In this document: piece by piece, positions 1 through 43,694 of the stretch
Layout of the letters: each line of letters starts with the position of its first letter
Numbering within the stretch: the stretch's first letter is position 1
IMG/VR virus record: IMGVR_UViG_3300032075_000007
Span: 1 to 43,694 of that record
Source: a virus
Taxonomy: Duplodnaviria; Caudoviricetes
Reading direction: 5' to 3' (one strand)
Length of the DNA: 43,694 bases
Position numbers and translations under genes: made by a program
Notes under the pieces: generated by a model
Told to the model about the DNA's origin: nothing
The model's database searches: none
The model's input: the letters and a program-made list of their open reading frames with translations, nothing else

Positions 1-132
1 GGCTCCCTCGCCTGGCATTTTGCGCACGGCCACCTCTCGCAATGTGATTTGCGTGTCACGTTTGCGGCGCGGCGGGCGGACGTGGCTCGCGTGGAGGAGG
101 CACTCCTCGATGGGGCAAGCGTCGTGCGGTAG
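1..132 (+). CDS. 3' end of a hypothetical protein (partial)
   Basis: Frame 1 open from base 1 to TAG at 130-132 (GSLAWHFAHG...LLDGASVVR), GC3-rich, followed by a hairpin. Confidence 0.4.
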   Translation, partial: GSLAWHFAHGHLSQCDLRVTFAARRADVARVEEALLDGASVVR

Positions 133-172
133 GCCCCCCCTCAATCCCTTCCAGAGATCGCTGCGGGTTGCC

Positions 173-209
173 CTCTGTCAGAAATACTTTTCATTTATTT
201 CTGACAGAG
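173..209. terminator. 14-bp perfect inverted repeat between convergent genes, probable bidirectional terminator
   Basis: CTCTGTCAGAAATA-9nt-TATTTCTGACAGAG. Confidence 0.55.
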
Positions 210-216
210 CATTGCC

Positions 217-744
217 CTAGGGCCCGGTCACCGTAATATACGGGCTCGCAAACTCCTCAAACGTGATCGTGTAGCTAAAACTCACGAGCGTCAACGTTCC
301 CGCGCGAATGACCGGGGTCCAGTTGGGATTGGGGCAGCCTTGGGCGACCGTCGTGGGGTTGACGCTCTGGGCTGGCACGCTCAAGCGGCCATTCTTCCCT
401 GACGTCACGGTAATTTGTGTCGTCGCGCTAAAACTCGTCGTGTGCGACTCAATCGGGTTGTTGCGGTTAGCCCCAGGATTGTTGCAGTCGACAATGGCGG
501 TATAGCTGGCGGTCAGCGCCACGTCGGCATCGGTGTGGCCGACACCCGCCAGTTCAAACGTACTACAGGTAACGGTAAGGGTCGTTGGATCGACCGTACA
601 GCCAATGGCGCCGGTTTGGAGGTGCGTGCCCGAGGGCGCTTGCGAGGGATCGAGGCTACTCGTAATGGCGGCCAGGGCGCCGCTGGCGCTGAGGCACAGG
701 GCCAGGAGGCCGGCGACCAGCCGGGAGCGCGAACAACGGATCAT
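217..744 (-). CDS. Secreted hypothetical protein (moron-like)
   Basis: 175 aa, Sec-type signal (RSRLVAGLLALCLSASGALA), Thr-rich with paired Cys; AAGGAG RBS upstream. Confidence 0.75.
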   Translation of the reverse strand: MIRCSRSRLVAGLLALCLSASGALAAITSSLDPSQAPSGTHLQTGAIGCTVDPTTLTVTCSTFELAGVGHTDADVALTASYTAIVDCNNPGANRNNPIESHTTSFSATTQITVTSGKNGRLSVPAQSVNPTTVAQGCPNPNWTPVIRAGTLTLVSFSYTITFEEFASPYITVTGP

Positions 745-957
745 GGCGTGTCTCCTTGTGAGTAACGGGTAGCGGGAATGAATGGGACAGCGGGACTACC
801 CTACACGAAGGCAACGCGTGAGGCAAGCGGCGGGACGAGGCAGGCAACCAGGGCGGGTTGCGGGCCCGCCCCAGTCTCCATACAGGCATTCACGAGTAGC
901 CAGGAGTCTAGCAGATCCTCAGCGTTTCTGCACGTCCACAGACGGTACCGCGCGTCT

Positions 958-1179
958 TTAGTTCTCATCCCAGGCCATTAGCTCCCGTTCATGGACCCAG
1001 CTTAGCCACCCGCCTTTCTTGGCGGTGAGTCGGAGACGATATTCTACGAGGGGCTCTAGAATCTCGCGTTGTGTCCACCGGCGCTGCCCAATCCAGTACC
1101 CCTCATGGGGATACTCTGCCCAGCGGACGCATTGGCCCATCTGAAAGCGAAACATATCGGCGTACGGGTCACGGTCCAT
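958..1179 (-). CDS. Small hypothetical protein
   Basis: 73 aa ORF with GAGG RBS. Confidence 0.55.
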   Translation of the reverse strand: MDRDPYADMFRFQMGQCVRWAEYPHEGYWIGQRRWTQREILEPLVEYRLRLTAKKGGWLSWVHERELMAWDEN

Positions 1180-1233
1180 CGAACATTCCTCCTCTGGTCA
1201 CTGCCGGAGATCTTGGAATAAGCAAAATGTCTC

Positions 1234-1302
1234 TCTGAGGCATTGACACCATTCTCTGAGGTATATATAATATACCTCAGATGTCAACAACATAGTCTCA
1301 GA
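1234..1302 (+). promoter_or_regulatory. Consensus sigma70 promoter with palindromic operator array
   Basis: TTGACA 1243-1248, 17 bp, TATAAT 1266-1271; 12-bp IR TCTGAGGTATAT-ata-ATATACCTCAGA 1255-1281; TCTGAG half-sites at 1234 and 1255, inverted at 1276 and 1297. Confidence 0.85.
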
Positions 1303-1313
1303 GGAAACGCACC

Positions 1314-2516
1314 ATGAGTGATATTCTCCGTGAAGGTGTCCAGCAGATTGCTGGCGTTCCTACCAATGACAAGCGTTTTCAGGCACGGATGCGCTTCTCG
1401 ACGCTCCGGCATATGATTCGTGACCCACGCGAACTCGAAGCGAATCACGAGAAACGCGATCAGGATCGTGATCCTGATCTGGAAGCCATTTACCAAATCC
1501 GTGAGACGGCACAACGGGCGGTCAAGGGAAAGAAACGCGAAAATATCGCCTCCTACGCCCACTTCATTGAACATCTCTATGCGGACCCCGAGATCGGATG
1601 TACGCCTGCGATTCATCTGTGGTCTGAAACACCCTTTCAGTATATCGACGGTGGCTTGAGTGGCCCCAGCTATATCGAGATTGATAATGACGCCACGGTG
1701 GTAATTCTCGACGGCGAGACACAATACATGGCGCGGCTCAATGCCTCAAGTCATATCCCTGATATTCGTTCTGAGATGATTCCGGTCGAGATTCATCATG
1801 GCCGCTCCAGACGGTGGGCAGGCGAGTCCTTTTATTGCATGAACGTCTTAGGGGTCACGGCGTCTCCGAATACCTCTATGAGCATGCATAAGTCCGACCC
1901 CCTCGTTCAAATGGTCTATACGCTCCAACAAACGCTTCCCGTGTTCCGCGAGCCCCAGGCGATTACGGCGGGCGGGCGCGGGCTCGCTAAGGGCAGCATT
2001 GTTCTCTTCAATGTGCTGCGCCAGGCGGTGGGTGCGTTTTTTCTTGGCCGCAAAGCGACACAGATCGGCGCGAAAGATATTAGCGAAGAGGACACCGCGC
2101 AGCTTACCCCTGAGCGGATGGATGCCTGTGCGCATTGGTTCCGGTTAGTCACCGAGACCTTAGAGCCAGAGTACAAAGGGGGAAAGACGAAAACCATGGC
2201 GGTGCAGGCGCCAGTCTGGGTTGCCTTGGGGCTGTATGGCCATGAAGCCTTGGGGCGTGGCACTATTGCTGCTGGGGCTCTTGACGAGCTTGCGGAACTC
2301 CGTGCGATCAACTGGAATCGTGGCGCGCACTGGCTCAATATCGGCTTATCGTACAGTGCGAAGGGGTCCTTGTCGGTGGCGAATATCAAGGGCTATGCCG
2401 TGCCCACCTATGAGGCCATCAGTCCTGATGGCTTTGCTGACGCACGGCGCAAAAATCCTGACCTGCCGAATTACTATCAGCAGATTCGCACCAGAGAGGT
2501 GCTCCAGGCCGCGTAG
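1314..2516 (+). CDS. DndB/DGQHR-domain family protein (ParB/Srx superfamily)
   Basis: PAIHLW...ILDGETQYMAR (DGQHR variant)...IPVEIHHG...FYCMNVLG...SDPL pattern typical of DndB-like proteins. Confidence 0.7.
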   Translation: MSDILREGVQQIAGVPTNDKRFQARMRFSTLRHMIRDPRELEANHEKRDQDRDPDLEAIYQIRETAQRAVKGKKRENIASYAHFIEHLYADPEIGCTPAIHLWSETPFQYIDGGLSGPSYIEIDNDATVVILDGETQYMARLNASSHIPDIRSEMIPVEIHHGRSRRWAGESFYCMNVLGVTASPNTSMSMHKSDPLVQMVYTLQQTLPVFREPQAITAGGRGLAKGSIVLFNVLRQAVGAFFLGRKATQIGAKDISEEDTAQLTPERMDACAHWFRLVTETLEPEYKGGKTKTMAVQAPVWVALGLYGHEALGRGTIAAGALDELAELRAINWNRGAHWLNIGLSYSAKGSLSVANIKGYAVPTYEAISPDGFADARRKNPDLPNYYQQIRTREVLQAA

Positions 2517-2529
2517 GAGGGATTCAACA

Positions 2530-2889
2530 ATGGATGCAAAACGATTGCAGTGCGCCATGCAACAGGATAGGGATCATGCGCTGGAGGATGGAAACCGTCT
2601 GATCGCAAAGACGACCGAGCAACTGCGGCTCGGAACCATCGACGGGATCTTCACCTGTGAGGAACGTGCGACTTTGAATGCCAGGGTCGAAGGCTATAAG
2701 GGCATGATGGCCGGAATGGAGGCAGTCTATACCAAGTATCTCACGGTCGTCCAAGAGATCGGTGACAATGATGCTCGGCAGGAAGCCGATCGCGCCGCGA
2801 AGGCCCACGCGCTCTATGTGCATCTCGCCCCTCGTGTCGGGTATGAGGAGTTCGTGCGACTGCTCGCGGAGTATATCTACATGCATTAG
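2530..2889 (+). CDS. Hypothetical helical protein
   Basis: GGAGG RBS then ATG 2530 (MDAKRLQCAM...), directly after the DndB-like gene. Confidence 0.65.
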   Translation: MDAKRLQCAMQQDRDHALEDGNRLIAKTTEQLRLGTIDGIFTCEERATLNARVEGYKGMMAGMEAVYTKYLTVVQEIGDNDARQEADRAAKAHALYVHLAPRVGYEEFVRLLAEYIYMH

Positions 2890-3011
2890 GATGACGCTGG
2901 CGGGCTAGGGAAGGCCTTCCTGAACCCATGTGTTTTGATCCTTTCACGCATGGTGCCTGCCAGTACCCTTGAAAGGATCACCCAACTACTGACCAGTGAA
3001 AGGATAGGGAT

Positions 3012-4463
3012 ATGGAGACTATACGCGAGTTTCCGCTCGATGAGATTACCCTCGACTACAGCATGTATGGCCGTGGCGAGGTCAATACGGCCCGCGTCGC
3101 TGCCTTGACCGAGATCTATAAGGAACGCCCCGAGACCTTTGAGCCACTCCGGCTCTGGGTAGATGGTGGCATCATCAAGCTCTGTGATGGCTTTGCGCGC
3201 TATCTGGCCGCACAGGCTGTTGGTCTCATACAAGTAGCGGGCTTCATTGATGAGGCGATCCAGAGCGCGAAAGCCGCCAAACGTGCTAGCATGCGGCACA
3301 ATACGTTGGAGAAGGATGCGATCCCGAGGGGACGCATTGATGCGTATATCATCGAGTCCTGGCGGGATGGAATGACGGCGAGAGAGATTCAGATTGATGT
3401 GAATAAGACCCAGGCCTACATCTCAGCAGTGCTGAAACCCTTTCGGGAAATGGAGACATGGATACGGGATCTGGATATTCTCCGTCTCCACTTGGCAGGG
3501 TATACGGATGCGGAAATCGCAGAGGAGCTTGGCGGAGATATTGGCGCATCAAGAGTACCGCAGATTCGTCATAATTTGTTTTTGGAAAAACAAATTATAG
3601 CTATTTTAGAGGAATCCCGTCCCGACTACGTTGCTATCCGCGATGATCGCCTTGGCGCCCACCTCCTGAATCCCTGGGAGCCACCACCGTTGAACTTCAC
3701 CCTCGACACTCTGACAGGGATGGACATCGTTGAACGTACAGTAGAACCTGATGATCCTTATATCATCTATGGCAGCTCCTACTGGAGTTTTGGTGCTGAC
3801 CTTGCGCAGTATGGGACCAACCATTATCCGGGGCGCATCCCTGGGAAAATTATCGAAGGATTGTTACATCTCTATACCAAACCCTTTGAGAATGTCTATG
3901 ATCCGTTTGCGGGTGGCGGAACGACGCTGGATGTCTGTAAGGCCTATTTTCGGCGCTACTGGGGCAGCGACATTGCTCCACTGGCAACCAGGCGAGATAT
4001 TCGCCAGCATGACATTCTGAGCGGTGCGCCTAGTTTCTTTCCCCAGGGTTACCGCATGAAATTCATTATGCTCGATCCGCCGTATTGGGCACAAAAGAGA
4101 GGGGAGTATTCTGCGGATGAGAGGAACCTTGCGAATTTATCGTTGCACCAATTTTATGAAGCGCTGGATGCCGTTCTGCTCACATGTAAGAGCCTTCTTA
4201 CCAAAGACGGCGTCATTGCCCTGCTGATCGGCCCCACACAAAATGGCCAACGGTATGACCATGCGATTGATATCTGTAAACGGATGGATCGCCTCGGCCT
4301 CACGTTAATTAACCGGCTCATCGTCCCCTACTCCATGCATCAGGTGAAGGCCTATCATGTGACCCAAATGCGTGAAACAAATAGGCTTGCGGATACCAAC
4401 GCGAAGAAGCGCCTGTGCAAGCGGTATCGGGATCTTCTTGTGATGCAGTCGCAGGAGTTGTAG
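3012..4463 (+). CDS. ParB-like N-terminal domain + HTH + DNA amino-methyltransferase (N6A/N4C)
   Basis: ParB-like LCDGFARYLAA; HTH-like GMTAREI and GYTDAEIAEELG; YPGRIP, motif I DPFAGGGTT, motif IV LDPPYW. Confidence 0.85.
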   Translation: METIREFPLDEITLDYSMYGRGEVNTARVAALTEIYKERPETFEPLRLWVDGGIIKLCDGFARYLAAQAVGLIQVAGFIDEAIQSAKAAKRASMRHNTLEKDAIPRGRIDAYIIESWRDGMTAREIQIDVNKTQAYISAVLKPFREMETWIRDLDILRLHLAGYTDAEIAEELGGDIGASRVPQIRHNLFLEKQIIAILEESRPDYVAIRDDRLGAHLLNPWEPPPLNFTLDTLTGMDIVERTVEPDDPYIIYGSSYWSFGADLAQYGTNHYPGRIPGKIIEGLLHLYTKPFENVYDPFAGGGTTLDVCKAYFRRYWGSDIAPLATRRDIRQHDILSGAPSFFPQGYRMKFIMLDPPYWAQKRGEYSADERNLANLSLHQFYEALDAVLLTCKSLLTKDGVIALLIGPTQNGQRYDHAIDICKRMDRLGLTLINRLIVPYSMHQVKAYHVTQMRETNRLADTNAKKRLCKRYRDLLVMQSQEL

Positions 4464-4467
4464 TGCG

Positions 4468-4944
4468 ATGTCTCTTCCCCTGGTCTTTCCGCGACACATG
4501 CTGCCGAGTCTCCGGTCGTGCGCACTTCGACAGGATTGGTTCCTGAGCCATGAGCACGAGAATCGTATGATCCTCATGACCAACGCGGCGTATAGTGATG
4601 ATGACGTGAACAAACGGGTGCCATTAGTGATTCAGGTGACCGATGTATGGGATGTCTATGTCTTCCCCTCAACAACATGGGACCAGATAGCGGCTCTGCC
4701 GACGGGGGCGGCTATCTATTATGTGTTAGATAGGGACAGCGGCATCCTCTATGTCGGCGCGAGCAAGCATTTGCGTCAGCGCTGGGTCAATCATCATCGG
4801 AGGGCTGACTTGGCGGCAGTCGGCGCTACACGCATTGCGTGGCAAGCCGTCTGGCCAGAGTTCCTGCCCTTGGAAGCGCTCTTTATCCGCTATTGCGAGC
4901 CGCAGTGGCAGCAACCGCCATCCGTTCGCTCTTCTACACACTAG
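4468..4944 (+). CDS. GIY-YIG nuclease family protein (start uncertain)
   Basis: AIYYVLD...ILYVGASKHLRQRWVNH...LEALFI. Confidence 0.75.
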   Translation: MSLPLVFPRHMLPSLRSCALRQDWFLSHEHENRMILMTNAAYSDDDVNKRVPLVIQVTDVWDVYVFPSTTWDQIAALPTGAAIYYVLDRDSGILYVGASKHLRQRWVNHHRRADLAAVGATRIAWQAVWPEFLPLEALFIRYCEPQWQQPPSVRSSTH

Positions 4945-4953
4945 GAGCCCCCT

Positions 4954-5166
4954 ATGCCCCCCGACCCCTGGCCCCGCCGCGTGCTGAACGCGATTCCTCC
5001 CATGCAGGATCGGCTGTGGGTCGGTATCTTGCTCTTCACAATCTTCATCTGCGGGGTGAGCCTGGGGCTCATGCTCCGCTTCCCGCGCCCCACCACGCCG
5101 ACGTCCTCACTCCAGCAGCAACTCGACCGCTTGGAGCAGCGGGTGCGCATCCTTGAACAACGCTAG
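4954..5166 (+). CDS. Small membrane protein
   Basis: AGGAG RBS, one TM helix (LWVGILLFTIFICGVSLGLML), short coiled-coil. Confidence 0.65.
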   Translation: MPPDPWPRRVLNAIPPMQDRLWVGILLFTIFICGVSLGLMLRFPRPTTPTSSLQQQLDRLEQRVRILEQR

Positions 5167-5174
5167 GAGGAGCC

Positions 5175-5471
5175 ATGACCTCACAGGACCGGGCCGCACT
5201 CATCGCTTCGTTACGCGGATGGCGACAGACCCTCGCCGTCCAGGCCAAAGCGTATCTGGAAGACCCTCACTCCCGGGGCGTCGACTGGAGTCGTTGGACG
5301 CGGGCCCATTGTGAGCTGGCAGCCCGGTCGCCCTATAGCGAGCTCGCGCCCGCGTGCCTGTGCCACGAAGAGTACCTGATCGAGGTCCTGCTGCAGATGC
5401 TCCCGACGCGGGACGAGATGCAGCATGACGGGATCTGGCTCGATCAGCCCCACGCGCTAAATAATCCTTGA
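5175..5471 (+). CDS. Hypothetical protein
   Basis: AGGAGGAG RBS, 98 aa. Confidence 0.6.
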   Translation: MTSQDRAALIASLRGWRQTLAVQAKAYLEDPHSRGVDWSRWTRAHCELAARSPYSELAPACLCHEEYLIEVLLQMLPTRDEMQHDGIWLDQPHALNNP

Positions 5472-5547
5472 CATTTTACTTGAACGCTCCCACTCTCTAG
5501 CCACAATTTGCTCTTGCCCTCGGGCGAGATCCGCCTCTGTCCATCAC

Positions 5548-5587
5548 GCGGCCTTTGGGAACACGGTTCCTGGAGGCCGCTTTTTTT
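5548..5587 (+). terminator. Intrinsic terminator upstream of head genes
   Basis: GCGGCCT..GGGAAC-acg-GTTCCT..AGGCCGC hairpin followed by T7. Confidence 0.75.
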
Positions 5588-5672
5588 GTGCCCCTCTACC
5601 ACAATGGGACGTTGTGGTCGCTGTTCCGCTGCCGGCGGGATGCCGGTCGTTCCTTGTACACCGGGAGGGTGT

Positions 5673-6452
5673 ATGGCCTTAAAGCAAGCGTATGACGTGC
5701 AGACCGAGATTCCGAGTGCCCTCATGGAGCACTACGGGGACAAAGACGGCAGGTGGGTACTGCAGCTCGATCCACCCGCCGAGGATGTGACGGGTCTCAA
5801 GAATGCCTTGAATCAAGAGCGCAACTTGCGGCGGGAAGCCGAAAAGAGCGTGACGGATCTCAAGGTCAAGTTTGAAGGCATTGATCCCGACGAGTATCAC
5901 AAACTCCAGGAACGCGTCAAAGGCCTGGACGATGCAGACATCTATGATAAGCAGGGGATCGAATCCCTCGTCGCGCGTCGCACTGAGAGCATGAAGGCGG
6001 ACCATGAGCGGCAGGTAGGGTCCCTCAAGCGCGAGAACGATCAGCTCAAAACGACCGCGGGTGAGTACGAACGTCGCTGGCGACAAGACCGCATCAAAAC
6101 AGCGCTGATCAGTGCCGTGAGCGGCTCCGGGGTCGATAAAGATGCGGTGCCGGATGGCGTCACGCGGGGCCTGGCCGTCTTTACGGACCTGGATGAGGAG
6201 GGCCTGCCCGTTGCCAAAAAGGGCGAGGATGTTGTGTATGGCAAAGATGGCATTACGCCCCTACGCCCCGATGAATGGATTGGCACGCTCAAAGCGTCAG
6301 GCACGGCACGCCATCTCTGGCCTCCGTCGTCCGGTGGCGGTGCCCCGGCGAGTCATAGTGGCAATGGCGCGGGCATCGACTGGCAAAGCATTACGAATCC
6401 GGCAGAACGCCTGACCCGCTTTCGCGAGTGGCAGGCGACGCAAACCCGCTAA
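5673..6452 (+). CDS. Capsid scaffolding protein
   Basis: GGAGGG RBS, ATG 5673; EDVTGLKNALNQER coiled-coil, Gly-rich C-terminal linker, directly before capsid gene. Confidence 0.8.
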   Translation: MALKQAYDVQTEIPSALMEHYGDKDGRWVLQLDPPAEDVTGLKNALNQERNLRREAEKSVTDLKVKFEGIDPDEYHKLQERVKGLDDADIYDKQGIESLVARRTESMKADHERQVGSLKRENDQLKTTAGEYERRWRQDRIKTALISAVSGSGVDKDAVPDGVTRGLAVFTDLDEEGLPVAKKGEDVVYGKDGITPLRPDEWIGTLKASGTARHLWPPSSGGGAPASHSGNGAGIDWQSITNPAERLTRFREWQATQTR

Positions 6453-6525
6453 CTCCTCCCCTGACGAGCCTCCTGGCAGGGCGCTGAGACAGGGGTAGGG
6501 ACATCCGTACGGAGGAAACATCCCT

Positions 6526-7461
6526 ATGGCCCTGACTATCGTCGAGGCGTCCAAGCTGAATTCCGGTGACGTCGCACGCACGGCAATCGTGGAGATGTAC
6601 GCGAGGAATTCTGACATTCTGAGAGTGTTACCTTTTGAAGGGATCGCGGGCAACGCACTCAAGTATAATCGTGAGGATATTTTGCCCGGCGTGGGATTTC
6701 GTGGAGTGAACGAAGGATTTATCGAGTCGGTTGGCGTGCTCAATCCCATCACAGAATCCCTTGTTATTGCTGGGGGAGACCTCGATGTTGATCGGTTTAT
6801 CACCCAGACCATGGGAGCGAACCAACGGAGTGTCCAAGAAGGGCTGAAGGTGAAAGCCCTGGCACATCGCTGGACCCTCGCGTTTATAAAAGGTGACAGT
6901 TCAGCCGACCCGAGAGAGTTTGATGGCCTTCAGAGAAGGATACCGCCAGGCAGCTCGCAACTCCTCGATGCCGGGGCCACGTCGGGCGGGGATGCGCTGT
7001 CGCTGTTCAAGCTCGATACGCTCATTAGCAAGGTTGATGACGCGAATTTTCTCATTATGAATAATACTATGGCGCTTAGGTTGGCCCAAGCAGCTCGCAA
7101 TACTGCGGTTGGCGGCTTCATCACGTGGAATCCGTCGGAGTTTGGCCAGCGCATCATGAGCTACAACGGCATTCCGATTCTCGTCGCGAAAGAAGACAAC
7201 CTGGGCAACGACATTCTCCCCTTTACCGAGGCCAACCCTGGCGGTGGCGCAGCAGCCAGTACGAGCATCTACGCCGTGCAAATGGGCGATGGCGGGCTGG
7301 TTGGGATTCAGAACCAGGACATTAGCGTGCGTGACCTCGGGGAGCTGGAGGCAAAACCGGTCTTTAGGACCAGAGTGGAATGGTACGCTTCGATCGCGTG
7401 CTTTTCGGGCCGTAGCATGGCACGTCTTAGGGGCGTGAAAGACGCTGCCATTGTAGTATAG
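6526..7461 (+). CDS. Major capsid protein (HK97 fold)
   Basis: 311 aa; ILRVLPF, GFRGVNEG, GGDLDVDRF, DPREFDGL motifs; position after scaffold. Confidence 0.9.
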   Translation: MALTIVEASKLNSGDVARTAIVEMYARNSDILRVLPFEGIAGNALKYNREDILPGVGFRGVNEGFIESVGVLNPITESLVIAGGDLDVDRFITQTMGANQRSVQEGLKVKALAHRWTLAFIKGDSSADPREFDGLQRRIPPGSSQLLDAGATSGGDALSLFKLDTLISKVDDANFLIMNNTMALRLAQAARNTAVGGFITWNPSEFGQRIMSYNGIPILVAKEDNLGNDILPFTEANPGGGAAASTSIYAVQMGDGGLVGIQNQDISVRDLGELEAKPVFRTRVEWYASIACFSGRSMARLRGVKDAAIVV

Positions 7462-7466
7462 TATGT

Positions 7467-8351
7467 TTAGTCACTAAGAGGCTTCTGCTGATGCAGTATG
7501 CGATAGCTGATGGCTCTACCCGTGACCCCGTAGCGAGTACCCAATTGCTTGAAGGTCCATTGTCCGGTTGCATACAGGGCGATGCATTCTTGCAATTGAG
7601 CTTCTGTCAACTTCATCCTCGGACTCTTGTCGCCTCGCAAGACCGATGCAGGATGCAGGCGCATGCCATTGCGATCTCCAGATGTCTGGGGACGGGTTGG
7701 ATGTTGTTCGTTCCACTGTTTGAGGCGGGCAATGACTGGCGCCGGGTTTGTCTGCATCACCCCACGTCCTTTGGCAATCATGTCCTGCATATTGTCGGTG
7801 TGTGTGCCAAGAAAGAGACAGTCCTCGTTGTTGACGCACGCTCTGACATCGCAACCATGGAGCACAAACAGACCTTCGGGCGGCCATGCACCCGTTTTCA
7901 GGAACCAGCTGACGATATGCGCACTGATGTTCCCTTCTTTGTAGGGTGTGGCGCGAAAATTCCCGTAGCCGTTCGCATGGGTTGCGCCTCTCCACAACCA
8001 GCAGAGACCTCTCGGGCCATAGCCCGGCGTTTTGTCCACTTTACTCCAGAAGCGTGCCGCAAAGGCGTCGTGGCTCTGGATCAGTCGTGCGGCTTGGTAG
8101 CAGGCCGGCGAGCAGTATTTCCAGATAGTGGCTTGCCATGGCAATACGGCAAATGTTTGACCACATGGGGTATAGGCACAGGTAAGCATTTGAGGAAAGA
8201 CGCGAGGTTGCTGTCTCGCCAAGCGTCGGCATGTGGGCGAATGATACCGTATGCCTCCACGCTTGGCTTCGGCAGGCATGGCCTCAAAGGGCTTGCTACA
8301 CGGTTCATAGGCACAGAGAAGTTGGATACGTGGGACACGATGAGCAGGCAT
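7467..8351 (-). CDS. HNH homing endonuclease 1 (N-terminal Zn-finger repeats)
   Basis: FWSKVDK..CWLWRG..YGNF..AHIVSW..VLHGCDVRACVN..LFLGTHTDNMQD; C-terminal HTH. Confidence 0.9.
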   Translation of the reverse strand: MPAHRVPRIQLLCAYEPCSKPFEAMPAEAKRGGIRYHSPTCRRLARQQPRVFPQMLTCAYTPCGQTFAVLPWQATIWKYCSPACYQAARLIQSHDAFAARFWSKVDKTPGYGPRGLCWLWRGATHANGYGNFRATPYKEGNISAHIVSWFLKTGAWPPEGLFVLHGCDVRACVNNEDCLFLGTHTDNMQDMIAKGRGVMQTNPAPVIARLKQWNEQHPTRPQTSGDRNGMRLHPASVLRGDKSPRMKLTEAQLQECIALYATGQWTFKQLGTRYGVTGRAISYRILHQQKPLSD

Positions 8352-8462
8352 CAGATGATCTCCCTATCGAGCCGTTGGAGGTATGTGTTAGGCCCTCATG
8401 TGGATAGGCACACAAGGCTTTTGATCGGGAGCTGGCCGGCTCCACCTAACCTCCAGAGTATA
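8352..8462 (-). promoter_or_regulatory. TATACT -10 and structured 5' leader of HNH1
   Basis: -10 at 8457-8462; hairpin loop CCUAUC complementary to GAUAGG in the RBS hairpin. Confidence 0.6.
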
Positions 8463-8495
8463 CAGCATAGGCTCTTGAAAATAAAGGAGTAAGAT

Positions 8496-8924
8496 GTGAC
8501 CACGCAAGTTTTCGACAAGGCCCTTGAACTTTTAAGTCCAGGTGCCGCGCTGGCTGCGACCGGCAGCAGCACGGGTGTGCTCCTCTACCCCCGTCAGTTC
8601 CCGACGTGCGACTGGGTAATCTACGCGTCAGGTGTGGTGGCAACGGGTACCTACACGCTGAATCTTCAGGTGTCTGATCTCGTCGGCGGGACCTATACGA
8701 CCATCGCCTCCGTGACCTGGCCCCCCGCCGTCGCCGGAGGCAAGCTCCATGTTGCCATTAACGGGGCGCAAGCCCAATGGCTTGATAATGATAGCAAGTT
8801 CATCCGCGTCAACTATGTCATCGGTGGCGCCACGCCGGGCATTGTGCTCGGATCGTACATTGGGAAAGCCAGCAACAATGCGGGTTTGGCAGTGGACGTG
8901 GGTGACATCTACACGTTTGTATAG
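8496..8924 (+). CDS. Putative capsid decoration/cement protein
   Basis: AAGGAG RBS, beta-rich 142 aa, first structural gene after capsid. Confidence 0.55.
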   Translation: MTTQVFDKALELLSPGAALAATGSSTGVLLYPRQFPTCDWVIYASGVVATGTYTLNLQVSDLVGGTYTTIASVTWPPAVAGGKLHVAINGAQAQWLDNDSKFIRVNYVIGGATPGIVLGSYIGKASNNAGLAVDVGDIYTFV

Positions 8925-8977
8925 TTCATTATATCCTTCCAGAATGCATTCTGGATGCCGAGAAGGAGTAGTACAAG

Positions 8978-9385
8978 ATGCCTCAAAATCCAGTCCTCGT
9001 GTACGAGAAAGACAGTGGTTCCCCTTGCTATATGCATACCGTCGATGCACGTGAGGCGGTGCGCCTGGGCGATTACACGGCTGCCCCGCCGGGGGGCAAG
9101 GACCCGGAGCCCGAGGCGCGGGCGTCGGCGATGAGCCGTTTCCGCACCGGTCAGGGGGCCACGCATCCCGAGCTCCAGACCGAGGAGGAGCGCGACGAGG
9201 CCCGGGCCAAGGCGAATGAGCAGGCGGCGCTCATGGCCGGGGTGCCCGAAGGCGCACAGGTCGTCGTCATGGCGCCCAGCAAGGCTGACGCTCCTAGCGC
9301 CCGGAGTACGGCGCGGAGTCACCAGGCGACCCCGAGTAGCAGTACGCCACCGGCGACCCCGCCTGCCTCGCGGCGCAGTGAATAG
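8978..9385 (+). CDS. Hypothetical phage protein
   Basis: AAGGAG RBS, 135 aa. Confidence 0.7.
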   Translation: MPQNPVLVYEKDSGSPCYMHTVDAREAVRLGDYTAAPPGGKDPEPEARASAMSRFRTGQGATHPELQTEEERDEARAKANEQAALMAGVPEGAQVVVMAPSKADAPSARSTARSHQATPSSSTPPATPPASRRSE

Positions 9386-9393
9386 GCGCGGCG

Positions 9394-9927
9394 ATGGCCT
9401 TGGATGCGACTCCAGGAGGCGCGAATAGTAATTCTTATACCACGCTCGCAGACGCGACCCTGTACCTCCAGCAGCGCCCGTATCACGAGGCCTGGGATGC
9501 CGCGCTGGTGAGTGGCGATGCTGCCCCGGCGCTGATGTGGGCCACGAGCCTGCTCGATAGCCTCGTGCACTGGTACGGCACGCCGACGACGCTCACGCAG
9601 GCCCTGGCCTGGCCGCAAACGGGGCAAGTGGATCGCTACGGGCGCCCGCTCGATCCGCTCCTTATTCCCGTAGCCGTAGAGCAAGCGACCGCGGTGTATG
9701 CCTTAGCACTCCTGGGCGACACAACGCTGAGTCAGCCGAACGGCGGCAGTCAGCAGGCGGGGATCAAGTCGACCCGGATTGGCGGGACGACGATTACCTA
9801 TCAAGACACGACCAACGCCGTGGCCGCTACCTCGCCCGTGACGAGCGTGCCGAGCGAGGTGCGGGCCTTGCTCAAGGGGTACGGGGTCATGGCAGGGATG
9901 ATTGCCATTCCGATTCTGCGGACCTAG
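9394..9927 (+). CDS. Head-tail adaptor (DnaT-like family)
   Basis: ANSNSYTTLADA...QALAWPQTG...IPVAVEQA motifs; position. Confidence 0.75.
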   Translation: MALDATPGGANSNSYTTLADATLYLQQRPYHEAWDAALVSGDAAPALMWATSLLDSLVHWYGTPTTLTQALAWPQTGQVDRYGRPLDPLLIPVAVEQATAVYALALLGDTTLSQPNGGSQQAGIKSTRIGGTTITYQDTTNAVAATSPVTSVPSEVRALLKGYGVMAGMIAIPILRT

Positions 9928-9993
9928 CGGTGGTCATCAGAAATAAGCCAGGGGTTTATTTCTGTATGTTGCTTCCTCGCTCATGAGGGACCG

Positions 9994-10308
9994 ATGCACG
10001 CTGCGCTTGTCGCCTTCCTCACCGATACGGTTCTGGTGGCCCCCTACACGGGCCAGGACGCCTATGGCACGCCGACGCATGGCCCTGCCGTCGCTACGCC
10101 CTGCCGCGTCGAGTACCGCACGCAGGTCTTTACCAACGCGCAGGGGCAAGAACGGGTCAGCCGGGCACTCATCTTCTTTGATGGCACGGTCACGCTGGGC
10201 ATCCGCGATAAGCTGACGCTCGAAGATGGGTCGAGCCCGACGATCGAGCGCCTTGACCTGTGGAAGACGCCGCAAGGCACGCCCGACCATTGGGAGCTCA
10301 CGATATGA
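9994..10308 (+). CDS. Head closure/head-tail joining protein
   Basis: GQDAYGTP...CRVEY...GQERVS pattern; position. Confidence 0.7.
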   Translation: MHAALVAFLTDTVLVAPYTGQDAYGTPTHGPAVATPCRVEYRTQVFTNAQGQERVSRALIFFDGTVTLGIRDKLTLEDGSSPTIERLDLWKTPQGTPDHWELTI

Positions 10309-10694
10309 TCACCATTGAGCTTGAAGGCATCGAGGCCCTACGTCAGTCCTGGCAGCGGCTCCTGCCCCAGGCTCGTGATGGGGCAGCGCGTGCCCTCATG
10401 ACGGAAGCGGATCGCATCCTGGAAGAGAGTCGGTTTCTGACCCCGGTGGACACTGGCCTCCTGGTCAGTAGCGGCATGACGGAAGGCCCCATCGAGCAGG
10501 GGAACATCCTGGAGATGGTCATTCGCTCGGGCGGTCATGGGCTCGCTCCCTACGCGATTCGCATTCATGAAGATACCACGCTCAACCATCCCAACGGCGG
10601 TCAGGCGCATTATCTCTCAGCGCCGTTTTTCGCCGCGACGGGCGGGATGGCCGCCCGGTTCAGTGCCATCATTGGTCCGGCACTCAGAGGCTAG
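10305..10694 (+). CDS. HK97 gp10-like tail completion protein
   Basis: ATG overlaps previous stop; LEGIEAL...TPVDTGLLVSS...YAIRIHE. Confidence 0.8.
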   Translation: MITIELEGIEALRQSWQRLLPQARDGAARALMTEADRILEESRFLTPVDTGLLVSSGMTEGPIEQGNILEMVIRSGGHGLAPYAIRIHEDTTLNHPNGGQAHYLSAPFFAATGGMAARFSAIIGPALRG

Positions 10695-10696
10695 TG

Positions 10697-10960
10697 ATGC
10701 CGCAATTCATGCGCCACGATGGCTACGGCAATCCGCTGCCCGAGCTGGCCGACGCCCGCCAGGCTGTCCTCTATGAGCGGCCCTTTAATGTCCAGCAGCG
10801 GCGCACCATTCTCCAACTCCTCGAAGAACAGTGGCGCAAACTGCTCCGTAAGGGGATGCACGGCGATGTGACGCTGACCTTTTACGTGCGCGACGGGCTC
10901 ATTCAACCAGACCTAGCCGTGACAGAGACGCATGTGTATCGCAGCGTCAAGGATGAGTAG
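10697..10960 (+). CDS. Hypothetical protein
   Basis: Fills the gap between neck genes, coupled start/stop. Confidence 0.6.
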   Translation: MPQFMRHDGYGNPLPELADARQAVLYERPFNVQQRRTILQLLEEQWRKLLRKGMHGDVTLTFYVRDGLIQPDLAVTETHVYRSVKDE

Positions 10961-10961
10961 C

Positions 10962-11372
10962 ATGGCACTGCTTGACGAACTCGCCGCCTTCCTCCAAGCT
11001 CAAGGCGTGGGCACGGTGAGCAGCACGCTCTTTAAGGGGAGTTTTCCGCTCGACACGCTCGAGAACACGGCGCCCATTCTCGCCTTGATCGAAGTACCAG
11101 GGTTGCCGCCCGTGCGCAGCCATGACGTGCCGGTGGCGCGCTACGAGCAGCCCGTGGTGCAAGTCGCCACGCGTGGGGCGCCGTATGGCTATCCGGCCGC
11201 GCGGGCGGCAGCACAGGCGGCCTGGGACGTGCTCGACGGGGTGCAGAATGCGTCGCTCAGTGGTACGTTTTACTTGTGGTTGGAGGCACTCCAAAGCCCG
11301 TACTGGCTGCGGACGGATGACTTTCAGCGGCCGGTACTGCTGTTCAATGTGCGCTGTGCGCGGGCGCTGTAA
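10962..11372 (+). CDS. Tail terminator-like protein ('minor capsid' family)
   Basis: LAAFLQAQGVG...EQPVVQVATRG...LQSPYWLRTDDFQRP..FN. Confidence 0.7.
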   Translation: MALLDELAAFLQAQGVGTVSSTLFKGSFPLDTLENTAPILALIEVPGLPPVRSHDVPVARYEQPVVQVATRGAPYGYPAARAAAQAAWDVLDGVQNASLSGTFYLWLEALQSPYWLRTDDFQRPVLLFNVRCARAL

Positions 11373-11388
11373 CCATAGGAGGGGTTCG

Positions 11389-11535
11389 ATGGGTGCATCA
11401 GACGATCGTGGCCTCGTCGCTCCGCCCGGGGCTATCGCCTTTCCGCCAGCGTCGGGAGACTGGGGCACGATTACCCACTGGATGATTGTGCTCCCGCCAG
11501 CCGAGCCTGAGCCTGAGTCAGTACCGAAGGAGTAA
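11389..11535 (+). CDS. 48-aa ORF carrying a fragment of the next gene's motif
   Basis: AGGAGG RBS; IAFPPASGDWGTITHW resembles VTFPQASGSWGTITDW. Confidence 0.5.
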   Translation: MGASDDRGLVAPPGAIAFPPASGDWGTITHWMIVLPPAEPEPESVPKE

Positions 11536-11539
11536 CGCC

Positions 11540-12379
11540 TTGGGAAGTTTATCTAATTATGCCGAGGACGCCCTTTTAAACCATATCTTCAATACGGCTT
11601 ATAGTTCTGTTGCTACCGTCTATGTGGCACTCTCGACCGGCACGCTGACCGATACGTCTACGGGTGCCAGTATGAGTGAAGTCGCCAATGCCAACGGCTA
11701 TGCGCGCACGGCGGTGACTTTTGGCGCGGCGGCGACCCGCAAGGTGATCCAGAGTGGTGCCGTGACGTTTCCGCAGGCCTCGGGGTCCTGGGGCACGATT
11801 ACGGACTGGGCCATTGTCGATACGAATACGTACGGTGCGGGCAATATCCTGGCCTACGGCTCCTTTACGGCCTCGTTTGCGCCCGTCACCGGCAATACGC
11901 CCACGATTCCCAGCGGCGAGTTGCAGGTCATCTTTAATGCGTCATCAGGCGCGGGGTTTGTTGATGTCTGTGTGCATCTGCTGCTGAACCGCATGTTTCG
12001 TAACCAGGCGTATACGAAGCCGGCAACCTATATTGGACTGGCGACGGCGACGATTGCCGACACCGCCGCGACCGAAGCGAACGTGACGGAGGTCAGCACT
12101 GCGGCTACCGGGTACGCCCGCAAGCTCGTCAATATTAATGGCGGGGCCGCGCCCACCTGGACCAACGCTAGCGGCGGCGCGCTCGATAATGTCGCCGCCA
12201 TCACGTTTGCGACGCCGACGGCCTCGTGGGGCACGATTACGAGCTGCTTTATTATCGATAGTGCGAGTGGGGCTGGGAACATTATCGGCTATGACAATTC
12301 CTCAATTGTCGATCAAACTGTAAACGCATCTGATACAGTCCAATTCGACATTGGGGCGTTCGATGTGGCGATAACGTGA
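11540..12379 (+). CDS. Phage tail-fibre-like structural protein with two tandem domains
   Basis: AAGGAG RBS, TTG start; two copies of YxGL..EV...GYAR...TF....SWGTIT...D...GN. Confidence 0.75.
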   Translation: MGSLSNYAEDALLNHIFNTAYSSVATVYVALSTGTLTDTSTGASMSEVANANGYARTAVTFGAAATRKVIQSGAVTFPQASGSWGTITDWAIVDTNTYGAGNILAYGSFTASFAPVTGNTPTIPSGELQVIFNASSGAGFVDVCVHLLLNRMFRNQAYTKPATYIGLATATIADTAATEANVTEVSTAATGYARKLVNINGGAAPTWTNASGGALDNVAAITFATPTASWGTITSCFIIDSASGAGNIIGYDNSSIVDQTVNASDTVQFDIGAFDVAIT

Positions 12380-12566
12380 TAATATATTGATTGTGCTGAA
12401 GTTAGAGCCCTCGGGCTGTGGTTGTCGCTGCGTGCCGTCCGTGTCGCACTGTTGGGGGACCGGCGCGGAGGTCATCATCTCCGGCGGCCCCGCGAGGACG
12501 CGCCTGGCTCCCACTCTGGCGCGAGGGCGGGCGTAGTGTAGCACATGCCACTGTGAGAAGGATAGC

Positions 12567-13064
12567 TTGGTGCCCCTCACCCCTGACCAACTGGCGGTGC
12601 TCCGCCAGGACATTGCCGCCGACCCGGCCTTTGCCGACCTGGTGCATAATCAGGACGGGGCGCAGGTGGTGGCGGACGCCTATAACGCCCTGGCCATGCC
12701 CACGGTGATCGTCTGGCGCACGAGCCTGCCCCCCGAGGACTATACGGGGGCGCAGAGCATTGTGTGGACAGCGGTCGATCAACTCCAGATCGGGAAAGCG
12801 CGGATTTTTGAGTGGATGTCGGGCATGCTGACCCGCCCGCTCAATCTCGCGGACCCCAATGTGCGCCAGGGCATTGCGGACGCCTTTGGCGTGGCGAGTG
12901 CGACGCGGACCAATCTCTTTACCCTGGGGACACGACCGGCCACGCGCGGGGAAGCCCTCTTTGCCACGGGCCCGGGCACCGCGCAAGCGCCAGCGACGAT
13001 GAGCCATGAAGGGGACATTACCTCTGACGACGTGATGTGGTGCTGGTGGGGGCCTGGCGCATGA
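12567..13064 (+). CDS. Hypothetical virion protein (paralogue of 39615-40229)
   Basis: Shared LT..Q, WRTS, PNVRQ, RPATRGE, GT...P...EG motifs. Confidence 0.7.
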   Translation: MVPLTPDQLAVLRQDIAADPAFADLVHNQDGAQVVADAYNALAMPTVIVWRTSLPPEDYTGAQSIVWTAVDQLQIGKARIFEWMSGMLTRPLNLADPNVRQGIADAFGVASATRTNLFTLGTRPATRGEALFATGPGTAQAPATMSHEGDITSDDVMWCWWGPGA

Positions 13065-13813
13065 CGATACCCGTGCAGATTCATCTCGACTGTTACTGCC
13101 ATGACTGCAAGCTCTGGCACCGGCCCCAGCCCTGCACGCCTGACCAGTTTAGTCACGAGGTCTGGACGTGGCACGCCAAGCACGCCGGACACACGTATGA
13201 GTTTCTCACGCCCAAACGAGAGTTGAGTCGGGGGGCGGATCAGGCCTGGCGGGGCCAGGACGAGGCGCCATGGTACCTGGCCTACCGCGAAAATACGGAT
13301 TTTCGGCTCCAGTATGGCACGACGACGGCGCTCACGATCACGCTGGCGAGTCTGGCCTCCTCCACGACCTGGATTACCGGCCGGGAATCGACGGCGGTCA
13401 GCAACAGTAGCCAGCGCTATATTGATTATGAACTCACCGGGAAAATCACGGTACATGGCTCTGTGGCGCCGAACATCGCCGCGGAAATTCGCCTGTACAC
13501 CTATCAAGCCCTCAATCCTGACACCCCGACCTATCCCGATACCCTCACGGGCAGCGATGCCAATGTCACGCTGACGGCCGCGGCCGCGGCGAACATTCTC
13601 GAAAGTACCTTCGTCCTCATGGGCGCCGCCACGATTGTCGCCACGGCCAATATCGCCTACCCCATTACCCGCTGTCTCTCGCTCGCGCAAGCGTATGGCA
13701 AGGCCCCCAAGCGCTGGGGCGTCTATGTGGCCCATAATACCGGCCAGACGCTCCATGCGACGGGCTCGACGCATGAGATCAATACGACCGGAAGCTACCT
13801 CACGGATACCTAA
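13061..13813 (+). CDS. Hypothetical virion protein with N-terminal Cys/His cluster
   Basis: ATG overlaps previous stop; CYCHDC..H; beta-rich C-terminus. Confidence 0.65.
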   Translation: MTIPVQIHLDCYCHDCKLWHRPQPCTPDQFSHEVWTWHAKHAGHTYEFLTPKRELSRGADQAWRGQDEAPWYLAYRENTDFRLQYGTTTALTITLASLASSTTWITGRESTAVSNSSQRYIDYELTGKITVHGSVAPNIAAEIRLYTYQALNPDTPTYPDTLTGSDANVTLTAAAAANILESTFVLMGAATIVATANIAYPITRCLSLAQAYGKAPKRWGVYVAHNTGQTLHATGSTHEINTTGSYLTDT

Positions 13814-13829
13814 CGTATAGGACCCTTCT

Positions 13830-16800
13830 ATGGCTGGCCCGCTGGGACTCCATACCCTTGTCTACGGGCCGTCCCTCGCCAACCCGCTGGCCCCGCTCAA
13901 TCGGGGGCTCGTCGGCTGGTTTCGCGTCATGCCCCTCACGCGCGGCGGGGCCACCTGGCCCGATCTCACCGGGAACCATACCGGGACCTTGGTCGGTCTC
14001 ATTCCGTCCGTCCAGAATCGCGGCTGGGCGTCGACGCGTCGCCTGAGCGGCCATGGCGATATCCGCCAGGGCTTGAGCGATGGCTATGTCGAGATCCCGG
14101 CTCATCCCGACTTCAGTTTTACCACTGGGAGTGCCGACCTCCCGTTTACGATCAGTCTCAGCACCTGGATCAATAGCGTCACCACGGCCTACACGCTGTT
14201 ATCCAAATGGACCAACGGCGGGAGCCAGGGCGAATGGCGGGTGACCACGACGGCCGGCAGTAGCCTTATTGTCACCTTGGCGACCCCGACGCTCAGCAAC
14301 ACGATTACGCGGTCGCTGGTTATGACGTCGGCGCTGTATCAATCCCAGTTTTCTGATCTGGTCTTCACGTATGATGGCTCCCAGAGTGCTGCGGGTCTGG
14401 CGATCTACCGCAATGGCGTACGGGTCGATACGACGAGCGGCGGCACCGGGACCTATACCGGTATGGGGGTCACCAGTGAGACCGTCCGCATCGGGGCCTC
14501 GGGGAGCAGCTCCTTTGCTGGGCGCTATGATGATCTTCGGTTCTGGCGTCGGCAACTCTCAGGCGCCGAAGTGTTGGCCCTGTATCTCGCGTCCCGCCAG
14601 GGATGGCCCCAGGAACTCCGCCGCAGCTTCTGGCCTGGGCTGGCGCTCGCCCATTTTACGGACCCTGACGCCATTGCGACCGGGATTACCGTCCTCTGGA
14701 GTGGCAGCGTGGCGAGTATCCCGTCCGGCTGGACGCGGGCCACGGCGCTCGATGGGTGCTATCCGCGCGGGGCCGCGGCGGGGGTGGACGGCGGGGCAAC
14801 CGGCGGCAATGCCACCCATACGCATACCACGACCACGCATGACCACACCACGGCGCACACGCATACCACGCCCAATACGACCGGCACGGGGGGCACGCCG
14901 AGTACGCGCGATACGGGCACCACGAATCCGCCCATGGTGCATACGCACGGCTCGAATCCTGCCGCGCCCAACCCGGTCACCACGCTCACGACCGAGGCGC
15001 CCAGTACGGATGCGGTCAATCATGAGCCGGCGTATGTGGAAACCGTCTTTCTCATGTCCCAGGGTGTCACGCATGGCTTCCCGGCCTCCACGATTGGCCT
15101 CTGGGCCGATAGCGCCGGGGCGCCCGCCAACTGGTCCCTCTGTGATGGCGCGGCGGGCCGGCCCGATTACCGGGGGAAATTTCTCAAAGGTGCGCCTGCG
15201 GCCGGCGCGCCGGGAGGGACAGGCGGCGGTGCCACGACGCATACGCATGCCGTCGCCAGTCACAGCCACGGTGGCACGTACAGCCATACGCATCCGGGCG
15301 TCACGAGTGGACAGCGCACTGAGACCCTGACCACGGGCACGATTAGCGGGGCCGCGGCCAATGTGGCAACCGGCACCCATACGCACGCTCTCACCTTCAG
15401 TACGCCCGCGCCCGTGATTACCGCCCAGACCGATAGCACGAGCGGCACCAGTATCCCGGAGCCGCCTTACTGGCTCCTGGCCTATATCCAGAACGTGAGT
15501 GGCGCCCTCCAGCAGACGAACGGCATCATTGCCCTCTGGCTCGGTGCCGTCGCCGATATCCCCCCCGATTGGGTCCTGTGTGATGGCACCAATAGTACCC
15601 CGGACCTGCGTAGCCTGTTTGTCAAAGGGGCGTCTACTCTCGGCGCCATTGGCGGCAGTGGCGGGAGCACGGCCAGTCATGGGCATACCGCGACCGGGCA
15701 CACGCATGCGATTGCGGCGCACGTCCATACGGTCACGGGTGGGGTCGGGGCGTCCGATTCGCGCACGGCCGGTGCCACCAACGCGCCGCCGGATACCCAT
15801 ACGCATACCTGGCCCGATACGGGTTCCACCGCCCCGACCTCGGGGAGTGCCACGCCGACGCTCGGCAGCGTGGCGGATATGCTGCCGCCCTACGTGACGG
15901 TGCTCTTTCTTCAGTTTCAGGGCGGTGCACCACCCGGCATCCATGTGACGGCGAATCTGGTGGGCGCCAGTACCACGCCGACGAGTGCCCGGACGGTGAC
16001 GCGGCGCCTCAGTGCGCAGGCGGTGGGCGCCAGTACGACCCCCGCGGCGGCTGCCACGGTGCCTACCACCCGGTTACTGATAGCCGCGCTCGCCGGGGCC
16101 AGTACCACCCCCGCGAGTGCCCGCACGCTCACGCGGCGACTGACGGGGCAACTCGCCGGGGCGAGCCTCACCCCAACCGCCGCCGGCACGTTGACGCGAC
16201 GCTTGACGACGACGGTGGCGGGTGCCAGCACCACGCCTGCCGTCACCAGTCTCACGACGGTGCGCCGCCTCACAGGTGCCCTTGCCGGGAGTAGTACCAC
16301 TCCGACTGCAGCGGCAACGGTACCCGCGACGCGCCTCCTCACCGCGGCACTCACTCCCGCGAGTATGACGCCTGTGGCCGCGCGTCAGGTGGTCCGGCGA
16401 CTCCTTAGCCAACTCACAGGTGCCAGTACGACCCCGGTCAGTGCTCGCACGCTGACCCGGGCTCTGGTTGCGCAAGCGATAGGCGCTAGTACCACCCCCA
16501 CGGTGACCCGTCCGACTCTCGTCCGACGCCTGACGGGGGCGCTCGCGGGGAGTAGCACTACGCCTCCCAGTGCGCAGACGAGCGTGCGCCGTCTCCAGGC
16601 CGTGCTGCCTGCGGCGAGTACGACGCCCAGTGCCGCAGCGCTCCTGCTCACCCTGCGCCATCTCACGGCGGCGCTGAGTGGTGCCAGTACCACCCCCGCG
16701 AGTGCGCGAACCCTCACGCGGCGCGTGACGGCGGCGGTTGCTGCTGCCAGTACGACACCTACGACCGCGCAGACCGTCCTGCATCGCCTCACGGCGGTCC

Positions 16801-18203
16801 AGTCGAGCACGAGTACGACCCCAGCCGCGCAGGCCGTGGTGACCGCACTCCGATCCCTGACGGCAGCCCTGAGTGGCGCGAGTGCCACGCCCACGGCTGC
16901 TCGTACCCTCGCACGACGCCTGACGACAGCCGTGCTCGGGGCCAGTACGACCCTCGCTGCGACCACGACGAGCACCCGTCAACTCACGACGAGCCTGAGT
17001 GGGGGAAGCAGTACCCCGGCGGCCACGGTGACGATGGGCGTCCTGCGGCATCTCACCGCGCAACTCACGGCCAGCAGTACGACCCCGGCCAGCGCGCGGA
17101 CCCTGGTACGTCGCCTTCAGAGTACGGTCCTGGGAGCGAGCCAGACCCCCACGGCCACCGCCAGCATGGGCACCGTGCGCGCCCTCACCGCGACGCTCGC
17201 AGTAACGAGCACGACCCCGGCGAGTGCCCGCACCATGACGCGGGCACTCACCGGGGCTGTGACGGGGAGCAGTGCCACCCCGGCCAGTGCGCTGCTCACG
17301 GGACGCCGCCTGGGCACGAGCCTCCTCGGGGCCAGTACGACGCCAGGGGTGGCGCGCACACTCACCAGGCGCTTGAGTGCCACGCTCGTTGGCGCGAGCG
17401 TTACGCCGCCTGCGACGGCGTTTCAGGCGGGGGTCCGGTCGCTCGTGGCGAGTCTCCTGGGCGTCAGTACGACGCCCGCGAGTGCGCGGCAGCTCGGACG
17501 TCGCCTCACGGCCCTCCTCGCTGCGAGTAGTACGACGCCTGCCACGGTCGCCCGACAGGCGCGGGCGCTGCGGGTGATCGCCGTGGGGACCAGTGCTACC
17601 CCCGCCGCGATCCTGGCCAAGCGCGTCACTTTCCAGGCGGGCCTCGTCGCCGTCAGTACCACCACGACGAGTGCGCGGCAACTGGTCAGGCGGCTCCAGG
17701 CCCTCCTCAGTGCCCCGAGTCAGACCCCACTGGCCCAGGCCGTGAGCCTCCGGCACCTGATGGCCCTCCTCGCCGCGGCGAGTCTCACGCCGCCGGCGAG
17801 TGCCGCCTATGTACGGCTGCTTCAAGCAACGCTGCTTGTTGCGAGTCAGACGCCGCTTGCGTCCGCGTCTCTCGTGCGCGATCTGGCGGCAGCCCTCCTC
17901 GCCGTGAGTGGGACGCCGCTGAGTGCCGAGACGAGTCTACGGGCGCTCCTCGCGACGCTTGTTGGGCAGAGTACGACACCGCTTGCGCGAGCGACGATGC
18001 TGGACATGCCCCTCCTGCTGATGGGCACGGGCGCCCTGCTGCAGCGGACGGGCCAGGCCACGACCACGACGCTCACGCGCAGCCAGACAACCGGCACGTT
18101 GACGCGCACCAGTCCCGGTCCCAGTCCAACCTTGCGGCGCGGTGACGGCCAGACCGGCACGCTCCAGCGCACCGCGTCCTCCCGCGATCCTAACTTGAGG
18201 TGA
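13830..18203 (+). CDS. Large fibre/adhesin-like protein: LamG domain, collar-like His-rich fibre repeats, about 21-aa tandem repeats
   Basis: LamG (VFTYDGS..IYRNG..IGA..FAGRYDDLRFW); three W..CDG..PD.R..F.KGA-type units with HTH/HSH motifs; ASTTP repeats. Confidence 0.8.
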   Translation: MAGPLGLHTLVYGPSLANPLAPLNRGLVGWFRVMPLTRGGATWPDLTGNHTGTLVGLIPSVQNRGWASTRRLSGHGDIRQGLSDGYVEIPAHPDFSFTTGSADLPFTISLSTWINSVTTAYTLLSKWTNGGSQGEWRVTTTAGSSLIVTLATPTLSNTITRSLVMTSALYQSQFSDLVFTYDGSQSAAGLAIYRNGVRVDTTSGGTGTYTGMGVTSETVRIGASGSSSFAGRYDDLRFWRRQLSGAEVLALYLASRQGWPQELRRSFWPGLALAHFTDPDAIATGITVLWSGSVASIPSGWTRATALDGCYPRGAAAGVDGGATGGNATHTHTTTTHDHTTAHTHTTPNTTGTGGTPSTRDTGTTNPPMVHTHGSNPAAPNPVTTLTTEAPSTDAVNHEPAYVETVFLMSQGVTHGFPASTIGLWADSAGAPANWSLCDGAAGRPDYRGKFLKGAPAAGAPGGTGGGATTHTHAVASHSHGGTYSHTHPGVTSGQRTETLTTGTISGAAANVATGTHTHALTFSTPAPVITAQTDSTSGTSIPEPPYWLLAYIQNVSGALQQTNGIIALWLGAVADIPPDWVLCDGTNSTPDLRSLFVKGASTLGAIGGSGGSTASHGHTATGHTHAIAAHVHTVTGGVGASDSRTAGATNAPPDTHTHTWPDTGSTAPTSGSATPTLGSVADMLPPYVTVLFLQFQGGAPPGIHVTANLVGASTTPTSARTVTRRLSAQAVGASTTPAAAATVPTTRLLIAALAGASTTPASARTLTRRLTGQLAGASLTPTAAGTLTRRLTTTVAGASTTPAVTSLTTVRRLTGALAGSSTTPTAAATVPATRLLTAALTPASMTPVAARQVVRRLLSQLTGASTTPVSARTLTRALVAQAIGASTTPTVTRPTLVRRLTGALAGSSTTPPSAQTSVRRLQAVLPAASTTPSAAALLLTLRHLTAALSGASTTPASARTLTRRVTAAVAAASTTPTTAQTVLHRLTAVQSSTSTTPAAQAVVTALRSLTAALSGASATPTAARTLARRLTTAVLGASTTLAATTTSTRQLTTSLSGGSSTPAATVTMGVLRHLTAQLTASSTTPASARTLVRRLQSTVLGASQTPTATASMGTVRALTATLAVTSTTPASARTMTRALTGAVTGSSATPASALLTGRRLGTSLLGASTTPGVARTLTRRLSATLVGASVTPPATAFQAGVRSLVASLLGVSTTPASARQLGRRLTALLAASSTTPATVARQARALRVIAVGTSATPAAILAKRVTFQAGLVAVSTTTTSARQLVRRLQALLSAPSQTPLAQAVSLRHLMALLAAASLTPPASAAYVRLLQATLLVASQTPLASASLVRDLAAALLAVSGTPLSAETSLRALLATLVGQSTTPLARATMLDMPLLLMGTGALLQRTGQATTTTLTRSQTTGTLTRTSPGPSPTLRRGDGQTGTLQRTASSRDPNLR
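15950..18000 (+). repeat. About 30 degenerate 21-23 aa coding repeats (RRLTAALAGASTTPASARTLT)
   Basis: Visible in translation and as recurrent GCCAGTACGAC(C/G)CC. Confidence 0.85.
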
Positions 18204-18206
18204 CGT

Positions 18207-18599
18207 ATGCCCACCATTCCCTTGTTGTCCACGACCCTGCTCGAAGCCACGACCGGCCTCCTCACCTTTACGCTGGTTGATAGCGACGGCGCTGGCGTGC
18301 CCGTGTCCATGTTGAGCACGGTGACGCTGACGTACTATGACGTGATCAGTGGCACGATTGTGAATAGCCGCAATGCGCAAAATGTCCTCAATGCCAATGA
18401 TGTGAGTATCGTAACGGCGGGCTCACCAGCGGTGACGACCGTCGAATGGCAAATTCAGCCCGCCGATACGGTGATGGTCGATGCCGAGCTGGCGTTAGAG
18501 TACCGCGTGGCGCAATTTCGCTGGACCTGGGATAGCGGCACGCGCCATGACGCCTATCAGGTCCAGTTTGGGGTCGAGAATATGGCGTTTGTCATGTGA
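18207..18599 (+). CDS. Hypothetical structural protein
   Basis: GAGGTG RBS, beta-rich 130 aa. Confidence 0.7.
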   Translation: MPTIPLLSTTLLEATTGLLTFTLVDSDGAGVPVSMLSTVTLTYYDVISGTIVNSRNAQNVLNANDVSIVTAGSPAVTTVEWQIQPADTVMVDAELALEYRVAQFRWTWDSGTRHDAYQVQFGVENMAFVM

Positions 18600-18775
18600 G
18601 TGCTGGCTCGCAAAAAAAGCCGTGTCATTCCCCGAGCACTGTGCTAGCCTTTGCGCATCATCTTCGGTAGTCACTGGTCGCCCGACAGTCTCCGGGTAAC
18701 ACACACCGCCGTATCGCAGTGAGGTCCATGTCCCTCGCTGTGGTCGGCGGTTGTTGTGTTTCTGGAGGTTGCGCC

Positions 18776-19018
18776 ATGGCAGACGCTCCGTACCTTGCTG
18801 AATCCTGGTCCGGCCTGATCCAATTCCGCTGTCCCGCCTGTGGGTATGATACCCTGCTCCAAGCCCGCATCGACGCGCACATGGCGCAGTGTCCCCGCTA
18901 CCAGGCCGCCCTCCATGAGGGGACCTTGCGGGCGGGCGAACCGCCGGTGCCGCCGCCCCCGGAGCCTGACCCGGATGAGGAGCCCACACCGGCGCAGCCG
19001 ACGCCTGCGGGGGCGTAG
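18776..19018 (+). CDS. Small zinc-finger protein with Pro-rich tail
   Basis: GGAGG RBS, ATG 18776; CPAC...H...C. Confidence 0.6.
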   Translation: MADAPYLAESWSGLIQFRCPACGYDTLLQARIDAHMAQCPRYQAALHEGTLRAGEPPVPPPPEPDPDEEPTPAQPTPAGA

Positions 19019-19021
19019 GCC

Positions 19022-19039
19022 ATGCCCACCCAAGCCATT
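19022..19039 (+). pseudogene. Relic 5' end of the tail-tube gene (MPTQAI) at the insertion junction
   Basis: ATGCCCACCCAAGCCATT encodes the same MPTQAI as 20343 and 21839, in GC3-rich codons. Confidence 0.75.
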
Positions 19040-19045
19040 TTGGGC

Positions 19046-19080
19046 AAAAAAAGAGGGTACGAGCATGATACCCGTACCCT
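19046..19080 (-). terminator. Intrinsic terminator of the cassette
   Basis: Minus strand AGGGTACG-ggtatcatgct-CGTACCCT-C-T7. Confidence 0.85.
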
Positions 19081-19090
19081 AGCCTCTCAA

Positions 19091-19168
19091 AGCGTAGCAC
19101 AGCGCAACGCAACACAGCAAAACGCAACAGAGCCCAGCATAGCGTATCGTAGCACAGCACAGCGCAGT
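19091..19168 (-). ncRNA. Pentamer array 1, putative gapped-code guide RNA (GCU/GUU/GAU + NN, 15 NN)
   Basis: Plus strand A(G/A/T)C-NN with strict 5-nt period, starting at the RAMP stop codon; NN match 20415-20459 with every third base skipped. Confidence 0.75.
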
Positions 19169-19735
19169 TTACAGAGGCATGCTCTGGTACCGTCCGAAAC
19201 GTGGACGACTTTCCAGCAAGCCAATGGTATGCCCGCCAATGGCCACAAAGGCGTCAATATCCGAGCTGTTCAACAGTTCATCGTTGAAGGCAATACAGAT
19301 CTGGACCGACCAGGGGAAAAAGACGGGGCGTGTCCGCATAACACGCGATCGTTCTACCACCATGGGCGTACGATCACGAAATCGTTCATCGTTCCACAAT
19401 TCCATAGGATCCGTTGGGCCATCATAGGTCAGGCGAAAATTGGTCTCGCACACCAATCCCGCCTTAGCTTTGGGGCCTTTCTTCAGGGTTTTTGCCGCAT
19501 TGATCAACGTCGCCTGCATGCCGCTCGCAGGAATGCACGGTTGTCCCTCATCCAAGTAGAGCGATCCCAGCCATTCCAGACGAGCGATTTCTTCATGATC
19601 GGCTTCGGTCTTCATGCGTTTCCCCGAAATAGCCTTAATGGCTTTCGTCCAACGGTTCAACGGGTCGGCGAGTTGTCCACAATGCATCATAAGGGGCACT
19701 ACGCCGGTCAAGTGATATCCGCGTGTTTGTTTCAA
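19169..19735 (-). CDS. Stand-alone RAMP/Cas7-like RNA-binding protein
   Basis: GAGGTG RBS, TTG start; LTGVVPLMMH, CIPASGMQATLINAA, MRTRPVFFPWS, Gly-rich loop GGHTIGLLESRPRFGRY. Confidence 0.7.
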   Translation of the reverse strand: MKQTRGYHLTGVVPLMMHCGQLADPLNRWTKAIKAISGKRMKTEADHEEIARLEWLGSLYLDEGQPCIPASGMQATLINAAKTLKKGPKAKAGLVCETNFRLTYDGPTDPMELWNDERFRDRTPMVVERSRVMRTRPVFFPWSVQICIAFNDELLNSSDIDAFVAIGGHTIGLLESRPRFGRYQSMPL

Positions 19736-20042
19736 GCGTCACCTCGATATACGTGGTGGTTAGTAACACGGCAGGCCGTACGGACAGGTTCTGGAGTGGA
19801 GGCAGTGCCCGACCAGCAAACCGCAGTCGGCGTTGATGGTCTGTCACCACAACATGACAGGGCTGACACAGAGTTGTCAGATCGTCCAGGGATTCCTGGC
19901 CAAAGTGGAGATAGGTCCGGTGATGGCACTCAAGCGCATCCGGGCTATTACAAAGGCGACAACGAAAATTGTCGCGCTGGAAACAGGCCAGACGCATGGC
20001 CTGCCAATAGGGGCTTTGATAATGCGAGGCATCGAGGGGCAT
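19635..20042 (-). CDS. Small HNH endonuclease within the cassette
   Basis: RDNFRCRLC...LECHHRTY..GQE..DDLTTLCQPCH; 3' end overlaps RAMP start by about 100 nt. Confidence 0.85.
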   Translation of the reverse strand: MPLDASHYQSPYWQAMRLACFQRDNFRCRLCNSPDALECHHRTYLHFGQESLDDLTTLCQPCHVVVTDHQRRLRFAGRALPPLQNLSVRPAVLLTTTYIEVTLETNTRISLDRRSAPYDALWTTRRPVEPLDESH

Positions 20043-20058
20043 AGGGGCCTTTCTCGAA

Positions 20059-20141
20059 AGCAAAGCTGAGCCGAGCTCAGCTCAGCCGAACCGAACGCAG
20101 CATAGCTCATCGCAGCCGAGCACAGCAGAGCTCAGCATAGC
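20059..20141 (-). ncRNA. Pentamer array 2, putative guide RNA (16 NN)
   Basis: 17 A(G/A/T)C trimers at exact 5-nt spacing, starting at the RHH stop codon. Confidence 0.7.
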
Positions 20142-20276
20142 TTAAGACTTCTGCTGCTGGAGGTACGCATCAATGGCCCGGCGCAAGACCTCGGAAAAAG
20201 AGAGGCCGAGCTTCTTTGCCAGGGCAGTTATGGCCTGAAATTGTGGGACACTGAGCATCACTGATATGCGCTTCAT
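20142..20276 (-). CDS. Ribbon-helix-helix (CopG-like) regulator, 44 aa (not in ORF track)
   Basis: MKRISVMLSVPQFQAITALAKKLGLSFSEVLRRAIDAYLQQQKS. Confidence 0.85.
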   Translation of the reverse strand: MKRISVMLSVPQFQAITALAKKLGLSFSEVLRRAIDAYLQQQKS

Positions 20277-20312
20277 ATGCTAATCATACAGCATATGGGC
20301 ATACCTTGTCAA
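20274..20312 (-). promoter_or_regulatory. Cassette promoter (probably leaderless) with inverted-repeat operator
   Basis: TTGACA 20312-20307, 18 bp, TATGAT 20288-20283, ATG 6 nt later; CATATGC-10nt-GCATATG spans the -10. Confidence 0.7.
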
Positions 20313-20342
20313 CGATGAGTTTAGGCTATACGGATATATACT

Positions 20343-20999
20343 ATGCCTACTCAAGCTATATCAGCATTCGGCATCGCGTTACGGTTAGGGGATGGTATCC
20401 CGGCTGTTTTGAATATTACTTCTGCGACTAATACTAGTCCAATTGTCGTCACCACCGCCGCCGTGCACGGCATTGTGGATGTCTCCAAAGTCACCGTCAC
20501 GAGCGTTGCCGGCAATACGGGCGCCAACGGTACCTGGATTGCCGAGGCCGTCACGCCTACGACTGCCCGCCTGCGCGGCTCGGTGGGCAATGGCGCGTAC
20601 ACGTCGGGTGGGGTCTTTACCTTAGATAGTACCTATGCAACCATTGCCGAGGTGACGGATATCCAGGACGCGGGCATCATGGCGTCGGTCATTAACGTAA
20701 GTGCGCATGACGGCATAGGGGGATGGGGGTCACAAATCCCGACCATGCTCTCCAATAACAGTATGCGGCTCGTCCTCAACCACGTCCCCGACCATGCCAC
20801 GCATGATGAAGTGACCGGCTTACTCTACTTGATGGAAAACCGCATACGCCGGCCCTATCTCCTCGTATTGCCTAATGCTACTAAGACAACATGGTGGATG
20901 TCGGGGTGGGTCACTGGTTGGCGTGATCAGGCCCCGGTCGCCGGGGCCCTGACGGGACAAGTCACATTTGAATTTGATGGAGCACCGATTTTGGCCTAG
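20343..20999 (+). CDS. Tail tube-like protein with inserted FCCH-like beta domain
   Basis: IAEVTDIQ..INVSAHDG..W.SQIPTML..FEFDGAP matches the 21839 gene; insert ITSATNTSPIVVTTAAVHG...GNTGANGTW. Confidence 0.75.
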   Translation: MPTQAISAFGIALRLGDGIPAVLNITSATNTSPIVVTTAAVHGIVDVSKVTVTSVAGNTGANGTWIAEAVTPTTARLRGSVGNGAYTSGGVFTLDSTYATIAEVTDIQDAGIMASVINVSAHDGIGGWGSQIPTMLSNNSMRLVLNHVPDHATHDEVTGLLYLMENRIRRPYLLVLPNATKTTWWMSGWVTGWRDQAPVAGALTGQVTFEFDGAPILA

Positions 21000-21676
21000 C
21001 CCCGCTTGGCATATGGTTTAGCTGGGGCCACTGTCAATAGCAAAGGTTGTACGGGAACGAGAGGCGCCTTCGCATGTTTCTTGGAGTTGCAGGATTGACA
21101 GGCAGGAACCACATTCGCCAGCGTGTGCGAGCCGCCCTTACTGAGTGGGGTAATGTGGTCTTGGGTCAGTCGTTTCATCTTGCGATGGCAATAGACGCAC
21201 CGATGCCCGTAGGCGGTCTTGATTTCTTCCCACTGCGCGGCGGTCAAGTCGTTGAGGGGAGCCTCAGTACGGGCGACACGTCGGCGCTCGGTCTTTTCTT
21301 GTATCCATTCAGGATGTTGCGCGTACCAGTCGGCATGCTTTTGGCGCATAGCCATACGGTGCGCCGCATAGTATGCCGCACTCTGGGCATTCATCAAGGC
21401 TTTGTTTTGTACGTAGCGGGTCTTATTGCGTATCTGTTTCTCCGCTTTGTGCGTCTCATCGTAGGCTTGCCGTTTTTCAGGGTTTTCGCGTTGCCAGCGT
21501 GCGACCGCTGCGCGTACCTTGTCGCCATTGTGTGCACGATACTGCGCACTTTCTTGACGTTTACACAGAATACAGCGCGTAGCTTTGCCGTCGCTGGTGT
21601 ACTTGTCGGTACCAAATTCATCGAGCGGTTTCAGCAGATTGCATCCACGACAGACTTTTTTTGCAGGGGTTTCCAT
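20996..21676 (-). CDS. HNH homing endonuclease 2
   Basis: KVCRGC..KPLDEF..CILC; YGHRCVYC..LTQDHITPLSKGGSHTLANVVPACQSCNSKK; AGAAGG RBS favours ATG 21676. Confidence 0.9.
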   Translation of the reverse strand: METPAKKVCRGCNLLKPLDEFGTDKYTSDGKATRCILCKRQESAQYRAHNGDKVRAAVARWQRENPEKRQAYDETHKAEKQIRNKTRYVQNKALMNAQSAAYYAAHRMAMRQKHADWYAQHPEWIQEKTERRRVARTEAPLNDLTAAQWEEIKTAYGHRCVYCHRKMKRLTQDHITPLSKGGSHTLANVVPACQSCNSKKHAKAPLVPVQPLLLTVAPAKPYAKRG

Positions 21677-21784
21677 GGGCACCTTCTAACTAAGGTTGAG
21701 GTGAGTACCTGGCTCCCCACTGAGTTAGCAGCAGAGACTTGATCGAACGCTAGCAAGGCGATCACCAAGTACCCGCTGAGTATA
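21677..21784 (-). promoter_or_regulatory. TATACT -10 and structured leader of HNH2
   Basis: -10 21779-21784; P1 GGGUACUUGG/CCAGGUACUC; loop CUAACU complementary to AGUUAG in the RBS hairpin. Confidence 0.6.
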
Positions 21785-21838
21785 GCCTAGTAGCGCAGAT
21801 AAAGATAGGACATTATCTTAGTATAGAAAGGATTAATT

Positions 21839-22240
21839 GTGCCCACTCAGGCAATTGCGGCTACTGGTCTTGTTATGACTATGGCTGGGACGCCTATCCC
21901 AGAAATAACTAACGTGTCGGAAATCGGGGCTCAGTTCAATGTGGTCGATGTCTCGAGTCATGATGGGGGCGATTGGGCGTCCAAAATCCCCACCTTGCTC
22001 GATGGGGGCACGATTCGCGTCTCCGCCAACTTTGTCCCCGCGAATGCGCAGCATGTCGCCTTACGCACGGCGATGATTAACCGCGCCTCGACGGTCTTTA
22101 CCGTGGTCTTTCCGAATACCGGCGCCACGACCTGGACCTTTAACGCGTTTGTGACGCGCTACCGGGTACCGTCCGCACCGGTCAATGGCGCGCTGCCCTT
22201 GGAATTTGAGCTGACAGTTGACGGGGCCGTAACTTTTTAA
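21839..22240 (+). CDS. Major tail tube protein
   Basis: VDVSSHD..W.SKIPTLLDGG..F.AFVT...LTVDGA; precedes chaperones. Confidence 0.85.
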   Translation: MPTQAIAATGLVMTMAGTPIPEITNVSEIGAQFNVVDVSSHDGGDWASKIPTLLDGGTIRVSANFVPANAQHVALRTAMINRASTVFTVVFPNTGATTWTFNAFVTRYRVPSAPVNGALPLEFELTVDGAVTF

Positions 22241-22267
22241 AGGTGACGTTCGTAGGAAGTCCCATGC

Positions 22268-22606
22268 ATGAGCATTGATGTCCACATCACGCTGACCGCC
22301 CATGTCCCCGAACTCATGACGCTAGGAGAACTCCTTGTGGCAGAACTGAGCGGAATTCACGACGCCTTAACCGCCCTCGGCACCAATCAGGCCGACGGGC
22401 AAGCGGCGCTCTCGGCCCACTTGACCGCGATTGAAGAAGAGATCCGGCAATTGGGGGAGTCGCCGAGTCAGGCAGACTTGGATGCCATCGCCAATCAAAT
22501 TCATGAGGCGGCCGGCGTCTCGGCGAAAGCCGCCGAGGACCTCCGGCAGATGACGGAGCAGGTGAAGGGCATGGTCCCTGATGCCCCCGCCCCGCCGCCG
22601 GCGTAG
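22268..22606 (+). CDS. Hypothetical coiled-coil protein (may start at GTG 22337)
   Basis: GC3-rich helical ORF; AGGAG before 22337. Confidence 0.6.
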   Translation: MSIDVHITLTAHVPELMTLGELLVAELSGIHDALTALGTNQADGQAALSAHLTAIEEEIRQLGESPSQADLDAIANQIHEAAGVSAKAAEDLRQMTEQVKGMVPDAPAPPPA

Positions 22607-22615
22607 GAGGGAAGG

Positions 22616-23092
22616 ATGCCGTCTCTTGTTGCCCTCGTGCCCGTTGAGTTGGATAAGCTACGCCAGCTGCTCTTTACGCGGGCGGCGGTCAAGGCCATTG
22701 AATTAACCCTCACACGCATCTGGGGGCGGGATTATACGTTCTTTGAGGCAGTACGGCGGCTCAGTGAAATGCTCCTCGATAACGACCTGAGCAAGCTCTC
22801 GTTTGTGAATATCAGCGTGCTCGTGTGGCAAGGTTGCCTGCATGAAGACCCGACGTTGACGCTCGCGCAGGTCGAAGAGGCTCTGCCCTATGCCGATCCT
22901 ACGGGGCTCATTCCCTATGCGGGGCTGATTCTTCAGGCGTGGAGCAATGCGAGCCCGCAGGTGGCCGTGGATGCCGTTGGGGTCGAGGCAGAGGCGACAG
23001 ACAGTGACCCTTTGGGCGGATCGACTGGGGCAAGCTCTGGGCCTTTGAACGGACCTGTCTTGGCGTCAGCGACGGCGAGTTCTGGAGCATGA
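22616..23092 (+). CDS. Tail assembly chaperone (G-like)
   Basis: Between tail tube and tape measure; contains slippery site. Confidence 0.75.
   Translation: MPSLVALVPVELDKLRQLLFTRAAVKAIELTLTRIWGRDYTFFEAVRRLSEMLLDNDLSKLSFVNISVLVWQGCLHEDPTLTLAQVEEALPYADPTGLIPYAGLILQAWSNASPQVAVDAVGVEAEATDSDPLGGSTGASSGPLNGPVLASATASSGA
23008..23014 (+). other. Programmed -1 frameshift site C-CCT-TTG giving a G-T fusion
   Basis: XXXYYYZ heptamer in correct phase; -1 frame open as GRIDWGKLWAFERTCLGVSDGEFWSMTF into 23089-23364. Confidence 0.75.
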
Positions 23093-23364
23093 CGTTCCTC
23101 GAAGGGCATCTGCTGGCCGAGGCGTACTGGCAGCAGCAGCAACGGCACGTGCGCCCCATGGCGCTGCTCCTCCAGGCGTACTGGAACGTGCACCGGGATA
23201 CCGATCAGCGCCGCGACCCGTTTACGCTGGACGACATGCTGGCGGTGCTCGGGTATCCCGAGCCACCCGCGTCGCCTCCACCGCCTCCTCGGCTGGAGGA
23301 CATGCAGGAGCGGATCGCCATACTGCATAGCTTGTATACGGCCAATGGAGAAAGAAAGGTCTAG
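23011..23364 (+). CDS. Tail assembly chaperone T segment
   Basis: LGVSDGEFWSMTF motif lies upstream of the first ATG (23089), consistent with frameshift expression. Confidence 0.7.
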   Translation, partial: FGRIDWGKLWAFERTCLGVSDGEFWSMTFLEGHLLAEAYWQQQQRHVRPMALLLQAYWNVHRDTDQRRDPFTLDDMLAVLGYPEPPASPPPPPRLEDMQERIAILHSLYTANGERKV

Positions 23365-23366
23365 TT

Positions 23367-26300
23367 GTGGCAGAGATCACCGTCGGCGATGTGGTGGCAC
23401 GCCTCCGGCTTGATGCGAGCGGCTTTGACCAAGCGCTGACGCAGGCCCAGCAGCGGCTCACGCAGCTCACCCAGACGATGGGGCAGGTGCAGCAGCAGCA
23501 GCAAGGCGGCCAGCAATCGACGGCGCAACTCTCCCAAGCCTACCTCGCGCTCGCCCAGAGTATTACCGAGCAAACCCAGGCCTACAGCCAAGCCCAAAGC
23601 GCCGCGCTCCAGTACAAGCAGGCCCAAGATCAAGTGCGGGAAGCCACCCGCCAACAGCAAGTGGCGACCCGGGCGGCGGCCACGGACGCGCAGCAAGCCT
23701 CGCAGGAAGTTGTGGCGGCGGCGGGGCGGGCCGCCCAAGCCCAACAGGCGGTCGTGCAGCAACAACAAGCCGGCGCGCGGACGGCGGCGACGGAAGCCCG
23801 GCAGGCGGCCCAAGACGTGGCGGCGGTGGCGCAGCGTGCGGCCCAAGCCCAAGAAGCGGCAGTTCGGCAACAACAAGTGGCAGCCCGCCAAGCAGCGCAG
23901 GAGGCGCGGCAGTCGGCGCAAGAAGTCGCGGCGGCGGCCCAGCGGGTAGCGCAAGTCCAACAAGCCGCGATGCAGCAACAGCAAGTGGCCTCCCGTCAAG
24001 CAGCCCAAGAGGCACGCCAGGCCGCCCAAGAAGTCGCGGCGGCGGCCCAACGTGCGGCGCAAGCCCAACAAGCCGCGGTGCAGCAACAGCAAGTCGGTGC
24101 GCGCCAAGCGGCCCAGGAGGCGCGGCAGCTCGCCCAAGAGACCGCGCGGGTCCAACGGGAAGCGGCCCAAGACGCGGCGCAGGGCGCGGGACGCCTGGGC
24201 GCGGCCCTGAGTACGGCGCTCAGTGTGGCCGGCGGGATCGGCATTGCCACGAGTCTGGGCGCCATTATCGGCCAGATGAAAGAGTTGGCGACGAGTATCG
24301 TCGCCGTCGGCATCCAATTCCAGCAACTGCGGCAACAATTTACCGCGATCCAGGGCGTGAACGCCGGCGCGGCGGCCTTCCAGCAGATGATCAACTTGGC
24401 GCAGCGACTGGGGATTGAAGTCCTCCCGCTCGCCGAAAACTTCCGGCGCTTTGACGCCGCGACCCGTGGCACGGCCATCCAGGGTGATCAGGCCGCCCGC
24501 ATCTTTGAAAACATGGTGGTGGGGATGCGGGCCATGGGCGCGAGCTCGCAGCAGACCGAGCGCGGCCTCCTCGCCCTCCAGCAGATGGTGTCCAAAGGCG
24601 TCGTGTCGCAAGAGGAACTCCGCCAACAGCTGGCGGAGGCCATTCCGGGCGCCACGCAGATTGCGGCGCGGGCGTTTGGCGTGACGACGCAAGAACTGAA
24701 TAAGCTGATTGAGAAGGGCGTCGACAGTATTGAGTTTGTCCGGCGCTTCAGCGATCAATTCCGCACGGAGTTCGGCGGGACGGTGGCGACCGCCACGGAT
24801 ACTGCGGCCGCCGCGTTTCAGCGTTTGAGCAACGAGCTCAAGCTCGCCGGGGAAACCATTGCCGCCTCCGGCCTCCTCGACATGCTCCGGAGTCTGGCGG
24901 AGGCCGCCACGACGCTGCTCGCTACCTTGCGGAAGGTCCAAGAAGAGCGCAGCCGGGAAGCGGGTCCTCCGGTGGGGGCGCTCCCCCAAGGCGGCGTCGG
25001 GTTGCCGGCCGCGATTCGGGAGCGCCAGGCCGAGTTGCAGCGCTTGCAGGCGCAGATTACGGGCGCCCAGGCGTCGCAATTGGTCGAGGGCATGTTGCCC
25101 GGCTTTGCGGGACCGATTACGGCGGAGGAGCGGCGGGCCATTCGGGAGCGCCTCCAAGCGCTCCAGGCCGAACAACGCAAGGCGCTGACCGAGTTTCAAC
25201 GCCAGATCCAAGCAGAAGGCTTTGGGCCGGGCGGGCAAGTCGGCTTTGGGGTCGAGATTCCAGCGGGCGAGCGGCCACTCCAAGCGACGGAAGACCGCTT
25301 AGCGAAAATCCTCGAACAAGGGCGCCAGCAACTCCGCGATATTGACCTGAACGCGCCGTTTCTCTCCGCGCTGGACGTAGCGGACCAGAAATTCAAAGCC
25401 TGGGAAAAGACGCTCAAGGCCGTGCAGGAGGAAATCGGCAAACTCGGGGAAGGGCTGCGCCGCACAATCACGCCGAGTGGGGCGCCCAACTCGCTCGACG
25501 CGCTGATTGAGCGGATCGCCGGCGAAAAAGGGCTCGATCCGACCCTCATGCGCGCCTTAGTCGCGCAGGAATCCGGCTTTGATCCGCGTGCGGTCTCCCG
25601 GGCGGGCGCGCGGGGACTCATGCAACTGATGCCGGGCACCGCCGCCGCCTATGGCGCCGGGGGTCGGGAGTTCGATCCCGAAACGAATCTGCGCGCCGGC
25701 ATGACGTATTTTGCCGAACTCCTCCAGAAATTTAACGGCAACGTCGAGCGCGCCCTCACCGCCTATAATGCGGGCCCCGCCCGCGGAGGCATTCCGCTCC
25801 CGACCGGGGAAAACGCGACCTTTGCGCAGGATGTCCTCCGGCGCATGCCGCAGACCATCCAGGGCATGCTCGATGCCGCTGGCCGCCAGCAGCGGGCGTT
25901 GGAAGCGGGGCAAGAGGCGCAGACGCCCGACCGTGAGCGCATGCAGCAAACCATGGCGACGGGCCGCGAGGTCCTCCGGGCCATTGACGAGGAAGAGCGC
26001 CAGCAAGACGTGGACGCGCGGGAACGGCGGCAGCAGGCCATGGCGACGGGCCGCGAATATCTCCGCGCCCTCGATGAGGAAATGCGCAAGCGGGACCAGG
26101 CCGTCGAGAGTCTCAAGCGCTTGGAGCAGCAATACTCGCTCACGGCGGACGCCCGCAAGGAAAGCGAAGCGGCGCGCCTGGCAGCCCAGTTTCCCCAGGA
26201 TGAAGAAATCCAAACACGGGCAGAAAATGTCCGACTGCTCATCGAAGAAAAGCAAGCGATGGAGAGCAGTTTTGCGGTCATCAAGGCTCGCACCGATGCG

Positions 26301-27125
26301 CAGCGTCAGGCGCAAGAGACCGCCGACGCCATGACGCAGAGCATTGAGGGGACGCTGGAACGCCTCCAGGCGCCGCGCGAGGAACGCACGGAACTGCGGT
26401 TGCGGGCACAAGCCCGGCGCCAGGGCGTCGACTTGACCCCCGATGACGAAGCGCGGCTGCGCGCCATTACCGCACAAGAACGCTTTAACGAGATCATGCA
26501 GGTCACGGAGCGGATTGGCGATACCGCCGCGCAGACCATCACGCAGGGACTCCTCAGCATTGTTGACGGGACCGAGCGCGTGAGCGATGCCTTCCGCCTC
26601 ATGGCGAAAAGTATTCTCGACTCGGTTGCCCAGATTGCCCTCAACGAGGGCTTTAAGCTGCTCATTCAGGTGGGCATTCGGGCGATTGGCGCGGCATTCG
26701 CGCCGGGGGCGATCGGCGGCGCTACGGGTGGGGGCCTCTCCTTTGGCGGGGGCGGAGGTGGGAGCGGGTTCCTTGGCGGGGGGACGGTGGGCGGAGAGAG
26801 CTTCATCACGGCGCAAGGTGGGGCGATTGTCAACAAGCCCACGGCCATCCTGGCGGGGGAAAACCCGGCCATGAATCCCGAGTACGTGCTCAATCGGCCG
26901 CAGATGCAAGCACTCATGAGTGGGGCCATGCGGGCGGCGCCTACGGCCGGTGGGCAGGCCATGGGGGGCGTCACGGTGATTAACGTGGCCAATCGCGAAC
27001 AAGCGGCGCAAGAGGCCGCGCGGGAACGGGCGCTGGGCAAAGCCGTCATTATCAACGAGGTTCTCAATGAAATAAGTCAAGGGTCAGGTTCGCGCATTGC
27101 GCGGACGTTACAGGCGCTGCGTTAA
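23367..27125 (+). CDS. Tape measure protein with lytic transglycosylase (SLT) domain
   Basis: 1252 aa; LALQQMVSKGVVSQEELRQQLAEAIPGA; SLT AQESGFDPRAVS.AGARGLMQLMP..AYNAGP; about five 36-aa A/Q repeats. Confidence 0.95.
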   Translation: MAEITVGDVVARLRLDASGFDQALTQAQQRLTQLTQTMGQVQQQQQGGQQSTAQLSQAYLALAQSITEQTQAYSQAQSAALQYKQAQDQVREATRQQQVATRAAATDAQQASQEVVAAAGRAAQAQQAVVQQQQAGARTAATEARQAAQDVAAVAQRAAQAQEAAVRQQQVAARQAAQEARQSAQEVAAAAQRVAQVQQAAMQQQQVASRQAAQEARQAAQEVAAAAQRAAQAQQAAVQQQQVGARQAAQEARQLAQETARVQREAAQDAAQGAGRLGAALSTALSVAGGIGIATSLGAIIGQMKELATSIVAVGIQFQQLRQQFTAIQGVNAGAAAFQQMINLAQRLGIEVLPLAENFRRFDAATRGTAIQGDQAARIFENMVVGMRAMGASSQQTERGLLALQQMVSKGVVSQEELRQQLAEAIPGATQIAARAFGVTTQELNKLIEKGVDSIEFVRRFSDQFRTEFGGTVATATDTAAAAFQRLSNELKLAGETIAASGLLDMLRSLAEAATTLLATLRKVQEERSREAGPPVGALPQGGVGLPAAIRERQAELQRLQAQITGAQASQLVEGMLPGFAGPITAEERRAIRERLQALQAEQRKALTEFQRQIQAEGFGPGGQVGFGVEIPAGERPLQATEDRLAKILEQGRQQLRDIDLNAPFLSALDVADQKFKAWEKTLKAVQEEIGKLGEGLRRTITPSGAPNSLDALIERIAGEKGLDPTLMRALVAQESGFDPRAVSRAGARGLMQLMPGTAAAYGAGGREFDPETNLRAGMTYFAELLQKFNGNVERALTAYNAGPARGGIPLPTGENATFAQDVLRRMPQTIQGMLDAAGRQQRALEAGQEAQTPDRERMQQTMATGREVLRAIDEEERQQDVDARERRQQAMATGREYLRALDEEMRKRDQAVESLKRLEQQYSLTADARKESEAARLAAQFPQDEEIQTRAENVRLLIEEKQAMESSFAVIKARTDAQRQAQETADAMTQSIEGTLERLQAPREERTELRLRAQARRQGVDLTPDDEARLRAITAQERFNEIMQVTERIGDTAAQTITQGLLSIVDGTERVSDAFRLMAKSILDSVAQIALNEGFKLLIQVGIRAIGAAFAPGAIGGATGGGLSFGGGGGGSGFLGGGTVGGESFITAQGGAIVNKPTAILAGENPAMNPEYVLNRPQMQALMSGAMRAAPTAGGQAMGGVTVINVANREQAAQEAARERALGKAVIINEVLNEISQGSGSRIARTLQALR

Positions 27126-27858
27126 GCGAACGGGAAATATGTGCCCAAGTTTTGTAACACAAGACATTCGCAATCGCTGGTCCCCTGACATGGAAATGTC
27201 TCGCTATCGCTGCCTTTGTCGCTCCGGTGCGTGCCATGGCCCAGATGATGGGAATATCCGCCTCAGTCAACTTGGCGTGAGGATGGTGATCGCCATGCAC
27301 CTGCCCTTTGCGCTTGTCAGGATGCGGGCAGGTTGCAGAGACCGCTTGCCAGGTTCGACCATCCAAGACGGCGTGAATAGTGCCAGTACTGACATGAAAG
27401 GCTTGCGCGATTACTGGGGCTGGTATGTAAGCATGATGCATATCCCATATACGGGGAATGTCTTTCTCAGTCAATTTTGCCTGAGTCAGTTCTTGGCCAT
27501 ACCGCACTCTCGCTCTGCGTCGATGAGCCAAAAGACCACGCTTGCTAGCATCTCGTCCATTGATGGCGTGGGTGCCTGGATACAGATGCCAGGGATTACA
27601 ACACGGCGGATTATCACAATGATGCAGGACCAATCGCCTCGGTGGAAGTGTTTGTCTATTCAACCATTCCCACATGAAGCGATGGGCGCGATACGGTCGC
27701 CATTTTCCCTCAAGAAAACGCGCAAACATTCCATAGCCACCATGGTTTCGCATGGCTTGCCATTCCCAACAACAGTAGGGACACATAGGGCCATGCGGGC
27801 AGTGGTAAATGTTAGAAAAGAAACGAGACTCCAGGGGTGCTTGATGGGCTCTAGGCAT
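27064..27858 (-). CDS. HNH homing endonuclease 3
   Basis: CWEWQ..YGMF..AHRFMW..VLHHCDNPPCCNPWHLYPGT; two AKLTE HTH repeats; overlaps tape measure 3' end. Confidence 0.9.
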   Translation of the reverse strand: MPRAHQAPLESRFFSNIYHCPHGPMCPYCCWEWQAMRNHGGYGMFARFLEGKWRPYRAHRFMWEWLNRQTLPPRRLVLHHCDNPPCCNPWHLYPGTHAINGRDASKRGLLAHRRRARVRYGQELTQAKLTEKDIPRIWDMHHAYIPAPVIAQAFHVSTGTIHAVLDGRTWQAVSATCPHPDKRKGQVHGDHHPHAKLTEADIPIIWAMARTGATKAAIARHFHVRGPAIANVLCYKTWAHISRSLNAAPVTSAQCANLTLDLFH

Positions 27859-27958
27859 GCTCAACCTCCACACGTTGAGAGAGATTCCACAGAATATGCG
27901 GCATCCAGTGTGGAAGCTGGAGTTTCGGGGGCGACCCTAGCCGCACCTAAGAAGTATA
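27859..27958 (-). promoter_or_regulatory. TATACT -10 and structured leader of HNH3
   Basis: -10 27953-27958; P1 GUGCGGC/GCCGCAU; loop CUUCCACA complementary to UGUGGAGG (SD). Confidence 0.6.
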
Positions 27959-27982
27959 ACCGATTTAGCGAGTTTTAGCGAT

Positions 27983-28570
27983 ATGGCTGTGTATCCAATA
28001 GATCCAGTACCTTCTAGTATATCGGTTGCGGCAATGCAGGACCCTGCACACCAGTTCGAAACAGACCAAGGCTACGAGGTACGTCGGCCCAAGCATAGCC
28101 GGGCCCTGCGGCAGTATCAGCTGGAATACCTGGGCCTCACCACCCCGCAGATGCGCGTCCTGCGGGACTTCTTGCTCCAGCAGCGCCTCGGCGTGCTGCC
28201 GTTTGAGTGGCTGCACCGTACCGGCGGGGACCGCGTCAACTACAGCAATACGACGCCCGTGGTGTGTACGCTCCAGCACAACTACGTGACCAATCAGTGG
28301 CTCTGGATCAATGGCGCGACGCATGGCGGGCTCAACGGGTTCTGGACGCTCACGCGCTTCGATAGTACGAGCTTTGCGCTCAATGGGTCAGCGGCGCAAG
28401 GGGGCACTGGGAGTGCCATCGCGGTACCGTATCTGCCCAACGCCACGGCCCGCTTCGCGCAAGATGTGATGGAGCCCGCCGTGAAGCTCATTGGGCCGGA
28501 AGCCGCCGACGTGTTCACGCAAGGGCGCGGACGTTTTAACATGGTTGTGCTGATACAGGAACAGTTTTAA
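27983..28570 (+). CDS. Distal tail/minor tail protein
   Basis: First gene after tape measure; YEVRR..RQYQLEY..F.W motif; FCCH-like insert. Confidence 0.7.
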   Translation: MAVYPIDPVPSSISVAAMQDPAHQFETDQGYEVRRPKHSRALRQYQLEYLGLTTPQMRVLRDFLLQQRLGVLPFEWLHRTGGDRVNYSNTTPVVCTLQHNYVTNQWLWINGATHGGLNGFWTLTRFDSTSFALNGSAAQGGTGSAIAVPYLPNATARFAQDVMEPAVKLIGPEAADVFTQGRGRFNMVVLIQEQF

Positions 28571-28582
28571 ATAAACTATTAT

Positions 28583-29605
28583 TTATGTAATATGAGTCCA
28601 GGTTTTACGGTGGATAATAGCAAACAGTGGATTATTCGTTAAGCCAAAGATCGTCCGTAGAAGGGGATAGCCAAATCCTTGTGTGGCTAAGAGACGAATC
28701 ATGGTGATATCGGCTGGCGTCATTTTGGCACCAAACACTTGTTGTCCACGAACGGGATTACGACGTACATGAGCGCGTCGTCCCTTGCGATAGGAATCTT
28801 TCGTATTGTCTGAGGGAGTGCCTTCCCAAAGATGGGCCGGATTAACACAGGGCGGGTTATCGCACGTATGACAAATAACATGGCCTTCTTTGATGATGGT
28901 GTCATTCCACAATGCATACATTACGCGTGATGTCAGTTGAAGTTTCTTTTGAAAACGGACGACTCCATAGCCCTTTTTACTTTTAGCTTTCTTCCAGAGC
29001 CAGCAACAGTCTGGGCACGGGAAGGGATGGGCACATTGTTCGATAGAACTCCAAAAATAGTCTTGGAATGTCTTGAGGCTTTTATGGTGGTCTGGCGTAC
29101 GGCGTCCGTATTTGCGATAGGTCCTCCCATAATGACTTTGACACGTTCGACATAGATGGCTTTTGCCATCTTTATGAGCGGTTACAGTGGAAAACATAGT
29201 GAAAGGTAAGGTTCTTAGGCACGCATGGCATTTTTTGGTAGGAGTGCCTTCGGTAACATCTCGTGCTCCATATTGTTCTTCAAAGGACACGCGGGGTTTG
29301 TGCCATTCTTGGAGACGCCCCGTCCCACGAGAACGACGATTGCCATCGGTATTGTTCTCAGCGCGGGTACAAAGATAGAGATGGCTCGGGCGGACACAAT
29401 GACGGTTACGACAACGATGAGCAACGATAAAACCAGGAAGAATGGGGCCATAGGTACGAATCCAGGCGACACGGTGCGCGAGGGTACTTGCCCCCTCGAA
29501 ACGGACACGACCATGTCCGTATGGTGTTATAGACCCAGTCCAGAGCCAACATTGCCGTGTTTTATGAACTTTGTGCCAGAAAAGGGTATCAGCGTGCGAG
29601 GTCAT
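28583..29605 (-). CDS. HNH homing endonuclease 4 (two HNH domains)
   Basis: AHRCRNRHCVRPSHLYLCT and CHTCDNPPCVNPAHLWEGT separated by a Zn-finger. Confidence 0.9.
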   Translation of the reverse strand: MTSHADTLFWHKVHKTRQCWLWTGSITPYGHGRVRFEGASTLAHRVAWIRTYGPILPGFIVAHRCRNRHCVRPSHLYLCTRAENNTDGNRRSRGTGRLQEWHKPRVSFEEQYGARDVTEGTPTKKCHACLRTLPFTMFSTVTAHKDGKSHLCRTCQSHYGRTYRKYGRRTPDHHKSLKTFQDYFWSSIEQCAHPFPCPDCCWLWKKAKSKKGYGVVRFQKKLQLTSRVMYALWNDTIIKEGHVICHTCDNPPCVNPAHLWEGTPSDNTKDSYRKGRRAHVRRNPVRGQQVFGAKMTPADITMIRLLATQGFGYPLLRTIFGLTNNPLFAIIHRKTWTHIT

Positions 29606-29707
29606 AGCGAGACTCCTTCATCAGAGGGCATCACCAAAGGGGGAAGTGGCCGGAAGATGATGAGGCTTCCACGGCTGCAGACCGCTTGCCACTTCGTCAT
29701 AAGTATA
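29606..29707 (-). promoter_or_regulatory. TATACT -10 and structured leader of HNH4
   Basis: -10 29702-29707; P1 GAAGUGGC/GCCACUUC; loop CCUCAUCAU complementary to UGAUGA next to AGGAG. Confidence 0.6.
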
Positions 29708-29724
29708 GTTTAAAAGAGCATGCG

Positions 29725-30231
29725 ATGCCACGTATATTAAGTGCCGCACTCATTAGAGAAAAGAATCAGTTACAGTCAGACCATGTCATCACTTGGCTAT
29801 TTCAAGTAGATATACCAGGCGCTCCCGTCCCTTATAGGCTCGTGAACTACGACGAGGACATACTCTTTCACGGGATTCCTTATCTACGCTATTCGGTCGA
29901 TGTAGACGCGTTGGAAGATGCGACGAGTCAATCCCTGGTCCGGCTCCGCGCCACGGTCGGCAATGTGGATCAGGCGTTTATCTCGTTACTGGAGCACTAT
30001 TGGGGGCCGGATGCTCCCTGGGTCGTGACCATCTGGCCGATTGATACGCAGCAGCCCGACGCGACGCCCTTTGGCACGGGCGAGGTCTTCCAGGTGGTGC
30101 AGGTGGCCACCGACTTTCTGAGCGCCGTCGTGGATTTGCAGGCGGAGGGTATTACGCTCACGGGCACGATCCCGAAGCGACGTTTCACCCAGTCCGGCGG
30201 CTACCCTAACATCCCCAGAAGGCTGTCATAA
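29725..30231 (+). CDS. Minor tail/tail-tip protein (L-like)
   Basis: IREKNQL..RLVNYDEDI.F.G..Y..VGNVD..IPKRRF; position. Confidence 0.7.
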   Translation: MPRILSAALIREKNQLQSDHVITWLFQVDIPGAPVPYRLVNYDEDILFHGIPYLRYSVDVDALEDATSQSLVRLRATVGNVDQAFISLLEHYWGPDAPWVVTIWPIDTQQPDATPFGTGEVFQVVQVATDFLSAVVDLQAEGITLTGTIPKRRFTQSGGYPNIPRRLS

Positions 30232-30232
30232 C

Positions 30233-30616
30233 ATGAGTAGTCTTGTCGTCCCTGACATTTTTCCGTTAGTCGAGGCCATTCTTGGGCGCAGTTATGAGGA
30301 GTATAACTGTTGGGACTTACTCCGGGATCTGTACGGGAAAGGCTGGGGCATTGACCTTGATGCCGATCCTGCCACAGCGGCAGCGCAGGTCCAAGAGATT
30401 TGGTTTCAAGGGGATGCTCGTGATCCGTTGAGGATTGTGCAGACATGGGACATTTTGATCATCCGTACCCTGGGCATGGCCAGTAGTCATGTCGGTGTCG
30501 TGTGTGATGGCCGACAGTTCGTGCATACGAGAAAGAACCTTGGCACATGTATGGAATTGACGAAGCGTTGGGCGCCCCGCCTGATGCAGATTGCGCGGTT
30601 GCGACGGCTCCTGTAG
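30233..30616 (+). CDS. NlpC/P60-family tail assembly protein (K-like)
   Basis: YNCWDL...HVGV...FVHT catalytic pattern. Confidence 0.8.
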   Translation: MSSLVVPDIFPLVEAILGRSYEEYNCWDLLRDLYGKGWGIDLDADPATAAAQVQEIWFQGDARDPLRIVQTWDILIIRTLGMASSHVGVVCDGRQFVHTRKNLGTCMELTKRWAPRLMQIARLRRLL

Positions 30617-33600
30617 CTACGGTCACCTGTCTCCTGGTGCTGTCGCCCTTACGGGCAGCCGATGGGCACCTGCGCGTGCAGCGCGAGGTCTTTCCGGCGG
30701 GCGATACGCTTGACGCCTATCTGCCCGAGGGCGAAGCGCTGCGGCATGTCACCGTGAACGGGGCCACGATCGTGCCCGAGCATTACGCGCGGTACGTCCC
30801 GCAGGCCGGGGATGAAATCTGGCTCTGGCCGACGTGGGGGATTACGGGCGGCATTGTGGAAATCCTGGTCCCCATCCTCATTGGCCTGGCCGTCTCGGCG
30901 GCGTCGCATTTCCTCTTTCGCCCGAAGCCCCTCCTCTTGCCGCAGCAAAACCAAATGAGCGGGGAATCGGAGCGCACCTTTAGCTTTGAGGGGATTCGCA
31001 CGGCGATTGGCCCGGGGGCGGTCGTCCCGGTCGTCTATGGACGCCACCGCATTGGCGGGCAACTCCTCCTGGCGACCGTCGACCAGGCTGCCGTCGTCGT
31101 GGATGATGGCACCGCGGCCCACACGGCGACGATCATGAACGTGACGCATGGTGAGCCCTCGGAGATTGTCTATGTGACGGCGCCTGGTCACGGCTTTGTG
31201 ACCGGGCAGGTGGTGTTTATCCAGGGCGTCCAGGGCAAAACCGAAGTGAATACCACCTGGGCCATCCACGTGGGCGATGCCGATACGTTCGTGCTCGATA
31301 GCTCGTGGGCCGTCGGCTTCACGCACCCCTACCAGGGGGGCGGGACGGCCACGCTCTACAATCAGGGCTCGCGGACCTACCAAGCCATTACCAACCCGCC
31401 CACGCTGACGCTCATGATTGCCCTCTGTGAAGGCCCGATTGACGCGGTGCTGACCGACACCATCCAGATTAATGGGCAACCCCTGGCGAACTTTCCCGGC
31501 GTCCAGGTCTATACCGGGCTGGGCACGGCGAACCAGCCAGCCTTTGCCGAATTTGGCGGCGCCCGCAACACCTTTGCGGACGGGCGGGACATCAGCGAGA
31601 CGCCCCTCACCTATACCTCCAATGCCGCGCTGCATGCCTTTGTCCTCAACCTGGTCTGGCCCGAGGGCCTGTATTTTCTCAACGACAAGGGCGAAAAGCA
31701 CAACAACAATGCCGTGCTCCAGTATCGCTATGCGCCGGCAGGCACCGGCAGCTGGTCCGCGTGGTCCGTTTTTGAGGTCCAGGCCGACCGCACGGCGACG
31801 GTGCGTCTGGGCGTGCGGCGTGAGGGGCTCCCGTATCACTCCTATGATATTCAGGTGCAGTTCTTACGGGCGGGCAATACCGACGACCTGCGGGCGCGGT
31901 ACAAGAGTGTGCTCGAAAGTGTCACCGAGTATATCCCCGACACCTATGCCTATCCCTATACCGCCTGGTTGGGCTTACGCGCGCTGGCCACGGATGCCTT
32001 ACGGGGGGCCTTGCCCAACGTGACCGTGGAGGTCCGGGGACGTCAGGTGCGCGTCGGCTCCCTCGCCGTCCCGGAAACGTGGTCGGATAATCCCGCCTGG
32101 TGCGTCCTCGATGCGTTGACCAATGCGCGCTATGGGACGGGCGTCCCGGACGGCGATATTGACCTGACCGCCTTTGCCCTCTACGCGGCGTACTGTGACC
32201 AGACCATCCAGGGCGAGCGGCGCCATACGCTCAATTACGTCCTCGACCGCGAGATGCGGGTCCAGCAATTTTTCCTCGAAACCATGGGCGGCTCGCGCGG
32301 CATCCTGCTGAAAACGGCCGGGCTGTGGACGCCGCGCCCGACGCGGGATGAAACGCCAACGTGTCTGCTGTCCTGGACGTCGGTCTCGAATGTGCGCCTC
32401 ACCTATCTGCAAGACGTGGACGCCATTAACGTCGTCGAAGCGCGCTTTGCCAGCGAAGAGCAGGATTTTGAGCAAGACGTCATTACCTGGCCGGCCCTGG
32501 CGCAGTGGCCGCCCGAGGTCCATAAGCACAGCTTTGACTTGCGCGGCGTGACCAAGCCGAGCCGGATCATGCGGGCCTTGCAGTATGAACTCAATCGGCG
32601 GCGCTTTGAAAACCTCCTGCTGGAGATGGACTGTTCCCTCGAAGCCCTGCCGCTGCAACTGCATGATCTCTTCCGCTTTGCCCATCCTTTGCCGGGCTGG
32701 GGCACGTCAGGCCGCATTCAGCAGGGCTCCAATGCCGCGATCCTCCAGGTGGATGCCGACTGCCTCTTTGAGCAGGACCTCACGTATGTGGTGTACGTGC
32801 GGCACGAAGATGATACGCTCGAAGCCCGCGAGCTGCTCACCATCACGCTCGGGCCGACGCGCACGCTGCATCTGGCCGCCCAACTCAGTGTGTTTCCGGT
32901 GCCGCGCACCTCCACGTTCATGTTTGGCACCCTGGCCACCAATGCCAATACGCGCACGTTCCGCGTGACCAGTCTGCGGCGCAAAAATGATTTGACCGTG
33001 AGCCTTGAAGCGCTGATTCACAACCCGAGTCTCTATGATGAGGCCGTGGCCACGCCACTGAGCGTCATTACGACGCTGTTTAACCCGGAAGGCCCGCCGC
33101 CGCCGCTGCTCAGTCTCGTGGCGACGGAAGTCACGCGGATTCAGACGAGCGGCGCCAGTCTGCGCGTCATTAATCTGTCGTGGGACGTGGCCCCCCTCAG
33201 TAGCGGGTATGCGCTGTATGGGGGCGCCATGATCTTGCGCCGCGTGCTGCTGGCGACGGGGCAACTCGGCCAGGTCGAGGCCGGGACGATTGGCGCCGGG
33301 GCCATTAGTGATCCCAACGACCCGAACTATAACTATACGCCGGTCACGCAGGTGCGCGGGCATGTGCTCGATTGGGATGACTACACCGCGATTAGTGGCT
33401 CGACGTACCAATATCGCGTCGTCCCCATCTCGCACCTGGGCGTGCCCAATAATATTGGCGCGCGTGAGGTCGTCATTCATGTCGCCGGCCCCACGACGCC
33501 GGGATACTTCCCGGGGACGCCGCGCAACCTCCGCCTCCAGGGCCAGGCCGTCGGGGTGACGAACTGGGAAGGCCGCGACCTGCATGTGGAGTGGGACAGC

Positions 33601-35832
33601 GTGGCGGAGAGTCCGCTGTTTAGCGAGACGTTCTTTGTCGCCTTCTACGTGGTACAGGTCTGGGCGCCGGGGCAACTCTATCTGTTGCGGGCCTATAACG
33701 CGCCCCTGGCCCCCGCCGGCCAGAGCGTGCAGTGGACGTATACGCACCAGCAAAATGAAGAAGACCAGATTCGCAGCGGCTACGCCGGCGCACGCCGGGA
33801 GCTCCAGGTGATGGTCTGGGCGGTCACCAATACGGGGCTCCTGTCCCTCGATCCGGCCGTCATCGTCGTGAGTAATGCGGCCCCCGATATGGGGAACATT
33901 CTGCCGGAAACGCTCGCGCTGTTTGAGGCAGCCCGCGTCGACTGGAAACAATGGGTGCGGCCGCGGGATTTTGATCATTTTGTGGTCCTGCTCGATGGGG
34001 GCAACCCGCCGACCATTCCGAATCAGACGCTGGGCATTGATTTCCAGGTGCTGCTCATTCCCGATCTGCTCGCGGGCGTGACGTATTATGTCCAGATTAT
34101 CCCCTATGACAGCTTTGGCCCCGGCATTCCTAGTCAAATCGCCTCGTTTACGCCCGTGGCCCTCACGGCGGATAAGCTGGATAATACGCCCCCGGCCGTG
34201 CCGACGGGGTTCTTTCTCACCACGGGGACCGATGCCAGCGCGGATGGGACGGTTATGACCTACGTCATGGCGCATTGGGACCCCCAGTTTGAAGAGGACC
34301 TTGCGGGATTTCAACTCTCGTTTCGGGTGGCCTCGCCCAACGTCCCGACGGTCGTGCGGCCGGGGCGGTTTGATACGACCTATAAAATGTATGTCCCCGG
34401 CAATGTCACGGTGTTTGCCAAGATCGCCTCGATTGATCGCCTGGCGAACCTCAGTGTGTATACCGATCCCGAGATCTCGATTAGCACCGGCCGCGATGGG
34501 ACGCCGCCCTCGCCTGCGGCGAACCTGCATGCGATTGGCGCCGTGCAAAAGATCGCGCTCCTCTGGACGCCGCCGGGCGATCTCGATTACGACTACAGTG
34601 AGGTCTGGACGTCGGGCATCAACGATCGCAGCACGGCGGGCGTGATTGGGCAGGGCAGCTACAGCTTTGAGCATACGGGCTTTCTGGCCAACCAACGAGC
34701 CTATTACTGGATCCGCCCGGTCGACACCTCGGGGAACGTGGGGCCGTTTCATCCCGTGTCGCCGACGGCCGGGGTCACCGCCGTCGCCGGGCAACTCGAT
34801 GACACGTACATTAGCTCCCTCGTGGCGACGAAAATCCTCACCGGGCAACTGACGGCGCTCGTGAGTATTGGGGTGGCCGACCGCGTCTATATTGATGGCA
34901 CGAATAGTTTGATGGTCATTCGGGATCAGTATCTCGGCAATAACCGCGTGCTGCTGGGCAAGTTGGGGCCGCTGTCGGATCAGTACGGCATTCAGATTTT
35001 TAACAATCTCGGCGGCCTGATGTTTGACGCCAATGCGGAAGGCGTGACGGCGGCGGGGATTCGCACCGGCGTCATCAATGCGGGCCATCTGCGGACGGAT
35101 ACGGCCGTCATTTCCGTCTCAGCCCAAATTGAGAGTGCGATCATCCGCGATGCCCACATTGTCGAGTTAGTCGCTGATAAACTGATCGCGGGGACGATTA
35201 ACGCCCAGATCTTTCTTGGGGGGCCGCTGGCGGGCGCGATCGCGCCGATTACGCTCGACGGCGTGAATCGCCAGATCATTATCCGCGATGACAATGGCAC
35301 GATTCGGGTGTGGATCGGCCGGATTGCGGCCGGGCCGACCGATTATAGCATCCAGATCTTTAAGGCCGATGGCTCGCTGATGTGGAGCCCCGACACCGGG
35401 GCACAAACGGCAGGCATTGCGCCCGCCGCCGTCATTACCCAGACCATCCAGGTCAATGCCGTTACCACCAGTGTGTCCTATAGCGACATTGTGGGGTTGA
35501 GTGTCACGACGAGTGAAGTCGCGCTCGCCTCGCTCGTCTTTGCGCTCAACGCGGGCGATCAGGTCTGGATGACGCTCACCGCCACCGTGAGCGTGGCCAC
35601 GAGTAGCGATGCCTGTTATCTGCGGATCCGCGAGGATAGTGTGGCGGGGGGGGAGTTGACCTATGGGCAGATGATTGGCAATTTTCGCTCGACCATGGTG
35701 GTGCAAGCCGTCTACACGGCCCCCAGTAATTTCTCGGCGAAAGCCTTTGTGGCGACCTTCATGAACGGCACGGGCACCAACCCCATTGGCGCGGACCATA
35801 TCAAGATGGTCGGCTTGCGGAGGCAGCGCTGA
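30547..35832 (+). CDS. Central tail-tip/host-specificity protein (I+J-like) with FN3 repeats
   Basis: VPVVYGRHRIGG, LCEGPID, WSDNPAWCVLD, FN3-like repeats, 1761 aa; exact start uncertain. Confidence 0.9.
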   Translation: MYGIDEALGAPPDADCAVATAPVATVTCLLVLSPLRAADGHLRVQREVFPAGDTLDAYLPEGEALRHVTVNGATIVPEHYARYVPQAGDEIWLWPTWGITGGIVEILVPILIGLAVSAASHFLFRPKPLLLPQQNQMSGESERTFSFEGIRTAIGPGAVVPVVYGRHRIGGQLLLATVDQAAVVVDDGTAAHTATIMNVTHGEPSEIVYVTAPGHGFVTGQVVFIQGVQGKTEVNTTWAIHVGDADTFVLDSSWAVGFTHPYQGGGTATLYNQGSRTYQAITNPPTLTLMIALCEGPIDAVLTDTIQINGQPLANFPGVQVYTGLGTANQPAFAEFGGARNTFADGRDISETPLTYTSNAALHAFVLNLVWPEGLYFLNDKGEKHNNNAVLQYRYAPAGTGSWSAWSVFEVQADRTATVRLGVRREGLPYHSYDIQVQFLRAGNTDDLRARYKSVLESVTEYIPDTYAYPYTAWLGLRALATDALRGALPNVTVEVRGRQVRVGSLAVPETWSDNPAWCVLDALTNARYGTGVPDGDIDLTAFALYAAYCDQTIQGERRHTLNYVLDREMRVQQFFLETMGGSRGILLKTAGLWTPRPTRDETPTCLLSWTSVSNVRLTYLQDVDAINVVEARFASEEQDFEQDVITWPALAQWPPEVHKHSFDLRGVTKPSRIMRALQYELNRRRFENLLLEMDCSLEALPLQLHDLFRFAHPLPGWGTSGRIQQGSNAAILQVDADCLFEQDLTYVVYVRHEDDTLEARELLTITLGPTRTLHLAAQLSVFPVPRTSTFMFGTLATNANTRTFRVTSLRRKNDLTVSLEALIHNPSLYDEAVATPLSVITTLFNPEGPPPPLLSLVATEVTRIQTSGASLRVINLSWDVAPLSSGYALYGGAMILRRVLLATGQLGQVEAGTIGAGAISDPNDPNYNYTPVTQVRGHVLDWDDYTAISGSTYQYRVVPISHLGVPNNIGAREVVIHVAGPTTPGYFPGTPRNLRLQGQAVGVTNWEGRDLHVEWDSVAESPLFSETFFVAFYVVQVWAPGQLYLLRAYNAPLAPAGQSVQWTYTHQQNEEDQIRSGYAGARRELQVMVWAVTNTGLLSLDPAVIVVSNAAPDMGNILPETLALFEAARVDWKQWVRPRDFDHFVVLLDGGNPPTIPNQTLGIDFQVLLIPDLLAGVTYYVQIIPYDSFGPGIPSQIASFTPVALTADKLDNTPPAVPTGFFLTTGTDASADGTVMTYVMAHWDPQFEEDLAGFQLSFRVASPNVPTVVRPGRFDTTYKMYVPGNVTVFAKIASIDRLANLSVYTDPEISISTGRDGTPPSPAANLHAIGAVQKIALLWTPPGDLDYDYSEVWTSGINDRSTAGVIGQGSYSFEHTGFLANQRAYYWIRPVDTSGNVGPFHPVSPTAGVTAVAGQLDDTYISSLVATKILTGQLTALVSIGVADRVYIDGTNSLMVIRDQYLGNNRVLLGKLGPLSDQYGIQIFNNLGGLMFDANAEGVTAAGIRTGVINAGHLRTDTAVISVSAQIESAIIRDAHIVELVADKLIAGTINAQIFLGGPLAGAIAPITLDGVNRQIIIRDDNGTIRVWIGRIAAGPTDYSIQIFKADGSLMWSPDTGAQTAGIAPAAVITQTIQVNAVTTSVSYSDIVGLSVTTSEVALASLVFALNAGDQVWMTLTATVSVATSSDACYLRIREDSVAGGELTYGQMIGNFRSTMVVQAVYTAPSNFSAKAFVATFMNGTGTNPIGADHIKMVGLRRQR

Positions 35833-36158
35833 TGGCCTATTTGCTCAAATACCGCACCGAGGATGGCCTCATTGTCGGGCTCTGGGAAAGTACCACGCGG
35901 GCCTTTGTCGAGGCCCAGCGCGGCCCGGACGAGCCCGGTATGGGGTATCTGGTGTGCGAGGGGACGCCGCCCCCGCGCATGCAGGAGCAGTGGCGCGTGC
36001 TCGGGGACCAGGTCGTGCAAGACGTCCGCCCGCGCACCATGCAGCCGCAGGGACTCCCCCTCGCCGGCGCCGGGGTCACGCTCGACACCCTGGTCGCGCA
36101 GGTCGCCGCCCTCACCGGACGGGTCGAGGCTCTAGAAGCCCTGAAAGGACAGGTCTAA
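35832..36158 (+). CDS. Hypothetical protein
   Basis: Translationally coupled; C-terminal coiled-coil. Confidence 0.65.
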   Translation: MAYLLKYRTEDGLIVGLWESTTRAFVEAQRGPDEPGMGYLVCEGTPPPRMQEQWRVLGDQVVQDVRPRTMQPQGLPLAGAGVTLDTLVAQVAALTGRVEALEALKGQV

Positions 36159-36159
36159 A

Positions 36160-37656
36160 GTGGCACAGCTGGGCGCTGGAATCGGGACGGGCTACCCAGG
36201 AGCGATTGATACGCGCCAGACGTTTATCAATGCGGGACCAATCGCCCCGGATAGTGCCAGCAGACTTGATTCTGAAGTTATTAATGATAGTCTCGCGGCT
36301 ACCGTGGCGATCGAGACCTGCTTAGGGACGAATCCCCAAGGTACGTTCGGCTCACTCGCGGCGCGGCTCCAGCAGTTCTTGCCGGGCGGCGGCGAGAGTC
36401 CCCTCTTTTTCACCTTCAATGCCACCACCAGCGTTACCATTGCCGGAACCACGCATCGCCTTGGCACCCCTGCCCCTCTCTTCCAGGCGTACAATGCGGA
36501 GACGCCGCGGCAGGTCATTCAGCCCAACACGGTCAGTATCGACACGCTGACGTATGATGCCACCTTTACGTTTCTCACGCCGCAAACGGGGGTCATCAGC
36601 CTGGCGGCACCGAGCCCCCAATATACGGTGTCGTTTACCAATCAGACGAGTGTGAGCATTCCCGGCAGCACACACGCCCTCGGGACCGCCGATCTGCTTG
36701 TGCGCGTCTATACCGTGAGCGGGACCCAGAATATCCTGACGCAGGTCCCCGTCAGTATTGCTCCGGCGACGGCAGACGTCACCGTGACGTTTGTCACGCC
36801 CGCGAGTGGGACGATCATTGTCAGTGCGGCAGGCCCGCGCTTTGTCGCCACGTATACCAGCGCCACGACGGTCACCGTCCCCGGCGCCACGCATGGGCTC
36901 GGGACGGCGGCCCTGCTGTTTGCAGTCTATGACAATGCGAGCCCGCGCCAGAGCCTGCTGCCCAACACCATTACGGTAGACCCGAACACGTATGACGTGG
37001 TGATGACCTTCGTGAGTCCGACGAGCGGGCGGCTGCTCATTGTCAAAGCGACGGCCATTACCGGCGCCGACTTTGACATCCGTGATGGGGGCATTCCCGA
37101 TACCTCCGCGGTCCGGGTCTTTAGTGACGCGGGCATGCTGTTGCTGCAAATGGGGAGCGGGGAGGCGCTCGAAATCCTGAGTCGGCAAGGGGGCGTGCTG
37201 CAGCGCATCGACAACTTTGCGACGCTCGTCCATCAGGGGTCAGCCTACAAGCCGGGCGGCGGCCCCTGGCTGAGTCTCTCGGACGAACGCCTGAAGAAAG
37301 ACATCACCCCCTTTGTCGATGGCCTGGAGGTGTTGCTCCAGCTGGAGCCGATCTGGTACCGCTACAACGGGCAGGGCGGCATCCCGATCACGCGCCACCA
37401 GCACGTCGGGATGCGCGCGCAGGCGGTCCAGGCGGTGGCCCCGTATATGGTGACGAGCCGCCGGGGCGTCCTCACCCCGCACAGCGAGGAGACGGACCTC
37501 CTGGCGCTCGATACCGAGGCCCTCCCGTACCTGCTCATGAATGCCCTCAAAACGGTCTGTCAACGCTTAGAGACGGTGCGGCAGGAGAAGGAGGCACTCG
37601 CAGCACGCGTGACGGCCTTGGAAGCCGCCTTCGCGGCACAAGGAGGGACCCTATGA
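36160..37656 (+). CDS. Tail fibre with C-terminal intramolecular chaperone (peptidase S74-like)
   Basis: Three repeated H.LGT domains; SDERLKKDI...LEPIWYRY...AQAVQAV.P, then coiled-coil. Confidence 0.85.
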   Translation: MAQLGAGIGTGYPGAIDTRQTFINAGPIAPDSASRLDSEVINDSLAATVAIETCLGTNPQGTFGSLAARLQQFLPGGGESPLFFTFNATTSVTIAGTTHRLGTPAPLFQAYNAETPRQVIQPNTVSIDTLTYDATFTFLTPQTGVISLAAPSPQYTVSFTNQTSVSIPGSTHALGTADLLVRVYTVSGTQNILTQVPVSIAPATADVTVTFVTPASGTIIVSAAGPRFVATYTSATTVTVPGATHGLGTAALLFAVYDNASPRQSLLPNTITVDPNTYDVVMTFVSPTSGRLLIVKATAITGADFDIRDGGIPDTSAVRVFSDAGMLLLQMGSGEALEILSRQGGVLQRIDNFATLVHQGSAYKPGGGPWLSLSDERLKKDITPFVDGLEVLLQLEPIWYRYNGQGGIPITRHQHVGMRAQAVQAVAPYMVTSRRGVLTPHSEETDLLALDTEALPYLLMNALKTVCQRLETVRQEKEALAARVTALEAAFAAQGGTL

Positions 37657-38126
37657 AGGTGATGGCGCTCGTCCTGGCGCTGCTCGGGCTCGGGAGCGTC
37701 CCCGTCTGGGCACAAGGCCAGTTTTTTAACTCGAACCTCACGGTGGCCGGGACGATCAACGCCGGGACGGCGACGGGGAGCGGCAATGCGTTTGTGTTGA
37801 CGCTCAATCCGCCGATCGCCGCCTATGTCACCAATCAGTGCTTTATGTTTGCGGCGAATCATACGGTGACGGGCGCCGCGACGCTCAATATCAATGGGCG
37901 CGGCGTCAAAGCGCTGCGGAAATTTGTCTCGACGGTGTCGACCGACTTAGCGGCCAATGACATTGCCAGTGGGCAGATTATTACGGTGTGCTACGACGGG
38001 ACGCACATGCAACTCACCGGCGGGGGACCCGGGGGCAGTAGCGGCGGGGGCGGGGGCGGGAGTATTCCCGCCTTTGTGACGGCCGCGACGGCCCTCAGTG
38101 CTCACGCCCATGCGGGAGGGCTCTAG
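37653..38126 (+). CDS. Signal-peptide-bearing fibre-like protein
   Basis: MKVMALVLALLGLGSVPVWA; F.A....TGAATLNING.G.K..DIASG..YDGT motif of phage fibres. Confidence 0.7.
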   Translation: MKVMALVLALLGLGSVPVWAQGQFFNSNLTVAGTINAGTATGSGNAFVLTLNPPIAAYVTNQCFMFAANHTVTGAATLNINGRGVKALRKFVSTVSTDLAANDIASGQIITVCYDGTHMQLTGGGPGGSSGGGGGGSIPAFVTAATALSAHAHAGGL

Positions 38127-38127
38127 G

Positions 38128-38631
38128 ATGCGCGGACGACGAATGATGGCTTTCCTGGCCCTGCTCGGGGCCTGCCTCGTAGGGCACAGTGAGGCCGCCG
38201 TGACCCCCAATAGTCCGGTCTTTATGCAGACGCCCACGGTGGGCAAAGTGCAGTTCCTCCAGGGGACGGACTCGGCGGGCACCTATAAAACGCTCTATAC
38301 CGCCGTGACTCCTGGCAACGGCGCCCGCTGTAATGCCCTGTGGTTGACGACCGATGACATCTCGGCCCAGCACCTCGTGACCATCCAAGTGGTCAGTGGG
38401 GGGACCCGGTACGGCGGGACAAGCATTGGCACGTTTGGCCCCCACGGCTTTGCGACCAGCCACACCACGCTCAACGTGCTGAGCCCGACGGTGTGGCCCG
38501 GGTTGCCGCTCGATAGTGACGGCAATCCCTATCTGCAACTGGCGCCGGGCGATACGCTGCAGGCGACCTATGCGACGGCGCTCAACGCCGGGAACCGGAT
38601 TAATCTTATAGTGTCCTGCGGTGAATTTTAG
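38128..38631 (+). CDS. Signal-peptide-bearing hypothetical protein
   Basis: MRGRRMMAFLALLGACLVGHSEA. Confidence 0.7.
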   Translation: MRGRRMMAFLALLGACLVGHSEAAVTPNSPVFMQTPTVGKVQFLQGTDSAGTYKTLYTAVTPGNGARCNALWLTTDDISAQHLVTIQVVSGGTRYGGTSIGTFGPHGFATSHTTLNVLSPTVWPGLPLDSDGNPYLQLAPGDTLQATYATALNAGNRINLIVSCGEF

Positions 38632-38637
38632 GTTGAA

Positions 38638-39603
38638 ATGGACTATGGAGGCGCGGGCATGATGCAACGACGACGGGGCTGGCTCCTGCTAGGGCTCGGC
38701 GTGCTGCTTGCGGTGACGGGACTCAGTGAGGCGCAGCAACTCGGCGGGCGCATGCACGCCAGCAATATTCGCCTGAACAAGCTCCGGGCCGGTACGCTGG
38801 GCAACTGTGGCGCCAACAACTTTGTGAGTGGCTTTCGCCCTGAGGGTACCGTGATCTGTGCCACGCTCTCCCTCGCTACGCTCACCGATGGCAGTAGTGT
38901 CGTCACGCTCACCGGCACCCAGCGCGTGCGCAATAAGCAAAACGTCGCCCGCGTCGTGCCACAGACCATTCAATCAGGCCCGCCCAACAATATTACCCCG
39001 GACCTGGATACGACGGACATTGCCACCCTCGATGCCATACCTGCCGACCTCACGATCAATGCGCCCATCGGGACGGGCGGCAATCCCGAACCCGAGCAGG
39101 ATCTCGAATTTCGCTTCCTGTGTGCGACGGCGCGGGCGCTGACGTGGCATGTGATTTATACGAACGAAAACGGGATTCCGCTCCCGACCGCCTGTCTCGG
39201 CAATGGCTTCTATACCCGCATCAAGTATCGGTTTAACCCCACGTCGGCCAAATGGGGGCTGATTGCGACGACCGTGGGGGTCGGGCGCGGGACGACGACG
39301 TTGGCGAGTAACACGACGTATACGTGCAATGTGCAAATTGCCGGGCTCTGTCGCATGCAGGCGACGATGGCCAGCGGCACGCTCACGGTGGCGACGCCGA
39401 CAGGGACGGTGGCCGATGGGACGCTGACGCGGCTCGCCTTCATGTGTACCAACAGTCAAACGTTCGCCTGGTCGACAGGGTTTGTGGCCAGTCCCAATGT
39501 CCCCCTGCCGGCCACCTGCCCCGCCGGGACCAGCGCGTGGTTTGAGGTGGGGGTGGAATACTCCAGCACGCTCGGGAAATATCAAATCCTGGCGTCCAAC
39601 TAA
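38638..39603 (+). CDS. Signal-peptide-bearing fibre-like protein (start may be about 38659)
   Basis: RRRGWLLLGLGVLLAVTGLSEA; two copies of P.G....G..L.F....LTW domain. Confidence 0.7.
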   Translation: MDYGGAGMMQRRRGWLLLGLGVLLAVTGLSEAQQLGGRMHASNIRLNKLRAGTLGNCGANNFVSGFRPEGTVICATLSLATLTDGSSVVTLTGTQRVRNKQNVARVVPQTIQSGPPNNITPDLDTTDIATLDAIPADLTINAPIGTGGNPEPEQDLEFRFLCATARALTWHVIYTNENGIPLPTACLGNGFYTRIKYRFNPTSAKWGLIATTVGVGRGTTTLASNTTYTCNVQIAGLCRMQATMASGTLTVATPTGTVADGTLTRLAFMCTNSQTFAWSTGFVASPNVPLPATCPAGTSAWFEVGVEYSSTLGKYQILASN

Positions 39604-39614
39604 GGAGGAGACGC

Positions 39615-40229
39615 ATGCGATATGCACGATGGCCTGGGAGCGTGATGCTGCTCCTTCTCTGGGTCGGGCAGGCCCTGGGCGGCGCGGCGACGGTCCTCAC
39701 CGAGGCGCAGTATCAGGCGCTCAACACCTATATCACGGCGACGGCGGTCAATGAGTTCGCCGCCGATGTGGCCGCGGGGAATGACCCCGCTATTGCGCAG
39801 GCGCTGAATCAACCCTTTACGCCGACCTTCCAGGTCTTTCGCACGTCCGTCCCGCGGCGTACCCTGCTCTTTGAGAAGTCGCCGGCGGATACGAGCTTTA
39901 TCTTTGTGGGGGATGGCTACATTACCCGCACCCAACAGGAACTCCTGACGTTTCATGACCTCTTTGATGGGCCAAACTCCGCCATGGACCCCAGTTTGCC
40001 GAACGTGCAACAAGCCCTGCTTGATATCTTCAGTGGCGCGGCGGGGACCAATGCCCAGAAAAATAGGGTGCATATCGGCAATATGAGCCGGCGGCCGGTG
40101 ACGAGGGCTGAGAAGCTCTATGTCACCCAGGGAACTGGGAGCAATGCTGACCCTGGCTACCTCGTCTGGGAAGGACTCTTAACACCGCGCGACATCGCCC
40201 ACTGTCTGCGGGGAGCGCCACTGCAATGA
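39615..40229 (+). CDS. Signal-peptide-bearing paralogue of 12567-13064
   Basis: AGGAGGAG RBS; MRYARWPGSVMLLLLWVGQALG; shared motifs. Confidence 0.75.
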   Translation: MRYARWPGSVMLLLLWVGQALGGAATVLTEAQYQALNTYITATAVNEFAADVAAGNDPAIAQALNQPFTPTFQVFRTSVPRRTLLFEKSPADTSFIFVGDGYITRTQQELLTFHDLFDGPNSAMDPSLPNVQQALLDIFSGAAGTNAQKNRVHIGNMSRRPVTRAEKLYVTQGTGSNADPGYLVWEGLLTPRDIAHCLRGAPLQ

Positions 40230-40864
40230 ACAAGGTTACGATCGGCTTCTTGATCCTGTGTCTCGTCTTTGGGGCCTCGACGGGTCTCACGGCCCCGAAT
40301 AAGATTTGGCTTATTCCTGGCACGCCGCTGAAATTTGCGGACGGCGCGCAGTCCCCGAACGTCACCTTCACCCTGACGGGCATGACGGCCGGGAATGGGC
40401 AGTATAGTGCGCGCTATGACAAGGATGCGCTCAAATCGCCCTCGGGCGCGATGCCGTGGCAGTGGCGCTGGTCCTGCGCCATCCAACTCTCCGGCAGTGC
40501 CACCTTGAATGATGTGGTACAGGTGCTCCTCGCCAAAAGTGATGGCATCATCACGCAAGGGGGGCTGGGGGCGACCACGGCGGCGCTCAGTAGTGCGCAG
40601 ACCAGAAACCTGAGCCTGGTGGGCCACCTCGTGGTGGATGCCGCGGAGGCAAACCCGGTGCTCGTCGCCTCCGGCGATACCGAAATCCGTGAGCGGTATT
40701 TTTCCCTGGCGCTCTTTAATGCCACGTCCCAGCCTTTGGTGAGCAGCACCGCTGCGCACACGTGTTATATGACCCCGATGACCGTGGAGATTCAAGCCTA
40801 TGCGCCGCTCGATTACGAGCGCCATCCTGAGCCTGCTGCTGTGCCTCAGCCTGTGGCCGCGTAG
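40226..40864 (+). CDS. Signal-peptide-bearing hypothetical protein
   Basis: MNKVTIGFLILCLVFGASTGLTA. Confidence 0.7.
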   Translation: MNKVTIGFLILCLVFGASTGLTAPNKIWLIPGTPLKFADGAQSPNVTFTLTGMTAGNGQYSARYDKDALKSPSGAMPWQWRWSCAIQLSGSATLNDVVQVLLAKSDGIITQGGLGATTAALSSAQTRNLSLVGHLVVDAAEANPVLVASGDTEIRERYFSLALFNATSQPLVSSTAAHTCYMTPMTVEIQAYAPLDYERHPEPAAVPQPVAA

Positions 40865-41681
40865 CACCTCCGCCCAGGCACTCGCGACGGTGGTGGTGAC
40901 CCGTGAGGCCCCGACCGCGCGGGGCCTCCTGGCCTGGTGGCGGGCCATGCCCGGCCTGAGTAGCGGACTGTTGTGGTACGACCTGCTCGGGCGGACGCCC
41001 GGCACGCTCACGAACATGGGCGCGGGGGCCGGGTGGGCCCCCACCACCCGGCCGGGTGGGCAGGGGGAGGTGCGCTTTGATGGCAGTAATGACCGAGTCG
41101 CCGTACCGGTGGCCCCGTACCTGGAACCCCCCGCCATGACCATGATGCTGTGGATCAAAGCCGTGTCGTGGGGCGCCTCGGATGTCCGCGCCCTGTTTAC
41201 CATTAATGCGGGTGGAGGGGTCCTGCGGGAAATCACGGTCAACACCACGGGACATCTGGCGGTGTACCTTGCGGCCACGGGCGGCCTCGCCTTAGTTGAT
41301 CCGGCACCGACAGCGCTGGCGATCGGGACGTGGTACCACATCGCCGTCACCTATGATCAGGTGGATGGATTACGTGTGTACATCAACTGTCAGCCAGAAG
41401 CGACGGCTGCAGCGACAGGCACGTTAGTCGTCACCAATGTTGCCGGGGCGTTTGGCATGAACGTGACCTCCTTCAATCGGTTCTTTAACGGCGCCATGGA
41501 CGACATGCGGTTCTACAATCGGGTCGTGCCGCGCCCGGAGTTGTGCACCATCATGCGGGACTCCCAGCGCGGTGAGCCGACCCTCTTCCGCCCGCCCGCG
41601 CTCATCCTGGGTCTCCCCACGAGCACCAGCGCGGGCGCGGGCGCGGGCGGTGGGTTCTTGCCCTTTTTTCACACGCCATGA
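40800..41681 (+). CDS. Signal-peptide-bearing LamG/concanavalin-like protein
   Basis: MRRSITSAILSLLLCLSLW; FDGSND..WYHIAVTYD..VYIN..FNGAMDDMRFYNR. Confidence 0.85.
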   Translation: MRRSITSAILSLLLCLSLWPRSTSAQALATVVVTREAPTARGLLAWWRAMPGLSSGLLWYDLLGRTPGTLTNMGAGAGWAPTTRPGGQGEVRFDGSNDRVAVPVAPYLEPPAMTMMLWIKAVSWGASDVRALFTINAGGGVLREITVNTTGHLAVYLAATGGLALVDPAPTALAIGTWYHIAVTYDQVDGLRVYINCQPEATAAATGTLVVTNVAGAFGMNVTSFNRFFNGAMDDMRFYNRVVPRPELCTIMRDSQRGEPTLFRPPALILGLPTSTSAGAGAGGGFLPFFHTP

Positions 41682-41691
41682 GGTGATGGCT

Positions 41692-43694
41692 ATGGTCTCC
41701 GTACTCCTCGTAAGTCTGCTCATGCTGCTGGCATGGCCCGCCGCTGCGCCCGCAGCGACCTATTATGTCGCGACGGGGGGCAGTGGGACTGCGTGCTCAC
41801 AGGCAAGCCCGTGTGGCACGATTCTCACGGGCCTCGGCAAGCTCAGCCCGGGCGATACGCTCTACCTCCGGGGTGGCTCCTATAGTGAGGGTATTCATCC
41901 CGCGAATGGCAGGGTGCCCTCGGGGACGTCCTGGGCCAATCCCATTATTATCGCCAGCGCGCCTGGGGAAACGGCCACGATTCTGGAGGGCGTCACCCTC
42001 CAGGATAACATTGATGGGTCGTTCCCGTCCTATCTGATTTTTGATAATTTGATCCTGCGGAGTACGCAACGTAATGCGTTCTATGTGGGACTCAATGCGC
42101 ATCATATTCGGGTATCCAACAGTGATCTGCAGAGTACAAAAACCAACAATATTTCCATCACGTATACCACCGTAGGTGTTGAAGTCATCAACTGTAATAT
42201 CCATAATGCCCCCGTCGAGTATGTGCCCGAATGGGGGCTTTCCACGGGGACGTATGGGCTGTACCTGAACGGCAATTATATGCTCGTGGAGAATAATAAA
42301 ATTCATGATAATACAGGAGCAGCTGTGCATCTGTACGGAGGAACAGGCGCTGCATCCAACAACATTATCCGCAACAACTTCATCTGGGGGAACTGCTATA
42401 GTGATGGGACGCGCAACCAGAACAATAATGCCCTCATCATTGCCAGTGGTGGAAACAATCAGATCTATAATAATGTGGTCTTCAGCAATAATTGCGGTGC
42501 GGGTGTTGCAGCGGTCTCCACGGCGTACTTACAGCCAGGGATGGGGAACAATCACTTTTACAACAACACCATCTATGGTAACAGTGGGGTGGGCCTGGAA
42601 ATTAATACCAGTGCGCCAGATACCCAAGTCATCAACAATATTGTCTACGGCAATTGGACCAACAACCCCTCGCAGCAAATTGTTGATTATGGCGCGAGTG
42701 GCACGATCAATCAGTACAATCTTACCACGAACCCCCTCTTTGTTGATGTCAACAATGTGTTAGGTGGTGGCCTCAAAGTGCAGGCAAACTCCGATGCACG
42801 GAATCGTGGCACGACGCTCAGCGAGGTGGCGACGGATATTGAGGCGGCCGTACGCGGGCAAGGGGGCGCCTATGATATTGGGGCGTACGAGTACAATGAA
42901 GGCGGCACGCCACCCACAGCTAATGGCAATCCTATCTACGTGCGCAAAGGTGCTGGGAGCCCCAGTAATGACTGCAACGCGGCGGAAAATCCCGCCACGG
43001 CCAAGCAAACGATTGCCGACGCGTGCCAATGCATGACCGTGCCCGGCAAGGTGATGCTGATTGAGGGCAATGGCAACATCTATCCCGAAGAAATTGACAC
43101 CCTGACCTGCCCCCTGACCGGCGGGAATGGGCCGGCCTTTGATACGGCGACCCGGCTGGAAGGCTACGGCACCACCTTACCCGTCCTGCAGTCCCCCGTC
43201 GCGACGTCCAGCATTACCCTGTGGCTTCGCAACGTCAACGATAAGTTTCTGGTGTTCAAAAAGCTGACCATTGATGCGGCCAGCCGGGCCGGGGAGGCCG
43301 TGCTGATTGCGAGTCCGGCGCACCATATTCGCTTTGACACGGTGCACCTGACCGGCAGTCTGTACGAGAGTGCGCTCCTGATCGGGGTCTCAAACATTGA
43401 GATGATCGATACCTTTCTGACCGGCGCCGGCTCCAATGGTCTGGGCCTGGCCCAGGGGTTTGACACCTTTCTCTGCCAGCGCTGCCATCTTTTCAGCAAT
43501 GGGGCGAAAGGCATCGACGTGCGGGATACCGGGACGCGCACGAATATCACGCTGCGCGAGACGGAAATCCGCAACAATGGCGCTGAGGGCGTGGACCTGG
43601 GCGCCAGTACGGGGACGGTCCTGCAAAATCTCCTGGTGCACTCCAATGGCAGCATCGGGCTCCGCATTCGGGGCGGGTCGGCCAGTACCAAGGT
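41692..43694 (+). CDS. Signal-peptide-bearing right-handed beta-helix protein (pectate-lyase/depolymerase-like), truncated by window end; not in ORF track
   Basis: GAGGTG RBS; MVSVLLVSLLMLLAWPAAAPAATYYVA..PGDTLYLRGGSY; Asn-ladder repeats; AYDIGAYEY then a second helix unit; no stop seen before the end. Confidence 0.85.
   Translation, partial: MVSVLLVSLLMLLAWPAAAPAATYYVATGGSGTACSQASPCGTILTGLGKLSPGDTLYLRGGSYSEGIHPANGRVPSGTSWANPIIIASAPGETATILEGVTLQDNIDGSFPSYLIFDNLILRSTQRNAFYVGLNAHHIRVSNSDLQSTKTNNISITYTTVGVEVINCNIHNAPVEYVPEWGLSTGTYGLYLNGNYMLVENNKIHDNTGAAVHLYGGTGAASNNIIRNNFIWGNCYSDGTRNQNNNALIIASGGNNQIYNNVVFSNNCGAGVAAVSTAYLQPGMGNNHFYNNTIYGNSGVGLEINTSAPDTQVINNIVYGNWTNNPSQQIVDYGASGTINQYNLTTNPLFVDVNNVLGGGLKVQANSDARNRGTTLSEVATDIEAAVRGQGGAYDIGAYEYNEGGTPPTANGNPIYVRKGAGSPSNDCNAAENPATAKQTIADACQCMTVPGKVMLIEGNGNIYPEEIDTLTCPLTGGNGPAFDTATRLEGYGTTLPVLQSPVATSSITLWLRNVNDKFLVFKKLTIDAASRAGEAVLIASPAHHIRFDTVHLTGSLYESALLIGVSNIEMIDTFLTGAGSNGLGLAQGFDTFLCQRCHLFSNGAKGIDVRDTGTRTNITLRETEIRNNGAEGVDLGASTGTVLQNLLVHSNGSIGLRIRGGSASTK

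Follow-up and report, generated by a model that had tools for sequence, protein, structure and literature searches.

A VIPR cassette at the beginning of a phage tail-tube gene, with a first guide that nearly spells that gene: a candidate for RNA-guided intronless homing

Why should an array of short guide units nearly spell, in a gapped code, the very gene into whose start it is inserted? The question is raised by a soil phage of which a stretch of 43,694 nt (hereafter the window) carries a cassette inside the start of a tail gene. Our analysis identifies it as a VIPR cassette at the beginning of a tail-tube gene, its first guide nearly spelling that gene, and suggests, with a probability that we put at roughly 0.6, that it spreads by RNA-guided intronless homing. 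The anatomy of the cassette, the stub and replacement start on its two sides, the empty sites of relatives, the decoded match and the related cassettes that point at their neighbours can be read off the DNA directly; the copying is what we propose.

The cassette and its insertion site

The features of the region, in window coordinates, are these.

18776..19018, plus strand: small upstream gene, 80 aa, directly abutting the tail-tube gene in empty-site relatives
19022..19040, plus strand: orphaned stub of the original tail-tube start, 6 codons and 1 nt, at the left end of the insertion
19046..19080, minus strand: intrinsic terminator after array 1 (12-pair stem and T run; fold z -3.9, 0 of 200 shuffles)
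19089..19168, minus strand: array 1, 16 pentamer units (RNA G-C/U/A-U plus NN), the guide that decodes to the neighbouring gene
19169..19735, minus strand: vipr gene with a TTG start, for a guide-binding protein of RAMP fold, 188 aa (by homology to SUSP1 Vipr and by model)
19635..20042, minus strand: gene for a small HNH nuclease of 135 aa, which at its 3' end runs into the vipr start (22.8 bits with Pfam HNH against a cut-off of 21.4)
20057..20141, minus strand: array 2, 17 units, without a located target
20142..20276, minus strand: ribbon-helix-helix (RHH) gene, 44 aa (Pfam RHH_1, E 1.2e-06)
20274..20312, minus strand: sigma-70-like promoter, 11/12, overlapped by an 8-nt perfect inverted repeat
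20343..20459, plus strand: AT-rich segment that replaces the start of the tail-tube gene (codons 1-39) and holds the decoded site
20343..20999, plus strand: tail-tube-like gene, 218 aa (PHROG 158, E 4.6e-05; homologues with PF08813, PF16461, PF16190)
20412..20458, plus strand: decoded target, codons 24-39, with mismatches at codons 25, 27 and 31

Read along the minus strand, the order is promoter, RHH gene, array 2, HNH gene, vipr, array 1 and terminator, and genes, control signals (promoter and terminator) and scaffold units are intact throughout. The RHH product is likely an autorepressor and the inverted repeat at the promoter likely its putative operator. The His/Cys catalytic motif of the HNH protein is invariant across 36 aligned relatives. 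Over the 33 units of both arrays the scaffold trinucleotides are GCT (24), GTT (6), GAT (2) and ACT (1). A conserved structured 3' tail is a feature of VIPR guides; here the hairpin after array 2 is weaker than, and unlike, the terminator hairpin after array 1, and a comparison with Rfam gave no match. The interrupted gene encodes a protein with a small N-terminal FCCH-like domain and a major-tail-protein domain.

VIPR systems consist of a Vipr protein and a vrRNA (bioRxiv 10.64898/2026.04.26.720920, 10.64898/2026.04.26.720927, 10.64898/2026.10.15.759431); their published text describes a silencing weapon between phages, assigns the nuclease forms to host defence and, in 10.64898/2026.04.26.720920, names HNH among the Vap domains. 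The 188-aa protein of the window is 31-32% identical over 178 aa (E 7.7e-24) to SUSP1 YP_009199429.1, a protein named as Vipr in 10.64898/2026.10.15.759431, and its model (pLDDT 95.7) finds its best folds among the Csm3/Cas7 RAMPs (Z 10.0, rmsd 3.8, 142 aligned). The pentamers beside vipr, 16 and 17 of them, combine a fixed trinucleotide with a variable NN as in VIPR, and distant members of the same Vipr protein family carry GGC/GGT units. By homology and predicted fold, then, the cassette is a VIPR system made up of a repressor, an HNH nuclease, a homologue of SUSP1 Vipr and two arrays.

Our scans for relatives of Vipr gave 183 loci (the best 80 of 218 viral matches, 79 from the best 80 of 363 metagenome matches, and 24 of 24 genome matches), which form 135 clusters, 15 of them without a called array. 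Among the matches listed, 103 of the 119 clusters with enough sequence have an HNH gene in front of vipr. The canonical type II guide has a GGY scaffold, and no GG unit occurs in either array of the window. Moreover, W178 of SUSP1 Vipr, which stacks on the second G of the unit (10.64898/2026.04.26.720927), corresponds to Ser here. In 112 clusters with a readable motif (8 further clusters were unreadable, and all come from the best-match lists just given), this position is Trp in 86, of which 84 have mostly G at the corresponding place of the unit, and Ser, Glu or Gly in 20, of which 19 lack the G; because the latter are largely one clade (19 rows, support 98/94), we count this covariation as about one event. 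Types III and V, the nuclease types, would lead one to expect a defence-island setting without a self match; the cassette lies in a phage tail module and matches its own neighbour at 13 of 16 units. We therefore file it, on these sequence features, as a divergent VIPR outside type II.

The sequence-only reading that preceded this analysis had supposed that related phages carry a cassette-free allele, and they do: at 17 of 19 tail-tube loci the small upstream gene is joined straight to the tail-tube gene. Of the other two, L018 is too short to tell and L007 carries a large HNH gene, in an insertion of 1 kb, at the cassette's junction. The stub is identical at 19 of 19 nt to the gene start of the empty locus L005. 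Beyond the cassette, third-position GC is 0.41 in codons 1-39 of the tail-tube gene as against 0.68 in codons 40-218, the same segment having 0.49-0.67 in six empty alleles and 0.44 in L007. Codons 1-40 are nearest to the L007 allele (104/120, against 84-90/120 in 16 others), so that the replacement segment is one shared with a conventional HNH insertion. The cassette is thus an insertion in the start of the tail-tube gene, with a 19-nt stub before it and an AT-rich replacement start after it. This layout is what is new here; the code and the wobble skipping are known.

The tail module holds two more antisense HNH genes (20996-21839 and 28583-29605, both on the minus strand). The first is followed by a second tail-tube gene with a GTG start and an AT-rich beginning, a layout like that of the VIPR cassette. 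Upstream of the head module lie genes for a DndB-like domain protein and a DNA methylase (1314-2516 and 3012-4463).

The first guide, its target and the alleles of the target

When 15 plus-strand dinucleotides of array 1 from position 19094 are laid against 20415-20458 with a one-base skip, 27 of 30 nt and 12 of 15 units agree. This wobble-skipping match to the adjacent gene had been noticed from the letters, and it stands up well: 300 shuffles of the unit order give best scores of 18-23, and 0 of 100 shuffles of the window contain a match at three or fewer mismatches. Skips of 0, 2 or 4 reach at most 21/30, and with a skip of 3 nothing but the array itself exceeds 21; computationally, the one-base skip alone yields an outlier outside array 1, in frame with the tail-tube gene. 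The runner-up on both strands of the window, 22/30 at 12059, falls within the null and was rejected as a target. Could the match still be chance similarity to a low-complexity motif rich in Ala, Thr and Val? The motif is common in this domain, and the exact 15-unit pattern occurs once in the viral contigs, at 30/30, in an unrelated phage protein with the same small domain. Against this stand the shuffle and window controls, the replication at other genes described below and an independent guide, that of L106, to the same site, and we find a chance match hardly credible.

Array 1 as properly scaffolded has 16 units (19089-19168), which match 20412-20458, a predicted site some 70 nt inside the gene, at 29 of 32 nt and 13 of 16 units. 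The mismatches fall at codons 25, 27 and 31 (units 2, 4 and 8), G-U wobble rescues none of them, and the eight 5' units of the guide are perfect. An extension by two units, Leu-Asn, had also been put forward. Half of it survives: the AA unit at 19089 is the sixteenth unit, but the CT unit at 19084 lacks a proper scaffold and faces TT, a G-T wobble rather than a match, and agrees with Leu23 only at the amino-acid level. That array 1 would act as a minus-strand guide agrees with the promoter, gene order and terminator, and the skip falls on codon position 3, as in the published VIPR rule (identity over nine alleles is 0.85, 0.89 and 0.47 at positions 1, 2 and 3). The one-base-skip code, the wobble skipping and the argument that synonymous changes offer no escape, arrived at here from the sequence, are already published for VIPR.

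The resident mismatches are not an assembly error, since contigs from five soil RNA runs span the target with zero differing letters, three of them joined to array 1 in one piece; the RNA-run contigs of this region carry no strand, end or level information. Among the contigs of 8 runs no joint skips the cassette, which is not evidence that such a joint is absent. Contigs of three runs start at 18669-18673, below a promoter-like stretch (18625-18673), a weak hint of an internal transcript start.

It had been predicted that cassette-free homologues would match perfectly and that the carrier escapes its own guide by three amino-acid changes. No perfect tail-tube allele was found: the best protein alleles, like the best of 71 homologues scored, reach 14/16, and a relaxed target pattern retrieved only the L007 contig from the viral contigs. 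Among 17 empty close loci, three of the L002-L004 type score 30/32, one base above the carrier's 29/32, while the other 14 score 25-28/32 and are worse; on total score cassette-free homologues match the guide scarcely better than the resident allele does. Of 27 close protein alleles we left out 4 shorter ones, and in the remaining 23, compared with the carrier's 13/16, 6 are better, 9 equal and 8 worse. In these 23, Ile25 occurs 19 times, Ala27 17 times, Ala31 19 times and Ser32 twice. Ile25, being the majority state, is no private escape change; Ser27 and Thr31 do depart from the majority. At the Ser32 unit the guide matches the carrier but only 2 of the 23 alleles.

In SUSP1 pairing begins at the guide's 3' end (10.64898/2026.04.26.720927), and in the 8 units nearest that end the carrier has 3 mismatches, where 16 of the 23 alleles have 0-1, two have 2 and five have 3. 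The two alleles that are closest outside the target (97-98% identical) score 14/16, above the carrier. Self-protection of the carrier by mismatches is thus only partly borne out by the comparison of alleles. Thr31-Ser32 is common to the carrier and the L007 allele, which lies behind a different nuclease.

That last observation bears on a decidedly unlikely alternative, in which array 1 is the relic of a homing guide: target and guide would have drifted apart, the mismatches would have been inherited with the foreign segment, and the cassette would no longer discriminate. The majority status of Ile25, the Thr31-Ser32 shared with L007, the 104/120 agreement over codons 1-40 and the poorer match of most empty alleles all suit such a relic. 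It sits less well with genes, promoter, terminator and scaffold units that are all intact and with the better match of the closest alleles; poorly matching survivors, moreover, would be expected after successful homing as well.

The self match, 81% of units and 91% of bases, lies above the published 80% target threshold, and the text of the discovery paper (10.64898/2026.04.26.720920) reports no self match of at least 80% in types II, III and V. The resident allele may therefore still be bound by its own guide, and one could imagine self-regulation, the guide binding its own tail-tube gene and damping late transcription, for example in a lysogen. The eight perfect 5' units, together with the threshold, would allow this, and in SUSP1 binding to either strand represses (10.64898/2026.04.26.720920). 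We nevertheless regard it as improbable: no self match is perfect, a better match can be had in empty alleles, binding to itself would be risky next to an intact HNH, the sites and matched genes of related cassettes show no regulatory theme, and the cassette is absent from most relatives.

Related cassettes and the genes beside them

We compared the best array of each cluster with its own locus, using shuffled guides or 83 foreign flanks as controls. Among the matches listed, 12 of the 22 clusters that share the window's unit type are significant against shuffled guides (adjusted P <0.05), as are 16 of the 98 GGY clusters; against foreign flanks the figures are 11 of 22 and 14 of 98 (about 5 expected for GGY). 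Leaving out the window, 10 of the 21 other cassettes of the same unit type point at their own flank, where about 1 is expected among the matches listed. In 11 of 21 there is no significant flank match, several having short flanks. A significant match of L117 lies inside its own HNH gene and was left out of the count (602-643, 3' part of the gene, 8 of 14 units); that guide is probably aimed at a relative's cassette. L115 beats all 83 foreign flanks but fails correction for its 11 arrays; in the cassette of L113 and L115 (6550-7777) there are thirteen arrays, and only the last targets the neighbouring gene.

The matched neighbours vary. Among others, L105 matches the same tail-tube gene at another site, the L024 group a downstream chaperone-like gene, L118 and L119, from either side, a homologue of the window's gene at 18207, and L114 a gene that we read as DXS-like. 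The nearest Vipr kin of the window (82%) adjoin other genes. A stub and a new start occur also in L019, L106 and L120, and the stubs of L106 and L120 stop within about three codons of the decoded site; the short stubs were identified by eye, and an automatic search for duplicated gene ends was clear in only 2 of 20 loci (L112 and L120). The L106 guide is an independent guide to the window's target site, as found in alleles of a more distant group (L105 and L018, 31/38). At one junction L105 (1825) and L106 (815-909) carry two cassettes with different guides, the L106 guide matching the L105 resident at 31/38, which suggests competition of cassette against cassette.

Two further cases are instructive. 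In L112 the cassette sits inside its own decoded target: ten units match the upstream gene at 20/20, and the next nine match, at 17/18 (0 of 2000 shuffles), an orphaned gene end beyond the cassette, this second half being read across a one-base scaffold slip that we placed by eye. Homologues read through the junction in one frame, so that what the L112 guide spells is the allele without interruption. The recoded gene now resident there reaches 31/38, and the viral contigs contain no DNA relatives of the L112 gene. The cassette beside the chaperone-like gene (L007, L011, L012, L019) likewise has a stub and a new start, and over its 19 units the carriers score 30/38 and nine of 11 empty loci 33-34/38; five loci lack the gene. 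The remaining two empty loci, L003 and L004, score 29/38, worse than the carriers, with a carrier-like, poorly matching segment at 8548, which may reflect resistance acquired in the cassette's absence. In the window itself the chaperone-like gene (22766-22822) matches an L019-type guide at 34/38, making this phage a candidate recipient, on the strength of the match, for such a cassette. A resistant carrier and a sensitive empty allele, as homing endonucleases have, would fit the scores of L112 and the chaperone cassette; for the window the alleles give a mixed picture. A uniform 3' seed rule was rejected, as L112 and the chaperone cassette differ: in the L112 resident allele the ten 3' units are perfect, so the position of mismatches is not uniform among cassettes.

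Most arrays, array 2 of the window included, point away from the flank. For array 2 no target was found in the window or in the relatives' loci, 11 of its units have 0 exact matches among viral contigs, and 0 of 5 related phage records match at 3 mismatches; decoded against the template strand, it looks protein-like. Such extra guides likely serve ordinary conflict between phages, and one may ask whether array 1 is any different. As an ordinary VIPR weapon it would silence or destroy a rival's tail gene to the benefit of the whole phage, the cassette having arrived by ordinary recombination and not being copied. This is VIPR's published role; most arrays are not flank-directed, one L104 array matches a distant, non-adjacent tail-region gene of relatives at 24/28, and self-sparing is described for guides that target vrRNA (10.64898/2026.10.15.759431). 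A weapon of this kind does not account for guides that match the gene next door at so many separate insertion sites, nor for the stubs, the replacement ends and the split target of L112, and we judge it unlikely.

A homing reading and its place among known systems

How could such a cassette be copied? The array would be transcribed from the minus strand and coated by Vipr, its NN units pairing with the coding strand and skipping codon position 3. During co-infection, or superinfection of a lysogen, the HNH protein would be recruited by the Vipr filament and would nick or cut the related phage's allele, and repair from the carrier would copy the cassette together with the replacement gene start, an intronless homing event in which the flank is co-converted. 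What would spare the carrier are the three mismatches of its own copy, which lie in the guide half that pairs first, and with another guide the cassette could be directed at a new neighbouring gene.

We favour homing because 17 of 19 relatives have an empty site and L007 an ordinary large HNH at the same junction; because 10 of 21 other cassettes match their neighbour, the target of L112 is split and empty chaperone alleles match better; because stubs and new starts recur, HNH adjoins vipr in 103 of 119 clusters and the nearest Vipr kin sit elsewhere; and because the carrier's mismatches lie towards the 3' end of the guide, from which pairing proceeds in SUSP1. Against homing count the lack of a perfect tail-tube allele among those compared, with 14 of 17 empty close loci below the carrier and the best one base above it, the position of L003 and L004 below the chaperone carriers, and the 11 of 21 cassettes without a flank match. 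More generally, we hold it an even bet that a clade of VIPR-HNH cassettes consists of reprogrammable phage homing endonucleases, each new insertion with its own guide against the neighbouring gene of related phages, proof against silent change.

With VIPR as described in the available text the cassette shares a homologous Vipr, pentamer arrays flanking genes, the skip of the wobble position, carriage by a phage and an HNH among the Vap domains. It differs in its G-C/U/A-U scaffold instead of GGY, in the RHH gene in front, in a guide that matches its own neighbouring gene at 81% and in an insertion with stub and replacement gene end; the nuclease types are presented there as defence of the host rather than as selfish elements carried by phages. 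Non-canonical units are reported in 10.64898/2026.10.21.760802, whose available text does not list that of the window. The published text of the VIPR papers examined shows no cutting by VIPR, and the word homing is absent from main texts and supplement text, though figures and data files may show such loci among the seven types; a search for literature joining VIPR with homing found none.

Free-standing homing endonucleases such as T4 SegF, SegG and MobE cut a neighbouring gene away from their insertion, discriminate self from non-self through substitutions and leave a co-converted flank (PMC2988022, PMC13565253). Here too a nuclease gene, intact in the window, is present or absent between conserved genes (17 of 19 loci are empty), with the predicted target in the neighbouring gene. 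Their specificity comes from a protein DNA-binding domain, whereas here it is predicted to come from a codon-wise guide RNA, and the window's cassette has extra guides aimed elsewhere. On the homing reading, the programmable OMEGA / TnpB nucleases of IS605 elements would share the principle that an RNA-guided cut of the element-free site drives copying of the element by recombination (PMC13565253, PMC10690162). They differ in that the window's cassette has no visible transposase, RuvC protein or transposon ends, its three proteins being RHH, small HNH and RAMP rather than a RuvC-fold TnpB or IscB in an IS element, and in that this cassette would rely on a multi-subunit RAMP filament, a gapped code and, as target, a diverged allele in the neighbouring gene.

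These cassettes provide natural sets of guide, target and resistant allele for a compact Vipr and HNH pair, with which nuclease activity, mismatch tolerance and homing become directly testable, and guides that track new insertion sites bear on how VIPR guides are written. If the homing reading is true, the pair would be a very small programmable cutter, needing a subunit of 188 aa, a nuclease domain of <100 aa and 80 nt of guide, a selfish gene drive guided by a RAMP would be a natural role of a CRISPR class 1 ancestor, and the guides would record a guide-writing mechanism.

Some further observations concern the spread of the family. L111 and L134 carry two VIPR-HNH cassettes about 4.3 kb apart on one contig. 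In P0050, a single sequence, HNH and Vipr are fused in frame (290 aa, without Vipr's first residues); it may be an error, and a weak search found no longer forms. A Vipr relative (P0005, 83%) and a tail-tube relative (P0142, 54%) bear locus tags close to each other on a single NCBI contig that is labelled Nitrospiraceae; this is probably a further cassette at this tail-tube gene and a hint of the host group. Finally, the cultured mycobacteriophage LittleE (L208, genes 33-34) has a Vipr homologue and GGY arrays, antisense in its tail module.
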